Assembly (NCBI GenBank): GCA_028826165.1
Contig: JAPDFW010000074.1
Coordinates: forward strand, 186,001-250,000
Reading direction: 5' to 3'
Origin: Anaeramoeba ignava BMAN
Taxonomy: Eukaryota; Protista; Anaeramoebae
DNA length: 64,000 nucleotides
Part shown: piece by piece, positions 1 through 64,000 of the stretch
How positions within the stretch are numbered: position 1 is the stretch's first letter
Layout of the letters: every line of letters starts with the position of its first letter
Program-made: the position numbers and the translations under genes
The notes under the pieces: model-generated
Seen by the model: the letters and a program-made list of their open reading frames with translations, nothing else
Database searches by the model: none
Told to the model about the DNA's origin: nothing

Positions 1-1633
1 ATTATAAAATTAATTATAAAATTATTTATAAAATTGCTTATAAAATTGTTTATAAAATTGTTTATAAAATTATTTATAAAATTAAATATTAAATTAATTA
101 TGAAATTATTTATAAAATTATTTATAAAATTAATTATAAAATTAATTATAAAATTAAATATAAAATTATTTATAAAATTATTTATAAAATTATTTATAAA
201 ATTATTTATTAAATTATTTATTAAATTATTTATAAAATTATTTATAAAATTATTTATAAAATTATTTATAAAATTATTTATAAAATTATTTATAAAATTA
301 TTTATAAAATTATTTATAAAATTAATTATAAAATTATTTATAAAATTATTTATAAAATTATTTATAAAATTATTTATAAAATTATTTATAAAATTATATA
401 TAAAAATTTATATTAAATTATTTATAAAATTATTTATAAAATTATTTATAAAATTATTTTTATAAATTATATATAAAATTATTTATAAAATTAATTATAA
501 AATTATTTATAAAATAAATTAAATATAAAATTATTTTATAAAATTATATATAAAATTATTTATAAAATTATTTATAAAATTAATTATAAAATTATTTATA
601 AAATTATATATAAAAAAATTTAAAATTATTTATAAAATTATATATAAAATTATATATAAAATTATTTATAAAATTATTTATAAAATTATTTTATTAAATT
701 ATTTATAATTATTATTTATAAAATTAATTATAAAATTATTTATAAAATTATTTATTAAATTATTTATAAAAATTATATATAAAATTAATTATAAAATTAT
801 TTATAAAATTATATATAAAATTATTTATAAAATTATTTATAAAATTAATTATAAAATTATTTATTAAATTAATTATAAAATTATTTATAAAATTATATAT
901 AAAATTATATATAAAATTATTTATAAAATTATTTATTAAATTAATTATAAAATTAATTATAAAATTAATTATAAAATTATTTATAAAATTATTTATAAAA
1001 ATTATATATAAAATTAAATATAAAATTAATTATAAAATTATTTATAAAATTATTTATAAAAATTAAATATAAAATTATTTATAAAATTAAATATAAAATT
1101 ATTTATAAAATTATTTATAAAAATTATTTATAAAATTATTTATAAAAATTATATATAAAAATTATTTATAAAATTAAATATAAAATTATTTATAAAATTA
1201 ATTATAAAATTAATTATAAAATTAATTATAAAATTATTTATAAAATTAATTATAAAATTATTTATAAAATTATTTACAAAATTATTTATAAAATTGTTTA
1301 TAAAATTGCTTATAAAATTATTTATAAATTTGTTTATAAATTTGTTTATAAAATTAAATATAAAATTATTTATAAAATTGTTTATAAAATTGTTTATAAA
1401 ATTATTTATAAAATTAATTATAAAATTATTTATAAAATTATTTATAAAATTATATATAAAATTATTTATAAAATTATTTATTAAATTATTTATAAAATTA
1501 TATATAAAATTATTTATAAAATTATATATAAAATTAATTATAAAATTGTTTATAAATTTGTTTATAAAATTATTTATAAAATTATTTATAAAATTATTTA
1601 TAAAATTATTTATAAAATTATTTATAAAATTAA
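1..1633. repeat. Intronic 12-bp tandem repeat (TTTATAAAATTA)n
   Basis: Direct reading; ends at acceptor TAATAG (1631-1636) of the RasGAP gene; occasional frame-breaking indels. Confidence 0.93.
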
Positions 1634-1636
1634 TAG

Positions 1637-4600
1637 GGACATAGATCACAAGATTCATCCTATACAAGTTCACCTAGAACACCAACAACACCAACAATAA
1701 CACCAACAACAACAACCTCTAAAACAATATTTACACAACCAAAAGCACACATCAAACACACATTTTCTAAAAAAATATTCCCAAAACTCCAACCACAAAA
1801 TCCACAACATTCAAAAAATCCACAACAAATCAAACAAGAAATAAAACAAACCAATCCATCCAATAATCAAGCTATTCCACAAAGAAAATCCAAATTTAAT
1901 GGACAAATTTCTCAAGATATTCAAAATATTATTTCTCAATATCGTTCATTTGTTAAACAAGACCAAAATATTCAACAAGCTTTAAACAGAGCAAATGATT
2001 CAAGTGAATTTGATGATCTCCATTTTACTCATTTGGAAGAAGTTTTAAAGGAAAATACAAGTGATGAAAAACCAAAAAAAACAGAAACAGAAGTTTCAAC
2101 ATTAAATGAATTTGCAAATTATTTTGAAGATATTTCAAATACTATTGGAAATGTTAAAAAGAAATTATCTGATGTTTTCCAGAAAATTTATAAAGTTTAT
2201 CCATCACCAAATGATTCATTAAAAGGAATTAAAGAAAATATTAAAATTCAAGCAAAACTTTTAACAGAAGTAAAATAAAATATCCAAATAAATATTCAAA
2301 TAAATATTTAAATAAAATATTCAAATAAAATATTCAAATAAAATATTAAAATAAAATATTCAAATAAAATATTAAAATAAATATTTAAATAAATATCCAA
2401 AATAAATATTCAAATAAATATTCAAATAAAATATTCAAATAAATATTTAAATAAAATATTAAAATAAAATATTTAAATAAAATATTTAAATAAATATTTA
2501 AATAAATATTCAAATAAAATATTCAAATAAATATTCAAATAAAATATTAAATAAATATTCAAATAAAATATTAAAATAAATATTCAAATAAATATTCAAA
2601 AAAAATATCATTAGAAACCTGGAGATTCTTTTATTAAAGATGCTGTTCTTTTTGGTGTTTATGCTATCATTGATTCTTATAAAAATGAAATGGTTGATGA
2701 ATCAATGAAAAAACAAATTGAAACGAAAGTATCAACAATTGATCCTGAAAATGAAGTACAAATATCTCTATTATTTAGTCAAATATCACAAGTTTTACTT
2801 GGATATCCATCCGATATGATGGAGGCAATTCAAGGATTTTGTTATCATTTTTTATTTGGGGTTCTTTTCTCAAAAAATTTATCCAAACAATTCACAGAAA
2901 AAATTATAATCAACAAATTATTATCAAGTGATTTAAATGGTTTGTTGTTGTTTTTATCAAAAGAATGAAAGAAAAAATATTCAGTTTATATCTAAAAAAA
3001 ATCCTTTTTATTCTTTGTTGTATTTTAGAATATTCAATATTAAAAATTAGAAATGGAATAACACGTTGTTTTGAGAAATATTTATTTGAATTATTTAATT
3101 TCAAGCAAACAGTACAAACTCTTTATAATTTTTCAATATCTTTTAAGATTGACACAAATATAGAAGTAATTTATTAATTAAAATATAAAAATATAAAATA
3201 TAAAAATATAAAAATATAAAAATATAAAAATATAAAAATATTAAAATATTAAAATATTAAAATATAAAAATATTAAAATATTAAAATATAAAAATATTAA
3301 AAATAATAAAATATTAAAATATAAAAATATTAAAATATTAAAATATATAAAAATATTAAAATATAAAAATATTAAAATATAAAAATATTAAAATAATTCT
3401 TTTTTCAAAAGGAAATTCAAGAAATTGTTGATATTTGTAAAAAAGAATCATTTGGAGCAACAACAAGACTTATAATTGATAGTTTATTAGAAGATCATGC
3501 AAAAGAATTAGTAAAAAATCAAATGATGAAAATGGAAGCAAATCCAGATCATCAATTTTTAGAATCATTTGGAAGAGGAAAAGAAGCGTTACAAAAAATA
3601 TACAAATTGCATGATATTAAATACATTACAATAACAACGGATTCAAATTATTGTCGAGATGCACTTGATAAAATTGCAACAGCAATGCTCGTTTTTTTGG
3701 AACCTTTTGGATTGCTTTTGCCTTTTATTAAAAGCGCAATTGCGCAAGAAGTTTTAAGAACAATGTCAGCAGGAAGTTTATTTAGAACAAATGATGTTGC
3801 AACCAAAATGATAACTAAATATTCACTTCTATATGGAAAATCTTATTTAAAAGCAATTCTTCGTGATAGTATTAAAGAACTTGTTGATTCTGGAGCTGAT
3901 TTTGAAGTCGATCCAAATAAACTTACTCAACTTGATGATGGATCTGAATTACCATTTGATTCCAATTTGGAAAAAGTTGCAACTGAAAATATGAAAAATT
4001 TAAAAGCTTTTTTTCATAAGTTTTTGGATCGTATTTTTTCTTCAGCTGATGAAGCTCCTCCTGGTTTTAAATTTATTGCTGCAAATCTTAAAAATTTTGT
4101 TATGCAACAATTTCCTGATAATGCTATTTCTGCTGTTGGTGGTTTTATCTTTTTAAGATTAATTTGTCCTGCAATTGTTGCTCCTTCAAATTTTCAAGTT
4201 ATTGATTGTAAATTATTTATAAAATTATATATAAAATTTAAATATAAAATTAATTATAAAATTAATTATAAAATTATTTATAAAATTATTTATAAAATTA
4301 ATTATAAAATTATTTATAAAATTAATAATAAAATTATTTATAAAATTATTTATAAAATTATTTATAAAATTATTTATAAAATTATTTATAAAATTAAATA
4401 TAAAATTAAATATAAAATTATTTATAAAATTATTTATAAAATTATTTATAAAATTATTTATAAAATTATTTATAAAATTATTAATAAAATTAATAATAAA
4501 ATTAAATATAAAATTAAATATAAAATTATTTATAAAATTATTCTTGTTTTCTTAGTTCCTTTAACAAAAAAATCACAAAGAGGTTTATTATTACTTTCAA

Positions 4601-6659
4601 CAGTAATACAAGCATTATCAAATGGAATTACATTTAGTTCTAATAGAAGACATATGCAACCAATAAATGAAGATATAACAGGAAGATTTGCAGATAGATC
4701 AATATTTGTAGATCAATTATCAGTACAAATTCATTTACAAATTCAATTACAAATTCATTTATAAAATTATTTATAAAATTAAATATAAAATTAAATATAA
4801 AATTATTTATAAAATTAATTATAAAATTATTTATAAAATTATTTATAAAATTATTTATAAAATTATTTATAAAATTATTTATAAAATTATTTATAAAATT
4901 ATTTATAAAATTATTTATAAAATTATTTATAAAATTATTTATAAAATTATTTATAAAATTATTTATAAAATTATTTATAAAATTATTTATAAAATTATTT
5001 ATAAAATTATTTATAAAATTATTATTTATAAAATTAATTATAAAATTATTTATAAAATTAATTATAAAATTAAATATAAAATTATTTATAAAATTAAATA
5101 TAAAATTAATTATGAAATTATTTATAAAATTATTTATAAAATTATTTATAAAACTATTTATAAAATTATTTATAAAATTATTTATAAAATTAAATATAAA
5201 ATTAAATATAAAATTATTTATATAATTATTTATAAAATTATTTATAAAATTATTTATAAAATTAATTATAAAATTATTTATAAAATTAAATATAAAATTA
5301 AATATAAAATTAAATATAAAATTAAATATAAAATTAATTATAAAATTAAATATAAAATTATAAAATTAAATATAAAATTATAAAATTAAATATAAAATTA
5401 TAAAATTAATTATAAAATTAATTATAAAATTATATATAAAATTATTTATAAAATTATTTATAAAATTAAATATAAAATTAAATATAAAATTAATTATAAA
5501 ATTATTAATAAAATTAAATATAAAATTATATATAAAATTATTTATAAAATTATATATAAAATTATTTATAAAATTATTTATAAAATTAAATATAAAATTA
5601 AATATAAAATTAAATATAAAATTATAAAATTAATTATAAAATTTTAAGGATGATTCAAATGTTAATGAAAAAGATCTTTATATTCCACTTGCAAATCTAC
5701 CAGATACAAAACAAGAAGGGGAAATCAAATATGCATTTATTAAATCAATCTATTCAATAAACAAACCAAAAGGATCATTTAACGAAATACAATTCAAAGA
5801 AAGAATAGAATCAGTCTTACAAATTGTAAGCAAAACAAGCCCAGAATTTGTAACAAAACAAGCAATAGAAACAGTTGATGATTTAATTTCTCAAATTCAA
5901 ACATTTAGTGACGGAATTCCTCGATCAGAAAAAGCTTTCCAAACTTTATTTATTCTTCTAAAAGAATATAAAACATCAGTTTTTTATCAACAACAAAAAC
6001 AACAAGAAGAAAAACTTAAAGAAGAATTATCAAAAAAAACAGGAGAAACATCAAAACAAAAACACAAAAAAAATCTTCATATTGAAATTGATGATGAAAA
6101 TTTAGCAATCCAAAATTTGGATTTTGAAGAACAATTAAAAAGATATGATTCACAAATGGAACCTCAATTAAATTTTGGAAATGAAACTGAAAATCAAAAT
6201 AAATCACAAAATCAAAATCAAACTCAAAAACAAGAACAATCAAATCAAAAACAACAACAACAACAACCGCAAACAGAACAAAAACCTGTTCAACATTCTC
6301 AACAAAATACTCAAGATGATTGGGATGACATCAAATCAGCTCGTGTTCAAAAACAAACTTTCTGTTATTTTTCTTCTCAGAAATCAAGTTTCAAAAAAAG
6401 ATTTATTATTTTGCAATCTTTTTCAATAGGCGTTTTTAAAGACCAACCAATTTTCTCTAAAAATAAGAAACCTTTATTGTCTGTTCCAATTACAAAGAAA
6501 ATGAAAATTGCTCAATTAGATACTTATAATAAAAAAAAGAATGTTTTAACTTTAAGCTCCAAACAAGAATCTTCTGAATTTGCTTTTTCTTTTGATCATA
6601 AATCTGATTTAACAGAATGGTTTTTACAAATTAAAAAACTTCGATCTCAAATGAATTAA
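1637..6659 (+). CDS. RasGAP-domain protein with C-terminal PH domain (multi-exon, 5' part outside window)
   Basis: Arginine-finger LFRTND and FLR motif (GGFIFLRLICPAIVAP) in ORF 3523-4764; PH-like C-terminus (FKKRFIILQ...FSFDHKSDLTEWFLQI). Approximate exons by GT-AG and frame continuity: 1637-2269, 2615-2939, ~3029-3164, 3412-4207, 4556-4722, 5649-6659. Confidence 0.88.
2272..2600. repeat. Intronic 11-12-bp repeat (AAATAAATATTY)n
   Basis: Fills intron 2270-2614 of the RasGAP gene. Confidence 0.85.
4210..5645. repeat. Two intronic arrays of the same (TTTATAAAATTA)n repeat (4210-4540 and 4760-5645) flanking a 167-nt exon
   Basis: Same unit as 1-1633; introns 4208-4555 and 4723-5648 bounded by GT/AG. 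Confidence 0.9.
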
Positions 6660-6765
6660 AAAAACAAAAACAATTTTAATTCTTATTTTTCTTTAATCCA
6701 CTTTCCGTTTTAATTTTTTTTCAAATAAAAATAAAAACAGAAATAATTTTAATTTTAAATGAATT

Positions 6766-9700
6766 TTAATTTAAATTGGATTCGTTCTTTCTTTCTTCCT
6801 TCATCAAATCATCATAAGTTTTTTCAAGAACCATTCTCATTCTACTTTTTTCATTTAATTGATAATAATCAATTAAATCAACAAACTCATCAAAATTATC
6901 AATTGAGTTTTTACTTGAAATATTAATTTCATCCAAATAAAGAAAACGAACTAATTTCTGAACAGTTTCAAAAGATTTACCAGAATAATCATGAACTTGA
7001 TTTGAATCATCTTCAACACTAAGAAACATTCCTCTATAAAGTTCACTTCTGGCAACAAGAATAAGTTTATCAACATGAATGGAATGATTAGAATTAGAAA
7101 AAAGAATTGTAAAGTTTTTTGTGCTTTGATTTTGGAACAAAATATCCAAATCACGAATTATTCCGTTTCTTCCTTTTTTTCTTTCAATCCATTCTTCGGG
7201 TTTTTCATAAATTTCACTGAGAATTTCAGATACAATTTTTTGACTTTCAATAATTGGCTTGCTTTTCGGAAAAATTCCTGAATAAATGAATTGCATAAAA
7301 ATCTTCGCATCTTCAACTTCTTGTTTTGATAATATAAGAAGCATCTTATTGAAAATTTGCTCGATTTGTTGGTTATTTAATTCTCCATTATTAAGTCTCA
7401 ATTTGACAATTAAAGAATGAATGGAAAAATTCCCGCCAATGCATTGAACATTTTGATCAGTAAATTCTTGTCTTTGGAAAAGATTATTCATGTCGGTGCA
7501 AATGGAGAAATGCGAATCAAGAATCTGCTGGATTTCTTCAGTTACAACAAAATTTTCTGAATCGTAAACTTGAGCGTTATAAAGAAGAAGTAACTTGACC
7601 ATTTTTTGATCTTTGAGAAAACATGCATAATAAAGCGGACTTTTTTTCACTGGGAAATCAACAAGTGCGCCATTTTTCAATAAACATTCTGCATTTCTTG
7701 TGTTTCTTTTCTCAATGCAATAAGTAAGTGCTGTTTTCGACATTTCGTTTTGCTCATTTAATTCGGCTCCTTTTGAAATGAGAAATTCAAGCACTTTCTC
7801 GCTTGCGTTATTCAAACAAGCGTTCATTAAAGGCGTGTATTTTCTTTGATCAAGACAATTCACATCTGCTCCTTTTTCAATGAGTATTTTGTAGCATTCA
7901 ATGTTGTTGCTTACAGAGGATATTCTATGAAGAGGTGTTTGTTTTCGAGGTGAATATAAATTTATATCAGGGTAATTCTCAATAAATAACCTCAGAATAT
8001 CTGGATTTGGATCTTTATCACAGAGATAGTGAATCGGATAAAGACCGATCAATGACTTTTCCTGAAAGTTTGGTTTCATTTCGATTATTTTCTTGATGAA
8101 ATCCGATTCGTAATATCTTTTTATTAAGGAAATGAAAAGTGGCTCATTATCAATTTTCGTATTGAAATCAATCATATGATTTTGCAAAAGAAGACTGGTT
8201 TTAGCAGAAGATAAATATGCTGATGTGATTACAGAAAAATAGCTTTTTCGATATTTCTGAATTAAAAAATGTGATAGTTTTTCGTCTGAGTTTACTATCG
8301 CAAGACTTAAACTTGATGGAGATCGAGCTGGTTTCTCTGAAAACTTTGCCTTTTTTGAAAGCAATAATTCAACAATTTCTTGGTCGAGTGTTTTCCAATC
8401 CACAAAAGAAAATATAGATTTTTTATTATTTGTTTTTAATTTCACCGTTGATCCCTTTTTAATTAGAAATTCAATCACTTCAAAATTTGGATAAAATTCA
8501 CATGCAGAAAACAAAGGGGTTTTCCCATAATTATTCTGGATATTAACAATCTTTGAGTTGCATAATAGTTCCAAATCTTCTAAATTGAACGATCTTTTGA
8601 TAAGATAATGGAGTGGTGTGTTTTTTTGTGAATCTACTTCATTGATATTAACACCTGAATCAACTAATAAACGAATAATTTTGGGATTGAATTGAATTTT
8701 TGATAATAAAACATGAAGCGGATTCCTTGAAAATTGACCTTGAGTATTTGGATCTGCTCCATGCTTAATTAGACTCTGAATCAACGAAAAACTGGACGAA
8801 TTCTGACAAAGAGAATGAAGAGGAGTGCTATGTTGGCTATTTTTGGAGTCTAAACGAGAGCCATTTTCAATAAGTAAGTCAATCATTTTCGAAGCTTCTT
8901 TCTTATTTTTCTTTAATCGGATGTTTGAGCATAGTTTGTGCAAAGGTGTATTGTTTGAGGAATCAAGTTCATTCAATGCGGTCTTGCCAATAACATCAAT
9001 CAATTTCTTGAGTATTTCATAATTAGGAAATCCATAACAAGCCAAATGAAGAACATTTTGGTTCAGATCTGTTTTCAGATTCGGATCTGCTCCAGATTCA
9101 AGCAAAATATTGAGAATATTGATATTCTGTTGATGAAAAGTTGTGGTAAGATAAGCATGAAGAGGAGTGTAATTTTTGGAGTCTCTGGAATTAATTTGAA
9201 TTCCTTTTCCAATTAATAGATTCAAAATTTCCTCATCAACAACATTTTTACATGCAAGATGAAGATAATTTTCGTTTTGACTTGTTGTATAACTAAAATC
9301 TTTTGTATTCTTGATTAAAAACTTGATAATATCAGGATCATTCCTGGAACGTAATGCCAATGAAAGATATGTGTATGGCGCTCGAAAAACAGAAAAATGT
9401 TTATCAAAATTTGTTTCGTCGGTAATAAGCATTTTCAGAACTTCGAAATTAACGGGTGTTTTTATTGCATAAAATAAAGGATCTCTTCCTTGAGTATCGG
9501 TTTTGTTCAAATCCAAAAAATTATTGATGAAATATTTAATCATTTTGAGATTAGAGAACTTCATTCGGTATCGAAAAATGCGTGTAAGAAACATATTTTG
9601 ATATAAAATAGATGGCAAATGGCTCATGCTTTCTTCATCAATAAGCATTTCAATAATCTCGATTCTTTTGTTGTTCAGCATTTCATAAAAAACAGGAATG

Positions 9701-11121
9701 TATTTTTGCGAGTCTTTTAGGTGAGTGTCAGCTCCTCTTGCAAGTAAAAACTCAATCAATTCCTTTCTTGCTCCCTTTTCGCACGCATAATGTAAAGGTG
9801 TTTTGTTTGATATTGATATTTCATTGACATCAAATCCAAGATCATCCACTAAATACTCCAAAATATCCATTGGAGCATCTGAAATACAAGCAAAATGCAA
9901 TGCTGTTAATGATTGAGAATCTCTGGAATAAGGATCAACACCCATCTCCACAAAATATTGCAAAATAGGTTTTCCATTAGGGTTTTCGCAAGCAAAATGA
10001 AATGGAGATTTGTGAGAACTTGTTCGAATGAAATAATTATTTCCCGTTTTCTCAACCAGAAATTTAATTGTTTCCAGATCAGTACTTTTGCTGCATGCTA
10101 ATTGAATAGTTGTTTTTTTGATAGTTGATTGAAATTCCAATTGTGCTCCATATTGAAATAGTAATCTGATAATTTTGGAGTTGCAGTGCTTAGTGCAAGC
10201 AAGAAAAATTGGCGATTGAGTTGAAATGTAAGAGTTGTGCTGAGCATTAGCCCCATTTTTGAGAAGAAATTCAATCACTTCAGGATTTGGATTGTATTCA
10301 CATGCTTTAAGAATGGGTGTTTGTCTTGATGTGTTTTGTGCATGAATGTTTGCTCCATGTTTTAAAAGCAAAGCAATATTTTCCACTTTCGATTCGTTCA
10401 TAACCAAATAATGCAACGGAATTTGCATTCTTTTATCTCGAAGATTGGGTTTTGTTCCCGAAGAAATGAGAAGAGAAATAATTTCGTTGCTTGGTTTTTC
10501 GCTTTCGCAAGCAAAATGAAGAGGGTTTTTCCGGTCTTTATCAATTGCATTGATATCTGCTCCTTTTCCAATCAAATATTTGACGCATTTTATATTGGAA
10601 TAAAGACATGCGTAATGAAGTGGAGTTTTTTGGTATTGATCTTTAAAATGAATTTGTTTTTGATCATAAAAAAGCGTATCAAGTATTTCTAAATCTTCAA
10701 TATACATGCAAGCATAATGAAGAGGCTTGCATCTTTTGCTATCCTTAGCTTTTATATCGCTTCCTTTTGCAATAAGTAATTTAATAATTTGAGTATCACT
10801 TGAATTTATCAACGCATTATGAAGTGCAGTTTGATCAAATTTATCTTTCAAATTGACATCAGCTCCATTTTCAATTAATAATTCAATTAGTTCAAAACTT
10901 GTTGGTTGTTTTAATGCGTTGTTAAGTGGGGTTTCTTGGTTTCTATCAAATAAATTAACTTCTGCTTTTTTGGAAAGAAGGATTTTGGTAATTTCAATAT
11001 TATTTGATAAACAACTTAAATGTAAAGCGGTTTTTCCTTCTAAATCTTGGAAATTAATATCTCCTTCAAATTTCTCAATTTCTTCTATATTTTTATCTTC
11101 AATTAATTCCAATAAATCCAT
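6766..11121 (-). CDS. Ankyrin-repeat protein (~30 repeats) with C-terminal tandem BTB-like module, intronless
   Basis: Repeated TPLHxAC...LLxxGADxN; C-terminal IHSLIVKLR...FIYSG and VDKLILVARSELYRGMFLSV...FLYLD. Start placed at MDLLELIE (11121): the 11178 ATG adds a U-rich leader, and an Inr-like motif lies at 11141-11150. Confidence 0.9.
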   Translation of the reverse strand: MDLLELIEDKNIEEIEKFEGDINFQDLEGKTALHLSCLSNNIEITKILLSKKAEVNLFDRNQETPLNNALKQPTSFELIELLIENGADVNLKDKFDQTALHNALINSSDTQIIKLLIAKGSDIKAKDSKRCKPLHYACMYIEDLEILDTLFYDQKQIHFKDQYQKTPLHYACLYSNIKCVKYLIGKGADINAIDKDRKNPLHFACESEKPSNEIISLLISSGTKPNLRDKRMQIPLHYLVMNESKVENIALLLKHGANIHAQNTSRQTPILKACEYNPNPEVIEFLLKNGANAQHNSYISTQSPIFLACTKHCNSKIIRLLFQYGAQLEFQSTIKKTTIQLACSKSTDLETIKFLVEKTGNNYFIRTSSHKSPFHFACENPNGKPILQYFVEMGVDPYSRDSQSLTALHFACISDAPMDILEYLVDDLGFDVNEISISNKTPLHYACEKGARKELIEFLLARGADTHLKDSQKYIPVFYEMLNNKRIEIIEMLIDEESMSHLPSILYQNMFLTRIFRYRMKFSNLKMIKYFINNFLDLNKTDTQGRDPLFYAIKTPVNFEVLKMLITDETNFDKHFSVFRAPYTYLSLALRSRNDPDIIKFLIKNTKDFSYTTSQNENYLHLACKNVVDEEILNLLIGKGIQINSRDSKNYTPLHAYLTTTFHQQNINILNILLESGADPNLKTDLNQNVLHLACYGFPNYEILKKLIDVIGKTALNELDSSNNTPLHKLCSNIRLKKNKKEASKMIDLLIENGSRLDSKNSQHSTPLHSLCQNSSSFSLIQSLIKHGADPNTQGQFSRNPLHVLLSKIQFNPKIIRLLVDSGVNINEVDSQKNTPLHYLIKRSFNLEDLELLCNSKIVNIQNNYGKTPLFSACEFYPNFEVIEFLIKKGSTVKLKTNNKKSIFSFVDWKTLDQEIVELLLSKKAKFSEKPARSPSSLSLAIVNSDEKLSHFLIQKYRKSYFSVITSAYLSSAKTSLLLQNHMIDFNTKIDNEPLFISLIKRYYESDFIKKIIEMKPNFQEKSLIGLYPIHYLCDKDPNPDILRLFIENYPDINLYSPRKQTPLHRISSVSNNIECYKILIEKGADVNCLDQRKYTPLMNACLNNASEKVLEFLISKGAELNEQNEMSKTALTYCIEKRNTRNAECLLKNGALVDFPVKKSPLYYACFLKDQKMVKLLLLYNAQVYDSENFVVTEEIQQILDSHFSICTDMNNLFQRQEFTDQNVQCIGGNFSIHSLIVKLRLNNGELNNQQIEQIFNKMLLILSKQEVEDAKIFMQFIYSGIFPKSKPIIESQKIVSEILSEIYEKPEEWIERKKGRNGIIRDLDILFQNQSTKNFTILFSNSNHSIHVDKLILVARSELYRGMFLSVEDDSNQVHDYSGKSFETVQKLVRFLYLDEINISSKNSIDNFDEFVDLIDYYQLNEKSRMRMVLEKTYDDLMKEERKNESNLN

Positions 11122-11223
11122 AAATAATAAAAAAAGAAAAAAAATGAAAATTAAAATTCGAAAAAAATATTTTTTCATTTTTTCATTTTTTCTTTTCTTT
11201 TTTTAATTTCTTAATAAAAAAAA

Positions 11224-14200
11224 ATGTCTAAAACTGGTTTTTTAAAGAATTTTAGAATTAAAATTGGAGGTGATCAAGTTCCAAATCTTCAAGAAAAAGA
11301 AGATAAAGATAAAAATGAAAATGAAAATGAAAATGAAAATGAAAATAAAAATGGAAATGAAAATATGGATCGTAAATTGACATTTACAAACAGATTTATT
11401 GATGTTCACACAAAAGCCAATCAAAAAGAGAAAATTAAAAAAACAAATGAAATTGACAATACAAAAAAATCAAATGAAAATGAAAATGAAAATAAAAATG
11501 AAAATAAAAATGAAAATGAAAATGAAAATGAAATTGAAAATGAAAATGAAATTGACAACACAAAAAAATCAAATAAAGATGACAAAAAAGATGATTTATT
11601 TGGATTCATTGACTTTGAAGACTTAATTCGGGATGACTTTGACGAAGAAGATTTTGATGAAAAAATTGATTCACTTTTACAAATCGAAAAAAACGAAAAA
11701 TTTGAGGATTTACTTCATCAAGCAGAAAATAAATTAGGAATTCATTTAGAAAGCACTGAAAATGAAAGAGAAGATGATCCAGATATTTTAAACATTGAAA
11801 ATCAATTTTCAGATATTGATTATCTTTCAGAAAATGAAGAACCAAATGATGAACAAGAAAATCTAATGGAAGATTCAATTGAATTAAATAATGAAGATGA
11901 AAAAGAAAAATCAGATTCAAAAAATGATTCAGAAGTTTCAAAACATCCAAAAAAAACCATAATTCGAATGGATTTAGCAAAAATTATTTCTCCAGTATTA
12001 ATATTAATTTCAAAATGAATATTAAAATGAATTTTAAATTTAATATTTATTATTTTTAATTTAATATTAATTTATTATTAGACTACCAAAGATAATTCTA
12101 ATTCAAGATCTAAATTTAGGACTGTTAGTATTACAACTTTCCAATTAAAATTTAAAATGAAATTTAAAATGAAATGAAAAATTAAAAATTAAAAATTAAA
12201 ATTTCAATTAAAATGAAAAAGATTAAATCAATGAAATCAATTCATACAGCTTTCCAATTTGAAGAAAATGAAACTGATGCTCTTGAAAATGAACAAATTA
12301 TAGATATTGCTGAAAAAGTTACTTGGATATGTCCACTTCCAACAGGAAATACTCTACCTTTAGTTGGTGAATTACATCTAACAAATTTTAGATTAATTTT
12401 TGTTCCAAAAGAATTAACTGCTCATGTAGTTTTAAAATATTATGCTCATAATCAAAAAATAATTTGAATCATTATAATAATTTTTTTTTGATTTGATTTC
12501 AAAATAATTTAGAATAAAGTTTATAATCGTCAAAGAAATCCAGAATTCACATTAGGAGCAATTCAAAAAGTTGAAAAATTTGGTGGACAATCTTCAAGTC
12601 GAGGTTTGTTGATGATATTTTTATATTCCAGTTTATAATCAATAATAATCTCAAAATATAAATATAAATTTATTAAAAAATTATAAAGGAAAACTTGCAT
12701 ATGGATTTGATGTGACAAGCAATGAATTCCAAACAGCAAAATTTTGTTTTGTTAGAAAAAATCATAGCAGAAGACATTTATATTTAAATTTAATTGCAAA
12801 ATCATTTAATTCAAATATGACAAAATCATTTGCTTTTGAACATAAAACAAAAAAAGTTATAGATTCTGGTTGGGAAATATTTGATATTAGAAAAGAATTT
12901 CAAAGACAAGGTAGAAAGAAATAAAACAAAATGAATTAATTTGAAAATGAATTAATTTGGAAATAAATTAATTTGGAAATAAATTAATTTGGAAATAAAT
13001 TAATTTGGAAATAAATTAATTTGGAAATAAATTAATTTGAAAATAAATTAATTTGGAAATAAATTAATTTGAAAATCAATTAATTTGGAAAATAAATTAA
13101 TTTGGAAATAAATTAATTTGGAAATAAATTAATTTGGAAATAAATTAATTTGGAAAATAAATTAATTTGGAAATCAATTAATTTGGAAATTAATTTGGAA
13201 ATCAATTAATTTGGAAATCAATTAATTTGGAAATAAATTAATTTGAAAATAAATTAATTTGGATATCAATTAATTTGGAAATCAATTAATATAAAAATGA
13301 ATTAATTTGGAAATAAATTAATTTGGAAATAAATTAATTTGGAAATAAATTAATTTGAAAATCAATTAATTTGGAAATCAATTAATTTGAAAATCAAATT
13401 AATTTGAAAATCAATTAATATAAAAGGAATACCAAATACTGAATGGGTTATTTCAGGAATCAATCAAAAATACTCTTTATGTTCAACTTATCCTAATAGA
13501 ATTGTAATTCCAGCAAAAATTTCTGAGAGATATTTAAAATCTGTTGCACATTTTCGAACAGAAAATCGATTACCACTTTTAACATGGAAAGCTCCAGATA
13601 GACCAAGTGCATTAATACGTTCATCTCAACCAAAAACATGTAGAAATGAAAATTGAAATTTAAACAAATAACAAATTGATAAATTGAAAAATTGATAAAA
13701 ATTTTTTCTGTTTTTTCAAAAAGATTCCAAAAAATCAAAAGGTGCAGAAGATGAAAAATTTATCACTCAAATATTTCGGACAAACCCAAATGGATCTGCA
13801 TTAAGAGTATTAGATTGCAGATCACAAACTGAAGTTTCTAATTCTGCAAAAGAATTAGGATTTGAATCACCAGATAAATACAGAGAAGTTATCCATGAAT
13901 TTCTTGGAATTGAAAAACCTCAAATTGTTCGTGAAAGTTATAACAAACTTAGAAATTTATGTCTCACTTCAATTTTCCAAGACAGAAAATGGTTTTCTTC
14001 AATGGAAGAAACAAATTGGCTTCAAATGATCCAAAAAATTATGGAAGCAGCAAAAAAAGTTGTTAATTATATGAAAGGAGATTACTCTGTTCTTGTCCAT
14101 TCTACTTATGGATGGGATAGAAGTGTTACCGAAGATACTCCTGTTATTTGTCGTTTATTTGGTTCAAAAATTATCATTCGCAAAATTTCTCAACTTGCAA

Positions 14201-15958
14201 AAGAAAATAAATGGGAAATGGAAAATGAATTTATTTCAAGAGAAATTGCAGAACCCTTAGAATCTCTTGAAGTGTGGACTGAAAAAGGTTTCACAAAAGT
14301 AAACCAAATTATCCGCCACCAAACTAATGAAGATATTATTAGAGTTTCTACACAAACAGCATCTGTGGATGTGACAACAGGTCATAGTTTACTTGATCCA
14401 AATGGATCCAAAATTCGTTCTGATTCTGTTGTTATTGGAGATCCACTTTTGCACGTGGATTGTCCAAAATTGGAAGAAAATGAAATATCAAATTTATCAA
14501 AGGAAATTTCTTGGATTTTTGGTTTGTTTTGTGCAAATGGAAATTTGAATACAAAAGAAAAAGTATTAGAAAAGAAATGGAATATTCTAAGTATGAATAA
14601 TCAGGTTCTTAATAAAGCAAAATCTATTATTGAAGAATTGATTTTTAAACAAGAAATGAACCAATTTTCTGGAACTGAAATTGTTATTTTGTGTGCTGAA
14701 AATGAAGGAAATACATTCCAATTAATAATAAATCCAAATGCGGATACGCAATTAAAACATAGATTTATTGAATATTGGAAAAATATATTCTGTAAAATAC
14801 ATGAAAATGATGAAGAATCAACAGATAAAATTGAAATTCCTGATTTTATTTTTAATTGTGAAAACAAAATCAAATCAAAATTTTGGGAAGGATTCTCAAG
14901 TGGAGTTAAAACAAACTTTGGAAATTGGCAACAAAAAAACATGAGCAAAATACAATTTAAATCAACAAATACATCTTTAATTTGCGGAACATATCTTTTG
15001 GCACAATATTTCGGATACAAACCAACAATAAGAATTGAGAATAATATCAAGGAATATGAAAATTGCGAGTATTCTCTTAGATTGTGGAAAAAAGCAAAAA
15101 ACAAAAACAAAACAGAATATGATCAAATTACCAATCTAACAAGATATTCTCTTCCAAATAAAAAATGTTATGTTTATGATATATCAACAGAAAATCATCA
15201 TTTCCATGCAGGAATAGGAAGAATGGTAGTTCACAACACTGCGCAAGTTTGTGCACTCGCAGAACTTTTTCAAGATCCTTATTACAGAACAATAACTGGA
15301 TTTGAAGTTTTAATTGAAAAGGAATGGATCAGTTTTGGACATCCGTTTTTTTCCAATAATGGAAATAGTTTTCATACATCCAAAAATAAGAATAACAGTG
15401 AAAATGATTTTTATCCAATATTTATTCAATGGTTGGATTGTGTTTATCAATGCTTGATTCAATTTCCTAATTATCTGGAATTTAATGAAGCTTTTCTGCT
15501 TGCGATTGCAGAAAATATTTATTCTTTAAGATTTGGAACATTTTTATTTGTTTCAGAAAAAGAAAGAAATCGTTTAAAAACTCAAGAAAATTGTTATTCT
15601 TTATGGACATTTCTGAATGAAAATCGAGAGAATTATATCAATCCATCATTTATGAAATCTAATTTTGTACTTGAACCAAGCACTTCAATGCTTCATATTA
15701 AATTTTGGACAAAGTAAATTATTTTATCAAGAACAACAAAAAATGATTTATTATTTATTTTTTAATTTATTTTTTAGTTATTATCTCCAATATTTATTCC
15801 CATCAATTATTGAAGAATTTGGAACTAAAGAAAATTTCATTCTTAGTAAATGTTTGGATATTTCTGAAAGAATAAATGAAATGGAAAAGGAAGAGCAAGA
15901 AATTATGAAAGAAATTGAAGAAATGAAGAAAAAATTAAAGAAGAAAGATGATAATTAA
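11224..15958 (+). CDS. Myotubularin-related protein (acidic N-terminus, PH-GRAM, phosphatase fold, coiled coil), intein-containing, probable pseudophosphatase
   Basis: GRAM-like GELHLTNFRLIF; myotubularin motifs GWEIFDIRKEFQRQG, LCSTYP, FRTENRLPLLTW, DPYYRTITGFEVLIEKEWISFGHPF, PIFIQWLDCVYQ, FGTFL. Approximate exons: 11224-11994, 12082-12123, 12222-12425, 12513-12603, 12689-12910, 13427-13639, 13724-15713, 15778-15958. Confidence 0.93.
12930..13420. repeat. Intronic 16-bp repeat (AATTAATTTGGAAATM)n
   Basis: Fills intron 12911-13426 of the myotubularin gene. Confidence 0.9.
14122..15237 (+). mobile_element. Intein (372 aa, class-1 motifs, degenerate LAGLIDADG homing endonuclease) in the myotubularin active-site loop
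   Basis: Block A SVTEDTPV (Ser1), block B VDVTTGH (TxxH), block F YVYDIST, block G VVHN followed by Thr+1. Removal restores HSTYGWDR/TAQVCAL, collinear with the myotubularin consensus HCSDGWDRTAQ. Central IFGLFCANG, IPDFIFN...FWEGF and LLAQYFG resemble blocks C, D/E and H. Confidence 0.96.
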
Positions 15959-16064
15959 TAAGAAGATGATTTTTGAATTGATTATTAAATGAATTATTAT
16001 TTAAATTGATTTTTTTTATCGAAATTAACTTTTCTCTTCTTTTTAAATAAAATGAATTTTGAAA

Positions 16065-17249
16065 TCAATTTTTTGTTTTTTCTCCGTTTAATTCTTTCAA
16101 CTCTTCTAAACAACTATCATCTTTATCGATACTATTATAATCAATCAAACATTGTTTAAGATTTTTCTTTTGTTTCAAAGCTTGAATAATAATTCTTGCT
16201 CCATTTCCAGTGATAAAATTTCCATTAACATTAATAACTTCAATAACAGGATTTTCTTTGATTGCTTTTGCAATTTCTTCAGTGCAAAGATCTGAAATGT
16301 AATTTGAAGGCGCATCCAATATTTTGAGGCTTTGATTTAAATTGGATGATAAAATTGTGAAAATTTCTTTTAATCCTTCATCTCCAAGTGAACATGAACC
16401 AATTAAGATATGCTCAATAGATTGATTTTTGGAAAGGAAATTTGCAATTAAACTTCCTCCCTTTTCTTTCAAAGTTTTGATGCCTGACATTTTTAATATT
16501 TTCAAGGATGGAAGCTTTGATAAACTTGCCAAAATGGGTTCGAATTCATCGCAAGTAAAAGGAATTCCTGTTAAATTTAAAGAAGAAATATTGTTATTGA
16601 TTTCGATCCAATTTGAAATTTGTTGATAAGAATCCATAACTGGATTAAAAGCAAAAGAAATATCAATAATTGAATCAACTTTGTTTTGTATTAAGGATTG
16701 GAAAAAGATTTCTGCTCCTTTTGAAGTAATTCCATTTGATCTTAAATCAATAATTTTCAGTGATTTATTAAATGGGAAAATTTTTGATAAAGAAATAATT
16801 CCTTCATCACTTAAATTAGTTATTCCTAAATTGAGATCCTCGATTGTATGATTTTGCATCAGAAGTTCGCCAAGTTTTTGATAAGATTGTTCTCCAAAAT
16901 CATTTTGATTTAAATCAAGTTTTTTCACTGTGGAATTTTTGAGTAATCCATTTAGAATTGAACAAATACTTGAATCATTGAAATGATTTGAATGAAGATC
17001 AAGTTGAATAATTGATTTATTTTTTTCAATCATTTTTTCTATTAATTTCGCAGATTTTTCTTGAATTTCTTCTGATACTTCAAAACAAGCTTCAATCTTT
17101 AAATTTTTCACTGTTTGATTTAATTCCATTGTTTGACAAAATGTTTCGAAATTTTGGATCAATTCTTCTGATTGCCAAAAAGAAAGAGAATCCATTTTTT
17201 CATCTTGTTTTTGAAGTGGTTGAATAATTTCTTGTAAAAAATTTTCCAT
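16065..17249 (-). CDS. RNI-like leucine-rich repeat protein, intronless
   Basis: ~28-aa LRRs (LDLHSNHFND, LDLNQNDFGE, IDLRSNGITSKGA, INVNGNFITGNGA). Confidence 0.88.
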   Translation of the reverse strand: MENFLQEIIQPLQKQDEKMDSLSFWQSEELIQNFETFCQTMELNQTVKNLKIEACFEVSEEIQEKSAKLIEKMIEKNKSIIQLDLHSNHFNDSSICSILNGLLKNSTVKKLDLNQNDFGEQSYQKLGELLMQNHTIEDLNLGITNLSDEGIISLSKIFPFNKSLKIIDLRSNGITSKGAEIFFQSLIQNKVDSIIDISFAFNPVMDSYQQISNWIEINNNISSLNLTGIPFTCDEFEPILASLSKLPSLKILKMSGIKTLKEKGGSLIANFLSKNQSIEHILIGSCSLGDEGLKEIFTILSSNLNQSLKILDAPSNYISDLCTEEIAKAIKENPVIEVINVNGNFITGNGARIIIQALKQKKNLKQCLIDYNSIDKDDSCLEELKELNGEKTKN

Positions 17250-17312
17250 TTTTTTAAAATAAAAATGAAAAAAATGAAAAAATGAAAAATCATTTTTTTT
17301 CTTTTTTAAAAA

Positions 17313-19062
17313 ATGAATGAAATTTTATTTTTTGGTTTAAATAAATATCCAAAACTTTTTACAAATCAACCCAAAAAAATTTTTCGAATAACTCAAGTTA
17401 AATTTGAAAATGAAAATGAAAAACAAATTAAACAAATTTCATCAGGAGATTTTTCAGTAATTTTTCTTTTTAAAAATGGCAAAGCAATAGAATATTTAAA
17501 TGATAGTTCAAATCAAAATCCTGAAAAATCCAAATTGAAGAAAATATTCAAAAAGTAACTGTTGGTGATAAAAATGAAGCTATTTTAACAATAGAAGGAA
17601 ATGTATTTGCCAAAGGAAGAAAGATATTAATCCAAATAATCCAAATGAATTTATCAATATTTCATCATTAATTGAAGATCCAAATGATAGAATAATTCAA
17701 GATGTTGTTTCTTCAGCTGATTCAATTTACTTATTAACTTCAAATCAAAATGTTTATGGAATTGGTTCAAATAAATATGGTCAACTTGGTTTTGATTCTA
17801 AAACACTTGATAAAACAGAAAAACCAATTTTAATGATGAAAAATGTTTCTAAAATATTTTCAGGAAATTATTCACTTGCTGTTTTTCTTTTGAATTCAAA
17901 TCAAGAATTATTTGGATGCGGATATAATTATACTGGTCAACTTGGTTTAGGAATAACGGAAGAAAAAGTCGATAAATTAACCCAAAATCCAAAATATTCC
18001 AAAAGGCAAAATAATTGATATTCAAGTTGGTTCTTCTCATTCATTAATTTTAGTTGAAAATGAAAAAGATGGAAAAAGAAAACTTTATTCATGTGGCTAT
18101 TCAATATTTACAGGGATTGGAAAGAGTGTTGATACAAGAGAATTTACTGAAACCAAATCATCTTTATTTGAAAATGATAATATTCGTGAAATTTCTGTTG
18201 GAAATTATCATACTTTGATTTTCACTTCAAATGAGAAATTGATAGGATTTGGAACAAATAATTATGGTGAATTAGGAACTGGGAAAAAAGGCACCGAGAA
18301 AATTCCAATTCAAATTCGAACTTCCTAAATTAAGATTTAATGAAGAAATTTCTAATTATCATTTTTCTTGTAATACGAAATGCTCATTTCTTTATTATTC
18401 TCCTTTTCTCTCTTCTTTTTCCAATCTTGAAGAAGATTTGATAAAACTATTTAGAAAAAAAGAATTTTGCAATATTTCATTTAAAACAGAAAATGGAGAA
18501 ATAATTGAAGCTCATAAATTAATATTAAAATATAGATTAAAAGATGAAAATCAAATTGAAAAACTTCAAGAAATTATTTCAAATAAATCAATTAAAGAAT
18601 CCAAATCAAATATTTGAAATGATTTATTCAAACAGAATAATAAATCCAATATTATATTCTGAAATTAAAGAAATTATAAATTTAAATGAAAAAATTGAAG
18701 AAACAATGAAAAGAATTTATTTAAATGAAAATGAAAAAGATTTTATAATTGAAAGAAAAGAAAAAGAATATACATTTCCAAAATTAATATTAATAATGAG
18801 AAGTGAATTATATCGAGGAATGTTTTTATCTGTAAATGAAGATAAATCTAATAAAGTTACAGATTATAGTGAATTAAGTAATAAATCATTTCAAATATTT
18901 GAATATTGGATTTATTCAAATCAAATCAAAGATGAAATTGAAATTACACAAGAAATAATTGATGAAATTCAAATTGGAATTGATTATTTTCAATTAAATC
19001 AAACATATCCAAATTTATTGGATTTATTAAAAAATAAATTTAATAATCAAAATCAAAATTAA
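17313..19062 (+). pseudogene. RCC1-repeat + BTB protein, frameshifted copy (pseudogene or assembly indels)
   Basis: Fragments 17313-17558, 17833-18018 and 18544-19062 align collinearly with the intact paralog at 19433-21277; about five frame breaks (near 17530, 17620, 17980, 18320, 18600). Confidence 0.75.
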
Positions 19063-19350
19063 AATCAAAATTAAAATTAAAATTAAAATTAAAATCAAAA
19101 ATTAAAAATTAAAATTAAAATCAAAATCAAAATCAAAATCAAAATCAAAATTAAAATTCAAATTAAAATTAAAATTAAAATTAAAATTAAAATTAAAATT
19201 AAAATTAAAAATTAAAATCAAAATTAAAATTAAAATTAAAATTAAAATCAAAATCAAAATCTAAAATTAAAATTAAAATCAAAATTAAAATTAAATTTAA
19301 AATTAAAATTAAAATTTAAAATCAAAATTAAAATTAAAATTAAAATTAAA
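19040..19350. repeat. (YAAAAT)n hexamer array continuing from the QN-coding 3' end of the upstream gene
   Basis: CAAAAT CAAAAT TAAAAT... runs across the stop codon at 19060-19062. Confidence 0.88.
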
Positions 19351-19432
19351 TTTAATAAAAAAAAGAAAAAGAAAACAATTTTTAAAATGAATTTTTTCTT
19401 GTTTTTTCTTTTTTAAATCAATTTCTTTGAAT

Positions 19433-21277
19433 TTAAAAAATCAAGCAATCTCTTTTTTGATTTTGTTTTAATTTGTGTTTCTTGTTTTGATTATTAAATT
19501 TGTTTTTTAATAAATCCAATAAATTTGGATTTGTTTGATTTAATTGAAAATAATCAATTCCAATTTTGATTTCATCAATAATTTCTTGTGTAATTTGAAT
19601 TTCATCTTTAATTTGATTTGAATAAATCCAATATTCAAATATTTGAAATGATTTATTACTTAATTCACTATAATCTGTAACTTTATTAGATTTATCTTCT
19701 GTTACAGATAAAAACATTCCTCGATATAATTCACTTCTCATTATTAATATTAATTTAGGAAATTTATATTCTTTTTCTTTTCTTTCAATTATAAAATCTT
19801 TTTCATTTTCATTTAAATAAATTCTTTTCATTGTTTCTTCAATTTTTTCATTTAAATTTATAATTTCTTTAATTTCAGAATATAATTTTGGATTTATTAT
19901 TCTGTTTGAATAAATCATTTCAAATATTTGATTTGATTCTTTAATTGATTTATTTGAAATGATTTCTTGAAGTTTTTCAATTTCATTTTCATCTTTTAAT
20001 CTATATTTCAATATTAATTTATGAGCTTCAATTATTTCTCCATTTTCGGTTTTAAATGAAATATTACAAAATTCTTTTTTTCTAAATAGTTTTATCAAAT
20101 CTTCTTCAAGATTGGAAAAAGAAGAGAGAAAAGGAGAATAATAAATAAACAATTTATTATATCCACAAGAAAGATGATAATTAGAAATATCTTCATTAAA
20201 TCTTAATTTAGGAAGTTGAATTTGAATTGGAACTTTTTGGATGCCTTTTTTCCCAGTTCCTAATTGACCATAATTATTACCTCCAAATCCAATCAATTTC
20301 TCATTTGAAGTTAGAATCAAAGTGTTATTATATCCAACAGAAATTTCACGAATATTATCATCATTTTCAAATAAAGATGATTTGATTTCAGTAAATTCTC
20401 TTGTATCTTTATTTTTTTTCCCAAGTCCATTATATTCATAATCTCCACATGAATAAAGTTTTCTTTTTGGATTTTCATTTTCATTTTGATTTTCTTCTTC
20501 ATCTTCAATCAACATTATTGAATGATTAAATCCACCTTGAATATCAATTATTTTGCCTTTTGGAATATTTTGGATTTTGGTTAATTTTTGGATATTTGCT
20601 TCTTTTATTGATTCTCCTAATCCAAGTTGACCATGATAATTATATCCGCATCCAAATAATTCTTGATTTGAATTTAAAAGAAAAAGACAATCTGAATAAT
20701 TTCCTGAAAATATTTTAGAAACATTTTTCATCATTAAAATTGGTTTTTCTGTTTTATCAAGTATTTCAGAATCTAAAGCAAGTTGACCAAATTGATTTGA
20801 ACCAATTCCATAAACATTTTGATTTGAAGTTAATAAGTAAATTGAACCATGCCCAGAAACAACATCTTGAATTATTCTATCATTTGGATCTTCAATTAAT
20901 GATGAAATATTAATAAATTCATTTGGATTATTTGAATTAATATCTTTTCCTTTGGCAAATGCATTTCCTTCTATTGTTAAAATAGCTTCATTTTTATAAC
21001 CAACAGTTACTTTTTGAATATTTTCTTCAATTTGGATTTTTTCAGGATTTTGATTTGAACTATCATTTAAATATTCTATTGCTTTGCCATTTTCAAAAAG
21101 GAAAATTACTGAATATAAACCTGATGAAATTTGTTTAATTTGTTTTTCATTTTCATTTTCATTTTCATTTTCATTTTCATTTTCAAATTTAAATTGAATT
21201 GGTTTTGTTATTTTTTCTGGTTCATTTTTGATAAGTATTGGATATTTATTCCAACCAAAAAATAAACAATCATTCAT
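19433..21277 (-). CDS. RCC1-repeat beta-propeller + tandem BTB protein with CaaX-like end (CLIF), intronless
   Basis: GSNQFGQL, GYNYHGQLG, GGNNYGQLG repeats; IEAHKLILKYR and KLILIMRSELYRGMFLSV BTB-like segments; intact 614-aa ORF. Confidence 0.9.
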   Translation of the reverse strand: MNDCLFFGWNKYPILIKNEPEKITKPIQFKFENENENENENENEKQIKQISSGLYSVIFLFENGKAIEYLNDSSNQNPEKIQIEENIQKVTVGYKNEAILTIEGNAFAKGKDINSNNPNEFINISSLIEDPNDRIIQDVVSGHGSIYLLTSNQNVYGIGSNQFGQLALDSEILDKTEKPILMMKNVSKIFSGNYSDCLFLLNSNQELFGCGYNYHGQLGLGESIKEANIQKLTKIQNIPKGKIIDIQGGFNHSIMLIEDEEENQNENENPKRKLYSCGDYEYNGLGKKNKDTREFTEIKSSLFENDDNIREISVGYNNTLILTSNEKLIGFGGNNYGQLGTGKKGIQKVPIQIQLPKLRFNEDISNYHLSCGYNKLFIYYSPFLSSFSNLEEDLIKLFRKKEFCNISFKTENGEIIEAHKLILKYRLKDENEIEKLQEIISNKSIKESNQIFEMIYSNRIINPKLYSEIKEIINLNEKIEETMKRIYLNENEKDFIIERKEKEYKFPKLILIMRSELYRGMFLSVTEDKSNKVTDYSELSNKSFQIFEYWIYSNQIKDEIQITQEIIDEIKIGIDYFQLNQTNPNLLDLLKNKFNNQNKKHKLKQNQKRDCLIF

Positions 21278-21368
21278 TTTTTAAAAAGAAAAAAAATGAA
21301 AAAAATGATTTTTGAATTTAATTTAAATTTTAATTTTAATTTTGAAAAAAAATGTTATTAATTAATTT

Positions 21369-22968
21369 TTAAATGAAATAAGTTTCAAGTTCATCAACAA
21401 CCCATTCATCAGGAGAACCAGCTAAATAATTTTCAGCTTCATTTGTTCCATATCTAATTCCATTAGGCAGATTGTAACTATCACCAAAATTTGATCCACC
21501 AGGTTGTAAATCAGATTCTAAAGAAATATCATGTAATCCATTATATCCCCCAAAAGTTGGACCTTTATCTGATTCATAATAAATTGCATTTTTATATTCA
21601 TTTTCATATTGCTTAACTGAAAACTTATCTGGTTTTCGATTTCCTTTATCATTTCTTAATGAGAAAATAAATGCATTTGGATCAATAATATATCCACTTT
21701 CTTCTTTTTTTGATAAACTATCCCATTTTGATTTATCAGTTGTCCATCCAATTTGAGTAAATCCTCCAAAAATAAAATTATCTGTTGTTTTGATAATAAC
21801 TAATGTTTTTCCCTTATCATCACATTTATTATGCCAATTTTCAGAATCAAATCCTTCTCTTTTTGCTGAATATCCTTTTCTCATTTTAGAAAAGAAATTA
21901 TTATCATTTATCCATTCTTTCAATTTATTCACATATTCATTATCTTTAATAATTTCTGAATCTGAAAATTGATGAAAATTCTGTTTTAATTCAATTCCTT
22001 TTATTACAAGTTTCATTTTCTCAATTTCTCTTTTCAAATTTTCGTTTTCTAATTTAATTTGTTCCAGTTCTTGATCTTTGTTTGCAAAAACTTTTTTTGG
22101 TCGATCAATTAATATGGAACTTGAAAGAAAAAACTCAAAATATTCTAATTTAACAAAATCTTGTTTTGAAATTGAATCTTTATCAAAAATGAAAAAAAAG
22201 AATGAAATAATCTTTTCTTTTCAATTTCTCTTTCTTTTTCTTTCTTTCCTCTTAATCTTTCAATTCTTTTTCCAATCCATTCATTTAAAAATTGAAAAAA
22301 ATAAAATTGAAAAATTTCTTTTTTTTCTTGTTTAAATTGAATAAATTTGATAATTTCTTCTTTAGTTAAATTGAATAAATTTTCATTATTCTTAATTTGG
22401 GAAAAATTTTGATTTATTAATTCAAAACATTTTATTTCAATTTCATTTATTTTTAAGTCTCGATTTTTGAAAAAATTGGAAAAAATTTGAATAATTAATT
22501 GAATTTAAAATTTTTTTTTGAATAATTTCTTTCAATAAATTTAATTTAAAATAAATTGAAATTTCCAATAATTGAATAAGATTTTCTTGATTCTCAAAAG
22601 AAATATTTCCATAATAAATATATTTCAAAATTGATTTCATTTCTTTTTTATTAAATTGATTTAAAGAAATAGAAAGAGATTCTTGCCTTAAAAACTCATT
22701 AAAAAATGGAGATCTTGAAGATAAAATTGATTTATGAACTTTAATTTCAAAAGTATTTGGTTTATTCTCAACAAAAATTGAAAAATCTTTAAATAAATTT
22801 CCATTTAAAAGGTTTAAATAATCTTTAATTAAATTTTTTGTTACTTTTTAAATTTTTCATTTCATTTTCATTTTGATTTTCATTTTGATTTTGATTTTGA
22901 TTTTGATTTTCATTTTGATTTTCATTTTGATTTTGATTTTCATTTTGATTATTATTATTATTATCCAT
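21369..22968 (-). pseudogene. BTB + coiled-coil + TLDc protein, frameshifted between ~22080 and ~22860
   Basis: BTB read on minus strand (DFSIFVE...IKVHKSILSSRSPFF...ILKYIYYG); TLDc in ORF 21369-22037 (GFDSENWHNKCDDKGKTLVIIKT...IFGGFT...GPTFG). ATG at 22968 is out of frame with the BTB; TGA at 22443-22445. Confidence 0.72.
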
Positions 22969-23165
22969 TTTGTTTTTAAAAAAGAAAAAAATGAAAAAAA
23001 ATAATTTGAGTAAATTAATTTAATTGAAACATTAATTTTTTAAATGAATTTCCCTTTTTAGAAAGAAATGATTCAAAAAAAAAAGAAGAAAGAAAGATCT
23101 TGTTTGGATTTTGGAAATGAGAATATTCGAAAAAAAAAAAACTAAGAAAGAAAAGCAAATCAAAT

Positions 23166-25266
23166 TCACATTAAACGGCATTGAGATTTTTTTTTCTGTT
23201 GATTTGCTAAAGATGTTGGAAAAGGTTCATTAATAAATAATTCGAATTCAATATCGAATGAGTTTGCAATTAAAAAGATAATTGGACAACGACTCATAGC
23301 ATCTTGAACAATAGTTTCTGCAGTCTCCTTTGATTCATCAAAACCCACATCAAAAGTAACATTCATTGCCTTAATTGGGGGATCTTCAGTTAGTCCAAAT
23401 TTAGCAGATAAGTTTTCATCGAGTTGAGCTTCAACTGAGAGTGATTTTAACGGAATTTTCCTCAAAGTGCAAGCATAAGCAAAATGGGTTAAAAGACAAC
23501 AACTTACGCCCCCAAGGAAATATTGGATAGCAAAAGGCTTTCTTGATTCTCCTCCAAAAGTTTGTCTTGAATCAGTTTGAAATTTGAAGCACTTGTCTTG
23601 TTCGTAGAAAATTGGTGCTGTAAATTGTGCCCCCGATTTATCCTCGCAATCCCATTCACCTTCAATTACACATGGTTTTTTTGTCAATTCTGGATGAGCA
23701 AGTAGATTTTTTCTGATTTCTTCAACTTTTGTCATGTCGATTCCATTTAATGGTTTTTTTTTGGGGATTTTTGTTTCTGGATCTGAATTTACTGTTGATT
23801 CTGTTGCTATTTTGACTTCGTTTGTTGCTAAATATACTGTTGGTGATCTTTTGATTGCTTGTTGATGCATTTCTTTTAATTTTTCTTCTGATTCTTTTGA
23901 AAATACTGAAAGACTTATTTTGAATTTTGTTACTGGTTTTCTTTCCATATCTAATCCCATTATTTTATATAAATCAAAATCAAGATGTGATCGAATTTTC
24001 AATGAATCGAGTTTCATGTTGTTTAAAGTGCACTGTTGTACAAATGTACTATTTATATTTATTTATTTAAATATTTATATTTTGATTTATATTTAGATTT
24101 ATATTTATATTTTGATTTTGATTTATATTTAAATTTAGATTTAAATTTATATTTAGATTTAGATTTATATTTAGATTTAGATTTATATTTAGATTTGGAT
24201 TTAGATTTAGATTTAGATTTGGATTTGGATTTTTATTTATATTTATATTTATATTTATATTTTGATTTTGATTTAGATTTAGATTTATATTTATATTTAG
24301 ATTTATATTTAAATTTATATTTATATTTAGATTTATATTTATATTTAGATTTATATTTATATTTATATTTATATTTATATTTATATTTAAATTTATATTT
24401 ATATTTATATTTATATTTATATTTAGATTTATATTTTGATTTATATTTTGATTTAGATTTAGATTTAGATTTTATTTTATATTTATATTTATATTTATAT
24501 TTATATTTAGATTTAGATTTAGATTTATATTTAGATTTATATTTATATTTATATTTATATTTATATTTATATTTATATTTTATATTTATATTTTAGATTT
24601 AGATTTAGATTTAGATTTAGATTTATATTTTGATTTATATTTATATTTATATTTATATTTATATTTATATTTATATTTATATTTATATTTATATTTAGAT
24701 TTAGATTTATATTTATATTTATATTTATATTTAGATTTTGATTTAGATTTATATTTATATTTAGATTTATATTTATATTTTGATTTATATTTTGATTTAT
24801 ATTTAAATTAAATTTACCAAGCATGCATTGCTGCAAAACTAAAAGAAAAAATTTTAAAAAGAAAAATTTTGATCAGAATTTTAAATAAAAAAAAATAATA
24901 ATAAAAATAAATTTACGCATAATTAGAAAGAGCCATTGGATTTACTGCTTTTCCTCTTCCTCCTGTACTTGGTGGATTATCAATTGGAAGATTTAAAGAA
25001 CCCTTTTCAAAATAGACAACTATTTTTTTTTTAAGGGAAAAGAAAAAAAAAAAGAAAAAAAAAGAAAACAAAAAAATTTTTTTCTTTTTTAAATTTTTGA
25101 ATTGTTTTTTTTTTGTTTAGATTTTACTTGTTTTATAAGGAAATTTATTTCTTGGAATCCAAGAAAATGTTAAATTTGTTTGTTTTAAATTTCGTGAAGG
25201 ATTTTTTTCAACTTCTTCCTTTATTGTTTCCAAAGCTTCTCTATTAATATTATTTAATTTAAACAT
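23166..25266 (-). CDS. Tandem two-domain OsmC/Ohr-like peroxiredoxin with C-terminal polybasic + CaaX (KKKSQCRLM)
   Basis: Exons 25266-25128, 25019-24917, 24838-24818, 24048-23166 splice in frame. Domain 1: DNPPSTGGRGKAVNP...HACTF...KRSPT. Domain 2: DSRQTFGG...GGVSCCLL...SRCPI. Both begin with an LNxI-helix-P...W segment. Confidence 0.82.
24051..24815. repeat. Intronic hexamer repeat (ATTTAT/ATTTAG)n
   Basis: Fills intron 24049-24817 of the OsmC-like gene. Confidence 0.9.
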
Positions 25267-25592
25267 TTCTTGATAATTTTTATTATTTTTTTATTTAATT
25301 TTTAATTTTTAAAAAAGAAAAAAATTGAAAATTAAAAAAATTTAAAATAAAAATTTTCCTAATTTGATTTTTTTTTTTTAAATTAAAAACAACTCATTTT
25401 TTTTAATCATTTCCTTTCATTTTCTTTCCTTTTTTTTATTATATTTTTTTTTTAAATTTGAAAATGAGATCACAATTAGCAAAAGAAGAAAAAGAAAAAA
25501 AAAAAAAAAAACTTTCATTTTTAAATCTTTTTTAAATCTTTTTTAAAAATAAAAAGAAAAAAAATTATTTAATTATTTAATTATTTAATTAT

Positions 25593-28500
25593 TTAGTTAA
25601 AATTCATTAATTGAAAAATATCTCTTTGTTTAATATTTCTGTTTTCTTTTGCTAAAGAAGAACGAATATAATTGCGACTTCTTGGGGTTAATTTTTGAGA
25701 AACAGTAAAATTTGATTGATTCAAATTCAAGTTTTGATTTGAAATTGAAACGAATCTTAAATCGGTTGATTTTCTTGGAGTTAATCTTGGAGATGTTAAA
25801 GCTTTTCTTGGAGTTATTGTTTGTGTTTTTGTTTTTGGAGTAAATTGAGGAATGACTTGAATTTTTTGCTTTTCTGATTTTTGTATTTGTTTTGATAAAC
25901 CAAATGAAACTCTTCCTGATCGAATTGATTTTCTTAATTTTTTTGGAGGTGAAAAAATTAGTTCTTCTTTTTCTTTGTTTTCTTTTGAAGTTAATTTTTC
26001 TTGTGTTTCTTTTAGTGATTCTACAAAAACCCATGAATTTTCTGAATTTTCTTCTTCTTTGTATTTTTTGTAACAAATATCACAAATTCTTGATGGTTTT
26101 GTTGATGATTGATTTGGTAGCATTACTTTATGTGAAGAGCATGAATGACAAACAACTTGTCCACATTTTCGGCAATGATGCTTTTTTTTAATTGATTTAA
26201 AAATTGATTTAAAAATTGATTTTAAAATTGATTTAAAATTGATTTAAAATTGATATAAAATTGATTTAAAATTGATTTGAAATTGATTTGAAATTGATTT
26301 ATAAATTGGTATAAAATTGATATAAAATTGATTTAAAATTGATATAAAATTGATTTAAAATTGATTTAAATTTGATTTAAAATTAAAATTGATTTAAAAT
26401 TGATTTAAATTTGATTTAAAATTGATTAAAAATTGATTTAAAATTGATATAAAATTAATATAAAATTGATTTAAAATTGATTTAAAATTAAAATTGATAT
26501 TTAAAATTTATTTGAAATTGAAATTGATTTAAAATTAAAATTGATTAAAAATTGATATAAAATTGATTTAAAATTGATTTAAAATTGATTTAAAATTGAT
26601 TTAAAATTGATATAAAATTGATATAAAATTGATTTAAAATTGATTTAAAATTGATATAAAATTGATTTAAAATTGATATAAAATTGATTTAAAATTGATT
26701 TAAATTTGATTTAAAATTGATTTAAAATTGATTTAAATTTGATTTAAAATTGATTTAAATTTGATTTAAAATTGATTTAAAATTGATTTAAATTTGATTT
26801 AAAATTGATTTAAATTTGATTTAAAATTGATTTAAAATTGATTTAAATTTGATTTAAAATTGATTTAAATTTGATTTAAAATTGATTTGAAATTGATTTA
26901 AAATTAATTTGAAATTGATTTAAAATTGATATAAAATTAATATAAAATTGATTTATATTAATTTAAAATTGATTTAAAATTGAATTGAAATTACAAACCT
27001 TTCTTTTCCATGCAGTAAATAAAGAATCACAAACATAACATTGTCTTGCTTGTTCATTTGGAATCCATTCTAATTTTTCTGTTGAATCTTTTGAAGTTAA
27101 TAATGTTTGACTTTTCCTTTTATATTCTTGAATTGTTTTTTTCATTATATTTATCCAATTTTCTTTTTCTTCTTTTGTTTTTGCAATTAAATTAATTTGT
27201 TTTTCATCATAACGAATAATAAATGGATTTACAACTAATTAATATATTTTATAAATTAATATTTTTTATAAATTAATATATATTTTATAAATTAATATAT
27301 TTTTTATAAATTAATATATTTTTCTAAATTGTTTTGATTTCGCTTTAAAATAATTTACGTTCCGAATCTGGAAGATTTTGAATAGAACATTTTTCAAGTG
27401 GAATTTTTCCATAAAGCTTTTAAAATTATATCAAAAAAAAAATATTTTTTGTGTTTAATTTTTAAATTGAAATTGTTCAGAAAATAATCAAATTATTTAC
27501 TTTATAATTTTCACCAGAAAGTTCTGCAAAAATTAATAAATCATTAAATAAGAAAAAAATTCTCTTATAAAATTTATTTTGCACTTTTTGATCAAATTCA
27601 GCTTGTAAAACAAATCGACGATGTGAAGCAACTAAATCATTCTTTAGAATAAATTATTTATAATTTTGATTTGAAAAATTCAAATGAAAAATTTTTGTTT
27701 CTTTTCAATAAATAAATAAAATTAATTCAAACCAATTCTTTTGATGAAAATTTTAATTGAATTTCAACAATTTTATCTAAATTCTCTTTATGTTTAATTG
27801 AATCATTAATTTCATTATTGACTTTATTAATTTTTTGTTGTGCATTAATAAGATTTTCATAATCTGGATGAGATTTATCTGTTGCTTTTACTAATTCCTA
27901 TTTTTAAATCAATTTTTAAATCAATTTTTAAATCAATTTTTAAATCAATTTTTAAATTAATTATTAAATTAATTATTAAATTAATTATTAAATTAATTAT
28001 TAAATTAATTATTAAATCAATTTTTAAATTAATTATTAAATCAATTATTAAATCAATTATTAAATTAATTTTTAAATCAATTATTAAATTAATTATTAAA
28101 TTAATTATTAAATTAATTATTAAATTAATTATTAAATTAATTATTAAAATTAATTATTAAATTAATTATTAAATTAATTATTAAATTAATTATTAAAATT
28201 AATTTATTAAATTAATTATTAAATTAATTATTAAAATTAATTATTAAATTAATTATTATTAAATTAATTATTAAATCAATTATTAAATTAATTTTTAAAT
28301 TAATTATTAAATTAATTTTTAAATTAATTATTAAATTAATTATTAAATTAATTATTAAATTAATTATTAAATTAATTATTAAATTAATTATTAAATTAAT
28401 TATTAAATTAATTATTAAATCAATTATTAAATTAATTATTAAATCAATTATTAAATTAATTATTAAATTAATTATTAAAATTAATTATTAAATTAATTAT

Positions 28501-30317
28501 TAAATTAATTATTAAATTAATTATTAAATTAATTATTAAATTAATTTTTAAATCAATTTTTAAATCAATTTTTAAATTAATTATTAAATTAATTATTAAA
28601 ATTAATTATTAAATCAATTATTAAATCAATTATTAAATTAATTATTAAATTAATTATTAAATTAATTATTAAATTAATTATTAAATTAATTATTAAATTA
28701 ATTTTTAAATCAATTTTTAAATCAATTTTTAAATTAATTATTAAATTAATTATTAAAATTAATTATTAAATCAATTATTAAATCAATTATTAAATTAATT
28801 ATTTAAATTAATTATTAAATTAATTATTAAATTAATTATTAAATTAATTATTAAATTAATTTTTAAATCAATTTTTAAATCAATTTTTAAATTAATTATT
28901 AAATTAATTATTAAAATTAATTTTTAAATTAATTATTAAATTAATTATTAAATTAATTATTAAAATTAATTTTTAATTCAATTTTTAAATCAATTTTTAA
29001 TTTAAATATTAAATTAATTTTTAAATTAATTATTAAATTAATTATCAAATTAGTTATTAAAATTAATTATTAATTCAATTATTAAATTAATTTTTAAATT
29101 AATTATTAAATTAATTATCAAATTAGTTATTAAAATTAATTTTTAAATTAATTATTAAATTAATTATTAAATTAATTATTAAAATTAATTATTAAATCAA
29201 TTATTAAATCAATTATTAAATTAATTTTTAAATTAATTATTAAATTAATTATTAAAATTAATTATTAAATTAATTATTAAATTAATTATTAAATTAATTA
29301 TTAAATTAATTATTAAATTAATTATTAAATTAATTATTAAATTAATTATTAAATTAATTATTAAATTAATTATTAAATTAATTATTTTTTTTTCAGTAAA
29401 CAAACTTGAAGAAGAAGTTGATATCTTGGAAGACGTTGAACAGGAGTAATTAAAAGACTAGATAATGAAAGATTTTGAGATTGTTCTGTTTGTTTTCGCT
29501 TTAAAAATCAAAATCAAAATCAAAATCAAAATTAAAATTCATTTCAAAATTCATTTCAAAATTCATTTTCAAAATTCATTTTTAAATTTGAAATTTAAAA
29601 TAATATACTTGAGACCATTGAATAAATCGGGGCGTTTTTGAATATTTTTGAAGTAAATCATTCGCTTTTGAATAATTTTGAATATAATCAGTATACATTT
29701 TTAAAAAAGGAATCTAAATAATAATTTTTTTCAATATAAATTTTTGTTTTCGAATTTAAAAATGTTTTGAACTAAAATTTTTTTCAATATAAATTAAAAT
29801 ACAAGCTTCACAAAAAAATCACCAAGAATAACTGAATCATCCCAATTTTGTATTCTACTTTCAAAATGAGCAAGTAATTCTAAATTAACCTATTAAAAAA
29901 AAATAAAATAAAACAATTTTTTTTATTATTTAAAATGAATTTTAATTTTTAATTTTTACATTTAAAATATCAGTAATATTTGAAAAAATTATTCCAACAT
30001 CTTTATTTGAAACAATTGGATGATTTGTTTTTGCTGAATTTTTTAATTCATTTAAATATTCCTATTAAAAAAAAATTGAGATTAATAAATTAAGAACAGT
30101 TTTTTTTTATTATTTTTTATTTTTATTTTTATTATTTTTTACATTAACTAATATTTGTAAATTATTAACATAAGTTCTTTCCGTTGTTAAAATTTCTTGT
30201 GCTACTTTTTCTCTTTTTGAAATTTGTTTTTCTTTTTTTTTTTTTTTGAAATTTAAAAATTAAAAATTTAATAATAAAAAAATGAATAAAAAATTTACCG
30301 GTTTTTAAATCTGACAT
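25593..30317 (-). CDS. FGD/frabin-like RhoGEF (DH-PH-FYVE), multi-exon
   Basis: Minus-strand exons give REKVAQEILTTERTYVNNL (~30150-30215), LSSLLITPVQRLPRYQLLL (~29405-29470), a PH segment, and FYVE WIPNEQARQCYVC...RK/HHCRKCGQVVCHSCS...RICDIC (27063-26070). Confidence 0.88.
26190..26985. repeat. Intronic 11-bp repeat (AAAATTGATTT)n
   Basis: Intron that splits the FYVE RKHHCR motif. Confidence 0.9.
27900..29385. repeat. Intronic 12-bp repeat (AAATTAATTATT)n
   Basis: ~1.5-kb intron within the DH domain. Confidence 0.9.
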
Positions 30318-30426
30318 TTAAAAAGAATAATAATAAAGAAGAAGAAGAATAAAAAGAAGAAGAGAAAAATGAAAAAATATTTTTTAATTTTTTTTATTTT
30401 TTTTTCATTTTTCTTTTTCTTTAAAA

Positions 30427-32034
30427 ATGTTTATTTCTGAGTAAATTATAATTATAATTATAATTATTTTTCCGTTTTTTTTTTAATTATTTAAATAATT
30501 TCAATAAAAAATAAAATTTAGAAATATAAAAAAACAAACAAATCAAAAACCAGATCTAAAAGAAGGAGAAAAAGAAATACATAATTGGAAAACACTTTCA
30601 ACAAACTACAAACAATTATTTTCACCTTCAAATGAATTTTCTGATTTTCAAGTTATAGTTACAAGTCCTTCAAATAATCTAAATTATTTTAATTGCCACA
30701 AATGCATTCTTGCGTCAAGAAATGAATATTTTCAAGGATTATTAAGATCCGGAATGAAAGAATCAATTGAATCAAAAGTTATTATTAATGGGATATTGCC
30801 ATCAATTATGGAAATTATATTGGAATATATTTATTCAGGTTCAATGAAAATATCACTTGAAAATGCTTTGGAAGTTTTAGATGCTGCAAAAAGATTTCTT
30901 TTGGATAAGCAAATTGTCCGAGAAATTAATTCATTCATCTCGGAAAATATTAATTCGGAAAATGTCTGTCAAATTATGGATTTTGCTGAGCAAAAACAAC
31001 TGAATGACATGCAGAAAAGATGCTCAAAATTTATCCAGAAAAATTTGAAAAAAATGTGTGAAAATGAATCCATTTTAAATCTTTCAGAAGATCTTTTTAA
31101 AAAGCTTTTAAATGAAGAGATTCAAGCCATTTTTATTACAGAATTTGAATTGTTCAAAGTAATCATTAAATGGGCGCAAAAAAGACTCAATTTACCATTT
31201 GGAATGGAATTTATTGATCAAGAAAATTCCGAAATGATCAAAAAAGAGATTCAGGATTTGATTCACGGAGTTCGATTCATCTCAATGACTCAAGAAGAAC
31301 TCCAACAAATTTCTTCATTGAAAATCATTCCTGACGAATATATGGTGCCCATTTTGCAATCAAAACAAAACAAACAAACCGATTCAAATCAAAATTTCAC
31401 AGATTTAATAAAAGATTCAAAAATTTTGACTCCGAGAAATTACGGAGTAAAAGAAAGCGATATTCTATCCAAAAATCCAGGATGGTTGAAATTTTTGGAT
31501 CATTGGATCAAAACACCAGGGTTTGTTTCCCAGATGAAGTTGGGATATTCAGGTGTCAAACACGGATTTGCTATTCCAACTTTCCATTCAAAATGCGACA
31601 ATCGGGGGCAAACACTTGTTTTGATAGAAACTAATAAGAATTTTATTTTTGGAGGTTTTACATCCGTTGGTTGGGTTTCAGACCCAAGTAAATGGGTGCG
31701 TTATCGGCATCCAGGATATATTAAAGACTCAAAAGCATTTATTTTCTCTCTGAAAAAAGGAGATAAGAAACGTACACCAAAACGTTTTCGAGTCATCAAG
31801 AAAAGATCTGTTTTTGCTATTCATTATAATGATAATATTCTTCTTTTTGGAAAAGGAGGTGGAAATGCTGATATTCGTTTGCTTTGGAATGGATCAATTT
31901 TGCTTAATTATTCCAATTTTGGTCATACTTATCATTTACCTCCTGATATGAAAGTTGATACAGTTGTAGCTCAATCTTATCTTGCTGGTGAATTTCAATG
32001 GGATGTTAAAAATATCGAAGTTTTTTTTAATTAA
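30427..32034 (+). CDS. BTB-BACK-TLDc protein
   Basis: Exon 30427-30440 splices in frame to 30522-32034. FSDFQVIV...CHKCILASRNEYF...ILEYIYSG (BTB), TEFELFKVIIKW...VRFISM (BACK), HGFAIPTFHSKCDNRGQTLVLIET...IFGGFT (TLDc). Confidence 0.9.
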
Positions 32035-34030
32035 AAAAATAAATAAAATAAAAATAAATAAAAATAAAAATAAAAATAAAAATAAGAATAAATAAGAATA
32101 AAAAGTGGAATAAAAAATATTCATATCTTTTTTTTCAAAATTTATTTCTTGATATAAAACTTGATATAGTTTCAATTAAATCTTATCTTATTAATGAATT
32201 TCAATGGGATGTTAAAAATAAAAATAAAAATAAAAATAAAAATAAAAAATAAAAATAAAAAGTGGAATAAAAAATATATTTATTTAATAATAAAAAATAT
32301 TCATATCTTTTTTTTAAAATTTATTTCTTGATATAAAAGTTGATATAGTTTCAATTAAATCTTATCTTATTAATGAATTTCAATGGGATATTAAAAATAA
32401 AAATAAAAATAAAAATAAAAATAAAAAGTGGAATAAAAAATAAATGAAATATATTTATTTAAGAATAAAAAATATTCATATATTTTTTTCCAAAATTAAT
32501 TTCTTGATATAAAACTTGATATAGTTTCAATTAAATCTTATTTTGTTAATGAATTTCAATGGGATGTTAAAAATAAAAATAAATGAAAATAAAAATAAAA
32601 ATAAAAAGTGGAATAAAAAATGGAATAAAAAATAAATAAAAAAAATATTTATTTAATAATCAAAAATATTCATATCTTTTTTTTCAAAATTTATTTCTTG
32701 ATATAAAACTTGATATAGTTTCAATTAAATCTTATTTTGTTAATGAATTTCAATGGGATGTTAAAAATAAAAATAAATAAAAATAAAAATAAAAATAAAA
32801 ATAAAAAGTGGAATAAAAAATAAATGAAAAATATTCATATCTTTTTTTCAAAATTTATTTCTTGATATAAAACTTGATATAGTTTCAATTAAATCTTATC
32901 TTATTAATGAATTTCAATGGGATGTTAAAAATAAAAATAAAAATAAAAATAATAATAATAAAAATAAAAAATAAATAAAAAGTGGAATAAAAAATGGAAT
33001 AAGAAATATTTATTTAATAATCAAAAATATTTAAATCTTTTTTTCCAAAATTTATTTCTTGATATAAAACTTGATATAGTTTCAATTAAATCTTATTTTG
33101 TTAATGAATTTCAATGGGATGTTAAAAATAAAAATAAAAATAACAAAAATAAATAAAAATAAAAAGTGGAATAAAAAATGGAATAAAAAATATTTATTTA
33201 ATAATCAAAAATATTTAAATCTTTTTTTCCAAAATTTATTTCTTGATATAAAAGTTGATATAGTTTCAATTAAATCTTATCTTATTAGTGAATTTCAATG
33301 GGATGTTAAAAATAAAAATAAATAAAAATAAAAATAAAAAGTGGAATAAAAAATATATTTATTTAATAATCAAAAATATTTAAATCTTTTTTTCAAAATT
33401 TATTTCTTAATATAAAACTTGATACAGTTTCAATTAAATCTTATCTTATTAGTGAATTTCAATGGGATGTTAAAAATAAAAATAAAAATAAAAATAAGAA
33501 TAAAAATAAAAAGTGGAATAAAAATAAAAATAAAAAGTGGAATAAAAATAAAAATAAAAAGTGGAATAAAAAATATATTTATTTAATAATCAAAAATATT
33601 CATATCTTTTTTTTCAAAATTTATTTCTTGATATAAAAGTTGATATAGTTTCAATTAAATCTTATCTTGTTAGTGAATTTCAATGGGATATTAAAAATAA
33701 AAATAAAAATAAAAATAAATAAAAATAAAAAGTGGAATAAAAAATAAATGAAAAATATATTTATTTAATAATAAAAAATATTCATATCTTTTTTTCCAAA
33801 ATTTATTTCTTAATATAAAAGTTGATACAGTTTCAATTAAATCTTATTTTGTTAGTGAATTTCAATGGGATGTTAAAAATAAAAATAAAAATAAAAAGTG
33901 GAATAAAAAGTGGAATAAAAAATAAATGAAAAATTTTTCTTTTTATTATTTTAATCAGTAAAAATTAAACAAAAAGATAAAATATATTTTTATTTAATAA
34001 TCAAAAATGTTCATATCTTTTTTCAAAAAA
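32035..34030. repeat. Tandem array, 10 copies of a ~165-220-bp unit derived from the 3' ends of both flanking convergent genes
   Basis: GAATTTCAATGGGAT recurs near 31990 (in CDS), 32195, 32375, 32551, 32745, 32909, 33106, 33290, 33454, 33676 and 33857. Each unit also carries ATATTCATATCTTTTTTTCAAAA matching 34007-34030. Confidence 0.93.
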
Positions 34031-36302
34031 TCCCATTAAAGTAACAAAGAAAATTGGGAAAGAAAAGCATAAGAACAATCCAAAAAGCACATAAAGAGGG
34101 ATCATAACATAAGCAAAATGTGCGACAGTATGAGAGTCCAAATAGAAAGAAAGCATCACTTGAAAAACACCAAGTGGAAGTAAAAGAACAAAAGTGGAAA
34201 GTGAGACCAAAATTTGAGGCACATTCGAAAAAAGATTGAAAGAGGTGCAACATATGGCGAGACAGGGAAGCAAATCAATGGAATAAAGAGGGGCAAAAGT
34301 AGCCGAGTAAGACCAATGGACAATACCATCCAATTTCAACACTATGAAAAGAAGGAAAAAATCAAGAAGACAAAGAACAAGAAAAACAATTGCGAAAATG
34401 GATGCGTTTCTTCTTTCGTAGAAAACTACATAGCAACTGACAGATGTGCCAATAAAAGCAAGTACAAAAAGAGGAAGGAAGGCAATGATCCAACTTGAAC
34501 TAATCAACTTATCAGAACGCAGGCAAATTAAAACCAAACTAAGTTCAATTAGTTCAAGTATTGCTGCCCCAAGACGAAGCAGGACACGATCAGACCTGAA
34601 GCTCTGGTAAAACGAGAGGATGAAGGCAAACACTCCAACACCCGCAAAGGAAATAAGGAATGGGAAGGCTATCAAAGTTGTATAATAGTGCATTTTTTTC
34701 TCGATATTCCAGGTCAACATGATGAGAAAACCGACTGAGGAAAAATGGGCAAGGCAAACAAAAAGGATCAGAAGAAGTTCGTAGAAATTCCTTTGTCTTT
34801 CTCGACGAACCCTTTTGCGTCGTTGTCCGTCTTCTTTTTTGGAGAAGTATTCTTTCGCTTTGAAGGTTTCATGAAGATATTGCACTTTGGAAATGACTGA
34901 TTCTCTTGGATTTTGACAAAGATTAATATACTTAATTCGTGAGTTTTCCGAAGACACACAAATTGGCGTGATTTTTCCTGTTTTATCCATAAAAGTTGTT
35001 TGAGAATCAGGTTCATACACATTTCTACGAAAAGGAGTGAAGGAACTCAAAAAACGGAGACTAGAAACCTCAGGAAGATTTGAAGGGGAAAGCAAAGAAT
35101 CTTCCATTCTCAAATTTTCAAATTGACGACTAAATTGGATATCGTTTGAAAATTTTATTTTTCTTTGATCCAAAAGTTGTTTTATTTCCTCATCAATATT
35201 AAATTGATGTCCAATTACATCAATTGATCCAAAAAATACATTTTTTTGGAATAATTCCAATCTTTTCCAAATAAATAATTTGTTGTAAACTATTCCAATT
35301 CTTCTCCATAGTTCTCTATCGTAGGAAAGATCATTTAAAAGTTTGCATGTCATTGAAGCACGAATTATTTCTATTGGAGAGAGGTATTCCATTATCATTA
35401 ACAAGACTTTTAATTTTTAATTTTGATTTAAATTTTAATTTTAATTTTAATTTTAATTTTGATTTTAATTATAATTTTAATTTTAATTTTAATTTTAATT
35501 TTAATATTAATTTAAATTTTAATTTTAATTTTGATTTTGATTTGAATTTTAATTTTAATTTTAATTTTGATTTTAATTTTAATTTTAATTTTTGATTTTG
35601 ATTTTAATTTTGATTTTGATTTTAATTTTAATTTTAATTTTAATTTCAATTTTAATTTCAATTTTAATTTTAATTTCAATTTTAATTTTAATTTTAATTT
35701 TAATTTTAATTTTAATTTTAGTTTTAATTTTAATTTTAATTTCAATTTTAATTTTGATTTTAATTTTGATTTTAATTTTAATATTAATTTTGATTTGAAT
35801 TTTGATTTTAATTTTGATTTTAATTTTGATTTTAATTTTAATTTTAATTTTAATTTTAATTTTAATTTTAATTTTAATTATAATTTTGATTTTAATTTTA
35901 ATTTTAATTTCAATTTTAATTTTTAATTTTGATTTTAAATTTTGATTTTAATTTTAATTTTAATTTTAATTTTAATTTCAATTTTAATTTGAATTTTGAT
36001 TTTGATTTTAATTTTAATTTTAATTTTAATGTTTAAAAAAGATTACTTTCTTCTGGAAGATCATAAATAGATGGTATTTTTTGAGGTTGAGGAATTTTAG
36101 GATTTGGAAGAGGTTGAATAAAAGAACTATGTTGAATTTCTTTAAATTCATCAATAGTAACTATATAAACACCAAATCCTCTACAAAGTGTAAATTTATT
36201 TGAATTTTCTTGTTGATTAAGAAGATTTGTATCTTCATTATCACTAATTTCTGTATAATCAATTAATTCATCATCAAATAAAGCATTAAGTGATGGATTC
36301 AT
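34001..36302 (-). CDS. F-box protein fused to a TMEM185/TMEM60-like multi-pass membrane domain
   Basis: Exons 36302-36047 and 35406-34001 give F-box IYDLPEE/ILLMIMEYLSPIEIIRASMTCKLLNDLSYDRELW; about 8 hydrophobic segments with LRSDKLISSSWIIAFLPLF and LKLDGIVHWSYSATFAPLY repeats. Confidence 0.8.
35410..36030. repeat. Intronic hexamer repeat (ATTTTR)n
   Basis: Fills intron 35407-36046. Confidence 0.9.
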
Positions 36303-36599
36303 TTATAATTTATAATTTATAATTTATAATTTGAAAATAAAAAAATGAAAATAAAAAAATGAAAAATAAATAAAACACGAATTTTTTGGATTTTTTTTAA
36401 AATTAAAAATTAAAAATAAATAAAAAATCTTATTAAATTTGAAATTTATTTTAAAATTGAAAAATCTCTTTTTCTTTTTCTTTTTCTTTTTCTTTTTCTT
36501 TTTCTTAATCATAAATCAATCAAAAAAAAAAAGTGGAACAAAAAAAAACAAAACAAAAAAAAATCATTAATATTATTTTTCTTATTCTAATTAATTAAC

Positions 36600-39130
36600 T
36601 TAACAACATCCTCCACTTTTTTTTGGTTGATTATCTGTAGTTTCAATTATTGCACTTTGTGTTTTTGATAATAAATTTCTTGATGATTTTCTCATTACAT
36701 CTTTTGATTTTTGATAAAGAAATTTTGCTGTTTGATAAAAAGCTTCTTCAACATTTGTTCCTTTTTTTGCACTTGTTTCCATATATCTTATTTCTATTTT
36801 AAATTTAAATTTTTATTTCAATTTTAAATTTTGATTTTAATTTTAATTTTAATTTTAATTTTGATTTGAATTTCAATTTTAAATTTTAAATAACCATTTG
36901 AAAATGCAAATTTTTCTGCTTCTTCTGTTGAAACTTCTCTTTCTCGAATATCAATCTTATTTCCTACTAAAACTTTAACACAATTTTTATTTGTATATTC
37001 TTTTGCATCAGTTATCCATAATGAAACTTCATTAAAAGTATCTCTTCTAAATTATTTTTAATTTTTATCCGATTTTTATTTTGAATTTTATCCGATTTTG
37101 ATTTTGATTTTAATTTTAATTTTAATTTTAATTTTAATTTTGATTTTGATTTTGATTTTAATTTTAATTTTAATTTTGATTTTGATTTTAATTTTGGTTT
37201 AGATTTAGATTTTGATTTAGATTTTGATTTTGATTTAGATTTAGATTTAGATTTTAATTTTGATTTTGGTTTTAATTTTCATTTTGATTTTGGTTTTGGT
37301 TTTGGTTTTAGTTTTCATTTTGATTTTGGTTTTGATTTTGATTTTGATTTAGATTTTGATTTTGATTTTCATTTTGATTTTGATTTTGATTTTAATTTTG
37401 ATTTTAATTTTGATTTTGATTTTGATTTTGATTTAGATTTAGATTTAGATTTGGATTTTGATTTTGATTTAGATTTAGATTTAGATTTAGATTTAGATTT
37501 AGATTTAGATTTAGATTTAGATTTTGATTTTAATTTATATTTTAATTTTTGATTTTGATTTATATTTTAATTTTAATTTTGATTTTGATTTTGATTTTAA
37601 TTTTGATTTTGATTTTGATTTTGATTTTGATTTAGATTTTGACTTGATTTTCATTTTGATTTAGATTTAGATTTGATTTTCATTTAGATTTGATTTTCAT
37701 TTTGATTTTAAATTACCTGCTTGTATCAAAAAGTATAAAAACTGCATCAGAACCTCTAAAATAATTACGAGTCATTGATCGAAATCTTTCCTATAAAATA
37801 ATTATTTTTTTATTTAATGAATAATTGTTTTTCAAAATAGATTTTTATTGAGAATAATTTTTTACTTGACCTGCAGTATCCCAAAGTTGTACAGTTCTAT
37901 TGATTTTGGTTTTTAATTTTAATTTTGATTTTTATTTTAATTTTAATTTTGATTTTGATTTTAATTTTGGTTTTAATTTTGATTTTAATTTTGATTTTGA
38001 TTTTGATTTAGATTTTAATTTTAATTTTGATTTTAATTTTAATTTTGGTTTTAATTTTAATTTTGATTTTGATTTTAGATTTTGATTTTGATTTTGATTT
38101 TGGTTTTGATTTATTTTGATTTTGATTTTAATTTTAATTTTAATTTTAATTTTAATTTTAATTTTGATTTTAGTTTTCATTTTGGTTTTCATTTTAATTT
38201 TAGTTTTCATTTTGATTTTGGTTTTAATTTTGATTTTAATTTTGATTCTGATTTTGATTTTAATTTTAGTTTTCATTTTGGTTTTAATTTTAATTTTAAT
38301 TTTAATTTTAATTTTAATTTTAATTTTAATTTTGGTTTTAGTTTTAGTTTTGATTTTGATTTTGATTTTGATTTTGATTTTAATTTTAATTTTAATTTTA
38401 ATTTTGATTTTGAATTTAAATTTTAATTTTGGTTTTAGTTTTAGTTTTGGTTTTAGTTTTCATTTTGGTTTTAGTTTTCATTTTGGTTTTAATTTTAGTT
38501 TTAGTTTTGATTTTAATTTTGATTTTAATTTTAATTTTAATTTTAATTTTGATTTTGGTTTTAATTTTAATTTTGATTTTAATTTTGATTTTGAATTTAA
38601 TTTTGATTTTGATTTTAAATTTTAATTTTAATTTTGATTTTCATTTTAATTTTAATTTTAATTTTAATTTTAATTTTAGATTTAATTTTAGTTTTCATTT
38701 GAATTTGATTTTAATTTTGAATTTGAATTTAATTTTAGTTTTCATTTTGGTTTTGAATTTATATTTTAAATTAGTTTTGATGGAAAACGTTTTACAATTT
38801 TTCTTTCATAATATATATATCTTTAGTAACAAATTCAACACCCAAAGTTTGAGGACATTCAGAAAAAACTGGTTATTTGAAAGGAAAAAATAATTTAATA
38901 AAAATTAAATTATGTAAACAAAATTTTAAAAGAAAATTCCAAGAAAAAAATTAATTAAAATACATTTTCCTTTTGTATATCTTGTTATCAAACTTGATTT
39001 TCCTTTTTGAAAAATTATTGAAAAAATTTGTTTATTATTTAAATTTTATTGAAAAATTTATTTGCTTTTAAAAATTACCAGTTCCTTTTGATCCAACAAG
39101 AATAAATTTAAAAGAAGTTTCTTTTGACAT
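36600..39130 (-). CDS. Rab GTPase (divergent, Rab2/4/14-like), multi-exon
   Basis: [54 protein letters not shown]-terminal GGCC; two introns inflated by (ATTTTR)n (37050-37715, 37900-38770). Confidence 0.9.
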
Positions 39131-39441
39131 TTTAAATTTCTAATTAAGAAAATTTTAAAAAGAAAAAAATGAAAATCTTTAAAAAAAAAAAAATAAATTT
39201 TTAAAAAACAAAAAAAAAAACAAAAGAAGAATAAAAATGGAAAATAATTTCGAATATTTTTTTGATTTGAAATCTTTTTAAATGGACGTTTATTGTTTCT
39301 ACAATAGCGTCAACAATATGTAAAAAAAATTTTTTTTAAATGATTTCTTTTTGAAAATCACATTCGAAAAAAAAATTTTTTTAATTCAATTTTTTCCAAA
39401 AAAAAATATTATTAATATTATTATTAATATTATTCATAAAA

Positions 39442-41500
39442 TTAGCAGCATCCAGTTTTCTTTTTTTCTGTAATAATTGGTGTTAATGTTTCACCAAGTG
39501 TTATTGTTTTTAATTCATTTGTTTTTTGAGTTGGTTCAATTGTTGGTGGATTTGAATCTGGAATCATTTCCGCTTTAAAATTTAAAATTTTAATTTTTAT
39601 CCGATTTTAATTTTAATTATAAATATAAATATAAATATAAATATAAATATAAATATAAATATAAATATAATTATAAATGTAAATATAATTATAAATATAA
39701 TTATAAATATAAATATAAATATAAAAATAAATATAAATATAAATATAAATATAAAAATAAATATAATTTTAATTTTAATTTTAATTTTAATTATAAATAT
39801 AAATATAAATATAAAATATAAATATAAATATAAGTATAAATATAAATATAAATATAATTATAATTATAAATATAAATATAAATATAAATATAATTATAAA
39901 TATAAATATAAATATAAATATAAATATAAATATAAATATAAATATAAATATAAATATAAATATAAATATAAATATAAATATAAATATAAATATAAATATA
40001 AATATAAAAATAAATATAATTTTAATTTTAATTTTAATTATAAATATAAATATAAATATAAATATAAATATAAATATTTTTTACCAATTTTAAAAAATAA
40101 ATCTTCAACATGTTCACCAGTTTTGGCAGAAGTTTCTAAAAAAAGTAAATTATTTTCTTGAGCATATTGTTGAGCAATTTTCATTTTAACTTCTCGACTT
40201 TCAGATAAATCAGATTTATTTCCAACAAGAGATATAATAATTTTTTTATCTCCTTGTTGTTGCATTTCTTCAACCCATCTTTGTGCAATTTCATAACTTT
40301 GCTATAAATTTAATTATAAATTTAATTATAAATTTTGAAATGAATTTAATTATAAATTTAATTATAAATTTTGAAATGAATTTAATTATAAATTTAATTA
40401 TAAATTTAATTATAAATTTAATTATAAATTTAATTATAAATTTAATTATAAATTTAATTATAAATTTAATTATAAATTTAATTATAAATTTAATTATAAA
40501 TATAATTATAAATTTAATTATATATTTAATTATATATTTAATTATAATTTTAATTATAAATTTAATTATAAATTTAATTATAAATATAATTATAAATTTA
40601 ATTATAATTTTTAATTATAAATTTAATTATAAATTTAATTATAAATTTAATTATAAAATTAATTATAAATTTAATTATAAATATAATTATAAATTTAATT
40701 ATAAAATTAATTATAAATTTAATTATAAATTTAATTATAAATTTAATTATAAATTTAATTATAAATTTAATTATATATTTAATTATATATTTAATTATAA
40801 TTTTTAATCATTAGAAAATAAGAAAATAAACCTTTTGAGTTATATCATAAACAACAATAGCAGCACGAGCATTTCTATAATAAATTGGAGCAAGACTATG
40901 AAACCTTTCTTGACCAGCAGTATCCCAAATTGCAAAATTAATTTGATTATCTGGTAATTCAACTGATTTTGTAATACATTGAGCTAAATAAAATTAAAAT
41001 TTAAATCAAAATTAAAATTAAAATTAAAATTAAAATTAAAAATTAAAATTAAAATTAAAATTAAAATTAGAATTGAAATTAAAATTAAAATTAAAATTAA
41101 AATTAAAATTAAAATTTAAATTGAAATTAAAATCGAAATTAAAATTAAAATTAAAATTGAAATTGAAATTAAAATTAAAATTAAAATTGAAATTAAAATT
41201 AAAATTGAAATCAAAATTAAAATTGAAATTAAAATTGAAATTAAAATTAAAATTGAAATTAAAATTAAAATTAAAATTGAAATTAAAATTAAAATTAAAA
41301 TTTAAATTGAAATTAAAATTAAAATTGAAATTAAAATTAAAATTAAAATTAAAATTAATTTGTTTTTTTTTACCTCCTATTGTTGATAATTGACAATCTA
41401 CAAATTCTCCTTGAGTAAATCGAAGTGCAAGTGATGTTTTACCAACTCCTGTATGTCCAAGAATAACAAGTTTAGTTGCATTTGGTATATTGATAGACAT
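39442..41500 (-). CDS. Rab5/Rab22-subfamily GTPase, multi-exon
   Basis: [73 protein letters not shown]-terminal TGCC; each of three introns has a different repeat: (AAATAT)n, (AATTATAAATTT)n, (AAAATT)n. Confidence 0.9.
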
Positions 41501-41605
41501 TAAGAAAAGAGAAAAAAATAAAATAAAAAAATAGAAAAATGAAAAAAAATGTTTTTTTTTGTTTTTATTTTTTTTTTCAAAATTCCAAATTCAAAAATAA
41601 AAGAG

Positions 41606-42011
41606 AATTTTGTTTTTGTTTTTGTTTTTGTTTTTGTTGTTTTTGTTGTTGTTTTTGTTTTTGTTTTTGTTTTTGTTTTTGTTTTTGTTGTTTTTGTTTT
41701 TGTTTTTGTTTTTGTTTTTTTTTGTTGTTTGTTTTTTTTTTGTTTTTGTTTTTTTTGTTTTTTGTTTGTTTTTGTTTTTGTTTTTGTTTTTGTTTTTTTT
41801 TTTGTTTTTGTTTTTGTTTTTGTTTTTGTTTTTGTTTTTGTTTTTGTTTTTGTTTTTGTTTTTGTTTTTGTTGTTTTTTTTTTTTTGTTTTTGTTTTTTT
41901 TTTGTTTTTGTTTTTGTTGTTTTGTTTTTTGTTGTTTTTGTTTTTGTTGTTGTTTTTGTTTTTGTTTTGTTGTTTTTGTTGTTGTTTTAGTTTTTGTTGT
42001 TGTTTTTGTTG
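41606..42011. repeat. Intergenic (TTTTTG)n microsatellite
   Basis: Directly after the stop of the DH-Kelch gene and upstream of the Rab5-like gene. Confidence 0.9.
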
Positions 42012-45000
42012 TTAATCCAATTTTAATCTTTTTGCTCTTCTTGAAAATGACATATGTAACCTAACAAACTTAGTTTTTCCTTCATTAAAACTGTCAAATA
42101 ATCGAACTAAATCTTTTTGTTTGACAATTTCCAATTTTTTTTGATGATTTTGAAATTTAAGAACAACAAACTTATGCAATTCTGAATTCAAAGTTTCATA
42201 CAAACCAAAAATATCAACACTTTTAGAAACTTCAAAATAATAAACGTCTTTTGATTTTGTAACACATTTCAATTTGACTTTACTTGGCAATCCAAAAGAA
42301 AACTGTCGATTTTCTAGTTTTTTGCTTTCTTGGTTTTTCGTTGAATAATTTTCTTGATAATTCTTGAGTTTTTTCTGTGCGTTTTCTATTTTGAATTTCA
42401 AATTTTTAAATTTTTCAGTTGATTCTCTAAGTGATTTTTTTGTGTTTCGAATTTCTCTTTGTAAAGTATCCCCATCATTTGGCAAATTTCCATAAGTTGA
42501 GTTTCTATTTGATCGGTTATCTTTTTCAGGATTATTTTGCTTCGACATTTGCATAATTCTGTTTATGGTTTCTTGAGTATTTGCATTTAATTTTGAACTC
42601 AAATTTTCTTGTAATTTTTTACTTAATTCTTCATTTAATTCTTCATTTAAATTTCGACTTAAAGAAGGTTTTGCTGTTGGATCTCTTTTATATCTTTCCA
42701 GAGAAACTGAAGGTGATTTCCTGGTCACTAAAGTTCGTCGAGGAACAAATTTACTCGAATTATTTTTTTCTGATGTGTCTTTATTATCTGCTGATTCTTG
42801 ATCTTTTTTCCTCATGTGAATAATTGAAAAAGACCGTTTTTTTTTCGTTTTTGGTTTTTTTTGCTTTTTTTTTGCATTTGGATCTTTTTCTTCAGTATTG
42901 GGTACTTTTGATTTATTCTGTTCTTGATATGACTGAGAGTTTACAACAACTGAAGAGCTTCTTTCAAGCTTTTTTCTTTGTCTTGGGGAGTTTAAGTTAT
43001 CATTTAAATTTTCATTTGAATTTTCATTTAAATTTTCAATTTTTGCTTTCTTTTCCTTTTTTGGTTTTGATTTTGATTTTGATTTTCTTTTTTCCTCTGT
43101 GACTTTTTTTTCTGATGATTTTTGTGAATGTTCACTTTCACTTTCATTTTGAATTTCATTTTGAATTTCATTTTGATTTGGATTTGGATTTTCAATTTGA
43201 TTTTCAACTTGATTTCCAAATTGATTTTGAATTTCATTTTGATTTTGATTTTGCATTTGATTTTGGAGTTCAAGCCTTTTTTTCTCTTCATATTCCTGTT
43301 TGTCTTTCAATAATTTTGCATATAAAACTTGGTGTTCTCTTTCCCTTTCTTTTTTCTTTGAAATGATTCCTTTTTTAAATTGAGAATCCAAAATGTTAAG
43401 AAAATTTGATTTTCTTTCAGCAACAGAACCACCAAAAAAGACAATTTTCCCGTCTTTATAAAGCGATGCGCTGTGTCTTGCTCTTGCGATTGGTTTTTGT
43501 CCGCGTTCATTTGCACTATTCCATGTATAATCTTCTAAATCTAAATAATAAATATCATTATTGATATCAAAAGCTGATGTTCCACCAACTATCCATAATC
43601 TATTATTGAAAACAGTTCCTGAGTGACAAAATCTTGGTGATGGGGTTTCTCCTGATGTTTTTTGGCAAGTCCACTCTCCAGTTTCTTTTTTTTTTATATT
43701 TTTTGAATTTAAATTTTTAAATATTTTTGAATTTATAAATATTTTTTAATTTAAATATTTATTAATTTAAATATTTATTAATTTAAATATTTTTGGATTT
43801 AAATATTTTTGAATTTATATATTTAAATATTTTTTAATTTAAATATTTATGAATTCAAATATTTTTGAATTTAAATATATTTATTAATTTAAATATTTAT
43901 TTTTGGATTTAAATATTTTTGAATTTAAATATTTTTTGATTTAAATATTTATTAATTTAAATTTAATTTAAATATTTTTATGAATTTAAATATTTATTAA
44001 TTTAAATATTTTTTGAATTTAAATTTAATTTAAATATTTTTTGAATTTAAATTTAATTTAAATATTTATTAATTTAAATATTTTTGGATTTAAATATTTT
44101 TGAATTTAAATATTTTTGAATTTAAATATATTTTTTGATTTAAATATTTATTAATTTAAATATTTATTAATTTAAATATTTTTGAATTTATATATTTATT
44201 AATTTAAATATTTATTAATTTAAATATATTTTTGAATTTAAATATATTTATTAATTTAAATATTTTTTGATTTAAATATTTATTAATTTAAATATTTTTG
44301 AATTTAAATATATTTTTGAATTTAAATATATTTATTAATTTAAATATTTTTGATTTAAATATTTATTAATTTAAATATTTTTGAATTTAAATATATTTTT
44401 TTAATTACCTGTGTCGTAAATCCAAAAATCATTGTAAGTTTTGGAATAAAAACACCCTCCAAACACTAGAAATTTCGAATCATAAAATTCAGTAATATGC
44501 CAACTTCTTGGTGGAGGAATTAAATTTTCATTCGGAAATTCAAATTTAAACCAAGTGTAAGTATTTGCATCCAATAAATAAACATCATTCAAATAAGAAT
44601 TATCATCTGCTCTTCCACCAAAAATCCAAATTTGATTCATTAAAACTGACTCGGAATGGCCTGATCTTGGTGAAGGTGGTGTTCCCGTTGTCAAAGGTTC
44701 ATTCACCCATTCATTTGTATCTTTGATAATTTTTTTTTGTTTTTAATTTTTTTGAATTTTAAATATAAAATATTCATTTTCAATCCAAATCAAAATTGTT
44801 TGTTTGTTTGTTTGTTTGTTTGTTTGTTTGTTTGTTTGTTTGTTTGTTTGTTTGTTTGTTTGTTTGTTTGTTTGTTTGTTTGTTTGTTTGTTTGTTTGTT
44901 TGTTTGTTTGTTTGTTTGTTTGTTTGTTTGTTTACCAGTTAAAAATATATGCAAATCCCCAAGTTTTTTTGTTCCATTCGTTCCTCCAAATACATATAAA

Positions 45001-48000
45001 TATGGAGAAATAGAAGACATTGTATGTGAATATCTTGGTTCTGGTAAATTTCCTTCAAACTTCATTTCTTCCCATTCATTTTTTTCTATCAAATTTAAAT
45101 TAATTATTTTTTTAAATAATAAAAATAAATTAAAATAAAATTAAAATAAAAAATGAACCTAAATCAAAACGGAAAAAAATATTAGTAGCAATTGGTTGTG
45201 AATCTTCTCCTCCAAATATATATAAAAAATCATCAAGAATGCAAGAAGCATGAAGTGATAATTGTGGAGGAGTAAATTTTAAACCCGAAATTCTTTCCCA
45301 TTCAACAGTATCTAATTTTACAAAAGAAACAGAGAAAAAATGTCAAAAAAATTTTTTTCTTTTGTTTTGAATTAAAAACCTTTCAGATCTTTTTCTTTTT
45401 CCGTAAATTCATTTGTAACATTCAATATATCAGTGATAACATCTCTTCTTCCGTTTGTATCTTCACAAAGAAAAGGAATTTTTTCAGAAGTGAGATAGAA
45501 CATAGTGTCATCTTGTTGATCAGCAACAACCAAAAAATCAGGTGTAATTTCAAGAAAATGACGAGTTAAATATTTTCCATCTTTTTGCTTAGTTACAACA
45601 AAAATTGCATCACTAAATAAAAAGAATAAGATCTTATTCTTGTTTTGTCTTGATTTTATATGCAAATGATATTTATTTTTCAATATTCTGCTATCTGATA
45701 ATAAGTTCTATTTTAATTTTAAATTTTAATTTTAATTTTAAATTTTAAATTTTAAATTTAATTTTAATTTTATAAATGGATTTTGATTTTAATTTTAATT
45801 TTGATTTTGATTTTGATTTTAATTTTGATTTTGATTTTAATTTTAATTTTAATTTTAATTTTGATTTTGATTTTGATTTTGATTTTGATTTTAATTTTAA
45901 TTTTGATTTTAATTTTAATTTTAATTTTAATTTTAATTTTAATTTTAATTTTAATTTTAATTTTAATTTTAATTTTAATTTTAATTTTGATTTTGATTTT
46001 GATTTTTAATTTTAATTTTTAAATTTTAATTTTGATTTTAATTTTAATTTTAATTTTAATTTTAATTTTAGTTTAATTTTAATTTTAATTTTAATTTTAA
46101 TTTTGATTTTGATTTTGATTTTGATTTTGATTTTGAATTTTGATTTTAATTTTAATTTTAATTTTAATTTTAATTTTAATTTTAATTTTGATTTTAATTT
46201 TGATTTTAATTTCGATTTTGATTTTGATTTTAATTTTGATTTTAATTTTGATTTTGATTTTGATTTTAAATTTTAATTTTAATTTTAAATTTAATTTTGA
46301 TTTTGATTTTAATTTTAATTTTAATTTTGATTTTAATTTTAATTTTAATTTTAATTTCAATTTTAATTTTGATTTTAATTTTAATTTTAATTTTAATTTT
46401 AATTTTAATTTTTATTTTGATTTTTTTAATTTTGATTTTAATTTTGATTTTAATTTTGATTTTGATTTTGATTTTGAATTTTAATTATGATTTTAAAATT
46501 TACAATTCGAGATTGATTGGAAATCTTTTTTTGAATTGTAACTAATTTGTTAAATTCTTCTGATTCCGTTTTGTTTTTATTCACTTGATCTGCTACTTCT
46601 TTTACTTTCTGAAGTGCTGTTGAAAAATATTCATAATCAGGATTTTCTTTTGGAGTATTTTCTAAAATTCCCTTTTAAAAATTTTTTTCCATTTTAAAAA
46701 TTTTTTTTTGGAAATTTTTTTTTGAAATTTTTTTTATGTACTTGAAAGAGAAGAACATATCTTGGAATTCTTTGAACAGGAGTAATCATTAAAGAATATA
46801 AATTCAATCCCTTCAATTCATCATTTGATTCCGTTTTTTCAATAAATTTCCCAAATTCTTCATTTTGCATAGAATTTGAAATGGTAATCAAAGCAACATT
46901 GTAGTTATTAATAAATTCACTGTAATTAAGCAATCTTGGAACAAAATCCAATAAAACATCTCCATATGAAAATTTTTCAAGATCATATTGTCTTTTTTGT
47001 AAATTTTCAAGTAATTCCAAATTAAGTTGGTAAATTGATTCAATATTTGAAAATATTTGATGAAGTTGATTATCATCTAAAATTTTCTCTTGTTTTAATG
47101 GAATCACATAATAATTTAAAATTAACTGCAAATGATGCAAATATGAATTTTCTGTTTCAATTAGTTCTCTAATAAAAGATTTTCTTTTTCTATTTATTTT
47201 AAATTGTGCTATTTTTTTTTATTAAATATTAGTTTTATTTTTAATTTTTAATTTTTATTATTTTTTTTTATAAAAATTTACATCCTTTGACTAATTTTCT
47301 TGCTTGAAAACCTCGAACAATTCTTTGAATATTGATTACAGATTTAATTGTTTCTTCTGATTTTAATGAATATTTAATTTCAAGATTGATTTGCTCTTGA
47401 ATTGGAATTTTGCTTTCAATTTTATCTTCAATTTTATCTTCAATTTTATCTTCAATTTTATCTTCAATTTTATCTTCAATTTTATCTTCAATTTTATCTT
47501 CAATTTTATCTTCAACTTTATCTTCAATTTTTTCTTCAATTTTTTCTTCAACTTTATCTTCAACTTTATCTTCAATTTTATCTTCAATTTTATCTTCGTT
47601 TTTTTCTTCAATTTTTTCTTCAATTTTTTCTTCAATTTTTTCTTGTTCAAATTCTAATTCATTAAAAACTGTACTATCTTCAAAAGGAACAAAATCAAAA
47701 TCTTCAATTTCATCTTCATTTCCATTTTTATCTTCAATTTTGTTTTCGATTTTGTTTTCAATTTTATCTTCAATTTTATCTTCAATTTTGTTTTCAATTT
47801 TATCTTCAATTTTATCTTCAATTTTATCTTCAATTTTGTTTTCAATTTTGTTTTCAATTTTGTTTTCAATTTTATTTTCAATTTTGTTTTCAATTTTGTT
47901 TTCAATTTTATTTTCAATTTTATCTTCAATTTTATTTTCAATTTTATTTTCAATTTTATTTTCAATTTTATTTTCAATTTTATCTTCATTTTTATTTTCA

Positions 48001-48644
48001 ATTTTATCTTCATTTTTATTTTCAATTTTGTTTTCATTTTTGTTTTCATTTTTATTTTCAATTTTATCTTCAGTTTTGTTTTCAATTTTGTTTTCAATTT
48101 TATCTTTATTTTTATTTTCAATTTTGTTTTCAATTTTATCTTCAATTTTATTTTCAATTTTATTTTCAATTTTATTTTGAATTGAATTTGGATTTGGTTG
48201 AGGTCTTGGTCGTGGTCTTGGTCTTGGTCTTGTTCTTTGATTAATGGGTTTTGGTCTCGGATTTAAATTCGGATTTTTATTTCGATTAATTCTTTTTTGT
48301 TCTTGAATTGATTTTCTTTTTTCAAAAGATAATTCTTTTTGTTGTTCAAGATCTTTTGTAAAAATATTTTTCTTTTCTTGAATTGAAAAAGATTCAAAAT
48401 CATTTAAAATGTTTTTCCGAGAATCATTTTTATTTCCATTTTTCGGCGTTTGTTCATTTGAATTAGTCTTCTGTTTCTCAAATTTTTTGACTAGTTCAAA
48501 CATTCTACCTGATTTAGAACTTAATGGTTTCATTTTTTCTTGTTTGGATTCATTTTCTTGTTTTGATTGTGTTTTTGTAAGTTGTTTGCTAACAACTTTT
48601 GAATGTGCTTGAAGCTCTTTTAATGTTTGATATTCTTCATACAT
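42012..48644 (-). CDS. RhoGEF-like multidomain protein: KIEN/KIED repeat, IQ, DH, PH, Kelch propeller, basic region, coiled coil, possible PB1-like end
   Basis: IQ motif IQRIVRGFQARK; DH RELIETENSY...ITPVQRIPRY; PH FFLFSDAIFV; Kelch PEPRYSHT...YVFGG, PSPRSGHS...IWIFGG, PPRSWH...LVFGG; last exon includes ORF 42012-43391. Confidence 0.82.
43700..44400. repeat. Intronic 16-18-bp repeat (TTTAAATATTTTTGAA / TTTAAATATTTATTAA)n
   Basis: Intron between Kelch exons. Confidence 0.85.
44797..44933. repeat. Perfect intronic (TTTG)n microsatellite, ~34 copies
   Basis: Starts immediately inside the donor site (GGTAAAC on minus strand) of a Kelch exon. Confidence 0.92.
47410..48180 (-). repeat. Coding 12-bp repeat encoding (KIEN/KIED)n
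   Basis: Frame preserved throughout within ORF 47268-48668. Confidence 0.88.
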
Positions 48645-49050
48645 TTTGCTTTTTCTTTTTAATTTCAATTTTGTAAAAAAAAAATGATTTTTATTTTTTA
48701 TTTTCTTTTTTTTTTTTGTTTTTAAAAAATTAAAAGGAGAAATTTTAATTTTAATTTTAATTTCTTTTTTTTTTCTTTTTTTTTTTTGATCGTTTTATTT
48801 ATTTAAAAATTATTTTATTTGCTTTCAAATTTTTTCTTTTTCCTTATTGAGAATTTTCGCATTTGATTTATTTTTTTTATTTATTTTTGATCTTTAAATG
48901 TTTTTTTTTCTTTTTTTTTTCTTTTCTTTGTTGGATTTTCAATCTAAATTTATCAAAAATTTAATTTAATTTAATTTTTTTTTATTGAAATCAAATTGAA
49001 TTAAAAAAAAGAAAAAGAAAAAGAAAGAATAAACTCAAAGGAGAATAAAG

Positions 49051-50674
49051 CTAAAAATCTACGAACCAACCATTTTCATTTTCATTATCATTTAAATTAT
49101 CATTATCATTATCATTATCATTTTCATTTTGATTTAAATTATCATTAAAATTATAATTAGAATTATAAATATTATCATTATAACTTGGTTTTGTATTTGA
49201 ATCTTTGTTGGAATTTTGGAAATCAAAATTAAATTCATCTAAAAAGTTTTTTTGAGTGTGACTCTTTCCATTTTTTCGAGAAGAATTAGCTTGAATATCC
49301 AAAAAACTTTGATTTTTTCGAGAAGAATTAGCTTGAATATCCAAAAAACTTTGATTTTTTTGAGTTTGTTTTGGAGAAGGGATTTTTTCATTTTGAGTTG
49401 AATTTGAAGAATCAAAAAGATCATCGAATAAACCTTTTGTATCTTTTTGAGATTGTTTATTTAAAGAATTTTTTGGATGAAAATTTTCTTCTGATTTTTT
49501 TGAATTTGGATTTAAAAAAGGAAACATATCATCATCATCTTTTTCATCTTCTTTTAGACTTGAGATGACTTGATTAGCAAAACCATGAAGAGAATTAAAG
49601 AATTTTTTACCTCCTTGTTTAATTGCATTGAAAGCTTTTTCCACTTTATCAGAAACTTGGTCCCAATCAAAGTTATCATTATCTTGTTTTTTATATAAAT
49701 TAGGATTTTGACTTTGTGTATGAATAATTTTTTGTTGATAATTTTTATGATTTTGTTGATAATTTTTATGATTTTGTTGATAATTTTGTGATTTATCATT
49801 TCCAAAATCAAAATCCCAAGATTTTTGTGAATCAAAAGAATCAATTTTTTCTTGTTGCTTTTTTTTCTTGTTGCTTTTTTTCTTGTTGATTTTTTTCTTG
49901 TTGCTGTTTTTTTGCTTCTTGATTTGCAAATAAAATTTGGTTTTCAGAATTTATTTGATCAAGTGAATTTTGTGAAATATTTCGCGGAGTTTGTTTTGAT
50001 TCTTGCTTTGGAGAATAAGGCTGAGAAAAGGATTTACTTTTATGAAAACCACTTAACGTTAAACGAGAAGAAGAAGTTGTTTTACTTGATTTAAAATTTT
50101 TAAAATGGGGTTGATAATTATAATTTTGGGATTGATTTTTATCTTCTAATAAATTATTAGGTTTTTTATTTTGAATTGGATTTTCAAAAGGATTTTTCAC
50201 TTGATTCTTTGGTTCTTGATCATCTTCCTCAAAATCAATAATATTTTCCTGAGAATCTTCATCAGAACTTTCAGCTGATTCTGTTTCTTGTTTTACATTT
50301 TGATTTTCATCTTGCAAAGAACACAATTCATCAAGATGATTTTTATAAAGTTTTGCAATATTTGAATTATATTTTTGTTTTGCGTCCATTTGAGAAGAAA
50401 TTCCATGAGTTCTAAAAAATTGGGCAGCATTAGAATTTCCGCCGCATTTCATTCTCTTGATTTGCTGAGCATTCCATGAATCAAGGGTGGTTGAGCGAAC
50501 AAGTGTAATATGAACACCAAGTGAACGATGAACTCCTGCACAATTTAAACAAATATAAACTCCAAATCCTAAAGATGCCCAAGTTGGATTTGATGCGCCG
50601 CAATCAAAACATCTTCGGTTTGCGTTTTGTCTTCTTAATTTACTTAGTTCTATTTTCCATTCGTCTTGATCCAT
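49051..50674 (-). CDS. ArfGAP (ArfGAP1/2/3-like) with one apparent homopolymer frameshift near 49860
   Basis: CFDC-x16-CLNC zinc finger with HRSLGVHITLVRS; ORFs 49841-50674 and 49051-49929 join by deleting one base from the T8 run 49859-49866; aromatic-acidic motifs (WDFDF, FDWD, FDDLFD, WFVDF) in the tail. Confidence 0.88.
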
Positions 50675-50857
50675 TTATTTTATATTCAAAAAATTTTTCT
50701 AAAAAAAAAAAATGAAAAAATAAAAAATGAAAAAAAAAATTTTTTTTTAAATTTTATTCAAAAACAATTTCAAAAGAAAAAAGAAAAAAAGAAAAAAAGA
50801 AAAAATGAAAAATGAAAGAAATTTCAAAGTAAAAAAAAAAAATTAAAGAAATGGAAA

Positions 50858-51823
50858 TTAAACTTGATAAACATTTGAAACATTTGTTAATCTTTGATTT
50901 GAATTTGGTAAAATTAATTCAGAAAAATTCCATTCTTGATCTGAACTTATATCATCAGAAGAAAGAGAAAAATCAATAGAAGGATGAATATTAGACGAGA
51001 AAAGAGGATCTTTAGAAGAGGAATAAGAAGAAGAACTTGGAGGAGGAGGATAAAAACAGAAAACAAGTAAATCAATTAAAATTCCTCCAATCAAATCAAG
51101 AACAAAATGATGCCACAAATAAACTGCAGATAAACCAAGTAAAATTGAATAAGCCCATAGCCAAATGGACCTTCTATTCTCATAAAAGATCCAGAAAAAG
51201 GGCCATGCAAAATGCAATGAAGGAAACGATCCAAAAACAATATTTGATTTGGAATAAATATTTGCAAAAAGAGGATAGTTGATTAGGTTATCCACTCTTT
51301 GTAGCCCAGCTGGATCCCCTTTTATTAAGAAAGACCCTATTGTACCGCTATCTATGCATTTCTCCCAAAACCACGGTGGCGAGGTCGGGATAACGAGCTG
51401 TATCAGGACACCAACTGTGTTGACTAATCCAAGACACCACACTAAATACGCAATTCGTTTTGGATCGCGATATTTCCACCAAAGATATAATGAAAGAGCT
51501 AACGGCAAAGAGTAATGTATTATATATAATGTTGCTGCGAGGATATCAAACACAGGATTGATAAATTGTGACATCCATCGATGAAGAAATCCATGGAAAA
51601 GTTCATATTCAAATGCCGGTAATCCGTTGACATCAATTTTGGGAATAAATTTTTCTGGTAAAAGTTTAAAGAAACTTGGTAAAGCTACATAACTTAACAT
51701 CGGAATTAATGATAACATTAATCTTGTTGAAATCCATGGGAATTTATTCGTTATTCCTGGTCCAGCTCCACATATCCATTTAGGCCATTTAACTTCACTT
51801 TCTTTTATCGTTTTTTCTTTCAT
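50858..51823 (-). CDS. AUR1: AUR1-type inositol phosphorylceramide synthase homolog (PAP2 superfamily)
   Basis: Motifs PTSPPW, GDPAGLQRVD, FGSFPSLH, YLWHHFVLDLIGG (H-H-D triad), multiple TM segments. Confidence 0.85.
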   Translation of the reverse strand: MKEKTIKESEVKWPKWICGAGPGITNKFPWISTRLMLSLIPMLSYVALPSFFKLLPEKFIPKIDVNGLPAFEYELFHGFLHRWMSQFINPVFDILAATLYIIHYSLPLALSLYLWWKYRDPKRIAYLVWCLGLVNTVGVLIQLVIPTSPPWFWEKCIDSGTIGSFLIKGDPAGLQRVDNLINYPLFANIYSKSNIVFGSFPSLHFAWPFFWIFYENRRSIWLWAYSILLGLSAVYLWHHFVLDLIGGILIDLLVFCFYPPPPSSSSYSSSKDPLFSSNIHPSIDFSLSSDDISSDQEWNFSELILPNSNQRLTNVSNVYQV

Positions 51824-51964
51824 TTTTTAATTTTTTTTATTCTTTTTCAATTTGAATTGGTCAACAAAAAAAAAAAAAGAATTTGATAATAAAAAAATAA
51901 AAATGAAAATTAAAAAAAAAAATGAAAAAAATAAAAAAATATTTTTTTGCTTCGTGTCACTTTT

Positions 51965-54900
51965 TATTTATTAATTCTCTTATTTAAATTTATTTTAATT
52001 TATTATTTTATCTTTATTTATAAATTTATTTTTAAATTTTATTATTAATTTTCTTATTAAAAAATTAATCAAATTTATTATTAAATTTATATTAATTTTG
52101 AAATTTATTTTAATTTATAAATTCATTTAAATTTATTTTTAATTTATTATTTTATATTTATTTATAAATTTATTTTTAAATTTTTATTATTAAATTTCTT
52201 ATTAAAAAATTAATCAAATTTATTATTTAATTTATATTAATTTTGGAATATATTTTAATTTATTAATTTATTTAAATTCTATTTTTAATTTATTATTTTA
52301 TCTTTATTTATAAATTTATTTTTAAATTTTATTATTAATTTTCTTATTAAAAATTAATCAAATTTATTATTAAATTTATATTAATTTTGAAATTTATTTT
52401 AATTTATAAATTTATTTAAATTCTATTTTTAATTTATTATTTTATCTTTATTTATAAATTTATTTTTAAATTTTTATTATTAATTTTCTTATTAAAAATT
52501 ATTCAAATTTATTATTAAATTTATATTAATTTTGGAATATATTTTAATTTATTAAATTTATTTAAATTTATTTTTAATTTATTATTTTATCTTTATTTAT
52601 AAATTTATTTTTAAATTTTATGATCTATTTTATTATTAAAAAAATTAATCAATTTTATTATTAAATTTATATTAATTTTAGAATTTATTTTAATTTATAA
52701 ATTTATTTAAATTTATTTTAATTTATTATTTTATATTTATTTATAAATTTATTTTTAAATTTTATGATCTATTTTATTATTAAAAAATTAATCAATTTTA
52801 TTATTTAATTTATATTAATTTTTGGAATATATTTTAATTTATTAATTTATTTAAATTTATTTTAATTTATTATTTTATATTTATTTATAAATTTATTTTT
52901 AAATTTTATGATCTATTTTATTATTAAAAAATTAATCAAATTTATTATTAAATTTATATTAATTTTGGAATATATTTTAATTTATTAATTTATTTAAATT
53001 TTATTTTTAATTTATTATTTTATATTTATTTATAAATTTATTTTTAAATTTTATGATTAATTTTATTATTAAAAAATTATTCAATTTTATTATTAAATTT
53101 ATATTAATTTTGGAATTTATTTTAATTTATTAATTTATTTAAATTTATTTTAATTTATTATTTTATCTTTTATTTATAAATTTATTTTTTAAATTTTTAT
53201 GATCTATTTTCTTATTAAAAAATTAATCAATTTTATTATTAAATTTATATTAATTTTGGAATTTATTTTAATTTATAAATTTATTTTTAATTTATTTTAA
53301 TTTATTATTTTTATATTTATTTATAAATTTATTTTTAAATTTTATTATTTATTTTATTATTAAAAAATTAATCAATTTTATTATTAAATTTATATTAATT
53401 TTGGAATATATTTTAATTTATAAATTTATTTAAATTTATTTTTAATTTATTATTTTATATTTATTTATAAATTTATTTTTAAATTTTTATTATTAATTTT
53501 ATTATTAAAAAATTAATTAATTTTATTATTAAATTTATATTAATTTTGGAATTTATTTTAATTTATAAATTTATTTAAATTTATTTTAATTTATTATTTT
53601 ATATTTATTTATAAATTTATTTTATAAATTTTATTATTAAATTTTATTATTAAAAAATTAATCAAATTTATTATTAAATTTATATTAATTTTGAAATTTA
53701 TTTTAATTTATAAATTTATTTAAATTTATTTTTAATTTATTATTTTATCTTTATTTATAAATTTATTTTTAAATTTTTATTATTAATTTTATTATTAAAA
53801 AATTAATCAATTTTATTATTAAATTTATATTAATTTTGGAATATATTTTAATTTATAAATTTATTTAATTTTTATTTTTAATTTATTATTTTTATATTTA
53901 TTTATAAATTTATTTTTAAATTTTTATTATTAATTTTATTATTAAAAATTAATCAATTTTATTATTAAATTTATATTAATTTTGAAATTTATTTTAATTT
54001 ATAAATTTATTTAAATTTATTTTTAATTTATTATTTTATATTTATTTATAAATTTATTTTTAAATTTTTATTATTAATTTTATTATTAAAAATTAATCAA
54101 TTTTATTATTAAATTTATATTAATTTTGAAATATATTTTAATTTATAAATTTATTTAAATTTATTTTTAATTTATTATTTTATATTTATTTATAAATTTA
54201 TTTTTAAATTTTTATTATTAATTTTTCTTATTAAAAAATTAATCAAATTTATTATTTAATTTATATTAATTTTGGAATATATTTTAATTTATAAATTTAT
54301 TTAAATTTATTTTAATTTATTATTTTATATTTATTTATAAATTTATTTTTAAATTTTATTATTTATTTTCTTATTAAAAATTAATCAAATTTATTATTAA
54401 ATTTATATTAATTTTGAAATTTATTTTAATTTATAAATTTATTTAAATTTATTTTAATTTATTATTTTATCTTTATTTATAAATTTATTTATAAATTTTT
54501 ATTATTAAATTTATTATTAAAAATTAATCAAATTTATTATTAAATTTATATTAATTTTAGAATTTATTTTAATTTATAAATTTATTTAAATTTTATTTTT
54601 AATTTATTATTTTATATTTATTTATAAATTTATTTTTAAATTTTTATTATTAAATTTATTATTAAAAAAATTAATCAATTTTATTATTTAATTTATATTA
54701 ATTTTGGAATTTATTTTAATTTATTAATTTATTTAAATTTTATTTTTAATTTATTATTTTATCTTTATTTATAAATTTATTTTTAAATTTTATGATCTAT
54801 TTTATTATTAAAAATTAATCAATTTTATTATTAAATTTATATTAATTTTGGAATTTATTTTAATTTATTAATTTATTTAAATTTTATTTTTAATTTATTA

Positions 54901-57651
54901 TTTTATATTTATTTATAAATTTATTTTTAAATTTTATGATCTATTTTATTATTAAAAATTAATCAAATTTATTATTTAATTTATATTAATTTTGAAATTT
55001 ATTTTAATTTATTAATTTATTTAAATTTATTTTAATTTATTATTTTATATTTATTTATAAATTTATTTTTAAATTTTATTATTTATTTTCTTATTAAAAA
55101 TTAATCAAATTCATTATTAAATTTATATTAATTTTGGAATTTATTTTAATTTATAAATTTATTTAAATTTATTTTTAATTTATTATTTTATATTTATTTA
55201 TAAATTTATTTTTAAATTTTTATTATTAATTTTATTATTAAAAATTAATCAATTTTATTATTAAATTTATATTAATTTTGAAATTTATTTTAATTTATAA
55301 ATTTATTTAAATTTATTTTTAATTTATTATTTTATATTTATTTATAAATTTATTTTTAAATTTTTATTATTTATTTTATTATTAAAAATTAATCAAATTT
55401 ATTATTAAATTTATATTAATTTTGGAATATATTTTAATTTATAAATTTATTTAAATTTATTTTTAATTTATTATTTTTATATTTATTTATAAATTTATTT
55501 TTAATTTTTATTATTTATTTTATTATTAAAAATTAATCAATTTTATTATTAAATTTATATTAATTTTGGAATTTATTTTAATTTATTAATTTATTTAAAT
55601 TTATTTTAATTTATTATTTTATCTTTATTTATAAATTTATTTTTAAATTTTATGATCTATTTTATTATTAAAAATTAATCAATTTTATTATTAATTTTAT
55701 ATTAATTTTGAAATTTATTTTAATTTATAAATTTATTTAAATTTATTTTAATTTATTTTTATATTTATTTATAAATTTATTTTTAATTTTTATTATTAAT
55801 TTTATTATTAAAAATTAATCAAATTTATTATTAAATTTATATTAATTTTGAAATTTATTTTAATTTATAAATTTATTTAATTCTATTTTTAATTTATTAT
55901 TTTATATTTATTTATAAATTTATTTTTAAATTTTTATTATTAATTTTATTATTAAAAATTAATTAATTTTTATTATTAAATTTATATTAATTTTGGAATT
56001 TATTTTAATTTATAAATTTATTTAATTTTATTTTTAATTTATTATTTTATCTTTATTTATAAATTTATTTTTAAATTTTATGATCTATTTTATTATTAAA
56101 AATTAATCAAATTTATTATTTAATTTATATTAATTTTTGAAATTTATTTTAATTTATTAATTTATTTTAATTTATTTTAATTTATTATTTTATATTTATT
56201 TATAAATTTATTTTTAAATTTTTATTATTAATTTTATTATTAAAAAATTAATCAAATTTATTATTTAATTTATATTAATTTTGGAATTTATTTTAATTTA
56301 TAAATTTATTTAAATTTATTTTAATTTATTATTTTTATATTTATTTATAAATTTATTTTTAAATTTTATGATCTATTTTATTATTAAAAATTAATCAAAT
56401 TTATTATTTAATTTATATTAATTTTGGAATTTATTTTAATTTATTAATTTATTTAGATTTATTTTAATTTATTATTTTATATTTATTTATAAATTTATTT
56501 TTAAATTTTATTATTAATTTTATTATTAAAAAAATTAATCAAATTTATTATTAAATTTATATTAATTTTGGAATTTATTTTAATTTATAAATTTATTTAA
56601 TTTTATTTTAATTTATTATTTTATCTTTATTTATAAATTTATTTTTAATTTTTATTATTAATTTTATTATTAAAAATGAATCAAATTTATTATTAAATTT
56701 ATATTAATTTTAAAATTTATTTTAATTTATAAATTTATTTAAATTTATTTTAATTTATTATTTTATATTTATTTATAAATTTATTTATAAATTTTATTAT
56801 TAATTTTATTATTAAAAAATTAATCAAATTTATTATTTAATTTATATTAATTTTTGAAATATATTTTAATTTATAAATTTATTTAATTCTATTTTTAATT
56901 TATTATTTTATATTTATTTATAAATTTATTTTTAATTTTTATTTTTAATTTTCTTATTAAAAATTAATTAATTTTATTATTTAATTTATATTAATTTTGG
57001 AATTTATTTTAATTTATAAATTTATTTAAATTTATTTTTAATTTATTATTTTATCTTTATTTATAAATTTATTTTTAAATTTTATTATTAATTTTATTAT
57101 TAAAAATTAATCAAATTTATTATTAAATTTATTTTAATTTTGAAATATATTTTAATTTATTAATTTATTTAGATTTATTTTTAATTTATTATTTTATCTT
57201 TATTTATAAATTTATTTTTAAATTTTTATTATTAATTTTATTATTAAAAATTAATCAAATTTATTATTAAATTTATATTAATTTTGAAATATATTTTAAT
57301 TTATTAATTTATTTAGATTTATTTTTAATTTATTATTTTATCTTTATTTATAAATTTATTTTTAAATTTTATGATCTATTTTATTATTAAAAATAAAGGA
57401 ATCAATTTTTTTTTATTAACTTTTTATTAAATTTGAAATATATTTTAATTTATAAATTTATTTTAATTTATTATTTTATATTTATTTATAAATTTATTTT
57501 TAATTTTTTATTATTAATTTTATTATTAAAAAATTAATCAAATTTATTATTAAATTTATATTAATTTTGGAATATATTTTAATTTATAAATTTATTTAAA
57601 TTTATTTCAATTTATTTTTTTATATTTATTTATAAATTTATTTTTAAATTT
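51965..57651. repeat. ~144-bp AT satellite, roughly 39-40 tandem copies, intergenic
   Basis: Marker TTAATCAAATTTATTA ends AATC at 52070, 52215 and 52359 (period 144-145) and recurs to ~57540; only a few G/C per unit. Confidence 0.93.
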
Positions 57652-60600
57652 TTATTTTTGGTTTTTGTTTAATTCAGAATAAAACAAAACTAATTGAGAA
57701 AAAATTGGGATAATTTGAATTAAATTAGAAGAATCAATATTATTTTCCGATTCAATAACAAAATTGATAATTTTTAAGAAAAATTGATTTTCTTTTTTGA
57801 ACAAAGTTTTTTGTAAAATTTGATTTTTGTTTTCTTTTTCATGATTTTCTTTTTCATCATTTTCGGTTGGAGAAAGTTTTTCTGATATTTTTTCTGCTTT
57901 GCAAATTATAGATTCGGGGATTCCAGCCATTTTAGCAACATTAATCCCAAATGAAACAGGACAAGAACCTTCAACCAATTTATAAAGCAATACAATATTT
58001 TTGGAATCATTCAGACTGGAATAACTCATATAAAAGTTTCCAACATTTGGAAACAAAGAAAACTCATCACAAAGTGAATGATGATGAGTTGAGAATAGCA
58101 ATCTACAGGATTTTTCTTGACTAAAATATTTCAGGACAGAATATGCAATAGAAAAGCCATCTTCAGTGCTTGTTCCTCTTCCAAGCTCATCAAGAATAAC
58201 AAGTGATTTTTGTGTTGAATTTTTGAGAATGATTGATGTTTCTTTGAGTTCAACCATGAATGTTGATTCTCCATACATGATATTATCATTAGCACCAATT
58301 CTTGTGAATATTCTATCAACAGGCGTTAGAAAACAGCTTTCTGCAGGAACATAGCATCCAATTTGCGAAAGAATAACCGCGATACAAGCTTGTCTCAAAA
58401 GAGTTGATTTTCCTTATTTATTTTTTAAAAAATTTGTTATGAATTCAAATGATATTTTTGTTGATTTTTTGTTTTATTTTGTTTAATACCTGCCATATTT
58501 GGACCAGTGATAATTAATGTATTTGGTTTTTTCTCTTCGTCTTTTGATCCAAGAATAATGTCATTTGGTATAAATGTGGATATTCTTGGTTTGATACATG
58601 GATGAATTAAATTTCTGACTTCCAAAAATTCTTGATTTTTATAATCTTTTGGATTGCATAATATTGGGCGACAACTTCCATCTTTTTGATTTTTAAAAAA
58701 TATATATATTAATATTTATAAATTTTATATATTTTAAAAATTTATTATATTTTATATATTTTGAAATTGATTTTTTAATACCATCCCATAAAGAACTAAC
58801 AACACAAAAACTAATTAAACAATCTAATTCTCCAAGATATTTAACAGACTCTTTCCATTTCAAATAAAAAACATCAAATTTTTTCATCAAATCCAAATGG
58901 AATGAAGTTGATATTTTTTCGTGTACATTTTCATCTTCGAGAATTTTTTGGCACATTTTGCGGATATAAGGATTCCAGTATCTTGACTTGATTTTTGTTT
59001 GACTAACAATATAGAAATCATCTGGAATCCCGATATTTTCAACAACATCTTTTGGGATTTCGAGTTGAAATCGGTTTGCGCCGATATCCTTAAAGACAAT
59101 TTCTTCGCACCCAAAAAACTCGCGTTGTTCCTTGAGAAACATTTGCAATTTTGCCTTGTGTTTGGATAACTTTTCCAAAACGCGATTATATTCAATTGTT
59201 TTTGGATCCAAAGAGTCTTGTTTTGGAATCAATTTTTTTTGCTTTTTTGTTTCCTGATGATCAAAGCAGTCCTCAATTTGATCAATTTCATTCTTCAAGT
59301 CAGGAAAAGATGAGTTTTTTGAGACAAGTTTTTGGAGATGAACAAGATCCATTTGAGCTGATATTTTTTCAAATTCATCAAAAATTTCCACCAGCAATTT
59401 AAACCCATTGATTGCACTTAAAAATTGCTCCAAATTGGATTTTCCTGAATGGATTCTTGATATTGATCTTTCCAAATCAGGCAATTTGGAAATTTTTTTG
59501 CGCAACAAATCAAGAATATTTGGGGATATCTTTGCGATATCATCAACGATATCGAGTCTTCTGTTGATTTCTTTAATATCAACCAGTGGACGAGTTATCC
59601 ATTGGCGAAGTAATCGTGATCCGATGTTTGAGCAGCAATGATTCAAAATTTGGAACAGTGTTCCTTCTTCGCTTCTGTCGTTTGTGTTTTGAAAAAGCTC
59701 CAAATTCACAATAACTTGTGCATCCATGACAAGAAACTTGTTTGTCTCCATCATGTCATAATATTGGATATTTCCAAGTGAAACAATATCATCCTCCAAT
59801 TCGAGTGAATTTAAATAGTATATGCAAGCTCCAAAACAAGAAAGCAAGAGAAATTGTGATTTTTGTGCTGCCTTCTCCAAGCATTCGGGATTTTGCTTGA
59901 AAAAACGTGTGTTTTTTTTCTCTTGGAAATCATCTATTGCTTTTTCAGCTGTCCAAAATTGTTTTTCAGGTGTCAAAAAGTTGATCAATGGGAAATCAAT
60001 AATTTTCTTAATAATCTTGACTATTTGTTGATTTGATTTTGTTTTTTCAAGTAGAAATTCCCCTGGTTTAATCTGGAAAAGCAGTGTTTCAAATTTGCTG
60101 TGATAAATATCATCCTCAAACTCAGTGATATAAATTGTGGAAGTGGATGTATCAACAAAACAGACTCCAATTTGGATCCCAAAATTTGTTGGATTTATTG
60201 CTTCTTTGACAGATAACAAATAAGTTGAATTGGAAGTTGGTATTAAATTCTCATCAACAAGAGTTCCTATTGTGAATTTCTGTGTCAATTCTCTTTCCAA
60301 AACGGGTTGGTTAAAGATATTTTGATTTTTATTTTTATTATTCATTTTTCTATCAATATCTGTTTCTGTCTGTTCAACTTTTCCCACTTTAAATCCATAA
60401 GCAACAAATTTTGAAATCCAAAAATCAAGACTTGAAGCTGGAACTCCTGCCATTTTACTTCTTCTTGACATTGTTAATTTCAAATCAAATAAATCATGTC
60501 CAATTTGTGCGTCTCTGAATGAATATTTTTTATAAAAATGAAATGATTTTAAAAATCAAAAAAAGAAAAAAATTATTTGTTTGTTTTTTGTTTTTTTCTA

Positions 60601-61091
60601 CAATTCATAAAGTTCCTATAAATTAAATTAATTTAAATCCAAATCCAAATAAAAAGAAAATTCAATAAGAATTTTAAATTTTGATTTTAATTTTGATATA
60701 AATTTAATTGTACATAAAAATTCCCTTTTTTGAAAAATAAAATTGTGTCAAAATTTTTCTTCTTAATTTCCCAATATTGTCTTTCAAATTTAGACATTCT
60801 TTTCATTTCACTTTCAGAAATATAAAGAGTTGAAGAATCATAACCTTCATTTCCTGGATTTAATTTATTTTCGTCTCTAATTTTCCTCAAAAATTTAAAT
60901 TCTGAAGAAATTCCAAATGTTTTATTTTGTTTTTCAGAAATGTATAATAAATCTTGTTGTTTTTCTTCAATAATTTCATCTTCTTCCAAAAATTGAGTGA
61001 TAGAAAATATTTTATCACTTAATGTTTCCTTTTCTAAATTTTCATTTGATTTTTCAATTTTATTAATTGAAATTTGATTTAAATTATTCAT
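57652..61091 (-). CDS. MSH6: DNA mismatch repair protein MSH6, multi-exon
   Basis: YDSSTLYI...FERQYWEIK...FFKKGNFY/ELYE/LDAQIG (Phe-X-Glu), Walker A GPNMA/GKST, DRIFTRIGA, ESTFMVEL, Walker B ILDELGRGTST, LFSTHHH, SFGINVAKMAG. Confidence 0.95.
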
Positions 61092-61110
61092 TAACTTTTA
61101 AAATGTAAAA

Positions 61111-61150
61111 AAAATGAAAAATGAAAAATGAAAAATGAAAAATGAAAAAA
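61111..61150 (-). promoter_or_regulatory. Tandem TTTTCAT(TT) initiator-like elements upstream of MSH6
   Basis: Several copies 20-60 nt upstream of the ATG in sense orientation; the same motif precedes most genes in the window. Confidence 0.45.
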
Positions 61151-61213
61151 ATTTTTTTATTATAAATAATGTTTGAATAAAAAAATAAAACAAAAAAATT
61201 TACATTTCCATTT

Positions 61214-64000
61214 TTAAATAATTAAACACCATTTAGACTTTTTTTTGGGAATTTCTAAAAGAGAAAAATTTATTGAATTATCCTTTTCATCAATCATTTC
61301 ATTAATTTCGTGAAATTCAATTTTTTTATTTCCTTCCAATTTAATTTTTTTTAATTGTCTCATATTAAGGAAAATTTTTTCATCAATATTTTTTAATTGA
61401 TTAAAACTTAAATCCAATTCAGTCAAAGTAGGAATTTTAGATAAATATTTTGGAATTTCCTTAATTTTGTTTGAGCAGAGATTCAACTAAAAATAAAAAT
61501 AAAAGGAATAAAAAAATGAGAACAAAACTGATTTTAAATCAGAAAAAATTTTTTTTGTTACAATTTTTAAAGAAGAACAATTTTCAATCAATTTGGGAAT
61601 TTTTTCAATTAAACAATTTTCCATTGATAATTTTTGTAATTTTTGCATATTTCCAATTGAATCAGGAATTTCCCGAATTTGATTTCTATGACAAATAAAT
61701 TCAATTAAATTGGGACATTTTTGACCGAAATCCAAAGGAAGTTCAGTTAATTTAGTACTTGAAAGATTGAGATATGTCAAATATTGTGAAGGGAAATGAA
61801 GCTTGAAATGAGACAACAAAGAGTTTTGCAAATGAATATTTTGGATGAAAGTTGACTTGTTTGAAATATCAAATTGAGTGATTTGCGTATTTGCAAAAGT
61901 GATATATTCCAAATAAGGAGGAATTTTGACTTTTTTAGAAGGATTTGATATGAAAAAATTTGAAGAAGAAATGAATGTTCTTAATTGAGGCAATCGATGA
62001 AGATCCAAAAAATCGAGTCTAAAATAGCTTGAACTTATGTCCAAATAAGTTAAATTGCGCATCTCATCAAAAAAAGAATCTGAGAAGAAAGTGGTTGATA
62101 AATCACTTGATTTCGCGCTTGATAATTCAAGTTTCTTTAATTGCGAGAGGTTGTGGAATTGCAACGGATCAAACGAGCAACCAGATAAATTAAGAGAAGT
62201 TAAATTTGGCATTTTTTCAAAAAGTGGATTAAAATTTGTTTGCGAAAAACTTGAATGAAGATATAATTCAGTGATATTTTCAAAAACATCCAGTTTGCTC
62301 CATTGCAATATTTGTTCTGAATCAAGATGAAATCTTTCCAGTGATAAAACCTGTAGATTTGTGAGATTTGCGATTTGGGGAAATAAGTTAAAAGTTGCAT
62401 AATCTCTTAATTTTGTTAATTTAAGTGAAGTTAAGTTTGTACATGATTTCAAAAACAAAAATTCATCGTGTTGAGAAATTAGTTGATCATCTTCCATCAC
62501 CAATTCCTTTATTGAGGATTCCTCGAGCAAATTGCAAGCGCAATCAAACCATATTTTAGGTGGTCTGTGCATATTTAAATATTGTAAATTCTTGCAATTT
62601 AGTAACGGTGATAAACAATCTTTTTCAATTGAGTTCATGCAACTTGATAAATAAATTTGTTTCAAAAAATTATTCTTTGAAATTTTTGTTAGTTCTTGTT
62701 TTGTTGGTTTTGAAACTTGTATTGTTCTCACAAGAAATGGATCCAATGCCAATCTTGCCCATTTTTTACAAACTAAAGCAATTGATTTTAAATTGTAATG
62801 TGGAATAAAACCGAATATGTATTGAATAATCTTTTTAAACAATCAAAAACAAAAAAAAAACAAAGATTGAAATATTATTATTAAATCCAAGTCAATTATA
62901 TTAATTATTAAATTATATTTATACTTCTTCTGGAAGTAATTCATTGATTAGTGAAGTTTCGTTATCAATAAAATCACTTATTGAATTTTCCATTTCTATA
63001 TTTTCATTTTCTATGCAATCTGCGTTTGAAATTTCTTTAAATTCGTAAATTGGATTTTGGATAATTTGTTTATTTAAATCAATATGATTTTTATTTAAAT
63101 TATTTTCCATTTCCATTTCCATTTCCATTTCAATTTCCATTTCAATTTGATTTTGATTTTTATTTTGATTTAAATTATTTTCCATTTCAATTTGATTTTC
63201 AATTTGATTTTGATTTTCATTTTCAATTTGATTTTGATTTTCATTTTGAATTTGAATTTGATTTAAATTATTTTCAATTTGGTTTTCATTTTGATTTTGA
63301 ATTTCATTTTCAATTTGATTTTCAATTTGATTTTGATTTTCATTTTCATTTTCATTTTCATTTTGATTTTCAATTTCAATTTGATTTAAATTATTTTCAA
63401 TTTGATTTTGATTTTGATTTTGATTTTGATTTTCAATTTCAATTTCAATTTCATTTTGATTTTGAATTTCAATTTGATTTTCAATTTGATTTTCAATTTG
63501 ATTTTGAATTTGATTTTCAATTTGATTTTGAATTTGATTTTGATTTTGATTTTCAATTTGATTTTGAATTTGATTTTCAATTTCAATTTGATTTAAATTA
63601 TTTTCAATTTGATTTTGATTTTGATTTTCAATTTGATTTTGATTTTCAATTTGATTTTCATTTTCAATTTGATTTTGAATTTGATTTTGATTTTCAATTT
63701 CAATTTGATTTTGAATTTGATTTTCAATTTGATTTTCAATTTCAATTTGATTTTGGTTTTCAATTTCATTTTGATTTTGATTTTCAATTTGATTTTCAAT
63801 TTGATTTTCAATTTGATTTTCAATTTCAATTTGATTTTGAATTTCATTTTCAATTTGAATTTGATTTTGATTTTGAATTTGATTTAAATTATTTTCAATT
63901 TGGTTTTCATTTTGATTTTGAATTTCATTTTCATTTTGATTTTCATTTTGATTTTCATTTTGATTTTGATTTTCAATTTCATTTTCATTTTCATTTTGAT
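61214..64000 (-). CDS. F-box/LRR protein with long Q/N/E/I low-complexity N-terminus and C-terminal CaaX ([10 protein letters not shown]); 5' end beyond window
   Basis: Exons >64000-62925, 62830-61562, 61486-61214; F-box [14 protein letters not shown]...ALVCKKW; LRRs [27 protein letters not shown]; reading frame open from 62925 to 64000. Confidence 0.85.

Follow-up and report, generated by a model that had tools for sequence, protein, structure and literature searches.

Inteins are usually argued to stay splicing-competent through selection on the essential active sites that they interrupt, and nuclear inteins are, to our knowledge, rare outside a handful of housekeeping enzymes. The intein of the Mimivirus family-B DNA polymerase (PolB) shows the Ser1, terminal Asn and Thr+1 chemistry at the site YGD|TDS, which is the pol-c allele (PMC549080). 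For the protist Anaeramoeba ignava, a 2023 PNAS study of the genome GCA_028826165.1 described a massive intein expansion with 103 inteins, and large intein expansions in Anaeramoeba had also been mentioned in the initial annotation of the locus presented here; splicing was verified for just three Anaeramoeba inteins, none in a myotubularin, and the main text does not name myotubularin (PMC10710043). Our literature search returned no paper in which 'myotubularin' is paired with a natural intein. Phosphoinositide phosphatases are atypical hosts for such elements.

The window analyzed here is the whole 64-kb stretch of A. ignava DNA (contig JAPDFW010000074.1), with 19% GC, and all features given below lie on its + strand. 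At 14122-15237, an insert of 1116 nt (372 codons) is in frame with the flanking exon of a myotubularin-related gene. It starts with Ser (SVTEDTPV) and ends with H371-N372 followed by Thr; the sequence confirmed the coordinates, frame and N-terminal Ser of the initial annotation as exact. The insert has no in-frame stop, versus 9-39 stops in each of the five other frames, and the probability that 372 codons of its own composition (A 42%, T 30%) lack a stop is ~3e-16. Aligned with intein-less myotubularins from Anaeramoeba, insects, mammals and a stramenopile, it corresponds to a clean gap running from GWDR to TAQ. The suggested extein alignment to MTMR2 and MTM1 was run and resulted in a precise insertion at Arg|Thr; in the PDB search, the N-extein match to MTMR2 (chain 1zsq_A) stops at residue 354 and the C-extein match (6.7e-40) begins at chain residue 355. 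Our main reading, to which we assign a probability of about 0.85, is that the insert is a canonical class-1 intein of the pol-c family in a myotubularin paralog, which jumped there non-allelically and whose endonuclease decayed, within a host protein that is most likely catalytically dead.

The host gene is annotated at 11224-15958 (contig positions 197224-201958) with a 1237-aa product in GCA_028826165.1. Its span of 4735 nt comprises 3714 coding nt for the 1237 aa and 1021 non-coding nt; as the non-coding part is shorter than the 1116-nt insert, the deposited annotation retains the intein in the CDS. The gene matched the Pfam family Myotub-related (PF06602, 1.2e-49), and the PDB search matched the MTMR2, MTMR6, MTMR1 and MTMR8 structures, with the myotubularin phosphatase domain present. 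The splice sites read from the sequence (AG at 13722-13723, GT at 15714-15715) delimit a single exon at 13724-15713, which spans the last part of the N-extein, the entire intein and the greater part of the C-extein; its borders agree with the tblastn of paralogs P0011, P0001 and P0012. Within this exon, the C-extein occupies 15238-15713, and its first residue is the +1 nucleophile Thr (15238-15240) of T-A-Q. An intron at 15714-15777 then interrupts the C-extein before the last exon (15778-15958), which is also supported by paralog tblastn. An upstream intron at 12911-13426 (GT 12911-12912, AG 13425-13426) contains a 16-bp x 31 tandem repeat at 12929-13419 (period 16, 30.8 copies, 90% matches). 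The searches used single-exon references (13699-15714, 13723-14121, 14122-15237 and 15238-15711), and the exteins were compared over this continuous exon after removal of the intein columns from the alignment. The extein portion was 45% identical to a marsupial MTM1 and 40-49% identical to the Anaeramoeba paralogs. The 64-kb window was also searched for a second intein of the pol-c-related family and for tRNAs, and none of either was present.

The splicing domain is divided into an N-terminal Hint half, residues 1-115 (14122-14466), and a C-terminal Hint half, residues 331-372 (15112-15237). All class-1 splicing residues are present: Ser1 (14122-14124), the block-B T85-T-G-H88 (14374-14385), Asp353 (15178-15180) within VYD353ISTENHHF, H371-N372 (15232-15237) and Thr+1. 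The TxxH motif, block-F Asp and terminal His-Asn before Thr had been pointed out beforehand, and each was found. Across the 61 intein family members over which conservation was judged, Ser1, T85 and H88 are invariant (61/61), D353 and N372 likewise occur in 61/61, and H371 in 60/61. The profile searches were divided: TIGR01443 (intein_Cterm) matched the C-terminal half with 17.4 bits, over its cutoff of 15.6, whereas Pfam Intein_splicing (PF14890) reached 30.9 bits, under its gathering score of 35.8, in a range where undoubted PolB relatives score 29-42 bits. Searched alone by sequence against the PDB, the intein had a weak best match (PI-PkoII, E 0.64). The AF2 model of the intein has a pLDDT of 89 and a pTM of 0.90; its N-terminal Hint half is beta-strand-rich (pLDDT 88-98), and Foldseek matched the model to intein structures and mini-inteins, with the Hint fold present. 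The identification as an intein is upheld by homology to hundreds of established inteins, by the splicing residues, by the Hint and LAGLIDADG model and by the precise insertion. Together with this predicted fold, the insert is a canonical class-1 intein with Hint and LAGLIDADG domains, and the myotubularin intein would be expected to self-splice.

At E<=1e-3, the sequence search recovered 1668 related proteins, of which 964 remained at E<=1e-10. Among the best 70 domain matches, almost all are located at YGD|TDS and have Ser1 and Thr+1; the three A. ignava paralogs and a few matches at shifted or fragmentary sites depart from this pattern. The hosts of the intein relatives are DNA_pol_B proteins, the named ones including PolB of the Aureococcus anophagefferens virus, and the fold matches include DNA polymerases of Pandoravirus, a phycodnavirus, Marseillevirus and Megavirus. 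The myotubularin intein is not at the allelic pol-c site, in motif C of family-B DNA polymerase, and would be a non-allelic relative by descent. As the normal home of the pol-c family is PolB YGD|TDS, we infer a non-allelic jump into the myotubularin gene. We also considered microhomology of the polymerase target with that in the myotubularin gene and dropped it, with 6/18 nt shared with the Mimivirus site by hand count (PMC549080).

The residues from about 120 to 325 (14479-15096) form a degenerate LAGLIDADG homing-endonuclease domain. In motif 1 (14512-14541), the acidic residue is replaced by Asn139 (14536-14538), in a column with D/E in 54/61 family members, and in motif 2 (14881-14910), the Asp is replaced by Val262 (14905-14907), where 49/61 members have D. 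The AF2 model places two LAGLIDADG helices at 127-139 and 248-266 in an alpha-beta-beta-alpha-beta-beta-alpha fold, which Foldseek matched to I-DmoI, with a TM(target) of about 0.6, and to the endonuclease domains of intein structures. The initial description of the intein as full-length thus stands for the domain architecture, which is complete, but not for the endonuclease active site, where both catalytic acidic residues are gone.

Related inteins occupy one and the same R|T site in at least four myotubularin paralogs of A. ignava: the window copy, P0001, P0011 and P0016. P0001 and P0016 bear the NCBI name 'intein-containing myotubularin-related precursor', and P0011 is named 'myotubularin-related protein'. 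The initial annotation had allowed that this allele might already be catalogued, and, by these paralog names in the deposited annotation, the allele type is; the mere existence of a myotubularin intein therefore adds nothing new. The three other copies share with the window intein the genome, host family, DR|T insertion point, Ser1, His-Asn, Thr+1 and a degenerate LAGLIDADG domain. Their identities to the window copy are low, 37-39% for the intein and 45-49% for the compared extein part, which indicates old paralogs and not alleles. The four myotubularin inteins cluster in a quick tree (SH-aLRT 100), a grouping that could be inflated by long branches and skewed composition; the window intein has a branch length of 1.89 changes per site in the same tree. 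The extein tree (281 columns) lacks resolution and does not recover the four intein hosts as one clade; the AU test (p 0.13) is compatible with one origin followed by duplication but does not demonstrate it.

The N-extein half of the P-loop, V-H-S-T-Y-G-W-D-R, lies at 14095-14121, and its Arg (14119-14121) is retained as the residue immediately before the intein. The codon of the catalytic Cys is TCT (Ser) at 14101-14103; relative to H-C-S-D-G-W-D-R, the sequence H-S-T-Y-G-W-D-R carries C->S, S->T and D->Y. Excision would restore GWDR|TAQ as had been proposed, but the resulting P-loop reads VHSTYGWDR and not VHCSDGWDR. Likewise, the proposal that the P-loop cannot form until splicing holds structurally, although the loop so formed is without the catalytic Cys. 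Because Ser replaces this Cys, the spliced product is most likely catalytically dead, a pseudophosphatase that possibly still binds lipid. The catalytic CSDGWDR is kept in P0001 and P0011, and lost in the window copy (STYGWDR) and P0016 (SANGRDR).

We weighed three other explanations of the insert. A spliceosomal intron with an incidental open frame is hardly tenable. The host gene does have several introns, one of 516 nt; however, the segment ends AG...AC and not GT...AG, the sole nearby in-frame GT...AG pair (14125...15228, found by eye) would destroy the conserved TAQ, and the improbability of the stop-free frame, the strong protein homology to inteins and the treatment of the segment as CDS in the deposited annotation all oppose this reading, which was rejected. 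It is also unlikely, though less so, that the intein is a splicing-dead relic and that the gene yields a permanently interrupted protein or is becoming a pseudogene. Such decay would agree with the lost catalytic Cys of the host, the degenerate endonuclease, the long intein branch and the pseudogenised inteins reported in Anaeramoeba genomes (PMC10710043). Against it, none of the residues required for splicing has been lost, the 372-codon frame is intact despite the low GC content of the window, and the extein portion retains its identity to marsupial MTM1 and the Anaeramoeba paralogs. The Hint halves of the four paralogs are, moreover, 51% identical, as in the PolB family (50%).

The identical insertion site filled in four paralogs raises the question of whether the intein remains actively mobile, its endonuclease homing between myotubularin paralogs. 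The four hosts are not recovered as a clade in the extein tree (3 changes on the free tree), and inter-paralog spread is documented in Anaeramoeba (PMC10710043). Nevertheless, active homing is very improbable. Asn139 and Val262 stand in place of the catalytic acidic residues, which are altered in the other three myotubularin inteins too, and the endonuclease domain is just 26% identical among the four paralogs, versus 44% among the PolB inteins. P0012, of the same genome, has an intact, uninterrupted empty site, identical at 39/48 nt (81%) to the flanks of the window gene. The inteins differ from each other so widely that any spread must be ancient, and a single clade of hosts is compatible with the AU test. 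Considering the loss of both acidic residues, the poor conservation of the domain and the persistence of an empty site in a paralog, we favor the reading in which homing is probably extinct and splicing is retained.

Under the favored reading of a pol-c intein with a decayed endonuclease, splicing would begin with an N-O acyl shift at Ser1, followed by transesterification to the Thr+1 side chain and cyclisation of Asn372 assisted by His371. An O-N shift would then leave the 372-residue intein released and GWDR joined to TAQ, which would complete the myotubularin fold. The pol-c intein would have entered the myotubularin gene from PolB by a non-allelic jump and come to occupy at least four paralogs; with its LAGLIDADG domain decayed, it has probably lost its mobility. 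Its persistence is likely due solely to the need for precise splicing to obtain a folded host protein.

The loss of the host catalytic Cys weakens the usual argument from an essential active site. Two of the four intein-bearing paralogs, the window copy included, have lost this Cys and kept all splicing residues, and they form a natural experiment on the view that inteins are maintained because they lie in indispensable active sites. The family also illustrates cleanly how a pol-c polymerase intein came to lie in an unrelated P-loop, the target DNA showing no obvious similarity. Both may be modest points for specialists. A bolder reading, which we regard as improbable, is that a polymerase intein of giant-virus type invaded a family of lipid-signalling genes in A. 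ignava and was kept splicing-competent even in non-catalytic copies, being retained to complete a lipid- or partner-binding fold, or co-opted as a post-translational switch timing a regulatory pseudophosphatase, rather than protecting an essential active site.

Compared with known systems, the closest sequence family is that of the pol-c PolB inteins (100-154 bits per domain, Hint halves 44% identical), with which the myotubularin intein has in common Ser1, the terminal Asn and Thr+1, a length of about 340-370 aa and the Hint and LAGLIDADG architecture. The pol-c inteins interrupt polymerase motif C, whereas the A. ignava intein interrupts the P-loop of an unrelated lipid phosphatase at GWDR|TAQ; most PolB members retain the catalytic residues of the endonuclease, which the myotubularin intein has lost. 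Among solved structures, TliVMA and PhoVMA (7qsu, 7qst), PI-PkoII (2cw7), PI-PfuI (1dq3) and PI-SceI (1vde) share the same two-domain fold with the model (E 3e-18 to 2e-9), with TM values of 0.4-0.6 and a sequence identity of only 11-16%. The solved homing-endonuclease inteins are active endonucleases, whereas the A. ignava intein is without the two catalytic carboxylates. For the host, the best PDB match is MTMR2 C417S (1zsq/1zvr; VVVHSSDGWDR in 1zsq), which likewise has Ser at the catalytic Cys and keeps the Arg; that substitution was engineered, whereas the A. ignava change is natural and is accompanied by S->T and D->Y at the two positions that follow. The dead paralog P0098 of A. flamelloides differs from the window gene in having another P-loop and no intein.

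The myotubularin-type gene carries an insert of 1116 nt (372 codons) at 14122-15237 (+), in frame with the surrounding exon (13724-15713, +). The coding frame of the insert has no stops, whereas each of the remaining five frames has 9 to 39; with the segment's own base composition, the probability of an open frame over 372 codons was about 3e-16. The translation begins with Ser (S-V-T-E-D-T-P-V), has T85-T-G-H88 as block B and Asp353 in V-Y-D-I-S-T-E-N-H-H-F as block F, and ends with His371-Asn372 before a Thr of the host. Set beside nine myotubularins of Anaeramoeba and five of other eukaryotes in an alignment, the exon shows the insert as a clean block exactly between G-W-D-R and T-A-Q. In PDB searches by extein piece, the N-extein (host part before the insert) stopped at residue 354 of MTMR2 (1zsq_A), and the C-extein (host part after it) began at 355. 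All searches used single-exon references, and the exteins were compared along the one contiguous exon after removal of the intein columns from the alignment. The initial annotation had described the in-frame 1116-nt insert with Ser1, TxxH, a block-F Asp and His-Asn before Thr, which proved exact by translation and an alignment of 61 family sequences; the clean block and the adjoining MTMR2 residues confirm its reading that removal of the insert would give GWDR|TAQ.

The curated profiles were only marginal for the insert. Pfam Intein_splicing gave 30.9 bits, under its gathering score of 35.8, and TIGR01443 intein_Cterm gave 17.4, over its cutoff of 15.6. In the proposed check for an intein or Hint (splicing domain) match, TIGR01443 and the fold agree with one, and the Pfam score is marginal. 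Homology is the stronger intein evidence: phmmer against 1.84 billion representatives returned 1668 relatives at E<=1e-3, of which 964 reached E<=1e-10 and 39 reached E<=1e-30. Almost all of the best 150, scored per domain, are inserted at Y-G-D|T-D-S, with Ser first and Thr after. Their hosts are family-B DNA polymerases (Pfam), and PolB of Aureococcus anophagefferens virus is among the named relatives. In the 61-sequence alignment, S1, T85, H88, D353 and N372 were invariant and H371 was present in 60; the window intein has all six. An AlphaFold2 model built from this alignment (mean pLDDT 89, pTM 0.90) had as top PDB matches the endonuclease-containing inteins TliVMA, PhoVMA, PI-PkoII, PI-PfuI and PI-SceI (E 3e-18 to 2e-9); mini-inteins matched its splicing halves and I-DmoI its central domain. 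Fold relatives were found in DNA polymerases of Pandoravirus hades, an unknown phycodnavirus, Marseillevirus LCMAC103 and Megavirus courdo11, with TM(query) of 0.6-0.8. Four metagenomic PolB proteins carry same-family inteins displaced by two or three residues. The junctions of P0160 read YGDTD|S...HN|SCM; those of P0167 (HN|SVM) and P0194 (HN|SCM) look similar, as read from the C-terminal side alone, and P0003 has two inteins back to back with only T-D-T between them.

The P-loop of the window gene is V-H-S-T-Y-G-W-D-R versus V-H-C-S-[DH]-G-W-D-R in the ten active myotubularins aligned, and the catalytic Cys codon is TCT (Ser; 14101-14103). In Cys-based phosphatases, a Cys-to-Ser change kills catalysis, and substrate binding is often kept. 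The best PDB match of the N-extein was the inactive MTMR2 C417S chain (V-V-V-H-S-S-D-G-W-D-R, 1zsq/1zvr), which has the same Ser; there, however, it was engineered, and S-D follows it instead of T-Y. The host is probably a pseudophosphatase, and a single sequencing error would be an unlikely cause because three adjacent codons deviate from the consensus. The idea that the P-loop cannot form before splicing is structurally reasonable, but the resulting loop, with S-T-Y for C-S-[DH], would be non-catalytic. The A. flamelloides myotubularin P0098 (P-loop I-Q-E-M-E-C-F-D-R) is apparently dead and has no intein, so catalysis was seemingly lost in an intein-free family copy too.

At least three further A. 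ignava myotubularins are interrupted at this R|T junction by a related intein: P0001 (935 aa, CSDGWDR), P0011 (1137 aa, CSDGWDR) and P0016 (1109 aa, inactive SANGRDR). NCBI names P0001, which is encoded in the same assembly, GCA_028826165.1 (organism Anaeramoeba ignava), and P0016 as intein-containing myotubularin-related precursors. P0011 is named only myotubularin-related protein, an annotation inconsistency, as its 370-aa intein occupies residues 494-863 at the same site. The intein is absent from the A. ignava paralog P0012 and from five myotubularins of A. flamelloides. Pairwise identity was 37-39% among the four inteins and 41-56% among the compared extein parts. A quick maximum-likelihood tree placed the four on one side of a branch against 44 polymerase inteins (SH-aLRT 100, with a long-branch and skewed-composition warning). 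The extein tree gave no resolved order of paralogs, and the AU test did not reject one clade of the four intein-bearing paralogs (p 0.13). The simplest reading is a single ancient invasion with later gene duplication, and ancient homing between paralogs is a possible route of spread.

Of the two catalytic positions of LAGLIDADG, the first is D/E in 54/61 family sequences and the second is D in 49/61; the window intein has Asn139 and Val262, and those of P0001, P0011 and P0016 are likewise altered at both in the family alignment. Conservation differs sharply between the domains of the four myotubularin inteins, with 51% identity in the Hint halves and 26% in the endonuclease, against 50% and 44% among PolB inteins. 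The endonuclease of the window intein is degenerate. The P0012 target is uninterrupted and has no intron nearby; it shares 39/48 nt with the window gene's flanks when these are joined. From the lost acidic residues, the higher Hint conservation and this intact target, we infer that homing has ceased while splicing stays under selection. A still-mobile element is disfavoured, since the carboxylates are gone and an empty site survives. A splicing-dead relic is possible but also disfavoured, as the splicing residues are fully kept and Hint is conserved. A spliceosomal intron is excluded for practical purposes by the AG...AC borders, the intact frame and the strong protein homology. The depositors' gene call (11224-15958, 1237 aa) spans 4735 nt with 1021 nt non-coding, which falls short of 1116 nt, so their annotation retains the insert as coding sequence.

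Close to the C-terminus, a short intron (15714-15777) comes directly after the conserved motif F-W-x-x. P0012 has it in the same place (locus L003, about 4800-4870), where tblastn read through it as some 21 additional in-frame codons; P0001 (locus L001) appears to have it too. The position is common to old paralogs. Another host-gene intron (12911-13426) is mostly filled at 12929-13419 by about 31 copies of the 16-bp unit AAATAAATTAATTTGG (90% matches), with GC down to 13% and GC skew up to +0.8. The putative first exon (11224-12018) is low in complexity and rich in Asn-Glu repeats, coded by (GAAAAT)n / (AAATGA)n arrays at 11293-11555, and has no counterpart in P0001 or P0012. The flanking genes encode a 1470-aa ankyrin-repeat protein in a single ORF (6766-11178, -) and a single-exon, 394-aa leucine-rich-repeat protein (about 16065-17249, -; TMOD/LMOD-type LRR by precomputed Pfam); neither showed a link to the intein. 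The second of these genes (16068-17249, -) has an identical product in assembly GCA_028826165.1, contig JAPDFW010000074.1, where record positions are those used here plus 186000.

A. ignava BMAN has 103 inteins in 79 host proteins, 18 host families being new to inteins (Gallot-Lavallee et al. 2023, PMC10710043). The main text of that paper does not mention myotubularin, and our literature search found no discussion of a natural myotubularin intein. The allele type is nevertheless already annotated in the deposited genome, whose inteins are published, and the names of P0001 and P0016 bear out the earlier suspicion that it may be catalogued. By sequence, the insert is kin to the pol-c inteins, the PolB allele at YGD|TDS described for Mimivirus. 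The 351-aa Mimivirus PolB intein (PMC549080) shares with it Ser1, the terminal Asn, Thr+1 and a LAGLIDADG domain, but it lies in the polymerase YGD|TDS instead of the myotubularin P-loop GWDR|TAQ. The intein would have jumped between sites, yet no meaningful similarity was seen between the polymerase and myotubularin target DNAs, with 6/18 nt matching the Mimivirus site (PMC549080) by hand count. As additions, the dead P-loop, the decay of the endonuclease and the kinship to pol-c inteins are modest, and they represent no new kind of system.
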